Positions 1 to 40,646 of a DNA stretch of 40,646 bases are shown here, one piece after another. Numbering within the stretch: position 1 is the first letter of the stretch; the number at the start of each line of letters is the position of its first letter. The stretch comes from Candidatus Eiseniibacteriota bacterium (GTDB lineage Bacteria > Eisenbacteria > RBG-16-71-46): assembly GCA_031364845.1 (NCBI GenBank), contig JANLWX010000209.1, forward strand, positions 1 to 40,646. The letters are read 5' to 3'. The position numbers were made by a program, and so were the translations under genes. The notes under the pieces were generated by a model. The model worked only from the letters and a program-made list of their open reading frames with translations. It made no database searches and was not told the DNA's origin.

Positions 1-834
1 CCGCCGAAGACCACCGGCCCGCAGACGGTCACGGTGACCGTGAACGGCGACGGAACGCTGGAGTCGGATGAGACGCTGACGGTGACGCTATCGAACGCGT
101 CGGGGGCGACGATCGGCAAGGGCACCGGCACGCTGACGATCCAGAACGACGACGGCACGCCGACGGTCGACATCGAGATGGCGGAGTTGTCGCTCGAAGG
201 CAATGCGGGGCCGTCGGTGGTGAGCCTCGATGTGACGCTGTCCCACGCGAGCGACCAGCCCGTGACGGTGGACTGGCAGACGAACGACGGTTCGGCACTG
301 CTCGCGAACAACGACTACCTGCAGGGTTCGGGCACGGTGACATTCCCCGCCAAGACCACCGGGCCGCAGACGGTGACGGTCACGATCAACGGTGATGCGA
401 CGCTCGAGTCGGACGAGACGTTCACGGTGACGCTGTCGAATCCCGTGGGTGCCACGATCGGCAACGGCACGGGCACGGTGACGATTCAGAATGACGACGG
501 AGCGCCGTCGATCTCGATCTCTGATGTCGCTCTGGCCGAGGGCAAGGCGGGTTTCCAGAACTTCAACTTCACGGTCAGTCTCTCGAATGCATCGGACACG
601 CCGATCACCGTGGACTATCAGACGGCCGATGGTTCCGCGACGGCGCCGAGCGACTATGCGGCACTTGCGCTGACCACGCTGACGATTCCTGCCAAGACCA
701 CGCAGGCAACCATCACGGTGCAGGTGCAGGGCGATGTCGACGTGGAGGGCGACGAGAATTTCTTCGTCAACCTGTCGTCGCCGACCGGCGCCACGCTCGC
801 GGACAACCAGGGTGAGGGCACGATCATCGAAGAC
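1..834 (+). repeat. Intragenic Calx-beta tandem repeats (~345-nt period)
   Basis: DNA at ~1-75 recurs with synonymous changes at ~346-420; one partial plus two full units. Confidence 0.8.
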
Positions 835-1410
835 GAGGTGACGGCCGTCCTGCTGTCGATGTTCGACGTTCAGTCGGTCGACGCGGGAGTGTCCGTGCGG
901 TGGCAGTTCACTGACGCGTCTGATGTGACGGCGACCTGGCTCGAGCGGGCTTCGTCGATCACGGGGCCGTGGGCGCGCATCGAAGCGGTGGTGACGATCG
1001 TGAACGGCGTGACGAGTGCCATCGATCGCAGCGCCGAGCCGGGGCGGACGTACGGATACCGCCTGATCGCGCAGGTTGCGGGCGGCAGGACGGTCAAGTT
1101 CCCGCCGGCGGAAGTCACCGCGGGTGCCGCGGTCACCGAGTACATGATCGCGAACGTCGTGCCGAATCCTACGTCGGGTCAGGCAAGCGTCGACTACACG
1201 GTTCCGCGCGCGGGCAAGGTGCGACTGGGGATCGTGGATCTGCAGGGCCGCTCGGTCGCCGTGCTGGCCGACGGCATTAGCCAGCCGGGTCGCCATCGGG
1301 CGATGTGGAACGGCAAGGGCCCGCGCGGACCGGTGGCGATGGGGGTCTACTTCGTGCGCTACGAGGCGGGCGGCCGGGTGATGGTGAAGCGCCTCATGAT
1401 GACGCGCTGA
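1..1410 (+). CDS. Calx-beta repeat secreted/surface protein with C-terminal FlgD-Ig/T9SS-type sorting-like domain (5' truncated by window)
   Basis: Frame is open from base 1 (PPKTTGPQTVTV...). Repeats of ~115 aa carry Calx-beta hallmarks (GDxxxExDETFTVTLSN, TIQNDD, VTVDWQTxDGSA...DY). C-terminus PNP...IVDLQGRxV...WNGK...GVYFVR...KRLMMTR. Confidence 0.85.
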   Translation, partial: PPKTTGPQTVTVTVNGDGTLESDETLTVTLSNASGATIGKGTGTLTIQNDDGTPTVDIEMAELSLEGNAGPSVVSLDVTLSHASDQPVTVDWQTNDGSALLANNDYLQGSGTVTFPAKTTGPQTVTVTINGDATLESDETFTVTLSNPVGATIGNGTGTVTIQNDDGAPSISISDVALAEGKAGFQNFNFTVSLSNASDTPITVDYQTADGSATAPSDYAALALTTLTIPAKTTQATITVQVQGDVDVEGDENFFVNLSSPTGATLADNQGEGTIIEDEVTAVLLSMFDVQSVDAGVSVRWQFTDASDVTATWLERASSITGPWARIEAVVTIVNGVTSAIDRSAEPGRTYGYRLIAQVAGGRTVKFPPAEVTAGAAVTEYMIANVVPNPTSGQASVDYTVPRAGKVRLGIVDLQGRSVAVLADGISQPGRHRAMWNGKGPRGPVAMGVYFVRYEAGGRVMVKRLMMTR

Positions 1411-1468
1411 CCGCGGGCAGGTTGGGAGCTCTGGCGGTCACGATTGCCGGAGCGACTCGTTCGAAACA

Positions 1469-1506
1469 AGAGCGGCCACCTCGATTCCGGGGGTGGCCGC
1501 TCTCTT
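1469..1506. terminator. Probable bidirectional intrinsic terminator between convergent genes
   Basis: Perfect 12-bp stem AGAGCGGCCACC (1469-1480) / GGTGGCCGCTCT (1492-1503), A-rich on the left and T-containing on the right. Confidence 0.7.
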
Positions 1507-1544
1507 CCGGGTGAGCCGTGCCCTGGGGCACGCCCGCTGCCCCC

Positions 1545-4500
1545 TCACGGCGTCAGCGACACGCGCTTCGTCGTTCTCCTGCCGACCACGTCATATACCA
1601 CGAAATAGATCCCAGCGGGCGCCTTCGAGCCTGACTCCGTCAAACCATTCCACTGTGCGCGGTGCCGGCCTGCTCGAAGTGAGCCGTCGGCCAGTGTGCT
1701 CACGCGGCGTCCTTGAACGTCGGTGATGATGAGCCGGACTCCGCCTTCTCGAGCCACCGAGAATGCCACCGCGAGTTTGCCGCGCGTCGGGTTCGGGTGA
1801 ACCTCCGTCAGCAAGGACTCGGTGATGAGCTCGGTGGTGCGTACCTCGACCGGACCGAAAAATGCGTCCGGCGCATCGGGTTCCCGTACGCGAAGGCGAT
1901 ACCAGTGGACCGTCTCCGGACCCGAGATGCGGTCGATGACGGTGGTCAACTGCCCCTCGATCCGACGTTCCCCGGCGACCACGGTCCACGGGCCGCTGAG
2001 CGCCGGCCCGCGCTCCAGGACGAACTCGGCGCCTTGCGCCGAGCTGTCGAATTCCCATCGCACCTGGATGCCTTCAGCAAGGGGGCGGGCGTCGAACCGT
2101 AGAGGGCTCGACACGGCCGCCGTATTGATGGCGAATGTTGCTTGCAGAGTGTGATCGGCCCGGATGTTTTCGAATGTGTAGGTGCTGACGGCGCCGATCA
2201 TCACGCCATCCACCCGGACGCCGGTGCTGTGATATCCGGGATTCGGAACGATCGAGAACGTGATGTCGGAGTTGCACACCGCGCTCACGGTCTGGCCCTG
2301 GGGCTGGTACTCGTAGGCTCCGCGATCGCCATACGAAATGGGGCCGAGTCCCTGGTTGGCGATCGTGGGGTCGTCGACACGCGCAACTCCGGCGTAATCC
2401 GTCGCCGGCCACTCGGCCATGGAGGCGTCGGCATTGTCGATCGCGGGAGAGCCGGGCTGCAGATGGAAGTTCTCCAGAGCGGGATTTGCGAACAGAGGAT
2501 TCTGCTGGAGCGTCCGGCTGTCCTGGCTCGACACGGCGGAGTAGGCCGCGACGCTCGTATAGTTGGTCGATCCCCAGCGCACCACGGACCCCGCCGTGGA
2601 CTTCCACAGCACGTTCGAGTTGGAGCTGAACCCGGACATCGAGGTGGGATCCACGTGCAGGTCGTATGAACTCGTCGTGAGACCGTTTTCGACGGAGATG
2701 CAATCGTACACGCGGCCGTTCGATGACCCTCCCTCGAACGAGAAGCCGTCCTTGGTGTTCCCGAAGGCAACGTTGCCGATGTGCACGTTGCCGGTCGATC
2801 CGAGGTGGTCGTAGCCGTGGTCGCCGTTGTTCCATGACAGATTCTGAATCGAGAGGTTGTTGTTCGATCCGCTCGAGAAGTGATGTCCGGTGTCCTGATT
2901 GTGATGGATGTTGTTTCTCAGGACTTGATTGTTGGACGACCCTAAGAGGTGGATTCCGTTCGCGGCGCGCACCTGCGGTCGGGCATTGCGGAACGTCGCG
3001 TTGTCGGAAACCACGCAGAAGTTTGCACTGCTCAGCAGGATGCCATGATCGCCGTTGTCCGCGACGACGTTTCCGCGTACCGCGCAATTCGTCACCGTAT
3101 TCAGAGCGATGCCGTTGCTCCCGGCGAAGGTCGCCGTGTTGCCGACGATCTCGATGTTGCTCGAGCTCGACTGGGCGTAGATGGCCTTCTCGTTCGACCG
3201 GGTCACGTTGAACCCTTCGATGGTCACGTAGCTGCGTCCTTGCAGCCGAAATCCGTGGGTGCGGCGCGAAACCAGGAGCTGATGACTGCCCGGATTGCCA
3301 CCGTCTGCGTTCACATAGAGCCCGCTTCCCGAGACATAGCGGAAGCTGTTCGACGGCAGCGCCGTCGTCGCTGCCGTCGAGACCGTGAGGCGCACGCCGT
3401 CGAGGAACACCTGAGCCGGAGTCCAGTTCACAGAAGCGGCAAGCCATACGTTGCCGGAGTGAAGCACCCACAGGGGAGGACTGGAGAAGTCATCGCTGCC
3501 CTCCACGATGACGCCCGGCCCCGTGGCCTTGATCACGAAGGGACTTCCCGCAGCGCCGGAAACCGGCACGTTGACCTGTTCGCGATAGGTTGCGGGCATC
3601 ACGAGGATGGTCGTGCCGGGTCCACCCTGACTCACCGCGGCAGAGATCGAGCAAAAGGGCTGGAGGCTCGTGCCCGGCCCGGTGTTCGAGCAGACCGGAT
3701 TCGAACCGTCGACGTACAACGTCGGGCCCGCGATCTCCAGATCGGGGGCCGGCTGCTGCGGGACACTCGAGGTGATCGATCCGCCGGTACCCGCATAGGT
3801 CTCGACGGTGTAGACGTCGGGCGCAAAGATGGCGGTAATCGTGTGGTGCGCGGATACGTTCTCGAAGGTGTAGCTCGCCAGAGGGCCGACGGAAACCTGG
3901 TCGACCTCGACGTCGACGATGTGGTGACACGTCCCCGGGGTGATGGTGAACGTGCGATCGGAATCGAAAGCAACGCCCACGTCACCGCTTGGATCAATGG
4001 ATCCGCCCGACTCCGCGGTCGCGGTTATCGTGAACGCAGCGAGCGCGAAGCTGGCGGAGATCGTGTGAGGGGCGGTGACGTTCACGAACGTGTAGCTGGT
4101 CATCGCGCCCACCGACACACCGTCCACCACCACGTCGGCGACGCGGTAGTCCGGGTTGGCCGTGATGGTGAACAGTTGATCGGTGCCCTGACCGACCGTG
4201 ACTGCGCCGGCAGGTGCGATCGAACCATTGGCCCCCGCACTGGCGGTGATGACGTACGTGTTGATCGCGAACGTGGCGCTGATCGTGTGGTCGGTCGTGA
4301 CGTTGGTGAAGGTATAGCTCGACACGGCGCCCACGGACACGCCATCGGCCTTGACATCGGCGATGTGGTAGTTCGCGTCCGGTGTGATGGCAAACGTCTG
4401 AAAACCGCCGTAGGCGACCGCGACCGCACCGTTGGGAGTGATCGAGCCGTTGGGTCCGGCACTGGCCGTTATGGTGCGGGTGTTGATCGCGAACGTGGCG

Positions 4501-5015
4501 CTGATCGTGTGGTCGGCGGTGACGTTCGTGAAGGCGTAGCTCGTCACGGCGCCGACCGAAATGCCGTCCACCAGCACGTCAGCAACGTGATAGTTCGCGT
4601 CCGATGTGATGGTGAAGGTCTGAGCCGCGCCCGAGGCGACCGGGACCGTGCCGCTCGGCGCGATCGAGCCGTGCGCCCCGGCGCTCGCGGTGATCGTGTA
4701 GGTGTCGATCGCGAACGTGGCGCTGATCGTGTGGTCGGCCGTCACGTTCGTGAACGTGTGGCTCGTCACCGCACCCACGGACAGGCCGTCGACCAGCACG
4801 TCGGCGACGTGGTAGTTCACCTCCGGAGTGATGGTGAAGCTCTGATCGGCGCCGTCTTCGACCGTGACCGCGCCATCTGGAGCAATCGAGCCATTGGCCC
4901 CGGCGCTCGCGGTGATCGTGTGCGCAAAGACCTGTGCCACGGCTCCGATAGAACCGAAGCCAGTCAGCAACAAGGTCGTGAATCCGAGGGCGAAGAGCCT
5001 CTGTGGGAGCGTCAG
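1545..5015 (-). CDS. Large secreted protein: InlB-B/Flg_new-type repeats + right-handed parallel beta-helix + C-terminal FlgD-Ig/T9SS-like domain
   Basis: Five 74-aa repeats (TITASAGxNGSIxPxG...NYHVADVxVDG.SVGAVTSYTFTNVTADHTISATFA), an Asn/Gly-rich beta-helix (N.GDHG repeats; FHLQPGSPAIDNA...DRGAYEY) and a PNP...DVQGRRV...GIYFV C-terminus. Start is placed at the signal-peptide-like LTLPQRLFALGFTTLLLTG after GGAGG and is uncertain (the ORF is open to 5297). Confidence 0.8.
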   Translation of the reverse strand: MTLPQRLFALGFTTLLLTGFGSIGAVAQVFAHTITASAGANGSIAPDGAVTVEDGADQSFTITPEVNYHVADVLVDGLSVGAVTSHTFTNVTADHTISATFAIDTYTITASAGAHGSIAPSGTVPVASGAAQTFTITSDANYHVADVLVDGISVGAVTSYAFTNVTADHTISATFAINTRTITASAGPNGSITPNGAVAVAYGGFQTFAITPDANYHIADVKADGVSVGAVSSYTFTNVTTDHTISATFAINTYVITASAGANGSIAPAGAVTVGQGTDQLFTITANPDYRVADVVVDGVSVGAMTSYTFVNVTAPHTISASFALAAFTITATAESGGSIDPSGDVGVAFDSDRTFTITPGTCHHIVDVEVDQVSVGPLASYTFENVSAHHTITAIFAPDVYTVETYAGTGGSITSSVPQQPAPDLEIAGPTLYVDGSNPVCSNTGPGTSLQPFCSISAAVSQGGPGTTILVMPATYREQVNVPVSGAAGSPFVIKATGPGVIVEGSDDFSSPPLWVLHSGNVWLAASVNWTPAQVFLDGVRLTVSTAATTALPSNSFRYVSGSGLYVNADGGNPGSHQLLVSRRTHGFRLQGRSYVTIEGFNVTRSNEKAIYAQSSSSNIEIVGNTATFAGSNGIALNTVTNCAVRGNVVADNGDHGILLSSANFCVVSDNATFRNARPQVRAANGIHLLGSSNNQVLRNNIHHNQDTGHHFSSGSNNNLSIQNLSWNNGDHGYDHLGSTGNVHIGNVAFGNTKDGFSFEGGSSNGRVYDCISVENGLTTSSYDLHVDPTSMSGFSSNSNVLWKSTAGSVVRWGSTNYTSVAAYSAVSSQDSRTLQQNPLFANPALENFHLQPGSPAIDNADASMAEWPATDYAGVARVDDPTIANQGLGPISYGDRGAYEYQPQGQTVSAVCNSDITFSIVPNPGYHSTGVRVDGVMIGAVSTYTFENIRADHTLQATFAINTAAVSSPLRFDARPLAEGIQVRWEFDSSAQGAEFVLERGPALSGPWTVVAGERRIEGQLTTVIDRISGPETVHWYRLRVREPDAPDAFFGPVEVRTTELITESLLTEVHPNPTRGKLAVAFSVAREGGVRLIITDVQGRRVSTLADGSLRAGRHRAQWNGLTESGSKAPAGIYFVVYDVVGRRTTKRVSLTP
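3813..4923 (-). repeat. Five tandem InlB-B-like repeats, 222-nt period
   Basis: ccggcgctcgcggtgatcgtg recurs 222 nt apart; gatcgcgaacgtggcgctgatcgtgtggtc recurs at ~4263, ~4485 and ~4707. Confidence 0.85.
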
Positions 5016-5414
5016 GGAACCTCCTCGAGCCGAGTCCACGTCTCCACAGCCCGCGCGAATCGAGGCGCAGGCTCCCGAAACCGGGAGGCGGCATCGGGGT
5101 GCGGTCTCGTCGAGCCGAACTCGGTTGTCATTGCAGGATGCCAAAGCGGAGAGCTCAAGACCCGAACCAGGTCCGGCGCGCGGCGGGATACGAGGCGCGC
5201 GCGTAGAGCCTGACAAAACTATGCACGCTTTCGCTGAAGAAACCAATGGAATAGATGGGTCTGGTCCAGAGGATGGGGGGCACGGGGCGCGCCCCATGCC
5301 CGAACGCCTTACGGTACCGCGATTAATCCCAACGGTGTGGTTTCACCCAAGTTTGGTTCGAAGGAGGCCGCCCCGGTGGTCCGGCGTCTCAGCGGCACGC
5401 GGCCCCCGGACGCC

Positions 5415-5445
5415 AAACACGAAAGCCACGCGTGTCCGCGTGGCT
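5415..5445 (-). terminator. Intrinsic terminator of the TlpA gene
   Basis: Minus strand reads AGCCACGCG-gaca-CGCGTGGCT then TTCGTGTTT, ~30 nt after the stop codon. Confidence 0.7.
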
Positions 5446-5476
5446 CGTGGGCTGGGGCCCGGCTCCAGATGGCGTC

Positions 5477-5986
5477 CTACTTCTCGAACAACTCCAGCGC
5501 GTAGCTCTCCATCGTTTCGGCGTCGAGGTATCCGACGACTCTCCGCACGATCTGGCCGCGGCGATCGATGAAGAACGTGGTCGGGATCGAGCGGATCGGG
5601 CCGTACTGATCGAGCACGCGTTCGTCCGCCATCGCGAGGCGGAACTTCACGCCGAGGTGCTCCGCGAAGCGCTTCACCCGGATCGGGCCGCCGTCGTCCA
5701 CCGACAGGCCCATCACGGCGAGTCCGCGTGCACCGTATTTTTCGTGCAGCGCGTTCAGGTGGGGCATCGAAGCGCGGCACGGCTGGCACCAGGTGGCCCA
5801 GAAGTCGAGTACCACCGGCCGGCCTTTGAAATCGGCGAGGCGGAGGGTCTTGCCGTCGAGATCCCGCAATGAAAATGCGGGCGCGGTGAGCGCGCCCGGC
5901 TCGGCCATGGCCGCGGGAGCGGACATCACGAGCAGGAGGAATGCGGGAATTGCGCTCCGCGAGGCACGTCGAATCGAAGTCAGCAT
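5477..5986 (-). CDS. TlpA/ResA-family thiol:disulfide oxidoreductase
   Basis: APAFSLRDLDGK...VVLDFWATWCQPC...IPTTFFIDRRG; N-terminal signal-like segment; start at ATG 5986. Confidence 0.9.
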   Translation of the reverse strand: MLTSIRRASRSAIPAFLLLVMSAPAAMAEPGALTAPAFSLRDLDGKTLRLADFKGRPVVLDFWATWCQPCRASMPHLNALHEKYGARGLAVMGLSVDDGGPIRVKRFAEHLGVKFRLAMADERVLDQYGPIRSIPTTFFIDRRGQIVRRVVGYLDAETMESYALELFEK

Positions 5987-6233
5987 GTCGGAGCCCGGTC
6001 GTTGAAATGCGGAATGAAAGCCAAGGGGATGGGTATCACAGTAGCGGTTTGGATCACGGCTCGCGATACGAAGGGCCTTGTTTTTGCACGACCTTGACTC
6101 CACTTCGGAGAGATCACCTCAGTATGACGTGCGGCATCCTGGCACCCGGTCATCACCCATTACACGGGTCATTATCGGCCGATCGGCGAGCGATCTTTGG
6201 GCTCGCATCGAAGCCTGGAATGCCTCCGTCCCC

Positions 6234-6263
6234 TTGAGCGACGTTCTTGCACCGTGCTAGCGT
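6234..6263 (+). promoter_or_regulatory. Putative sigma70-type promoter of the tol-pal operon
   Basis: TTGAGC (6234-6239)-N18-TAGCGT (6258-6263), with TGn extension. Confidence 0.5.
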
Positions 6264-6338
6264 CCGGCAAGGTTTTTCGCGCGCCGATCGCGCTCCCTGT
6301 GGCCGGGAGCGCGACTCCGGCGCGACTTCACAAGGAGC

Positions 6339-7045
6339 GTGAAGCGGATGGCAATCGGATGGGTGGTGCTGCAAACGGTGGGTGGGATCAGAGCGTCCGT
6401 GCCCGCCCTGGTGGCGAGCTCGGGGCCGTTCGGCAAGACGATCCTTCTGATCCTGCTCGCGATGTCGGTCTACTGCTGGGCGGTGATCTGGAGCCGCTGG
6501 CGCCTCTACGCGCAGGTCGAGCAGGCGGATCGCCGCTTCCTCGCCTCGTTCCGCCAACTCGCGCCTGCCGCCGACTTCCGGCTGGTGTGCGAGCAGCATC
6601 CGGCGAGCATGCTCGCGAGAGTGGCGCTCGCGGGACAGCGCTCGCTCGATCAGCTCGTGAACGTGACCGACGCGACGACCACCGAACGTCACGATGTCGC
6701 GCGGCGCGCGATGGATCGCGCGGCGAACGATGAAGCGGCGGTGCTCGAGCGCAACGTGGGCTTCCTCGGAACCACGGGCAGCGTGGCGCCGTTCGTCGGC
6801 CTCACGGGAACGGTGTGGGGCATCATGAGCGCGTTCCTGAATATCGGCGCACAGGGTTCCGCTTCGTTGATGGTGGTTGCTCCCGGCATCGCCGAGGCGC
6901 TGATCACAACCATCGCGGGCCTCGCCGCCGCGATTCCGGCGGTGGTCGCCTACAACCATTTCGTCGGCCGCGTGCGCGAGTTCATGAACCAGACCAATCA
7001 GTTCGCGAGCGAGTTCCTCGACCGCCGCGCGGCGTCGCGTCGCGC

Positions 7046-7049
<4 letters not shown>
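6339..7049 (+). CDS. tolQ: TolQ (MotA/TolQ/ExbB proton channel)
   Basis: FLGTTGSVAPFVGLTGTVWGIMSAF and VAPGIAEALITTIAGLAAAIPA motifs; AAGGAG SD before GTG; first gene of a tol-pal cluster. Confidence 0.9.
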
Positions 7050-7452
<403 letters not shown>

Positions 7453-7456
<4 letters not shown>

Positions 7457-8100
7457 TGCGGGGTCCGGTGCTGGGCTCGACGCTGATCCACGTCGGCATC
7501 GTCGCAGGTCTGTTGATCGTGCGTTCAACGTCGCCCGTGATCATTCCGGGTCCGGACATCGTCCAGGTTTCGCTGGTCGATCCGCAGATGAAGTCGATCG
7601 CGATGCCGACTCCGCCGCCGCCCAGGCCCGAGCGCATCCCGGATGTCGCCCCGACCGATGAGGAAGGCGTGCGGCTCGAGAAGCCGAAGCCCGCGCCCAA
7701 GAAGGAAGAGCCGCCGCCCGAGGAACCGCGCAAGCCCGAGCGCGAGAACCCCGCCGCACTTCCGTACGCGTCGGTCGGCCCGCAGGGATTGAAGGGCGAG
7801 ATCGATGTCGATGCGGCCGACTTCGAGTTCACGTACTACTTGATGCTGGTGCGCAACCGCATTGCGCAGAACTGGACTCCGCCCGGCAACGGACTGGGCG
7901 TGCGTTCGGTCGTGTACTTCAAGATCGGCCGCAATGGCGCGATCGCCGCCCCGCGCCTCGAGCAGCCGAGCGGGGTCGAGTTCTTCGACCGCGCGGCACT
8001 GCGCGCGGTGGTCGTGAGTGATCCGCTTCCGCCGCTCCCCCTGGGATGGTCGGGCTCCGAACTCGGAGTCCACTTCGGATTCGAGTACACAGGACCATGA
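7453..8100 (+). CDS. tolA: TolA/TonB-family energy transducer
   Basis: N-terminal TM helix with S-x3-H, Pro/Glu/Lys-rich linker, TonB_C-like end (RIAQNW.PP...SG..FFDRAALRAV...PLPPLP); position between tolR and tolB. Confidence 0.75.
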
Positions 8101-9377
8101 AACGACTTCTTGCGGCATTGCTGATGGCGGTGACGTTGGCGGTTGCGCTCGCGCGCGCGCAGACCGGCGACGTCGCGATCGATCTTTCGACCGGGCGCGG
8201 AAAGCGCATTCCGATTCTGTGCGAGCAGTTCCAGGCGGGTGGCGATCGCACGGCGCGCGAGTCGAGTGTGATCGCCGACACCGTGATCGCGAACGACCTG
8301 CAGCACTCGGCGGTATTCGAGGTCACGCGCGCGTGGACGACGGCCGCCGCCGGCGAGATGCAGGCGGTGGTCGGCGGGAAGTGGATCGTGAACGGAAACA
8401 CGGTGCGTCTGCAGGGCGAGGTGCGAGATCTTCCGGCGCGCCGAGCGATCTACTCCAAGGAGTACAAGGGCACGCTGCGGCAGCGCCGCCAGCTCGTGCA
8501 CCAGTTCGCCGACGACATCGTGCAGCAGTTCACGGGCGAGCCGGGAGTTTCGCAGACGCGCATCGCGTTCTCGGTACCCGACGGCCGCAACAAGGAACTC
8601 TATGTGATGGATTGGGACGGCGAGGGCCTGCTGCAGTTGACGCGCGACCGCTCGATCGCGATGTCGCCGTCGTGGTCGCCCGAGGGTTCGTTGATCCTGT
8701 TCACGTCGTACCGCGCGGGGACCGGGCCTCAGGTGTACGTGATTCCGTCCGCGGGCGGGAAGCCGTTCCTCGTCTCCGGTCGCCCCGGCAACAACACGAG
8801 CGCTTCCTATGCTCCGGACGGGCGCGAGATCGCGCTCACGCTGAGCGTCGACGGCAATCCCGAGATCTATCTCACCGAGGCGCGCGGCGGACCGCCGCGG
8901 CGCCTCACCACCAATCGCGCGATCGACACCTCGCCGGTGTGGTCTCCGACCGGGCGCGAAATTGCGTTCACGTCCGACCGCAGCGGGGGCTTTCAGGTGT
9001 ACCTGATGGACCGTGAAGGTGGTAACGTACGGCGGCTCACATATGAAGTAGGCAGCACCGATTCGCCGGCCTGGTCTCCGAAGGGAGACCGGCTCGCGTT
9101 CGTCGCGCGGACCGCTTCCGGGTTCGACGTCTATGTCTGCAAGGCCGACGGCAGCAACGCGCGACGCGTCGTGAGCGGCGGAAGCAACGAGAATCCACGC
9201 TGGTCTCCCGATGGACGACATCTCGTGTTCGCATCGGATCGGGGCGGCAGCCGCGGGCTGTGGGTGACGGACCTCGATGACCGTCCGCCTTATCGGCTCA
9301 ACACCGGCGGCCGCGCGGCATCGTCTCCGGCGTGGTCGCCGCGACCGGCCGGGCTCGGTACGCCAGCTTCGAATTGA
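8097..9377 (+). CDS. tolB: TolB beta-propeller protein
   Basis: Signal peptide, H.FAD.I...TGEPGV..TRIAF, multiple PD40 repeats ([15 protein letters not shown]); ATGA overlap with the previous gene. Confidence 0.92.
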
Positions 9378-9412
9378 ATGCACGACACACTCTACCCTCA
9401 GGGAGGTTCAAC

Positions 9413-9943
9413 ATGATGAACCCGAAGACGCGCCGGATGCTCGTGATGGGCGTACTCGCGATCACCATGCTCGCGACAGGATGCGCGAAGAAGGCCGCTC
9501 AGACTCCACCGACGCCGCCGCAGCCGCCACCGACCCGCGACACGACGCCGACGCCGCCGTCGAGTGACACCACGACGCCGGTTCCGACGCCGGGCACCAA
9601 GATCCTCGGCTCGGGCGACTTCGGACCGGTCTACTTCGACTACGACTCGTACACGCTGCGCGAAGATTCGCGCGGAGTGCTCGATGGGAATGCGAAGCTG
9701 CTGCGCGACAACGCTTCGACCAACATCACGATCGAAGGCCACTGCGACGAGCGCGGAACCTCGGAGTACAACCAGGCACTCGGCGAGCGGCGCGCGCAGG
9801 CGGCGCGTGACTACCTCGTGAACGCGGGCATCTCCGCGGGACGACTCCAGATCGTCTCGTACGGCAAGGAGCGTCCGTTCAACGCGGGTCATGACGAAGC
9901 CGCGTGGGCGGAGAATCGCCGCGCGCACTTCGTGGTTCGATGA
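9413..9943 (+). CDS. pal: Peptidoglycan-associated lipoprotein Pal
   Basis: Lipobox [51 protein letters not shown]. Confidence 0.96.
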
Positions 9944-10722
9944 CGGCTCAACTTTCCGGGCGGCCGGGCGCGATGTGCGCGCCCGGTCGCGCGCGGAATC
10001 TTCCGCGCAAGCAGGCGACCGTGGCGGCGGTGGCGCTGGCCGGCATCGCGCTGGTCGCCGGCTGCGTGCCGTCGCCGATGCTCGCCACACGCGGCGGCCT
10101 CGATAGTCTTCGTACTGTGATCGACACGCTGGTGGTGCGGGACGCGATCGCGTACGACTTGATCCGTGAGACTCGCCGTGAAGTGGCGGAGCAGCGCGAC
10201 ATCCTGCTCAGCACCCGCGCGACCAGCGGCAGCACCACGCAGGAACTGTTCGAGCAGATGGGACGCCTCGAAGGGAAGCTCGACGAGGTGATGGGCCGCT
10301 TCCAGACGTTGCGCTCGGGCAGCCCTGCTCCGAATGCCGTGTCGGACCCGCGACAGCTCTACGATCAGGCGACGCAGGATCTGACGCAGGGGCGCTACGC
10401 GCTCGCGCTTCAGAATTTCAGGGACTTCGTCGCGCGCGATCCTTCGAGCGATCTCGCCGACAACGCTCAGTACGGAATCGGCGAGAGCTTCTTCGCTCAA
10501 AGCCGCTTCGACAGTGCCGCGGTCGAGTACGCGAGAGTCGAAGGTCTGGCGCCGCAGGGCGACAAGATCCCGGCAGCGCTCTACAAGCTCGCGCTCAGTC
10601 AGGACAAACTCAATCAGGCCGCCGACTCCAAAAAGACGCTGGAATCGCTCGTCAAGCGCTACCCGCTCTCCGGGGAAGCGCAGCTTGCGCGTGAGCGCCT
10701 GGGCACTTCCCGTCGTCGCTGA
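9940..10722 (+). CDS. cpoB: CpoB/YbgF tol-pal TPR protein
   Basis: Lipobox-like LVAGC, coiled coil, TPRs ([33 protein letters not shown]); ATGA overlap with pal. Confidence 0.88.
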
Positions 10723-10738
10723 ATCGCGCGCGCGCGCG

Positions 10739-12463
10739 ATGGTCGTGGCGGTGACGCTGGCGCTCGGCGCTCCAGTGCTCGCGCCGCCGGCCGTTGCCGC
10801 TGCGGTGCCTGCGATCGGATCCGATCGCGCGCAGGAGACGCCGGCGGTCCCAGATTCCGCCGCGCGCGCCGAGCGGGATTCCGCCACGGCGCTGCCACCT
10901 GAAGCCACCGCGATCGACGATGCGCTGCGTGAGGGCATGGGGCTCGACGGACTCCGGATTCGCCGGATCGACATCACGCCGCTCAACGTCTACGAGCCGG
11001 TGCCGCCGGGCAGGCTCGCCGGCTTCTATCGCGTGGCCAACCGCCTGCACTTGCGCACCCGGCGCAGGACGATTCGCAATCAGCTGCTGTTCAAGCCGAA
11101 CGACCTGTGGTCCGACGCGCGCGGCCGCGAGCTGGCGCGAAATCTAAGGTCGCTGAGCTTCCTGAATCCGGTGCGCATCGAGCCGATCGCGAGCGGGGAT
11201 TCGGTCGACATCCAGATCGTGACTCGCGATCTGTGGACCACCTCGCCCGAGTTCAACTTCGAGAGCAGTGGCGGCAAGAAGTACGGATCGATCGCCTTCA
11301 CCGAGAAGAACTTCCTCGGGCTCGGCAAGCTGATGTCGTTCTCGTGGCGCCACGACAATCGCGGCATCACCCAGTACGTGTCGTACAACGATCCCAACGT
11401 CGTCGGCACCCGGTTGCGATTCAATGTGACCGCCGGCAAGGGCGCCGACGGCGCGTCGACCCGCGTGAGTGCGGGGCTTCCGTTCTGGTCGCTCGATGCG
11501 CCACGCAGTTACGGCGTGCAGTTCTCGCGCGCCACTTCGAACGCTGTGCTCTACGAGCGCGCGAGCGAAATCGCGAGCATCAACCAGCGGATCGAAGAGA
11601 CCGAACTGTGGTGGGGGCATTCGACGTATCGAGATTCGACGATCCGACGCTTCACCTACTCGCTGCTGATGCGCGACAAACGGCTGGGACCTACAATCCC
11701 CGCCCGCGATGCGGTCGTCCCGGAGGAATTCCTGGGCGGCGAGGAGAGCTACCGCTTCCGCCGGCTCAACGCCGAGATGCGGCTGTGGCGGCCGGGATAC
11801 GTCGAGCGCGTGGGCGTGGATCAGATGGAAACGATCGAGGATATGGATCTCGGGTCTTCGATCGCGCTCAAAGCCGGCTACGCGCCACGCTGGTTCGGTG
11901 GGGAGGACGAAGGCTACGCGCGCGTTCAGGTCGAGCGCGGTGCCGACACGCCGTTCGGATTCGGCTGGATGCACGGCACGATCTCCACGCGCCTGCGCGG
12001 AACGCCGCTCGAAACCGTGCACCAGGTCGACGCGCGCTGGTACCACCAGTCGTTCGGCCGCCAGACGGTGGCGCTCGCGGCTTACGGAATCGCGGGGCTC
12101 AAGATGGATCGCGACTTCCAGGCCACGGTCGGCGGTCTCAATGGCCTGCGCGCCTATCCCGTTCAGGCGTTGTCCGGGCGGCGGCTGTGGCGGCTCAACG
12201 GCGAGGATCGCTGGCGCGTGGGCAGCCTGTTCGGCGACTTCTTGACGGTCGGTGCAGTCGGGTTCGTCGATGCGGCGCGTGCATGGGGACCGGGGTCCGG
12301 CGGCAGCGAGTGGTTCGTTGATGCGGGAGGTGGATTGCGGCTCACGGCGCCCCACTGGACGCTCGGTCGCGTGCTGCGTCTCGATCTCGCGTGGCCCGTC
12401 AATCCCTCGCGCGACGGAAAGCGGCAGCCGGTGTTTTCGTTCGGCTCGAGCCAGGCATTCTAG
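10739..12463 (+). CDS. Omp85 (BamA/TamA-like) outer-membrane protein with a POTRA-like N-terminal domain
   Basis: TIRNQLLFK...RNLRSL.FL POTRA-like segment, EKNFLGLGK barrel start, GG.NGLRAY motif, DAGGGLRL, terminal Phe (FSFGSSQAF). Alternative start GTG 10691. Confidence 0.78.
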   Translation: MVVAVTLALGAPVLAPPAVAAAVPAIGSDRAQETPAVPDSAARAERDSATALPPEATAIDDALREGMGLDGLRIRRIDITPLNVYEPVPPGRLAGFYRVANRLHLRTRRRTIRNQLLFKPNDLWSDARGRELARNLRSLSFLNPVRIEPIASGDSVDIQIVTRDLWTTSPEFNFESSGGKKYGSIAFTEKNFLGLGKLMSFSWRHDNRGITQYVSYNDPNVVGTRLRFNVTAGKGADGASTRVSAGLPFWSLDAPRSYGVQFSRATSNAVLYERASEIASINQRIEETELWWGHSTYRDSTIRRFTYSLLMRDKRLGPTIPARDAVVPEEFLGGEESYRFRRLNAEMRLWRPGYVERVGVDQMETIEDMDLGSSIALKAGYAPRWFGGEDEGYARVQVERGADTPFGFGWMHGTISTRLRGTPLETVHQVDARWYHQSFGRQTVALAAYGIAGLKMDRDFQATVGGLNGLRAYPVQALSGRRLWRLNGEDRWRVGSLFGDFLTVGAVGFVDAARAWGPGSGGSEWFVDAGGGLRLTAPHWTLGRVLRLDLAWPVNPSRDGKRQPVFSFGSSQAF

Positions 12464-12477
12464 GTGTCCGGCACCGC

Positions 12478-12507
12478 TTGACTCACCGCAGCACCGCTGC
12501 GTAGCGT
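12478..12507 (+). promoter_or_regulatory. Putative sigma70-type promoter
   Basis: TTGACT (12478-12483)-N18-TAGCGT (12502-12507), followed by GGAGGAG and ATG 12530. Confidence 0.6.
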
Positions 12508-12529
12508 GCGCGCGGAGGAGTGACCGCGC

Positions 12530-13012
12530 ATGAATCTGACCCCGATACCGCTCACGCTGCCGCCCGAGGGCAACCTCATCGTCGGGCAGGCGCACTTCAT
12601 CAAGACGGCGGAAGATCTCGCCGAGATCGTCGCCGTGATTCCCGGGGCGCATTTCGGCATCGCCTTCTGCGAAGCGTCGGGTCCGTGTCTGATCCGCACC
12701 GAAGGCAACGATCCCGAACTGGTGGCACTCGCGGCGTCGAACGCCGAGCGCGTCGGAGCGGGTCACACGTTCTACGTGATGCTGCGTGGCATCTTTCCGA
12801 TCACCGTGCTGAACGCGATCAAGGCGTGCCCCGAGGTGTGCTCGATTTTCTGCGCGACCGGCAACCCGGTGGAAGTCGTGGTTGCCGAGTCCGCCCTGGG
12901 CCGCGGCATCGTCGGCGTCATCGACGGATCTGCACCCAAGGGAATCGAGAACGATTCCGACCGCACCCAGCGTCGCGAATTCCTGCGCGCGATCGGCTAC
13001 AAGCGCCCATGA
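12530..13012 (+). CDS. Adenosine-specific kinase family protein (Ta1353-like)
   Basis: NLIVGQAHFIKTAEDL, FGIAFCEASGPCLIR.EGND, GRGIVGVIDG..PKGIE, IGYK motifs. Confidence 0.85.
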   Translation: MNLTPIPLTLPPEGNLIVGQAHFIKTAEDLAEIVAVIPGAHFGIAFCEASGPCLIRTEGNDPELVALAASNAERVGAGHTFYVMLRGIFPITVLNAIKACPEVCSIFCATGNPVEVVVAESALGRGIVGVIDGSAPKGIENDSDRTQRREFLRAIGYKRP

Positions 13013-13064
13013 GCCCGGCACCGCATCCGGCCGGTCACCCCGCGGTATCGCGCGGGGCACCGCG

Positions 13065-14216
13065 ATGAGCCGCGAGACCGCGCCGGTCGTCGTCATCGGA
13101 GCCGGCTGCATCGGTGCTGCGATCGCCTATCACCTCGGCAGGCTCGGCGTGCGCGGCGTTCGGGTGCTCGAGCGCGAACCGTTTGCGGGCGCGGGATCGA
13201 CCTCCAAGGCCGCGGGCGGCATCCGTGCCCAGTTCTCGACGCCGATCAACGTGCGGATCTCGATGCTCGCAATCTCGCAGTTCCAGCGCTTCGCCGAGGA
13301 GATGGAGACCGACCCGGTGTACTTCCCGGTCGGCTACCTGTTCCTGCTGTGCACGGACACGCAATGGACGACGTTCCAGGCGCAGGCGGCGATGCAGCGC
13401 GGGCTCGGGCTCCCGGCGCAGGTTCTGACGCCGGCCGAGGCGAAGGCGATCGTTCCCGAACTCGAAGTCGGTGATGTGCTCGGTGCCACGTTCTGCCCGA
13501 TCGACGGCCTCGGCAATCCGCATGAGACCACGCAGGCCTACGTCGCGCGGGCGCGCGCGCTCGGCGCGACGTTCGACTTCGACCGCCCCGCGCGCGGGAT
13601 CGAGCGCGACGGCGAGCGCGTGACCGGTGTGCGCACCGATGCCGGCGTGATCGACACACCGTGGGTCGTGAACGCAGCCGGGCCGTATGCCGCCGAAGTC
13701 GCCGCGTGGGCGGGCGTCGAGCTGCCGGTGCTTCCGATTCGCCGCCATTGCTTCACCACGCAGCCGCTGCCGTTCGTGACCGAGCGCATGCCGATGATCG
13801 TCGACATGGCTTCAGGCGTGTACATGCATCGCGAGAGCGGCGGGATGCTGCTCGGGCTCGCGAACAAGGAAGAGCCGGCAGGATTCAACACCAGCGTGGA
13901 TTGGGATTTCCTCGAGCGGGTCGTGGAACCGGCCGTGCATCGGTTGCCGGCGCTCGAGCAGGCCGAAGTCTCGAACGGCTGGGCGGGCCTCTACGAGACC
14001 ACACCCGACCACAACGCCGTGATCGGGCCGCCGCGCGGCACCTCCGGACTGATGCTCGCGAACGGTTTCTCGGGCCACGGCTTCATGCACTCTCCTGCGA
14101 TCGGGCAGCTGGTGGCCGAGTGGATCGTCGAGGGCCGCCCGAGCATCGATCTGACTGCGCTGCGTCTCGAGCGTTTCGCCGAGACTCCCGCCGCTGCCGA
14201 AGCGAATGTGATCTGA
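13065..14216 (+). CDS. FAD-dependent oxidoreductase (DAO/sarcosine oxidase beta-like)
   Basis: VVVIGAGCIG, GSTSKAAGGIRAQF, VVNAAG, WAGLYETTPDH, GFSGHGFMHSP. Confidence 0.9.
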   Translation: MSRETAPVVVIGAGCIGAAIAYHLGRLGVRGVRVLEREPFAGAGSTSKAAGGIRAQFSTPINVRISMLAISQFQRFAEEMETDPVYFPVGYLFLLCTDTQWTTFQAQAAMQRGLGLPAQVLTPAEAKAIVPELEVGDVLGATFCPIDGLGNPHETTQAYVARARALGATFDFDRPARGIERDGERVTGVRTDAGVIDTPWVVNAAGPYAAEVAAWAGVELPVLPIRRHCFTTQPLPFVTERMPMIVDMASGVYMHRESGGMLLGLANKEEPAGFNTSVDWDFLERVVEPAVHRLPALEQAEVSNGWAGLYETTPDHNAVIGPPRGTSGLMLANGFSGHGFMHSPAIGQLVAEWIVEGRPSIDLTALRLERFAETPAAAEANVI

Positions 14217-14217
14217 C

Positions 14218-14862
14218 ATGGCGCTCTTGAACCTCACGCTGAACTTGGGCCCGCTCGACAACAACTCCTACATCCTGATCTGCGAGCGCACGCGGCAAGC
14301 CGCCGTGATCGATGCCGGGTTCGAGCCTGAAGCCGTGATCCGCGCGGTTGAGGAGGCCCGGGTCGACGTGCGGCTGCTGCTCAACACGCACGGACACTAC
14401 GATCACGTCGCCGGCATGCGTGCCGTGCAGGACGCATGCGGCGGCGAGTACTGGATCCACCCGGCCGACCGGCCGCTGATCGCCGCACTCACGAGCCAGG
14501 GCGCGATGTTCGGATTTCCTCCGGCCACAGCTCCGGACGTCGTGCACGATCTGACCGACGGCCAGCGAATCGCGCTCGGCGATGCGACGCTCGAGGTGAT
14601 CCACACGCCCGGACACTCGCCGGGTGGGGTGTGCTTTCACCATGAGAACGACCTGTGGGTCGGAGACACGCTGTTCGCGGGCTCGGTCGGACGCACGGAC
14701 CTTCCGGGCGGCTCGTTCGAACAGCTCGAGCGCGCGATCCACACGCGACTGTTCCCGCTCGGCGACGCCCTGCGCTGCCACACCGGGCACGGCCCCGCGA
14801 CCGTGCTGGGCCATGAACGGGTGCATAATCCGTTCGTCGGCGAGCGCGCGAAGCTCGTGTGA
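14218..14862 (+). CDS. MBL-fold metallo-hydrolase (glyoxalase II/YcbL-like)
   Basis: THGHYDH, HTPGHSPG, GDTLFAGSVGRTDLPGG, GHGP.T....E...NPF. Confidence 0.92.
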   Translation: MALLNLTLNLGPLDNNSYILICERTRQAAVIDAGFEPEAVIRAVEEARVDVRLLLNTHGHYDHVAGMRAVQDACGGEYWIHPADRPLIAALTSQGAMFGFPPATAPDVVHDLTDGQRIALGDATLEVIHTPGHSPGGVCFHHENDLWVGDTLFAGSVGRTDLPGGSFEQLERAIHTRLFPLGDALRCHTGHGPATVLGHERVHNPFVGERAKLV

Positions 14863-14874
14863 CCGGAGGACGAG

Positions 14875-15930
14875 ATGAGTGAACGGCACGCATCGCAATG
14901 GGAGGCGCGGCTCCACTTCGACCCGGCCGCATTCGTGGCGCCGGGTGCCGTGATTGCCGGCGAGGTCACGCTCGGTCCGCGCAGCAGCGTGTGGTTCAAC
15001 ACCGTGATCCGCGGCGATTCGGCGCCGGTCGCCCTCGGTGCCGGCTCCAACGTGCAGGACAACTCGACCGTGCACGTCGACGAAGGCTATCCGGCATTGA
15101 TCGGTGATCGCGTCACCGTCGGTCACCGCTCGATCATCCACGGTTGTGTCATCGAGAATGACTGTCTGATCGGGATGGGAAGCGTGGTGCTGTCCGGCGC
15201 GCGGATCGGCGCCGGGTCTTTGATCGGCGCCGGGGCATTGATCAAGGAAGGGCAGGAGATCCCGCCCGGCTCGCTCGCGGTCGGCGCTCCGGCGCGCGTG
15301 ATTGGCCCGGTCGCAGAAGTCCATCGCGAGGCGATCCGCAACGGATCCACGCACTACGCCGACCTTGCGCTCAGCTACATCCGGCGCGGGCATGCGCGGC
15401 CGCATCCGGCGCGCGATGCCGACGGCGGCACGACCGCGCGCGATCAGGGTCCGATGTCGTTCCTCGAATGGGAACAGCTGCGCTGCCAGTTGGAGGAGAG
15501 CCCCGATCGCGCCGAACGACGGATCGCCGGAGTGTCCGACGCGCGCGTGCGCCGGGTGCCCGGCCCGGGACGTTGGAGTGCCATCGAAGTCCTGTGCCAT
15601 GTGCGCGACTCGGATCGCCACGTGTTCGTACCGAGGCTGGCGCGTTTCGCCGCCGAGACGGAGCCGCTCTTCGAAAACATCGACATGACCGGAACGGACC
15701 GCGCGCGCGCGTACGCGACGCAGAATCCGGTGGAAGTGATCGCACAGTGGCGCGAAGCGCGACGCGGTGCGATCGCCACACTCGCCACCTTCGGCCGCGC
15801 CGAGTGGAACCGGCTCGGGTTCCATTCGCTGCGCGGGCCGTATCCCGTGTCCGCGATGGTGCGCGGCTGGGTCGAGCATGACTTGTCCCATCTGCATCAG
15901 ATCGCGTGTGCCCTGCGCCATGGCGCGTGA
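14875..15930 (+). CDS. Gamma-carbonic-anhydrase family (YrdA-like) domain fused to a DinB/YfiT-like domain
   Basis: Hexapeptide repeats with IRGD, NVQDNSTVH, VGHRSIIHGC; C-terminal half WSAIEVLCHVRD...WVEHDLSHLHQI; GGAGG SD. Confidence 0.85.
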   Translation: MSERHASQWEARLHFDPAAFVAPGAVIAGEVTLGPRSSVWFNTVIRGDSAPVALGAGSNVQDNSTVHVDEGYPALIGDRVTVGHRSIIHGCVIENDCLIGMGSVVLSGARIGAGSLIGAGALIKEGQEIPPGSLAVGAPARVIGPVAEVHREAIRNGSTHYADLALSYIRRGHARPHPARDADGGTTARDQGPMSFLEWEQLRCQLEESPDRAERRIAGVSDARVRRVPGPGRWSAIEVLCHVRDSDRHVFVPRLARFAAETEPLFENIDMTGTDRARAYATQNPVEVIAQWREARRGAIATLATFGRAEWNRLGFHSLRGPYPVSAMVRGWVEHDLSHLHQIACALRHGA

Positions 15931-16579
15931 TCGTCTGCGGCTCATGAACCCTACGCCCGTGGTCACGCGGCTCACGGATGGTCTCGCGGCGCGAGCGGCT
16001 GGCGGGATCGCGGATTCCGCGCCGCTCACCTGGATGCTCGGCGCCGCCGACGATGTTGCCGCGGCGCGCGCCGCCGGAATGGGGGAAGGTCATCGCATCC
16101 TGATGTTGAGCTGGATCGGCGCACATCCCGACGCCCGCGCCGACGTGTTGAGACGCCTGTGGGCGCTCGAGGAGCGGAGCCGGGAGTCCGGGCTGCCGAC
16201 GCTCACGCTGCGGCTCGGACCGCTCGCGGGTTCATCCAGTCCGCTGTGGCGGAAACTCGCGCGCGCGAAGCTGACTTCACGCCTCGCGCGCAGGCCGGTT
16301 CACCCGGTGCTCGAATCGCAGGTCGTCGAGGTGATCGAACGCGCGTTGTCGGGCGCCATCCGATGGGACGGATGGCAGGAGCTGGGCGGGCCCGACATCA
16401 TGACGCTCGGCGAGTGTGCGGATCTCGCGCGCGCCGCGAACATCACCGGCGAAGGTGAATGGGAGCCCGATCTCGAAGCACTCGCCGAACAGAGGCTGAT
16501 TGAGCCCGACGTGTGGGCCGCGTGGTCGGGCATCGAGCCGAGGTCGCCGCGGGCGGAGACGACGACATGGGCCGCGTGA
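15920..16579 (+). CDS. Hypothetical protein, possibly a degenerate atypical SDR/NAD(P)-binding fold
   Basis: Fills the gap with overlaps to both neighbours; E...RESGLP.LTLR, ELGGPDIMTL.E resemble SDR_a C-terminal motifs; no GxxGxxG seen; start uncertain. Confidence 0.5.
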   Translation: MARDRLRLMNPTPVVTRLTDGLAARAAGGIADSAPLTWMLGAADDVAAARAAGMGEGHRILMLSWIGAHPDARADVLRRLWALEERSRESGLPTLTLRLGPLAGSSSPLWRKLARAKLTSRLARRPVHPVLESQVVEVIERALSGAIRWDGWQELGGPDIMTLGECADLARAANITGEGEWEPDLEALAEQRLIEPDVWAAWSGIEPRSPRAETTTWAA

Positions 16580-17160
16580 CGAAGGCGGTGGCACGGCGCG
16601 GCAAGACCGCACGCACGACCGGCGCGCCGAAGTCCGCATCCCGCGCCGGCGCGCGCCCCGCCCACGCCGCGGCCGCGCGCACGCCGGTCGGTTGCGCGGT
16701 GCTCACGGTGAGCGACACGCGCGGACGGGGCAACGATCCCGGCGGCGACTCGATCGAAGCGCGTATCGAGAGCGCCGGTCACCGCGTGCTGCTGCGCGCC
16801 TGGTCGCCCGACAGCGTGCGTTCGATCCGCGTGGCAGCGCGTGCGGCGCTTGCCATGCGCGGCGTCGATGCCTTGATCGTCACCGGCGGCACCGGCCCCG
16901 CGCCGCGCGACGTCACGCCGGAAGCGCTCGCACCGCTGATCGATCGCCCATTCGCGGGCTTCGGTGAATTGTTCCGCGCCCGGTCGTACGCCGAAGTCGG
17001 AAGTGCTGCGTGGCTCTCGCGCGCCGGAGCCGGTGTGGTGGGCAACCGGCTCGTGTTCTGGCTGCCCGGCTCGCCCGCCGGCACCCGGCTCGCTCTCGAA
17101 GAACTCATTCTCCCCGAGCTCGGGCATGCGCTCCGGCTGCTCGGCCGCACCCCATCATGA
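16567..17160 (+). CDS. MogA/MoaB molybdopterin adenylyltransferase family protein
   Basis: VLTVSD, D.GG, IVTGGTGPAPRDVTPEA, GFGELFR, AWLSRA.AG, FWLPGSP. Alternative start GTG 16576. Confidence 0.9.
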   Translation: MGRVTKAVARRGKTARTTGAPKSASRAGARPAHAAAARTPVGCAVLTVSDTRGRGNDPGGDSIEARIESAGHRVLLRAWSPDSVRSIRVAARAALAMRGVDALIVTGGTGPAPRDVTPEALAPLIDRPFAGFGELFRARSYAEVGSAAWLSRAGAGVVGNRLVFWLPGSPAGTRLALEELILPELGHALRLLGRTPS

Positions 17161-17169
17161 GGACACACC

Positions 17170-17724
17170 ATGTCGATCAAACCTGACCGCTGGATCCGCG
17201 AGATGTGCCGCACGCACCGGATGATCGAGCCGTTCGAGGAGAAGCAGGTCCGCGAGGGCGTGATCTCCTATGGCGTCTCGTCCTACGGCTACGACATCCG
17301 CATCGCCGACGAGTTCAAGATCTTCACGAACGTGAACTCGACGATCGTCGATCCCAAGAACATGGACCCCGGTTCGATGGTCGACTTCAAGGGTCCGGTC
17401 GCGATCATCCCGCCCAACTCCTTCGCGCTCGGCCGGACGATCGAGTACTTCCGCATCCCCCGCAACGTGCTCACGATCTGTCTCGGCAAGTCGACGTACG
17501 CGCGCTGCGGAATCATCACCAACGTCACGCCGTTCGAACCGGAGTGGGAGGGATTCGTGACGCTCGAGATCAGCAACACGACCCCGCTGCCGGCGCGCGT
17601 CTATTCCAACGAAGGCATCGCTCAGGTGCTGTTCTTCGAGAGCGACGAGGAGTGCGAGACGTCGTACCGCGACAAGGCCGGCAAGTACCAAGGTCAGACC
17701 GGGATCACGCTTCCGCGGTTGTGA
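17170..17724 (+). CDS. dcd: dCTP deaminase
   Basis: [56 protein letters not shown]. Confidence 0.96.
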
Positions 17725-18691
17725 CGAGCTGATCCAGCAGGCGCGTGGCGAGGCGGTCCCAGCTCCACGGAATCGCCGCGGCGGGGGCCGCCGCCTCGAG
17801 CCTCGTTCGCAGCGCTTCGTCGCTCAGCAGCCGCCGTGCGGCGCGCGCCATGAGCCACGCGTGGCGGACCGGAACGACGAGTGCGGTTTCCTCGTGGCGC
17901 GCGAAGTCGCGCGTTCCGCTGCGTGTGCACGCCACCGCGCAGCCGCTCGCCATCGCTTCGATCGCGGTGTTGCACCAGCCCGCTTTGCGCTCCGCGGCGA
18001 GGAACACGTGCGCCGAGCGATAGAGCTCGGCGAGTTCATCCTGACTCGGATTCAGAACGTAGCGCGCATTCGCGGGGAGTGCTGCTCCGTCGCGGGGATC
18101 GCGCGCGTTCGCGGCATCGAGGCTGTCGAACAGGACGATCTCGAACCGCGGGACGCGATTCGTGATGGACTCGAGTGCTGCGAGGATGAGGTCGGTGCCC
18201 TTCTTGGGCCGTGACCGTCTTCCGTTGACGAGCACGCGGAGCACGTCCCGCGGGCGGCGCGATGGTTCGGGATGAAATTGCGTGAGCCGGATGCCGCCGA
18301 TGCCGTCGAGCACCGGACGCCGGCTGCGGCGCTCGACCGAGCGGCGCAGATCGGTCGAATTGGCCGCGAGCACGACAGCGGGATCCGCGATCGCGCGCGC
18401 GAGGCCGGGGTCGCGCTCGAGCACACAGTAGTAGACGTGCCGTTGGGATCGGTGCGCTCGAAAGGCGTCCCAGGTGTGCGGATCGCCGGAGAATGCGAGT
18501 TCGGCCTCGACTTCTCGGGCCGCCGCCAGCGGCATGATGGCTCCGGCGAACGGGAGCCAGCCGGGGACGGTGCCATCGGGATGGAAGAGGGTGACCGCGT
18601 GCCCCTGTTCCGACCACGCATTGCCGAGCTCGAGATAGCGTCGGACACCACCGAACACACCGACGTGCGGCAAGAACAGGCTGATGCGCAT
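17705..18691 (-). CDS. Glycosyltransferase family 4
   Basis: FGGVRR..EL.N...[18 protein letters not shown]...EAMASGCAV; overlaps the 3' end of dcd by 20 nt. Confidence 0.85.
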
Positions 18692-18889
18692 GGACCGGGC
18701 ACGCTATCAAAGGAACGCCTGCGTGAGAAATGCGGCGACCGCGGCGCGCCAGCCTGCGATGGTCCGAAGCGGCGCACTGTTTCGGATCGCGACGCGACTC
18801 GTTTCGGGCTGGAACGCGCGGCCGCCGGCGGGGTCGTCCACGATCGACATGTCCGCGATTCAACGGGCCAATCCTGACGTGCAGAGCTC

Positions 18890-18905
18890 TGGCACAGCGG
18901 CTGCT
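18890..18905 (+). promoter_or_regulatory. Putative sigma54 (-24/-12) promoter for hsp20-dnaK
   Basis: cTGGCAC-AGCGG-CTGCT with exact GG-N10-GC spacing, ~70 nt upstream of the hsp20 ATG. Confidence 0.6.
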
Positions 18906-18977
18906 TGAGCACTCCACAGTTCGAAGAATCCGGGCACGGCCGCAGCACTTCAGCACCATCAACACGAGGAGATTGCG

Positions 18978-19424
18978 ATGAAGCTCATCCGTTGGACCCC
19001 CAATTCGGGCAGTTCCCTTGGCCTTCACGACGACATCGATCGTCTGTTTTCCGGATATTTCTCGCGGACCCCGCAGTCGGCGGAAGCCGCCACCGTTCTG
19101 GCACCGGCGGTCGACATCGAAGAAACCCAGGACGCTTACGTCCTCAAGGCGGATCTGCCGGGCATGACCCAGGCCGACGTCAAAGTGAGCCTGCTCGGCG
19201 ATGTCCTTACGCTCCGGGGAGAGCGTAAGCGCCCCGAGCCTGGCCACGAGAGCGCGTGGCGCCACTCGGAGCGGTCCTACGGCACCTTCGAGCGTACCTT
19301 CAAGCTCACCCGCTCGGTCAGGGCGGACGGCGTGCAGGCGACTTATCGCGACGGTGTGCTGGAAGTGAAGGTTCCGAAGGCCGAAGAAGCGCGGACGCGT
19401 GAGATCGAAGTTCAGGTCGGGTAG
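18978..19424 (+). CDS. Hsp20/alpha-crystallin small heat-shock protein
   Basis: PAVDIEET, DLPGM, LTLRGER, ERSYGTFERTF.L, ATYRDGVLEVKVPK; GAGGAG SD. Confidence 0.95.
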   Translation: MKLIRWTPNSGSSLGLHDDIDRLFSGYFSRTPQSAEAATVLAPAVDIEETQDAYVLKADLPGMTQADVKVSLLGDVLTLRGERKRPEPGHESAWRHSERSYGTFERTFKLTRSVRADGVQATYRDGVLEVKVPKAEEARTREIEVQVG

Positions 19425-19447
19425 GATCGGCAAAACTCGTTCGTGGA

Positions 19448-19484
19448 GAGCCCGCCGGCGGCCGGACGGTCGCCGGCGGGGCTC
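19448..19484. other. GC-rich intergenic stem-loop between hsp20 and dnaK (no U tail)
   Basis: GAGCCCGCCGGCGGCC / GGTCGCCGGCGGGGCTC with one G-U pair and one bulge. Confidence 0.6.
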
Positions 19485-19511
19485 ACGGCATTCATAAGGA
19501 AGGATGGAAAC

Positions 19512-21428
19512 ATGGGTAAGGTCATCGGTATCGATCTCGGTACCACGAACTCGTGTGTCGCCGTGATGGAAGGTGGCGAACCCAAGGTCATCGCGAATGC
19601 CGAGGGATTCCGCACCACGCCCTCGGTGGTTGCATTCACCAAGTCCGGTGAACGTCTGGTCGGGCTCGTCGCGCGCCGCCAGTCGGTCACGAATCCGAAG
19701 AACACGGTCTACTCGATCAAGCGCTTCATGGGCCGGAAGTTCAGCGAAGTCCAGTCCGAGACGAAGCTGGTCCCTTACGAGGTGATCACGGGCCCCAATG
19801 GCGATGCCCGCGTGAAGATCGGATCGGATGAGTTCTCGCCGCCCGAGATCTCGGCGATGATCCTTCAGAAGATGAAGCAGACGGCGGAGGAGTATCTGGG
19901 CGAAACGGTCACTGAAGCCGTCGTCACGGTGCCGGCGTACTTCAACGACAGCCAGCGCCAGGCCACGAAGGACGCCGGGCGCGTTGCGGGCCTCGACGTC
20001 AAGCGCATCATCAACGAGCCCACCGCGGCGGCGCTCGCGTACGGCCTCGACCGCAAGAAGGACGAGAAGATCGCCGTGTTCGACCTGGGCGGCGGCACGT
20101 TCGACATCTCGATCCTCGAGATCGGCGACGGCGTGTTCGAAGTGCGCGCGACCAACGGCGACACGCATCTCGGCGGTGACGACTTCGACCAGAAGGTGAT
20201 CGACTGGCTGACCTCGGAATTCAAGAAGCAGGAAGGCATCGACCTGACGAAGGACGCGATGGCGCTCCAGCGCTTGAAGGAAGCGGCCGAGAAGGCGAAG
20301 ACCGAGCTGTCGGGCACGCTCGAGACCGACGTCAATCTGCCGTTCATCACCGCGGATCAGAACGGCCCGAAGCATCTGAACCTCAAGCTCACGCGCGCCA
20401 AGCTCGAGCAGCTGGTCGACGAACTGGTCGAGCGTTGCCGCGGCCCGGTCATGCAGGCGCTCAAGGACGCCGGACTCGCCGCGTCACAGATCGACGAGGT
20501 GGTGCTGGTCGGCGGATCGACCCGCATGCCCAAGGTGCAGGAGCTGGTGAAGCAGATCTTCGGCAAGGAACCCCACAAGGGCGTGAACCCCGATGAAGTC
20601 GTGGCGATCGGTGCCGCGATCCAGGGCGGCGTGCTCGCCGGTGACGTCCGTGACGTTGTGCTGCTCGACGTGACGCCGTTGTCACTCGGCATCGAAACGC
20701 TCGGCGGCGTGATGTCGACGATGATTTCGCGCAACACGACCGTGCCCACCAAGAAGAGCCAGGACTTCTCGACCGCATCCGACAGCCAGCCCGCGGTCGA
20801 AGTCCACGTGCTCCAGGGCGAACGTCCGATGGCGCGCGATAACAAGACGATCGGACGCTTTCATCTCGACGGCATTCCTCCGGCGCCGCGCGGAGTGCCG
20901 CAGGTCGAGGTGACGTTCGACATCGATGCCAACGGCATCCTCCACGTGTCGGCCAAGGACCGCGCGACGGGCAAGGAGCAGAGCATCCGTATCGAGGCGT
21001 CGAGCGGCATCGACGAGAGCGAGATCCAGCGCATGGTCCGCGAGGCGGAGTCCCACGCCGCCGAGGATCGCAAGCGCAAGGAAGAGGTCGAAGGACGCAA
21101 TCGCGCCGACGCCCTCACGTACGAGGTGGAGAAGAATCTCAAGGAGCACGGCGAGAAGATCGATGCGGCCTTGAAGACCCGCATCGAGGACGGCGTGAAG
21201 GAAGTTCGGGAGGCGTTGAAGGGCGAGGACGCGGCGGCGATCGCTTCGTCCACCGAGCGCCTGCAGGCGGCCTGGCACGAAGCGGCAGCGGCGATGTATC
21301 AGAGTTCGTCGGCCGCGGGAACGCCGGGTGCGGAACCCACCGGCGCGCCGGACGCACCGGAAGATCCGAAGGGGCAGAAGAAGAGCGGGGAAGGGGCGAT
21401 CGACGCGGACTTCGAAGTCATGAATTGA
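19512..21428 (+). CDS. dnaK: Molecular chaperone DnaK
   Basis: [40 protein letters not shown], terminal IDADFE. Confidence 0.98.
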
Positions 21429-21516
21429 CGCGGACGATGTCACGAGCGGGCGGCGGCGAGTGTATTCTCGTCGCCGCCTTCGTCGTCTGACTTTGGAACA
21501 CGGGAGCCCCGATCGG

Positions 21517-23019
21517 ATGAAAGTGCTCGATCTCACCGCCCTGACGAATGTGGCCGCTCGCATCGTCGCGATCGTAGGGCTCGTGCTCTACCTCTACTCC
21601 TCGCACCGCTACCTGGTGCTGTGGCGGTGGCGGCGGGTGCGACGCGATCCGCGATCGCCACGGCCTCCGGCTCCGGCTTCGTGGCCGCGCGTCACGGTTC
21701 AACTTCCGGTGTTCAACGAGCCGGAAGTCGTCGAGCGGTTGATCGACGCGATCGCGGCGTTCGACTATCCGCGCGATCGGTTGGAGATCCAGGTGCTCGA
21801 CGACTCGACCGACGGGACCACGGATCTCGCGCGTGCGGCCGCTGCGCGTCATCGCTCGCGCGGCATCGACATCACCATTTGCCACCGGACGGCGCGTCAC
21901 GGGTTCAAGGCGGGAGCCCTCGCCGAGGGCATGCGCACCGCGCGCGGTGAGTTCATCGCGGTGTTCGACGCGGACTTCGTGCCGCCGCCCGGCTTCCTCA
22001 CGGGAGTGCTGCCGCACTTCGCGCATTCCGATGTCGGCATGGTGCAGGCGCGCTGGGGGCACCTGAACCGGGACCGCTCCTGGATCACGCGGGCTCAGGC
22101 GGTGATGCTCGATGCGCACTTCCTGCTCGAGCACGAGGTGCGGATGCGCTGCGGGTTGTTCTTCAACTTCAACGGAACCGCGGGCATCTGGCGCCGCGAG
22201 TGCATCGAGCGAGCGGGTGGCTGGTCGGCCGACACGCTGACCGAGGATCTCGATCTCAGCTACCGCGCCCAGCTCGCCGGCTGGCGGTTCGTGTTCGAGC
22301 CCGGCGTCGTGTGTCCGGCCGAATTGCCGGGGGACATCGAGGCGCTCAAGTCCCAGCAGCGGCGGTGGACTCAGGGCTCGATCCAGACCGCTTTCAAACT
22401 GCTCCCGCGCGTGTGGGCGAGCCGCGCATCGCGCGCGGCGAAGCTCGAAGCCTTCTTCCATCTGACGAGCAACCTGTCCTATCCGCTGCTGCTCGCACTG
22501 ATCGCCCTCACACTCCCCGCCATGGTGCTGGCGCCGCCGCCGCCGATGCGTTCATGGCTCGGCACGGCGCTCCAATTGGTGGTGCTCGCGTGCGGGGTGC
22601 TACCGCTGATGTTGTTCCTCATCGCGGGGCAGCGGGCGGCGGGGGGGCGTGGCACATGGCAGATCGCGGGCGAGACCTGCGCGGCGCTGGTGCTGGGCGT
22701 TGGCCTCTCGGTCAACAACGCGCGCGCCGCCTTGAAGGCGTTCCTCGGAGTCATGGGCGACTGGGAGCGCACGCCGAAGACCGGAGACCGCATGTCGAGT
22801 TCCGTGGGTGTCCGCTCAGCCCCTTCGCGTTCTGGTTGGAGCGAGGTCGCCGTCGCGGCCTACTGCGCGTGCCTGTCGCTCTTGGCCTGCAACACCGGAC
22901 ACCTCCGAGCGGTACCGTTCATGCTGCTGCTCGTGCTCGGATTCTGCAGCGTCGGATGTGCGAACGCCGCGATGCCCTATCGGAAGCGGGACGCCTTGCT
23001 TCCGATTCAGAACGCCTGA
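21517..23019 (+). CDS. GT2 cellulose-synthase-like membrane glycosyltransferase
   Basis: VTVQLPVFNE, QVLDDSTD, GFKAGAL, FDADF, TEDLDLSYR, QQRRW; TM helices at both ends. Confidence 0.9.
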   Translation: MKVLDLTALTNVAARIVAIVGLVLYLYSSHRYLVLWRWRRVRRDPRSPRPPAPASWPRVTVQLPVFNEPEVVERLIDAIAAFDYPRDRLEIQVLDDSTDGTTDLARAAAARHRSRGIDITICHRTARHGFKAGALAEGMRTARGEFIAVFDADFVPPPGFLTGVLPHFAHSDVGMVQARWGHLNRDRSWITRAQAVMLDAHFLLEHEVRMRCGLFFNFNGTAGIWRRECIERAGGWSADTLTEDLDLSYRAQLAGWRFVFEPGVVCPAELPGDIEALKSQQRRWTQGSIQTAFKLLPRVWASRASRAAKLEAFFHLTSNLSYPLLLALIALTLPAMVLAPPPPMRSWLGTALQLVVLACGVLPLMLFLIAGQRAAGGRGTWQIAGETCAALVLGVGLSVNNARAALKAFLGVMGDWERTPKTGDRMSSSVGVRSAPSRSGWSEVAVAAYCACLSLLACNTGHLRAVPFMLLLVLGFCSVGCANAAMPYRKRDALLPIQNA

Positions 23020-23025
23020 GCGGGA

Positions 23026-24363
23026 CTAGAGCCGGACGATCTTCTTCGAGGCCCGGCCCTTGAACGCGTTGCGCGTGTCCACGATCGCCTTGGAGTGCCG
23101 CAACACCGAGCTGTACGGAAACTCCTTGTGCGCGGTGGCGACCACGACGCAATCGAAGCGCCGCAGTTGTGCGGGCGTGAGCGAGACGCTCTTGAGCTTC
23201 GAACCCGCGAAGCCGAGCGTCGGCACGTAAGGATCGCTGTACTCGATCTTGGCGCCCCGCTGGCGCAGCGTTTCCATGATGTCGAGCGACGGGCTTTCAC
23301 GCGTGTCGTCGATGTCGGCCTTGTACGCCACGCCGAGCACCAGCACCTTCGCGCCGCGTACGGCGCGGCCCCTGAGGTTCAGCGCCTCGGCGACCAGGTT
23401 CACGACGTGGTGCGGCATCTGTCCGTTGACCGATCCCGCGAGCTCGATGAAGCGGGCTTCGAATCCGGTCGAACGTGCCTTCCACGACAGGTAGAATGGA
23501 TCGATCGGAATGCAGTGACCGCCGAGGCCCGGACCCGGGAAAAACGGCATGAAACCGAACGGCTTGGTCGCCGCGGCCTCGATGACCTCCCACACGTCGA
23601 TTCCGAACTTGGAGCACATCATCGCCAGCTCGTTCACGAGTCCGATGTTGACGCTGCGGAACGTGTTCTCGAGCAGCTTCACCATCTCCGCGACCTGCGT
23701 CGACGATACCGGCACCACGTGCTCGAGGCGCGAACGGTAGAGATGGACGGCGACTTCGGTGCAGGCCGGCGTCACGCCGCCCACGACCTTCGGAATGTTC
23801 TTGGTCGTGAAGCGCGGATTGCCCGGGTCCACACGTTCGGGCGAAAACGCGAGGAAGAAATCCTTGCCGACCTCGAGGCCGGTCTCCGACAGCAGCGGCA
23901 GCACGAGTTCGTCCGTGGTGCCGGGATAGGTCGTGCTCTCGAGAATCACGAGCATGCCGCGGCGGAAGTTGCGGGCGACCTGCTGGGACGCGGCGACGAT
24001 GTACGACACGTCGGGATCCCGCTGCTTCGAGAGCGGCGTCGGCACGCAGATGTTGACCGAGTCGCAGCGGCGCAGTGCGGTGAAATCCGTAGTCGCCGAG
24101 AGGTGCCCGGACTTCACCAGCTTGCGCACCTGTTCCGTGGGGACGTCCTGAATGTACGAGTGGCCGCGTTCCAGCTCGCGGACTCGCTTCTCGTCGATGT
24201 CGACGCCGACGACGTGGAAACCGGCCTCGGCGAACTCGACCGCGAGCGGCAGGCCGACATAGCCGAGCCCGATCACGCCGAGGCGGGCGGTGCGTTTGTC
24301 GATCTTGTTGAGCAGTTTTTGGGCGTGGGATGCTTTGCGGAGTGAGGATCGGAGTGGGGACAT
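23026..24363 (-). CDS. Nucleotide-sugar dehydrogenase (UDP-GlcNAc/ManNAc 6-dehydrogenase, WbpA/WecC-like)
   Basis: GLGYVGLPLA, ICVPTP, LESTTYPGTT, FSPERVDPGN, KLLENTFR, GGHCIPIDP. Confidence 0.93.
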   Translation of the reverse strand: MSPLRSSLRKASHAQKLLNKIDKRTARLGVIGLGYVGLPLAVEFAEAGFHVVGVDIDEKRVRELERGHSYIQDVPTEQVRKLVKSGHLSATTDFTALRRCDSVNICVPTPLSKQRDPDVSYIVAASQQVARNFRRGMLVILESTTYPGTTDELVLPLLSETGLEVGKDFFLAFSPERVDPGNPRFTTKNIPKVVGGVTPACTEVAVHLYRSRLEHVVPVSSTQVAEMVKLLENTFRSVNIGLVNELAMMCSKFGIDVWEVIEAAATKPFGFMPFFPGPGLGGHCIPIDPFYLSWKARSTGFEARFIELAGSVNGQMPHHVVNLVAEALNLRGRAVRGAKVLVLGVAYKADIDDTRESPSLDIMETLRQRGAKIEYSDPYVPTLGFAGSKLKSVSLTPAQLRRFDCVVVATAHKEFPYSSVLRHSKAIVDTRNAFKGRASKKIVRL

Positions 24364-24372
24364 AGGCCAAGC

Positions 24373-24402
24373 ACGCTAGCAAACGGGCGAAGCGCCCGTC
24401 AA
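24373..24402 (-). promoter_or_regulatory. Putative promoter of the dehydrogenase gene (near-leaderless)
   Basis: Minus strand TTGACG-N18-TAGCGT (with TGn), 9 nt before ATG, no SD. Confidence 0.6.
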
Positions 24403-24442
24403 CGAAAGGGGTCCGTTTCTCGGTGATCCTGCAGCTTTGGAC

Positions 24443-24472
24443 TTGACGGCACCCCGTATTTCCTTTGAAACT
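24443..24472 (+). promoter_or_regulatory. Putative promoter for the candidate ncRNA
   Basis: TTGACG (24443-24448)-N18-GAAACT (24467-24472). Confidence 0.45.
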
Positions 24473-24485
24473 AGCGCGGTTGACC

Positions 24486-24606
24486 GAGAGAGGTTGCCTG
24501 TCCGAACCGTGCCAAACTACCGAGACGTTGTTCAGCGAAGCGGACGTGCCGTCGCTCGGCGTATTGGGTTCCTCACGTTCGTCGATGGGGGACCTCCTCT
24601 TTTTTT
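24486..24606 (+). ncRNA. Candidate structured ncRNA (rod-like hairpin, family unassigned; 6S-like architecture possible)
   Basis: The 5' end GAGAGGTTGCC-TGTC-CGAAC-CGTG pairs with the 3' end CACG-TTCG-GATG-GGGGACCT-CCTC; inner CCGAG/CTCGG stem; T7 run at 24600-24606; promoter-like element upstream. Confidence 0.55.
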
Positions 24607-24665
24607 AGCCGGCCGGATGCTCTGGTCCTCGAGGTATCACCGCTTTCTCCGGAGGACCACGCACG

Positions 24666-25460
24666 ATGAAACCCCCCGTGTTCCATGTCGCCCGCTATCG
24701 CTTCGAGGGCGCGCTCCACTACGGCCGCCGGATGGACGATGGGTTCGCGCGCCTCGCCGGTCCGCCGTGGGAGACGTTCGATGAGACCGGCGAGCGAGAT
24801 CCGCATTCGGGAATCGAACTCGTGTCGCCGGTTCGGCCGAGCAAGATCGTGTGCATCGGACTCAACTATCGGGCGCACATTCCCGAGAGCACGACCACGG
24901 TGGCAACCACGGACGGCGTGCCCACGGAGCCGCTGATGTTCTTCAAGCCACCGAGTGCCGTGATTGGTCCGCTCCAGCCGATCCGCTATCCCGAAGGCGT
25001 GACGCGCATGGATCCCGAAGGCGAAATGGGTGTGGTGATCGGCCGCCGCGCGTGCCGCGTCGAGGCGTCGTCGGCGATGGAGCACGTGCTCGGAATCACC
25101 TGCGCGAACGACGTCAGCGCGAGGAACTATCAGCGCCAGGACGGACAGTGGGCGCGGGCCAAAGGTTTCGATACCTTCGCGCCGCTCGGGCCGTGGATCG
25201 CGATCGGGCTCGATCCGGGAGCATTGCGTGTCGAGTGCCGCGTGAACGGTGAAGTGCGCCAGAGCGGCAACACGGCCGATCTGCTGTTCGCCGTTCCCTT
25301 CCTGATCCGGCACATCTCGCACATCATGACGCTCGAACCGGGCGACGTGATCATGACCGGAACCCCCGCAGGCGTGGCGCCGATCGTGGCGGGTGATGTG
25401 GTCGAGGTCGAGGTCGAAGGCGTGGGCGTGCTCGAGAATCGCGTGGAGGCAGCCGTCTGA
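24666..25460 (+). CDS. Fumarylacetoacetate hydrolase family protein
   Basis: PSKIVCIGLNY..H, P.MFFKP, EGEMGVVIG, NDVSAR, AKGFDTFAPLGP, GDVIMTGTPAGV; GGAGG SD. Confidence 0.92.
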   Translation: MKPPVFHVARYRFEGALHYGRRMDDGFARLAGPPWETFDETGERDPHSGIELVSPVRPSKIVCIGLNYRAHIPESTTTVATTDGVPTEPLMFFKPPSAVIGPLQPIRYPEGVTRMDPEGEMGVVIGRRACRVEASSAMEHVLGITCANDVSARNYQRQDGQWARAKGFDTFAPLGPWIAIGLDPGALRVECRVNGEVRQSGNTADLLFAVPFLIRHISHIMTLEPGDVIMTGTPAGVAPIVAGDVVEVEVEGVGVLENRVEAAV

Positions 25461-25477
25461 ACGCTCCCGATCTGATC

Positions 25478-27091
25478 GTGACCCACTCGCGCCTGTGGTC
25501 GCGCGGCCGGGTCGTGCCGGATGCCGACGCGCTCGCGGTGCGGGACGGCGAGATCCTCGCGACCGGTCGCACACCGGACATCCTCGCACTCGGCGCCCCT
25601 CACACGCGCGTCATCGATGCGGGCGGAGCCACCGTCACACCCGGGCTCACCGACGCCCACATCCACCTGCTTCACTGGGCGCGCGCCCGCACCGAGCTCG
25701 ATCTGCATGGCAGCATGTCGCGCGAGGAGGTCGCCGCGCGGCTCGCGCGATTCGTAGCGGCGCGGCCGGGCGACGGCGCGGTGTTCGGCCGCGGATGGGA
25801 CGCCAACAGCTGGGACCGCGCTCCCGAGCGAGCGGTGCTCGATGCGGTGTGTCCGGCGCGGCCGGTTTTGCTCTACAGCCGCGACTTCCACAATCTGTGG
25901 TTGAACGGCGCGGCACTGACCGCAGCCGGGATCACCTCGGCGACGCCGGATCCCGAAGGCGGAATGATCGCGCGCGATGCGGCCGGCGAGCCGACCGGAT
26001 TGCTTCAGGAGCACGCGATGCGTCTCGCCGCCGCGCTCGAAGCGGTCGATGCGGACGCGGACTTCGCGGCGACGTGCGACGCCGTGCGCGCACTGCATGC
26101 GAACGGCATCACCGCAATCCACGACTTCGAAGGTGCCGATGCGCACCGCATCCTGCGACGTCTCGCGTCCGGTGAGGGTCCGCGGGTGCGCACGCTCATG
26201 CATCTTCCGCATGCGCAGCTCGGGATCGCGATCGAGCTGGGTATGTCGAGCGGCCTCGGCGATTCGTGGTTTCGCCTTGGCGCGGTCAAGCTGTTCGCCG
26301 ACGGCACGCTCGGCTCGCGGACTGCGGCGATGCTCGCGCCCTACGAAGGCACCTCGGAGACCGGGATCGATGTGATCGACCGTGCCGCGTTACGATCCGA
26401 AGTGAAGCGCGCCGTCGATCACGGCTGGTCGGTGGCCATCCATGCGATCGGCGACCGTGCGGTGCGCTCGTCACTCGATGCCTTCGAGAGTTCGCGCGCC
26501 GGCGAGCGGCTGAGGCTCGCGCCGCGGATCGAGCATGCGCAACTCGTCGATCCCGCCGACCTTGGCCGATTCGCAGTACTGGGCGTCGCGGCGAGCATGC
26601 AGCCGTCTCATTGCATTTCGGACGTTCCGCTCGCCGACCGCTGGTGGGGCCCGCGTCGTGGGAATTCGTATCCATGGCGGGCGCTGCTCGAATCCGGCGC
26701 GCGCCTGGTGTTCGGATCGGACGCGCCGGTCGAGCCGCCATCGATCGCATCCGGGCTCGCGGCGGCGGTCGCCCGCCAGCCGCACGGTGCTGCGAATGCG
26801 TGGGTGCCGGCGCAGACGATCGGCATCGATTCGGCGCTGACCGCCTACACCGAGGCCCCTGCGCGCCTCGCTGGGAATTGGCCGCGGATCGGATCTCTCG
26901 AGGCCGGATGCGAGGCCGATCTCGTGGTGTGGGACGCCGATCTTCACGTGCTCGCGCCGCGCGCGCTTGCAGACGCGGCGCCGGCATGTACTGTGGTCGG
27001 CGGAACGATCGTGTACGAATCCGAGATTCGCGGTGCCGGCGCCGGTGCGACGGTGTCGTCGGGCGGCCGGAGTGCAGAAGGAAGGTCATGA
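25478..27091 (+). CDS. Amidohydrolase 3 (YtcJ-like)
   Basis: PGLTDAHIH, KLFADGTLGSRTA, IHAIGDRA, RIEHAQ, SMQPSH, FGSDAPV, ADLVV. Confidence 0.92.
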   Translation: MTHSRLWSRGRVVPDADALAVRDGEILATGRTPDILALGAPHTRVIDAGGATVTPGLTDAHIHLLHWARARTELDLHGSMSREEVAARLARFVAARPGDGAVFGRGWDANSWDRAPERAVLDAVCPARPVLLYSRDFHNLWLNGAALTAAGITSATPDPEGGMIARDAAGEPTGLLQEHAMRLAAALEAVDADADFAATCDAVRALHANGITAIHDFEGADAHRILRRLASGEGPRVRTLMHLPHAQLGIAIELGMSSGLGDSWFRLGAVKLFADGTLGSRTAAMLAPYEGTSETGIDVIDRAALRSEVKRAVDHGWSVAIHAIGDRAVRSSLDAFESSRAGERLRLAPRIEHAQLVDPADLGRFAVLGVAASMQPSHCISDVPLADRWWGPRRGNSYPWRALLESGARLVFGSDAPVEPPSIASGLAAAVARQPHGAANAWVPAQTIGIDSALTAYTEAPARLAGNWPRIGSLEAGCEADLVVWDADLHVLAPRALADAAPACTVVGGTIVYESEIRGAGAGATVSSGGRSAEGRS

Positions 27092-27711
27092 GCGACTTCA
27101 CCGACTACAAGGAAACACCGGACGAGGCGCTCGTGCGCCTTGCTCAGAACGACGACTCGCGCGCGTTCGATGAACTCGTGCGCCGCTATCAGGATCGCGT
27201 CTACCGGCTTTCGTACAAGATCCTGCGCCATGAGGACGATGCCGCCGAGTCGCTCCAGGACGCGTTCCTGTCGGCCTATCGCGGGATCAAGAAGTTCAAG
27301 GTCGAGTCGACCTTCTCCACGTGGCTGTACCGAATTGCGACCAATGCTGCGCTGATGAAGTACCGCAAGCGCCGGGACGGCCACGTGTCGCTCGAGCAGT
27401 CACAGAGCGGCAGCGACGATGCGGAAGCGCTTCAGCTTCCCGACTGGACCACGCAGCCGCTCAAAGAACTGCTCGATGCCGAGACGCGCGAGGTGATGGA
27501 GGAAGGGATCGCGAAGCTCCCCGAGGAGTTGCGCACGGTGTTCGTGCTGCGTGACGTCGAGGAACTGTCGAACTCCGAAGTCGCCGAAGTGCTCGAGTTG
27601 ACGGTCGCGGCGGTGAAGTCGCGCCTTCATCGCGCGCGCATCCTGCTGCGCGACCGGCTCAACCGCTACTTCTCGGGCAAGCTCAAGCGCGGCGGCCCGG
27701 CGCGCGCCTGA
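27088..27711 (+). CDS. ECF sigma-70 family sigma factor
   Basis: AFDELVRRYQ, QDAFL.AY, FSTWLYRIATN, LP..LR.VFVLRDVE.LS..EVA, VKSRLHRAR; ATGA overlap with the amidohydrolase. Confidence 0.93.
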   Translation: MSDFTDYKETPDEALVRLAQNDDSRAFDELVRRYQDRVYRLSYKILRHEDDAAESLQDAFLSAYRGIKKFKVESTFSTWLYRIATNAALMKYRKRRDGHVSLEQSQSGSDDAEALQLPDWTTQPLKELLDAETREVMEEGIAKLPEELRTVFVLRDVEELSNSEVAEVLELTVAAVKSRLHRARILLRDRLNRYFSGKLKRGGPARA

Positions 27712-27716
27712 CGCTG

Positions 27717-28514
27717 CTAGGCGGCGCGCGCCAGAGTCACGAGAATCACCAGCGCGAGTGCCACGCGATAGATGAAGAACGCGGCGAATCCCGCGCGACC
27801 CAGCCACGAGATGAGGCCACGGATGGCGAGCACCCCGACGATCGCGGCCGAGGCGACTCCTGCGAACATGACCGGAGTGGACACGCCGTTGTCGCCCATG
27901 TCCTTCAGCTTGAGCATGCCGGCGGCGAACGTGATCGGAGTCGCGAGCAGGAACGAGAACCGCGCCGCTGCGACCCGCGAGAGTCCCGCGCTGCGGCCGG
28001 CCGTGATCGTGACGCCCGATCGCGACACGCCGGGCACCAGCGAAAGCGCCTGGGCGAAGCCCATGATCAGGCTCGCGCGCCAGCCGGGGATGCCGGTTTC
28101 CTGCCGTACCGGCGCGACCTTGTCGACCCACCACAGCAGGAATCCGAACACCGTGAGCGTGGTCGCTTGGATCGGGAGCGAACGCAGGTGGGTTTCCGCG
28201 ATCTCTTCGAGCAGCAGGCCGGCGATCCCTGCTGGGATCGAAGCCACGGCGATGATCGCCCACGTCTTGAGAGCGTTCGCGCGCACCGCGGGTTCGGAAG
28301 AGAACGGTTCGCGCGCGAGGTTCCACCAGTCGCGCCAGAACGCGATCAAGAGCGCGATGAGCGTGCCCCAGTGAAGCGCGACGTCGAAGGCGATGCCGTG
28401 GTAGGCCCAGCCGAGCAGCTTCGGCACGACGTAGAGGTGGGCGCTGCTCGAGATCGGAAGGAACTCGGTCAGACCCTGAATGATTCCGAGAACGATGGCC
28501 TGGCCGAGCGACAT
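27717..28514 (-). CDS. uppP: Undecaprenyl-diphosphate phosphatase
   Basis: GIIQGLTEFLPISSSAH, PGVSRSGVTI, AARFSFLL, FFIYR. Confidence 0.95.
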   Translation of the reverse strand: MSLGQAIVLGIIQGLTEFLPISSSAHLYVVPKLLGWAYHGIAFDVALHWGTLIALLIAFWRDWWNLAREPFSSEPAVRANALKTWAIIAVASIPAGIAGLLLEEIAETHLRSLPIQATTLTVFGFLLWWVDKVAPVRQETGIPGWRASLIMGFAQALSLVPGVSRSGVTITAGRSAGLSRVAAARFSFLLATPITFAAGMLKLKDMGDNGVSTPVMFAGVASAAIVGVLAIRGLISWLGRAGFAAFFIYRVALALVILVTLARAA

Positions 28515-28568
28515 GGGCGCGGACGCTAACATGACGTGCGAACGCCGGACAAACGCGCGGTGCGTAAC

Positions 28569-30152
28569 GTGAGCGAAGAGCGCCAGGTTGCGCGGCGCGC
28601 CGGCCTCGTCGGCTCGGCGACGATGCTGTCACGCGTGCTCGGCCTGGTGCGCGAGCAGGTGATGGCGTCGTGGTTCGGCGCCGGACTCGCCAGCGACGCG
28701 TTCAATGTGGCGTTTCGCATCCCCAATCTCCTGCGCGATCTGTTCGCCGAAGGAGCGATGTCCTCGGCGTTCGTTCCCACGTTCACGGAATACCAGCACA
28801 CCAAGACCCAGGACGAAGCGTGGGCATTCGGCCGGCAGTTGATGATCACGCTGTTCGCCGTGCTGTGTGTGCTGTGTGTGGCCGGGTGGATTCTGGCCCC
28901 GTGGCTGGTGCGGGCCTTTGCCCCGGGTTTCGACCAGATTCCGGGAAAACTGGAGCTTACGGTTCGGCTCACGCGGATCATGCTCCCGTTCCTGCCGCTG
29001 GTGGCCCTCGCCGCCGCGGCGATGGGCATGCTGAATGCGCATGGACGCTTCGCGATCCCGGCGCTGGCGCCTGCGTTCCTCAATCTCTTGATGATCGCGG
29101 TCGGGCTCGCCCTTATCCCGGTGTTCCGCGCGTTCGGACAACCACCGATCCTCGCGATGGCGTACGGCGTGGTCGCCGGCGGGCTCGGCCAGTTCCTGTG
29201 GCAGATCCCTGCGCTCCATGGCCTCGGCTTTCGTCTGCGTTTCGAATGGCCGCGTCCGCACCCCGGCGTGCGCCGCGTCGCGCTGCTGATGGTCCCCGCG
29301 ACGATCGGGCTCGCGGCCACGCAACTCAACCTGCTGTTCAGCACGCTGATCGCGAGCCTGCTCCCGCAGGGCAGCGTCTCGTGGCTCTGGTATGCGTTCC
29401 GTCTCATGCAGCTTCCGATCGGAGTGTTCGGCGTGGCGCTCGCGACTGTGAGCCTGCCGTCGCTGTCGCGCGCCGCGGTCGCTCGTGACATGGAGGCCCT
29501 CAAGACCACGCTCTCGGCCACCGTGCGGCTCGTGTTCCTCCTCACCATTCCGGCGGCCGTGTGGCTCGCGGTCGTCGCGCGGCCGGTCATCGCCCTGCTC
29601 TACGAACACGGACGCTTCGGGCCCGAGGACACGATCAACACCGCCGGCGCGCTGGGCATGTACTGCGTCGGGCTGCCGGCGTTCGCCGCGGTCGGCGTCT
29701 TCACGCGCACGTTCTATGCGCTCGGCGACACGCGCACGCCGGTGCGCGCGAGCTTCGTTTCGGTCGCGATCAACATCACGCTCAACCTGTTGTTGATGCG
29801 ACCGCTCGGGCACTTCGGGCTCGCGCTCGCGACCTCGATCACGTCGATCGTCAATCTGCTGCAGCTCGGGTTCGCCCTGCGCGGAAAGGTCGGAGCGCTC
29901 GAAGGACGGCGCACGATCGGGATGGTGTTGCGTTCCATCGTCGCGAGCCTGGTCGGATGCGCGCCGTGCGCGGTGGCGCTCGCGACGGTGCGGGTTCCGG
30001 CGACGTGGATGTGGGAGATCGCCGCCGTCGCGATGCTGGCGCTCGCGGGCGGCGGCGGCATCTACGGAATGATGAAGCTGTTGCGTGTCGAGGAAGTCGC
30101 GGTGCTCGACGACCTGCTGCGCTCGGCGCGGCGGCGCGTGCTGGGGCGCTGA
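28569..30152 (+). CDS. murJ: Lipid II flippase MurJ (MviN)
   Basis: TMLSRVLGLVRE, SDAFNVAFRIPNLLRDLFAEGAMSSAFVP, RLMQLPIGVFG, FYALGDTRTP; start uncertain (28536 or 28569). Confidence 0.95.
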   Translation: MSEERQVARRAGLVGSATMLSRVLGLVREQVMASWFGAGLASDAFNVAFRIPNLLRDLFAEGAMSSAFVPTFTEYQHTKTQDEAWAFGRQLMITLFAVLCVLCVAGWILAPWLVRAFAPGFDQIPGKLELTVRLTRIMLPFLPLVALAAAAMGMLNAHGRFAIPALAPAFLNLLMIAVGLALIPVFRAFGQPPILAMAYGVVAGGLGQFLWQIPALHGLGFRLRFEWPRPHPGVRRVALLMVPATIGLAATQLNLLFSTLIASLLPQGSVSWLWYAFRLMQLPIGVFGVALATVSLPSLSRAAVARDMEALKTTLSATVRLVFLLTIPAAVWLAVVARPVIALLYEHGRFGPEDTINTAGALGMYCVGLPAFAAVGVFTRTFYALGDTRTPVRASFVSVAINITLNLLLMRPLGHFGLALATSITSIVNLLQLGFALRGKVGALEGRRTIGMVLRSIVASLVGCAPCAVALATVRVPATWMWEIAAVAMLALAGGGGIYGMMKLLRVEEVAVLDDLLRSARRRVLGR

Positions 30153-30154
30153 GG

Positions 30155-31318
30155 CTAAGCCTTCTTGGGTCCCAGCCCGTTCCACAGTTTCGGGAACACG
30201 ACGAACGCCTCGAGCCGGCCCGGCCGCCACAGGGTCGAGATCAGCTCGGCCACGATCCATACCGCGTATACGATCGACACTTCCTCGCGCCAGTGCGGCA
30301 CCAGGAACTGAATGAACCACAGCGCGAACAGTCCGAGCGCTTCGTAGGCGTGGAAGCGGAAGTTCGACAGCAGCACGACGCCGAGCAGGCCCTGGAGCAG
30401 CGTGAGCAGGAGTTCGACGCGATGCTCGGCCATCGGAATCGCGGCGGCGTGACCGATCGAGAACGAATAGACGATCGGGATCATCGCCGCGAGCACCGTC
30501 CATTGATTGATGTTGGACGACGCCATGTTCATGAGCGCCATGCCTGCCTTGCCGCGGCTGCGCGCCCAGTAGAACGCACTGGTCTTCTCGGGGAACTCGG
30601 AGAGGAACGGTGCGACCCACTGAACGAACACGAACGTCGAGATGCCGAACGTCACCGCGAGCCCCTTCATGCTGTCGAGGAACGGATGCGCGGTGAAGTA
30701 CAGCGCGAGGCCGCCGACCACGAACAGGCCGACGATCGCGAGGTTGCGCTGCAGCGGCGGCAGCTTCAATACCGCGCGCGGGATGGCCCCGACATCAGAG
30801 ATGTCCTCCTGATGGCGCGGTGGAATGCGATTGAGCACCACGAGGTATCCGGCATAGAGCGCGACCAGCACCGCGGCGTCGACGCAATCGAGCGTGCCCT
30901 TCACGATGATCCATCCGAAGTACGCCAGCGGAGGGACGAGGCCGACGATCTCGGCCGAGTGTTCGTGTTCCAGCGGGATCGGCTTCCAGAATCCGCGCTC
31001 GCCGCGCATGCGCCGCGACACGGCATGGACGATCCAGATCATCGGCCATCCGAGCCCGGTGAGCAGCCGGATCGCGCCGGTGAAGTTCGCGGTCATGAGC
31101 GGAATGTCACGATCCCACGCGATCACGGCTTCGACGGCGAACTCGGGCAGGACCTGGATCCACGCGAGCAGCGCGAGCGCGAGTCCCTGCGAAACGTAGA
31201 ACTGCGCAGTCTCGGCGCCCCAGGCGACGACGAATGCGCTGCCGAGGATCGAGGGGAACGTCCACACCGCCTGGAGCGCGGTGCGCCGGGCTTCTTCGGG
31301 CGGAAGCGAGTCGAGCAT
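30155..31318 (-). CDS. Cation:Ca2+ antiporter (CaCA/Na_Ca_ex family)
   Basis: About 10 TM helices; alpha-repeat motifs LPEFAVE...ANFTG and SEFPE...SSNINQWT. Confidence 0.82.
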   Translation of the reverse strand: MLDSLPPEEARRTALQAVWTFPSILGSAFVVAWGAETAQFYVSQGLALALLAWIQVLPEFAVEAVIAWDRDIPLMTANFTGAIRLLTGLGWPMIWIVHAVSRRMRGERGFWKPIPLEHEHSAEIVGLVPPLAYFGWIIVKGTLDCVDAAVLVALYAGYLVVLNRIPPRHQEDISDVGAIPRAVLKLPPLQRNLAIVGLFVVGGLALYFTAHPFLDSMKGLAVTFGISTFVFVQWVAPFLSEFPEKTSAFYWARSRGKAGMALMNMASSNINQWTVLAAMIPIVYSFSIGHAAAIPMAEHRVELLLTLLQGLLGVVLLSNFRFHAYEALGLFALWFIQFLVPHWREEVSIVYAVWIVAELISTLWRPGRLEAFVVFPKLWNGLGPKKA

Positions 31319-31380
31319 GCGGTTCCTCGAGCCTTGAGTCCTTGTGGCCTGCGCGGGGCGCGGATAGTGTCGGAGCCGGG

Positions 31381-32025
31381 ATGCGAGCGTCAAGGGATCG
31401 AGTGCTGAGTCTATGTGAGTTCGCCGCGGCGATGGCGTGCCGTGACGCGGCCGGCGCACGTCGCGCGCTGTCGAGCGCGCGCGCTGCCGGTGTTCCGCGG
31501 CGCGCTGCCGAGGAATGCGCGTTGATGCTGGTGCTGTACTCCGGCTATCCCGCGGCACTCGAGGGCATGCGCGTGCTCGCCTCAGCATGGCCGGGTGTGG
31601 TTCGCGGAACGCACGAAGGCGAGCGGCGCGCGTGGCGCATACGCGGCGCGAGCCTGTGCCGGCGGGTCTATGGACCTGCCTACGCGAAGCTGATTCCGGC
31701 GGTGACGGCACTCCATCCGGATCTGGCGGTCTGGATGCTCGAGGAGGGCTACGGCCGCGTGTTGTCGCGCCCGGGTCTCTCGGGACGCGCGCGCGAGCGA
31801 ATCACGGTCGCGGTGCTCGCCGCCGGCGGATGGCGGCGGCAGCTCGTGAGTCACTTGAAGGGCGCCGTGCGTCTCGGCGTCGCGCGCCCGGCGATTCGAT
31901 CCGCGTTCGAGGCGGGCCTCGCGCGCGCCGGAGCGGCGGCGCGCCGCGATTCGCGCGCCGCGTGGCGGGAGTCCTTTCCGCGGCTGGCGGTTCGGCGAGG
32001 GTCCGGGCTAAGATCGCGCCCGTGA
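31381..32025 (+). CDS. Carboxymuconolactone decarboxylase (CMD/AhpD-like) family protein
   Basis: YSGYPAAL, G....RRVYG, HPDLA.W....YGRVLSRPGLS.R.RE.I.V..L, QL.SH..GA.R.G; no CxxC. Confidence 0.78.
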   Translation: MRASRDRVLSLCEFAAAMACRDAAGARRALSSARAAGVPRRAAEECALMLVLYSGYPAALEGMRVLASAWPGVVRGTHEGERRAWRIRGASLCRRVYGPAYAKLIPAVTALHPDLAVWMLEEGYGRVLSRPGLSGRARERITVAVLAAGGWRRQLVSHLKGAVRLGVARPAIRSAFEAGLARAGAAARRDSRAAWRESFPRLAVRRGSGLRSRP

Positions 32026-32071
32026 TCCCCAACCTTCGCCTTCCTCGCCCGGTTCGGCTGCCGTGCTCGCG

Positions 32072-33694
32072 GTGAATCGCGCGCTCATCGTGCGTGCCCG
32101 GGTCGAAGCCGGGTCCGACCCGCCGTTCGACCGCCTGCGCGATCCGCTGGTTCAGGAGATCGTGAGCGGCGGCCCGCTCGCGCGCGAGCGTTTCGCCACG
32201 CTGTGGTCGGACACTGCCGCCCTCACAGCCCTGGCGAAGTCGAAGCGCGCTCCGCTTCCGGCACCGCTCGCTCAGGCGATGCGCGACTACCACGTGCGGC
32301 TCGGCGCGTCCCCGCAATCGCTCGCCGCGCTCGAGCGTCTCGCGCGGGGCGAGGCGGTGTGCAGCGTCACCGGCCAGCAGCCGGCGCCGCTCGGTGGTCC
32401 GCTCTATGCGCTCCACAAGACGGCCTCGGCGATCGGGCTCGCGCGCGTGTTCGAGGAGCGCACCGGCATCGGATGCGTGCCGCTCTACTGGATGCACGGT
32501 GAGGATTCGGACTTCGACGAGATCCGCGGGGCGACGGTGTTCGATCGCGCGCTCGTGGTTCACGATCTCGAAATCCCGGGCGAGTTCCATCGCGACGGCG
32601 GTCTGGTCGGTTCGATTGCGGCCGCAGCGCTCGCAGCGCTGCAGCGTGAGGTCGTCCAGCGCTGGGAGGGATGGCCCGGCCAGGCGGACGCGTCGGCACT
32701 GCTGACGGGCGCGCTGGAGCGCGCGCGTGATCTGGGCGAAGCCTACAGCGCGCTCGCGCTCGCGGTGTTCGGAGCGTCGGGGCTCGTGGTCGTGGATCCG
32801 CGGATGCCGGAGTTTCGCGCGGCCGCGCGGCCGATTCTCGATCGCTATCTCGAACATGCGGCCGAACTCACGCGCGCGGCGCGTGGCGCGGGCGACGAAC
32901 TCGAACGCCGCATCGGGCGCCGCCCTCTGAACGACGCTTCGCTCGAGTCGTTCGTGTTCGCGATCGAGGACGGCACGCGCACGAAGATCAGCGCCGCCGA
33001 TGCGCTCGCGCGCGGCGCCGCGGTGACGCTGTCCCCGAGCGTGGCGTTGCGTCCCGCGGTCCAGGATGGTGTGTTTCCCACCGTCGCGATGGCGTGCGGT
33101 GCGGGGGAGTTGAGTTATCTCGCGCAGCTTCGGGAAGTCTTCGAAGGCGTTGGCGTGCGGCCTGCAGCTGCTGTGCCGCGTTTCGCCGCCACGTGGCTGC
33201 CCGCCGAAGCGGTGGCGCTGCTCGAAGCTTCGGGTGCACACCCGTGGGAGCTCATCACCGGCGCCGACGCGGTGCTCAAGCGCCACGCCGAGCGCTCGGT
33301 TCCGGATGACGCGCGCCGCGCGCTGGAAGACGCGCGCGCCGGAACCAACGCGGCGCTGCGCGGCTTCGCGGAAGCGGCACAGCGGGTCGATGCGAGTCTG
33401 CCGCAGATGGTCGAGTCCGCGCGCGGCAAGATCGACTTTCAGTTCGCGCGGCTCGACGAGGGGCTGGTGGGCAAGGCACGGCAGCAGCTCGAACGCCAGC
33501 ACCCGGCGTGGGTGCGGATCCGCTACACGCTGATGCCCGGCGAGAAACTTCAGGAGCGCCGGCTCGCATCTCTGCAGCCGGTGGCGATGGGCGGCATCGC
33601 GGTGATCCCGGAGCTGTGCGCGCTCGCCGCCGAACATGCGCGCGCGGTGGCCGCCGGACGTCACGAGCACTACGTGCTGGAGCTGCCGGCATGA
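32072..33694 (+). CDS. bshC: Bacillithiol biosynthesis cysteine-adding enzyme BshC
   Basis: VTGQQ...GGPLY..HK, YW..GEDSDFDE, SPSVALRP..QD, G.GEL.Y.AQ, LQER; adjacent to bshB1 and bshA. Confidence 0.9.
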   Translation: MNRALIVRARVEAGSDPPFDRLRDPLVQEIVSGGPLARERFATLWSDTAALTALAKSKRAPLPAPLAQAMRDYHVRLGASPQSLAALERLARGEAVCSVTGQQPAPLGGPLYALHKTASAIGLARVFEERTGIGCVPLYWMHGEDSDFDEIRGATVFDRALVVHDLEIPGEFHRDGGLVGSIAAAALAALQREVVQRWEGWPGQADASALLTGALERARDLGEAYSALALAVFGASGLVVVDPRMPEFRAAARPILDRYLEHAAELTRAARGAGDELERRIGRRPLNDASLESFVFAIEDGTRTKISAADALARGAAVTLSPSVALRPAVQDGVFPTVAMACGAGELSYLAQLREVFEGVGVRPAAAVPRFAATWLPAEAVALLEASGAHPWELITGADAVLKRHAERSVPDDARRALEDARAGTNAALRGFAEAAQRVDASLPQMVESARGKIDFQFARLDEGLVGKARQQLERQHPAWVRIRYTLMPGEKLQERRLASLQPVAMGGIAVIPELCALAAEHARAVAAGRHEHYVLELPA

Positions 33695-34416
33695 CGGCCG
33701 ACGCGCTGTTCTTCGGCGCCCATCCCGACGACGTCGAGCTCACGAGCGGCGGGCTCGCGGCGATGCTGGCCGGCCATGGTCATCGCGTGATCGTCATCGA
33801 CCTCACGCGCGGCGAGATGGCCAGCCGCGGCACGGTCGAGAATCGCAACGCCGAGGCCCACGAGGCCTCCCGGTTGCTGGGTGTCGCCGCGCGCGAAAAT
33901 CTCGGCCTCGCCGATCTCGGGATCGACCGTTCGAGCCGTCCGCAGCTCGAGGCGGTCGTCGAGTGCCTGCGCCGGCATCGGCCATCGCTGGTCGTGGCGC
34001 CGGATGTCGCGGACGATCATCCGGACCACGTCGAAGCGCATCACCTGATCCGCCGCGCATGCTACGTCGCGGGGCTCGCGCGCTTCGCGCCGGGGTCCGG
34101 ACGGCACCGCCCGCGCCAGCTGCTGTTCGCGCTCTACCGATCGGGCCGGCGCGCGGATCTCATCGTCGATGTGAGCGCGGCGTGGGAGCGGCGCATGTCG
34201 GCGCTGCGCGCCCATCGCAGCCAGCTCGCCGGAACTCCGGGCGTGGAAACGTACCTCACGCGCTCGGGCTTCCTCGAGGAGGTCGAAGCGCGCGCGCGCG
34301 CGTTCGGAGCTTCGATCGGAGCTGCATTCGGAGAAGGCTATCGCACCGCGGGGCCGCTCGCCGTGCACGACGCGCGCGCGCTCCTCGCGGGCGCGGCACA
34401 CGGAGGAACCTCATGA
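33691..34416 (+). CDS. bshB1: Bacillithiol biosynthesis deacetylase BshB1 (PIG-L family)
   Basis: FGAHPDDVEL..GG, DLTRGE..SRGT, DDHPDH, AH.SQ; ATGA overlap with bshC. Confidence 0.9.
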   Translation: MTADALFFGAHPDDVELTSGGLAAMLAGHGHRVIVIDLTRGEMASRGTVENRNAEAHEASRLLGVAARENLGLADLGIDRSSRPQLEAVVECLRRHRPSLVVAPDVADDHPDHVEAHHLIRRACYVAGLARFAPGSGRHRPRQLLFALYRSGRRADLIVDVSAAWERRMSALRAHRSQLAGTPGVETYLTRSGFLEEVEARARAFGASIGAAFGEGYRTAGPLAVHDARALLAGAAHGGTS

Positions 34417-35720
34417 GCCCCGTAAAACGCAAGGCGAAGCGTACCTCGCGATCGAAGCCACCCGCAGCGTCCGACGTGAAGCCGCCGATCTCCGCTGCGC
34501 GCCGAGCGAAATCCGGGGCAACAGCCAAACGTTCGAAGCGGCCCGCGCGGCGTTCCGCCGGCGAGCCACAGGTCGCCACGACTGCGACGGCGAAGAAGCC
34601 CCGCCGCCCGCGGCGTATCGGCATCACATGCTATTCGCACTTTGGCGGGAGCGGAGTGGTCGCGAGTGAACTCGGATTGGAACTCGCGCGCCGCGGATAC
34701 GAGATCCACTTCATCGCGCACAGTCTGCCGTTCCGTTTGCGCGCGTTCGAATCGAACGTCTACTTCCACGAAGCGGCGGCGGCGAACTATCCCGTGTTCG
34801 AGCAGGCGCCGACCAATCTCGCGCTCGCGACCAAGATGGTCGAGGTCGTGGAGAACTATTCGCTCGACGTGCTGCACGTGCACTACGCGATGCCGTTCGC
34901 CGCGAGCGCGTACCTCGCGCGCCAGCTGTTGCTCCCGCGGCAGCTCGGCGTGGTGACGACGCTCCACGGAACCGACATCACGGTGGTGGGATTGGAGCCC
35001 GCGTTCTTCCGCGTCACCCAGTTCAGCATTCAGGCGAGCGACCGGATCACGGCCGTGAGCCGCTATCTCAAGGAGCGCGCGGAAGCGGCGTTCGGTATCA
35101 CGCGGCCGATCGACGTGGTCTACAACTTCGTCGACCCTAAAGTGTTCGCTCCGCGCAAGCGCACTACTCTGAGGCTGGCGCCGCCCGAAACGCGAATCAT
35201 CATGCACGCCTCCAACTTCAGGCCGGTCAAGAACATACCGACTGTGATTCAGGTGTTCGCCGAGGTTCGCAAGCGCGTGTTGTCGAAGCTGGTGATGGTC
35301 GGCGACGGTCCGGAGAAGGCGGGCGCCGAGCACCTCGCGCGCGAGTTGGGCGTGGAGCGCGACGTGCTGTTCCTCGGCAATCAGGATTGCATGGAGGAAC
35401 TGCTCCCGCTGGCCGATGTGTTCTTGTTGCCGAGTTCGTCGGAAAGCTTCGGACTGGTCGCCCTCGAAGCCATGAGCGCCGAAGTCCCCGTGGTCGCTTC
35501 GACGGCCGGCGGACTTCCTGAAGTCGTCGAACACGGAGTGACGGGGTTCCTCCATGACTCACAGCATGTCGCGGGGTTCGTATCGTCGGTGCTCCGGCTC
35601 CTCCAGAACGGCCCGCTGCGGCGCGCCATGGGACGCCGCGCGCGGCGCGTGGCCCGCGAGCGTTTCAGCGTCGACGAAATGGTGGGCCGCTACATGCGTG
35701 TCTACGACTCGCTGCTTTAG
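34413..35720 (+). CDS. bshA: N-acetyl-alpha-D-glucosaminyl L-malate synthase BshA, with basic N-terminal extension
   Basis: [61 protein letters not shown] and ATGA overlap. Confidence 0.93.
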
Positions 35721-35754
35721 CGTTCACGTGACTTCGGTGACGGAACACTGACCC

Positions 35755-36891
35755 ATGCTCGGCCGGCCCCGGAGTCTCGCGCTGCTCGCGGAACAATGCT
35801 TCAACCCACGCGATGCCAAGACCGCGGTCGGCGTCCTGCGCTATCGCGCGCATGAGGCCGCTGCCGTGATCGACTCCGCGCGTGCCGGCTCGACTGCCGC
35901 GGAGTGCGTCGGCGTCGGAGGTGCGATCCCCGTGGTGGCCGGCATCGAGGACGCCGAGCGCTGTGGATGCGACACGCTGCTGCTCGGCATCGCACCGCAG
36001 GGCGGAGACCTTCCGGAGTCGTGGCGGGTACTCGTGTGCGAAGCGCTCGGGCGCGGCTGGGATGTGATCTCCGGGCTGCACCTGTTCCTCGCGGATGATC
36101 CGGGACTCGCGGCGATCGCGCGTTCGAGCGGTGCGGAGATCCTCGACGTGCGCCGGCCTCCGCTTGGCCGCCACATTGCCGCGCGGCGCGCGCGCGACGT
36201 GGATGCGCTGGTCGTGCTCACCGTCGGCAGCGACTGCAACGTCGGCAAGATGACCGCGAGCCTCGAACTGGTCGAAGCACTGCGCGGGCGTGACGTTCGC
36301 GCGGCGTTCGTCGCGACCGGACAGACCGGCATCATGATCGCGGATCATGGCGTGGCGATCGACGCGGTCGCTTCGGACTTCGCGGCGGGAGAGACCGAAC
36401 GCCTCGTGCTCGAAGCCGCACGTGACGCGGACGTGGTCGTGGTCGAAGGACAGGGTGCCCTCCATCATCCGGGCTACTCAGGCGTGTCGCTCGCGCTGAT
36501 GCACGGCGCGTGTCCGGAGGCGCTCGTGTTGTGTCATTGGAGTGGACGCACGCGGTTGCGTGTCGCGAACGACGCGGACGTGGCGCTGCCGCCGCTGACG
36601 TCGGTGCGCACGAACGCCGAGCAGGCGGCGGGATGGGTCACTCCCGCGGCGACGGTGGCGGTCGCACTCAATACGATGGACCTGGACGAAACGGCAGCGC
36701 GCGCCGAGTGCGGCGCGGTCGGACGTGCGCTGGAGCTGCCGGCGACCGATCCGGTGCGCTTCGGGGCGGGGCCGCTGGCCGACGCGGTGATCGAGGCATG
36801 GGATCGGCGACGCCACCGGCGTTCCGGCAACCGGTCCGCGGCGGCGACACCGCTCGCCACGGATTCCCCAATGGAAAGGGACATGGCATGA
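35755..36891 (+). CDS. DUF1611 family protein (DgcN-like P-loop protein)
   Basis: AKTA.GVLRY, GIAPQGG.LP, SGLH.FL, TVGSDCNVGKMT, ATGQTGIMI, VEGQG.L.HP.YSGV, TDPVRFG. Confidence 0.9.
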   Translation: MLGRPRSLALLAEQCFNPRDAKTAVGVLRYRAHEAAAVIDSARAGSTAAECVGVGGAIPVVAGIEDAERCGCDTLLLGIAPQGGDLPESWRVLVCEALGRGWDVISGLHLFLADDPGLAAIARSSGAEILDVRRPPLGRHIAARRARDVDALVVLTVGSDCNVGKMTASLELVEALRGRDVRAAFVATGQTGIMIADHGVAIDAVASDFAAGETERLVLEAARDADVVVVEGQGALHHPGYSGVSLALMHGACPEALVLCHWSGRTRLRVANDADVALPPLTSVRTNAEQAAGWVTPAATVAVALNTMDLDETAARAECGAVGRALELPATDPVRFGAGPLADAVIEAWDRRRHRRSGNRSAAATPLATDSPMERDMA

Positions 36892-37928
36892 AGCTCACTC
36901 ACGAGCCGCTCGCACTCGAGACGCAGTTCGAATTCCGCATCGCGGTCGGCGCGAAGCAGCGCCACGTGAACACACTGGTGACGCTCGAGCACGACGGCGT
37001 GACGGGGCACGGCGAAGCATCGCCGTCCCATTATTACGGCGAGAACGAAGCGCTCGTGCGCGTGGCGCTCGACACGTGGGCTCCGCACCTCGGCGACGAT
37101 CCGTTTGCGCTCGAGGCGATCGAGCGGAAACTCGATGGTGCGCTGCGCGGTAATGGTTCGGCGCATGCTGCGATCGAAATGGCACTGCACGATTGGATCG
37201 GCAAGAAGCTTGGGTACCCGGTGTGGAAGCTGCTCGGAATCGATCGCGCCACGACGCCGCTCTCGTGTGTCACGCTCGGCATGGCCTCGCCCGAGGAAAT
37301 GGAACGCAAGCTCGAAACCGTCGCCCACTTCCCGATGATCAAGGTCAAGCTCGGCGGACCGGGCGATGTCGACAACCTGCGTCGCATCCGGCGCCGCTTC
37401 ACGGGCAAACTGCGTGTGGACGCGAACACCGCCTGGAGCCCGCACGACGCGGTGCACGTGCTGCGCGAGATCGCGCCGCTCGACATCGAGCTGTGCGAGC
37501 AACCGGTGCCGCGCCATGATCTCGACGGCCTGCGTTTCGTGCACGAGCGCAGCCCGATTCCGATCTTCGCCGACGAAAGCATTCATCACGCGGGCGACCT
37601 CGCGAATCTCAAGGGGCGCGTCAGCGGCGTGAACCTCAAGATCATGAAGAGTGGCGGGATTCGCGAAATGCTGCGCACGATTCACGGGGCGCGCGCGCTC
37701 GGCATGCAGGTGATGCTCGGCTCGATGGTGGAATCGAGCCTCGCGCTGTCGGCGGCCGCCCAGCTCGCGCCGCTCGCCGACTATCTCGATCTCGATGGCC
37801 ACTGGCTGCTGCGCGACGATCCGTTCGAAGGCGCGCCGGGCGAGGCGGGCCACATCGAACTGTCCGACCGTCCCGGGCTCGGCGTGACTCCGTCCACCGT
37901 GCGCGCGGGCGCGGATCTGCGCCGTTGA
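36888..37928 (+). CDS. Dipeptide epimerase / DgcA-like racemase (enolase superfamily)
   Basis: IKVKLG, RVDAN, EQP, ADES, NLKIMKSGG, DLDG motif; ATGA overlap with DUF1611. Confidence 0.9.
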   Translation: MKLTHEPLALETQFEFRIAVGAKQRHVNTLVTLEHDGVTGHGEASPSHYYGENEALVRVALDTWAPHLGDDPFALEAIERKLDGALRGNGSAHAAIEMALHDWIGKKLGYPVWKLLGIDRATTPLSCVTLGMASPEEMERKLETVAHFPMIKVKLGGPGDVDNLRRIRRRFTGKLRVDANTAWSPHDAVHVLREIAPLDIELCEQPVPRHDLDGLRFVHERSPIPIFADESIHHAGDLANLKGRVSGVNLKIMKSGGIREMLRTIHGARALGMQVMLGSMVESSLALSAAAQLAPLADYLDLDGHWLLRDDPFEGAPGEAGHIELSDRPGLGVTPSTVRAGADLRR

Positions 37929-39367
37929 GCTTTCGCCTCAAATGCTACATCGCGGCGATCGCCGCCGTGGCCCTGGGGCTGGTGATCGTCTTCGCCCCGG
38001 GTGACCTCGCGACGCGCTGGCCGCACTATCTCGGCTGGGTCGTCATCTGCGTGGTGTCCGAGGGACTGTGGGTCTCGACGTTCTCGGGCACCGGCACCGT
38101 CACGATGGCGTCCACCGCCGGCCTCGCGACCGCGATGCTGTGGGGACGCGGGGCCTCGATGATCATCGTGGTCGCAAGCACGGCGATCGCCGAGCTGTTC
38201 GTTCTGCGCAAACCGCCGATCCGCGTGTTCTTCAACTCGAGTCAGATTGCCATCACGATGTGGTTCGCGGCGAGCGCCTTCGAGCTGCTCGGCGGATTTC
38301 CGAACGGACTGTTCGGTGCGGCGACCGTCGGCACCGGAGACGGTGTCGCGCTGCGGCTTGCGCTGCCGACCGTGGGGATGCTTGCGGCCTACCTGCTCGC
38401 CAATCGCGCGCTGGTCGCGGTCGCGGTGTCGTGGTCGACCGAACGCTCCTATCTCAAAGTGTTGCGCGAGGACTGGTTCACCGTCGAGCGCCTCCTTCAG
38501 GATCTCTCGGCCTTCCTGTTGAGCCCGCTCATGGTCATCTCGTTCGTTTCGATCGGTTACTCGGGCGTGCTGCTGTTCTTCGCGCCGCTGTGGCTGCTCA
38601 ACGAATCCGCGAAACGCTACCTCGAACTCCAGCGCGCGCAGAATCAGGTGATTCACAGCGAGCGCATGGCGGCCAAAGGCGAAATGGCGGCGGAGGTGGG
38701 GCACGAGCTGCGCAACCAACTCGCCGCGATCAGCGGACGCGCGCAGATGCTGCTGCGCGATGCCGACAAACAGAACTACGCGAACCTCAACCGCCACGCG
38801 CAGATCATTCTCGATCAGTCGCAGCGCATGGAACGCCTGTCGAAGGGCCTCATGGAATTCTCCGGCGCCGAGCCCAAGATGGAGCGTGTCGACGTCAACG
38901 CCCTGCTCCAGCGCACGATCGAGTTCGTGCGCACGCAGAACCGCTTCGACGGCGTCGAGTGGGACGTGCAGCTGTGTGAGCCGCCCCCTGAACTGCGCGC
39001 CGACCCCGGCCAGCTCCAGCAGGTGCTGCTGAACCTGTTCATGAACGCCGCCGACGCGATGAGGGCCGACGCGAACGGCGCAGGACCACCGAAGAAGCTG
39101 ATCACCGTCATCACCGAGCGCGACGACCGCGCGGGCACGCTGCGCTGCATCGTCAAAGACACCGGCCCCGGAATCCCGGCGTCCAATCTGGTCAAGATCT
39201 TCGAGCCGCATTTCACGACCAAAGCCGACGGCCACGGCTTCGGATTGTCGACGTCGTATCGCATCGTCGGCAGCCATGGTGGCCGCATCGGCGTCGAGAG
39301 CCCGATTGGGCACGGCGCGACGTTCACCGTGTCGCTGCCGCTCGGAGGACCCGGCTCGTGGACCTGA
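37925..39367 (+). CDS. Membrane-embedded sensor histidine kinase
   Basis: Multi-TM N-terminus; H-box GEMAAEVGHELRN, N-box QQVLLNLFMNAADA, DTGPGI, IFEPHFTTK, GFGLS; TTGA overlap with the previous gene. Confidence 0.9.
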   Translation: MSFRLKCYIAAIAAVALGLVIVFAPGDLATRWPHYLGWVVICVVSEGLWVSTFSGTGTVTMASTAGLATAMLWGRGASMIIVVASTAIAELFVLRKPPIRVFFNSSQIAITMWFAASAFELLGGFPNGLFGAATVGTGDGVALRLALPTVGMLAAYLLANRALVAVAVSWSTERSYLKVLREDWFTVERLLQDLSAFLLSPLMVISFVSIGYSGVLLFFAPLWLLNESAKRYLELQRAQNQVIHSERMAAKGEMAAEVGHELRNQLAAISGRAQMLLRDADKQNYANLNRHAQIILDQSQRMERLSKGLMEFSGAEPKMERVDVNALLQRTIEFVRTQNRFDGVEWDVQLCEPPPELRADPGQLQQVLLNLFMNAADAMRADANGAGPPKKLITVITERDDRAGTLRCIVKDTGPGIPASNLVKIFEPHFTTKADGHGFGLSTSYRIVGSHGGRIGVESPIGHGATFTVSLPLGGPGSWT

Positions 39368-40311
39368 CCGCCGACGTCGTCCGCGTCGACTTCGGCGGAT
39401 GCATCCTGATGCGCGACGACGGTTCGCTCGCCGAGGCGACCGCGCGCGGCAAGCTGATGGGCCCGCGCAAGTCGCTCGGCAACACGGTCGTCGTCGGCGA
39501 CCGCGTGGGCTGTGCGCTCGAAGGCGAACGCATCCTGATCGAGGACGTCGAACCGCGCCGCAATGCATTCAGCCGCCGCGCTCCCGGCAATCATCCGATC
39601 GAACAGGTCGTCGCCGCGAACCTCGACCAGGTCGTGTGCGTCGCATCGGTCGCGGAGCCGGACTTCAAAGCCGGATTCGCCGACCGCGTGTTGTCGCAGG
39701 CTCAGCATCTCGGAATCCCGGCCGTGCTCGCGCTCACCAAGATCGATCTCGCGCCCGCCTCCGAAGCCGAAGCCCTGCTCGGTGACTACCGCCGTGCAGG
39801 TTTCACGGTGCACGCGATCAGCGCGCAGACCGGCGCGGGAGTCGAGACGATGCGCGAGTCCGCTCGCGGACACCGCAGCCTGTTCGTCGGACATTCCGGC
39901 GTGGGGAAGAGCACGCTGCTGAACGCGCTGGTCCCCGGCCTCGAACTGCTGGCCGGCGTCGTGAATCCCAAAACACAGAAAGGCCGCCACACGACCACCG
40001 CCGCATGGCTCGTGCGTCCCGAGCCCGGATTCGATCTCATCGACACGCCCGGTGTTCGCGCATTCGGCCTGTGGGGCGTGGGCTCCGAGAACATCGATCA
40101 GACCTACCCCGAATTCGGCGCGCATCTCGGCCACTGCCGCTTTGCCGACTGCCGCCATCTCAACGAGCCCGGCTGCGCCGTGCGCGCCGCCGTCGGCAAA
40201 GACATCGCCGCGCGGCGCTTCGATTCGTTCTTGAAGCTGCGTGAAGAACTGCTGCGCGAAGAGTCGCACCAGATCGAGAAGATTCGCGCGAACACGCGAT
40301 ATCGGAGGTAG
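39358..40311 (+). CDS. rsgA: Ribosome small subunit-dependent GTPase A
   Basis: VVGDRV, TKID, GHSGVGKSTLLN, KGRHTTT, IDTPG, Zn finger CRFADCRHLNEPGCAV. Confidence 0.95.
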   Translation: MDLTADVVRVDFGGCILMRDDGSLAEATARGKLMGPRKSLGNTVVVGDRVGCALEGERILIEDVEPRRNAFSRRAPGNHPIEQVVAANLDQVVCVASVAEPDFKAGFADRVLSQAQHLGIPAVLALTKIDLAPASEAEALLGDYRRAGFTVHAISAQTGAGVETMRESARGHRSLFVGHSGVGKSTLLNALVPGLELLAGVVNPKTQKGRHTTTAAWLVRPEPGFDLIDTPGVRAFGLWGVGSENIDQTYPEFGAHLGHCRFADCRHLNEPGCAVRAAVGKDIAARRFDSFLKLREELLREESHQIEKIRANTRYRR

Positions 40312-40352
40312 GGGCAGGTCGGGTAGGCCTTCGCTTCCGGCCCCTCACGCAT

Positions 40353-40510
40353 TCACCGCGACGACGCTAACGTCACTGCGGGTTCTCGATCGGCCGTTCT
40401 GGCCGCCGCTGCGCGCCTCTCTCTGGTCACGCGCTTCGCTTCGTCCCGCTTGCGCGCCATGAACCCCGCGCCAAACGTTTGCTCCGCTTCGTACTGGTTG
40501 TGTGTCCGGC
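40353..40510 (-). pseudogene. 3' fragment of a probable HNH endonuclease-family gene, interrupted by the intron
   Basis: Reads (C)RTHNQYEAEQTFGAGFMARKRDEAKR...*, with coding-like GC-rich third positions. It resembles the CRxHNQYxAExxFG tail of HNH proteins (recognised from memory, not searched). Confidence 0.55.
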
Positions 40511-40646
40511 TTGCGACAGGCAAAGCCTGAGAAAGGGGGATTCGCTGATGAAGCGGTGAAACCTTTCGCTGGAACCCTGCAGGTAACCAGTCCTGCCCGG
40601 TCAAGGCTGGCAACCAACCGGAACCGAGTGTTGCGTGGTCGGAGGG
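40511..40646 (+). mobile_element. 5' end (domain I) of a bacterial group II intron, truncated by the window edge
   Basis: Begins TTGCGACAG (GUGYG variant). Stacked hairpins CAGGC-AAA-GCCTG, GAAAGG/CCTTTC, GCAGG-TAACCAGT-CCTGC, then CCGG...ACCGGAACCGAGTGTTGCGTGG, typical of domain I in bacterial IIB-like (class E/F) introns. Alternative start GTGTG at 40500. Confidence 0.72.

Follow-up and report, generated by a model that had tools for sequence, protein, structure and literature searches.

A class E-type group II intron inserted antisense to the C-x-x-H motif of HNH-like genes

The insertion locus and its HNH-like gene

The window, i.e., the whole stretch of DNA analyzed (40,646 nucleotides), is contig C70 of the source genome, G000, a fragmented bin of 233 contigs with 3.66% contamination, and its end is the contig end. 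The last host gene before the insertion is rsgA (ribosome small-subunit GTPase; 39358..40311, plus strand; PF03193, 160 bits), which overlaps with a MASE9-histidine kinase gene in an ordinary conserved operon (37925-40311). Next come the 3' end of an HNH-like gene on the minus strand (40353..40510), reading C|RTHNQYEAEQTFG...stop and cut inside the Cys codon, and, on the plus strand, the first part of a group II intron of class E type (40511..40646), which starts with UUGCG and covers part of domain I before the contig end cuts it off. The 5' part of the HNH-like gene is absent from the assembly, and a search of 40200-40646 for a sigma-70 promoter or a terminator gave no match. On the minus strand, the frame that ends at 40511 reads SRTHNQYEAEQTFGAGFMARKRDEAK...ASSR*, and TTGCGACAG starts at the same base on the plus strand; an A at 40511 would give the Cys codon TGC. 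The original prediction had singled out this Ser/Cys difference, and the reading frame and the intron start were indeed both found there.

In five of five relatives, rsgA is directly followed by the gene for threonine synthase with no HNH gene between them, so the HNH unit is a lineage-specific insertion inside the host operon, on the opposite strand. The threonine synthase gene of G000 lies on contig C48 and is cut at the contig end. The window intron is sense to the histidine kinase-rsgA operon, so that splicing is possible in the operon transcript, unlike in the HNH mRNA. The earlier claim that it could not be spliced out of the HNH mRNA thus stands, the intron being antisense to that gene, with the refinement that it is sense to the rsgA operon transcript; read-through from rsgA is the likely source of its transcription.

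A search for intact copies of the interrupted gene elsewhere in the genome had been suggested, and G000 turned out to hold 13 uninterrupted paralogues with the motif, besides six junctions. Complete paralogues have about 350-460 residues and align over the motifs QCTF...RC, FDH, and CRxHN, which we take to be the C..C, DH, and CxxHN metal ligands; the middle Asn of the HNH motif is substituted in many members, with just 3 of 15 rows retaining it. All three full-length paralogues searched matched PF01844 below its cut-off (12-17 bits versus 21.4; E 0.006-0.19), and the N-terminal part on contig C110 did not match it. In the top Atlas clusters, PF01844 is found in 23-65% of the members, and the neighboring clusters are HNH clusters; no relative of solved structure was found by sequence. 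We regard the family as HNH-like and its members as putative nucleases. A 207-nt junction query matched 34 of 60 other genomes, in all but two only through its HNH part, and the HNH-like family is common in relatives. After the Cys, the G000 paralogues have tails of two types, short (33-43 residues, 8/13) or long (141-155 residues, 5/13), the long ones with a RuvA-C-like end (Atlas). The window gene has 52 residues after the Cys versus 148 in its closest paralogue, on C224, the likeness ending after 131 nt. The intron would inactivate the HNH gene, and the window copy already has a short 3' end.

Copies of the intron, the complete element, and its class

The 136 nt from 40511 onward recur with 100% identity at the ends of contigs C224 (136 nt), C163 (134 nt), and C34 (114 nt), while in the 72 nt preceding the junction only 49-64 positions are identical among the four sites. 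Each of the four contigs carries the antisense 3' end of a different HNH paralogue before the junction, cut at the same Cys codon. Since an intron that is identical at four contig ends follows diverged flanks and breaks the same codon, the junction at 40511 is not a product of chance, and the window contig breaks at 40646 because the intron is a repeat. With four paralogues occupied at one codon, the suggestion that a multicopy HNH family would offer a reusable site was borne out.

Domains V/VI were matched seven times in G000, two of the matches sitting at the ends of contigs C110 and C165. The 3' ends of the intron on these two contigs are identical over 137 nt and end in ...CACCCGGC, followed by an A. 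Beyond the A, the other strand reads ...GGEATIDGMRLRC (...GMRLRC) and ...GGAATIDNVRIRC (...NVRIRC), respectively, i.e., the N-terminal part of an HNH protein, and the two 3' exons diverge after their first base. A 3' exon starting with A and restoring the ...RC frame had been predicted, and at both contigs the A at +1, lying downstream of domains V/VI, does restore the HNH frame. The 5' and 3' junctions at the contig ends place the insertion between the T and the GC of the Cys codon, with no duplication; the antisense position inside that codon is shared by four HNH paralogues and the two matching 3' ends. All six G000 junctions fall within HNH genes. Neither C110 nor C165 is the 3' partner of the window, as synteny points to C48 (threonine synthase), and the window's own 3' junction and reverse transcriptase (RT) were not found in the G000 assembly.

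DNA searches of 60 genomes of relatives and of 205 genomes of the phylum brought up no other copies in HNH genes. The junction pattern matched in 19 other genomes, once each, which is the level of the reversed control, and none of the 19 loci continues as a window-type intron. In the sampled data, the window-type junction is thus confined to one genome and two metagenome contigs.

Two scans with the intron-start pattern gave at least 238 junctions with at least 209 distinct 5' exons. Among the matches listed, two metagenome loci, L074 and L037, are near-twins of the window intron (97% identity at the 5' end; next best, 82%). L037 holds a complete intron of 1918 nt (720-2637) with domain I, RT, and domains V/VI, from which the full length of the window intron is judged to be about 1918 nt. 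The model RF02005 (group II D1-D4) scored 143 bits on L037 and 140 on L074 (cut-off, 49); in the window, it gave no match at the Rfam gathering score and a partial match cut at the contig end (40587-40646; 20.9 bits; E 5e-4). The predicted group II intron at 40511 is thereby upheld by this partial match and by the full matches on its near-identical relatives. The domain V model RF00029 scored 38.4-39.4 bits on C110, C165, and L037, just below its cut-off of 40 (E 1e-4 to 9e-6; 39.4 on L037), and the domain V/VI fold of these sequences has an AGC triad, a 2-nt bulge, and a domain VI hairpin with a bulged A. The RT/maturase open reading frame of L037 (1229-2545) encodes 439 aa matching TIGR04416 with 343 bits (cut-off, 300); in Pfam it matches RVT_1 only, with no endonuclease domain. 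The forecast of an RT/maturase and domains V/VI beyond the junction thus came true in part: both are present in L037 and domains V/VI on C110 and C165, and the window contig itself carries neither.

A window-type RT is not present in G000, and the two RTs found there belong to other introns. A second multicopy intron of this genome is found at C61 (68185-70205) and at ends of C141, C171, and C233, with four identical 3' ends; on C61 a different intron, complete and with an open frame of 493 residues, comes directly after it in tandem, and we presume this second one to be class C-like. A third, single-copy class E-related intron, starting with GTGCG, lies on the minus strand of C229 (about 3350-5280; L030), with an uninterrupted HNH paralogue on the same strand about 200 nt downstream.

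The intron body missing from the bin nevertheless exists, since run contigs with the window's four diagnostic alleles tile L037. The run contig covering L037 719-1149 has 11 differences from it, including the four diagnostic bases; overlapping run contigs tile 719-2455 and, with a joint, reach 2563, and an X2 contig covers 2566-2638. The gap at 2456-2562, which one contig bridges, reflects divergence below the likeness limit. Because X1 may be the source sample and X2 and X3 come from the same study, the run contigs complete the element but give no independent support; runs X4-X20, which have small shares, do not count as evidence. Of the 26 differences listed between the window-type reading frame and that of L037, 18 are synonymous, 8 are non-synonymous, and none is a stop.

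The two near-twins differ in their hosts. L074, from an unrelated metagenome, occupies the same HNH site (RAHNQY), while L037 lies antisense in an IS256 transposase gene, where it interrupts E-Q-R-C|W-N-H-K inside the Cys codon, again in the same phase, the host motif being the CxxH motif beside the DDE site of the transposase. The same runs contain such an IS256 free of the intron (joint 717-2636); in G000, no IS256 of this kind was found. Viral contigs gave only one relative, at 47%. HNH genes are thus a homing site in the sense proposed originally, being reused in four paralogues and in L074, but the site is not HNH-specific, given the near-twin in the IS256 CxxH motif.

The junctions also bear on the idea that a single insertion was copied among the paralogues as the HNH unit moved or underwent gene conversion. 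This unit does look mobile, being multicopy and missing between rsgA and threonine synthase in all five relatives, but the identity falls from 100% to 49-64 of 72 positions exactly at the junction, the two 3' exons diverge from their second base, and run contigs start at -1 and end at +1 (719-1149 and 2566-2638), as expected if the flanks branch at once. We consider such copying extremely improbable and largely refuted. Identical copies in diverged sites would point to recent mobility of the intron.

Judged by its sequence, the intron is endonuclease-less, class E-type, and IIB-like. The L037 RT is 28-34% identical to the RTs of Ni.ha.I1 (g3/F), B.th.I3 (g2), and Sr.me.I2 (g1), references for class F/g1-g3 chosen from Table S2 in the available part of PMC3552965, and falls outside their clade, so class F was rejected. 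The identity is 35% to RmInt1 and 46% over 316 residues to the disrupted RT of pRmeGR4b. In a quick tree of 18 rows, the L037 RT and the pRmeGR4b RT group together (SH-aLRT 98) as a sister to RmInt1/class D, an assignment to class E that rests on one reference RT in a tree without g4 or basal class F references. The pRmeGR4b RT presumably belongs to S.me.I4, the class E intron named in the accessible text of PMC5894124, and classes D and E also group as sisters in the part of PMC3552965 at hand. Domain V has a 5-nt loop, GAAAU, and such a loop is common to IIE and IIF introns according to the available portion of PMC3753933, where IIE introns are further described as having alpha' at a stem-loop tip and an extra DId3 bulge. 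The window-type ends are UUGCG...GC rather than the canonical GUGYG...AY, and 19 of 19 complete UUGCG relatives among the matches listed end in GGC, GGT, or AGC.

Target recognition and site choice

The exon-binding sequences (EBS) were located by covariation over 154 junctions offering 300 nt on the intron side and 20 nt on the exon side, taken from the matches listed after duplicates were dropped; the rows are related rather than independent, and the registers obtained are the expected antiparallel ones. In this set, L037 942-945 (EBS1) covaries with exon positions -1 to -4 (76-82% Watson-Crick pairs versus 28-32% expected; 137-138 of 154 rows), with weaker complementarity of 946-947 to -5/-6. 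EBS2, at 916-919, covaries with -9 to -12 (54-77% versus 27-28% expected; 107 distinct rows of the matches listed), where anchored counting over the 107 rows adds 919/-12 to 916-918/-9 to -11 and excludes 915, and EBS3, at 1009, covaries with +1 (84% versus 34% expected; 19 rows of the matches listed). EBS1 is GUCAGA in L074 and in the window-type intron (as read from run contigs) and GUUGGA, i.e., changed at two bases, in L037; EBS2 (CAUA) and EBS3 (U) are the same in all three.

Mapped onto the host motif, EBS3 and the first two bases of EBS1 read the Cys codon, and EBS2 reads the His codon plus the next base. In the window, the intron-binding sequence IBS1 (TCCGGC; 40505..40510, plus strand) is the antisense of the Cys-Arg-Thr codons, and IBS2 (TGTG; 40499..40502, plus strand) is that of the His codon extended by one base into the Asn codon. 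Complementarity of the flank to EBS1 and EBS2, which had been anticipated, is present, with 4/4 pairs for EBS2 and an imperfect 5/6 for EBS1 (one G-U pair and one A-C mismatch, at -4). At C34, C163, C224, and L074, EBS1 makes 4/6 pairs; the A-C mismatch at -4 occurs in all five HNH sites, where EBS2 pairs 4/4 and EBS3 1/1. At the IS256 site of L037, EBS1 pairs 6/6. Family-wide, among the matches listed, 66 of 83 distinct EBS1 pairings have 5 or 6 pairs, and position 4 is paired in 88%. Exons antisense to C-x-x-H are those of L074 and L037 only (2 of the 209 distinct exons among the matches listed), so the CxxH target belongs to this sub-lineage.

Other sites recur among the related introns. 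In the UUGCG class E family, 21 of the 209 distinct 5' exons among the matches listed end in CTGACR or CGGACG, mostly behind CYAAC/AACAA (L032, L046, L051, L058, L089, L107, and others); exons of this type presumably resemble integron attC sites. Six RTs with attC-like exons form one clade in the tree, possibly a class E lineage that targets attC. In Chromatiaceae, related introns (L157, L158, L160, L164, L184, L185, L204, L207, L211, and L220) repeatedly come after ...GCCTTGRTCATCGKTYGG, which in purple sulfur bacteria is a dispersed repeat, and relatives starting with GTGCG are found, within single genomes, at two or three diverged copies of the same site (L289, L291, and L294 in G063; L288 and L292 in G070).

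At least 94 empty sites in G000 pair as well as the occupied ones, and only 5 of them are HNH paralogues (a script flagged 9 by the CxxHN pattern, of which 4 turned out on inspection not to be family members). This count, made with a five-base EBS2 (GCAUA), is a lower bound, since 915/-8 does not covary. EBS pairing alone therefore does not explain the preference for HNH genes: the occupied sites are HNH in 4 of 4 cases, while HNH genes make up 9 of the 98 equally pairing sites (p about 3e-5), so something besides pairing selects the site. The extra selector could be either protein contacts, as all six sites share a T at -13, or purging of other insertions. A palindrome of the HNH family was ruled out as part of the target, lying 250-1280 nt away from the site. 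Three post hoc comparisons of occupied sites with empty paralogues gave weak differences: at least 4 EBS1 pairs (4/4 versus 5/13; p 0.053), a convergent host gene (3-4/4 versus 8/13; p 0.21 at best), and positive GC skew (4/4 versus 7/13; p 0.14), which is confounded by coding bias.

The imperfect pairing raises the main rival reading, which is not exclusive with repeated retrohoming. The HNH genes would be secondary (ectopic) sites, the cognate target would be better paired (TCTGAC before A, antisense of C-Q-x-H), e.g., an IS256-like transposase gene on another replicon or in another host, and only insertions in dispensable HNH genes would have survived selection. The constant A-C mismatch at -4, the mostly 4/6 EBS1 pairs, the 6/6 pairs of the twin in IS256, the intron-free IS256 in the same runs, and the empty state of the 94 other compatible sites, as selection would predict, all fit this account. 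On the other hand, L074, from an unrelated metagenome, again combines this EBS1 with this HNH site, G000 holds no IS256 of that kind, 0/6 of its junctions fall outside HNH genes, and insertions sense to ordinary genes could presumably splice and would need no purging. On balance, we think it rather unlikely that the HNH sites are ectopic.

The same registers bear on an artefactual origin, with a repeat mis-joined to HNH genes or several strains merged in one bin and no cell carrying several copies. G000 is a fragmented bin with 3.66% contamination, four 5' ends stand against only two 3' ends, and read depth gives no copy number, as a single-copy control is lacking. However, at six contig ends of G000 and on two unrelated public contigs the junction is precise to the base and keeps to one codon phase, it obeys the EBS registers, and strain mixing would alter the copy number per cell, not the targeting. 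We therefore hold an artefact to be very improbable.

Proposed mechanism and relation to known introns

The reading we favor, and consider probable, is repeated retrohoming of a recently active class E-type intron into the non-coding strand of the HNH motif. The intron would be transcribed from the strand opposite the HNH gene, here most likely by read-through from rsgA; the nearest upstream host gene is co-directional with the intron at C70, C34, C224, and L074 and not clearly so at C163, and at L037, in IS256, both flanking genes are antisense to it. As expected for its class, the intron RNA would splice out with the RT/maturase and form an RNP, whose EBS1 (GUCAGA), EBS2 (CAUA), and EBS3 (U) are predicted, from the covariation registers and computed pairing, to pair with the antisense C-R-x-H-N codons. 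Reverse splicing would take place after the first base of the Cys codon, where the junction lies at four 5' and two 3' contig ends. The cDNA would be primed without an endonuclease, probably at replication forks, as the available parts of the literature describe for endonuclease-less introns (PMC8632793, PMC8919778). The HNH gene would be knocked out and the host transcript repaired by splicing, and the same recognition frame with two EBS1 changes would fit the IS256 CxxH motif. Since protein selection preserves their Cys, Arg, and His codons, dispersed paralogues would be renewable, near-neutral landing sites.

More tentatively, and with less than even confidence, we propose a class E sub-lineage specialized on DNA antisense to the C-x-x-H metal-binding motifs in mobile nucleases. 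Here, EBS2 would be fixed on the His codon and EBS3 with two EBS1 bases on the Cys codon, while the EBS1 bases facing the middle residues would change and switch the intron between HNH and IS256. Such an element would live off host read-through, restore host transcripts, and permanently disable the other parasite.

The window-type intron resembles the class E intron of pRmeGR4b in RT clade, RF02005 match, lack of an endonuclease domain, 5-nt domain V loop, and use of EBS1, EBS2, and EBS3; it differs in its ends (UUGCG...GC versus GUGYG...AY), in an EBS2 of four covarying bases, and in its target, the antisense strand of a CxxH metal-binding motif. Like RmInt1 (class D), which homes into ISRm2011-2 and close homologues, it is endonuclease-less, colonizes several copies of a repeated mobile element, and may curb that element (PMC8632793, PMC5894124). 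Unlike RmInt1, to which its RT is 35% identical and which interrupts a transposase gene, with splicing from the transposase transcript being discussed in the accessible text, it lies on the opposite strand of its HNH-like host, at sites only 68-89% alike. It shares with group IIC-attC introns the strand opposite the host element and a dispersed repeated site, but IIC introns read a DNA hairpin and do so without EBS2, while the window-type intron reads codons by EBS1, EBS2, and EBS3 (PMC7923331). Non-canonical ends are found also in UHB.I2 of class CL1 (UUGCG..GU), which differs in its RT class, integron context, and same orientation as the cassettes (PMC7923331). The CxxH motif whose Cys codon (E-Q-R-C-W-N-H-K) is split in L037 is described for IS256/Mutator elements (C262/H265 in ISCth4) as part of the transposase active site, and in the text at hand not in connection with intron targeting (PMC7780238).

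Group II introns in transposase genes and other mobile DNA, colonization of several copies, and antisense insertion at attC are all known from the accessible portions of PMC7306698, PMC8632793, and PMC7923331. A group II intron antisense in HNH genes, or a switch between HNH and IS256 CxxH motifs, was not found in the literature covered, which mostly leaves out subscription papers; the supplements of PMC7306698 may bear on this novelty. The intron is real, and it is a new target-site variant of a known intron class. The available part of PMC3753933 deals with class E splicing only and reports EBS2 as dispensable for it, suggesting a role in homing; no characterization of class E mobility was found in the literature covered. 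With 4 occupied sites, 13 empty paralogues, and about 90 unrelated compatible sites in G000, what picks class E targets besides EBS pairing becomes directly testable. L037 and L074 amount to a natural retargeting experiment, in which two EBS1 bases separate two unrelated nuclease families that share one convergent motif. More generally, a site-specific retroelement may keep safe targets by using the antisense of codons that protein selection fixes in selfish genes.
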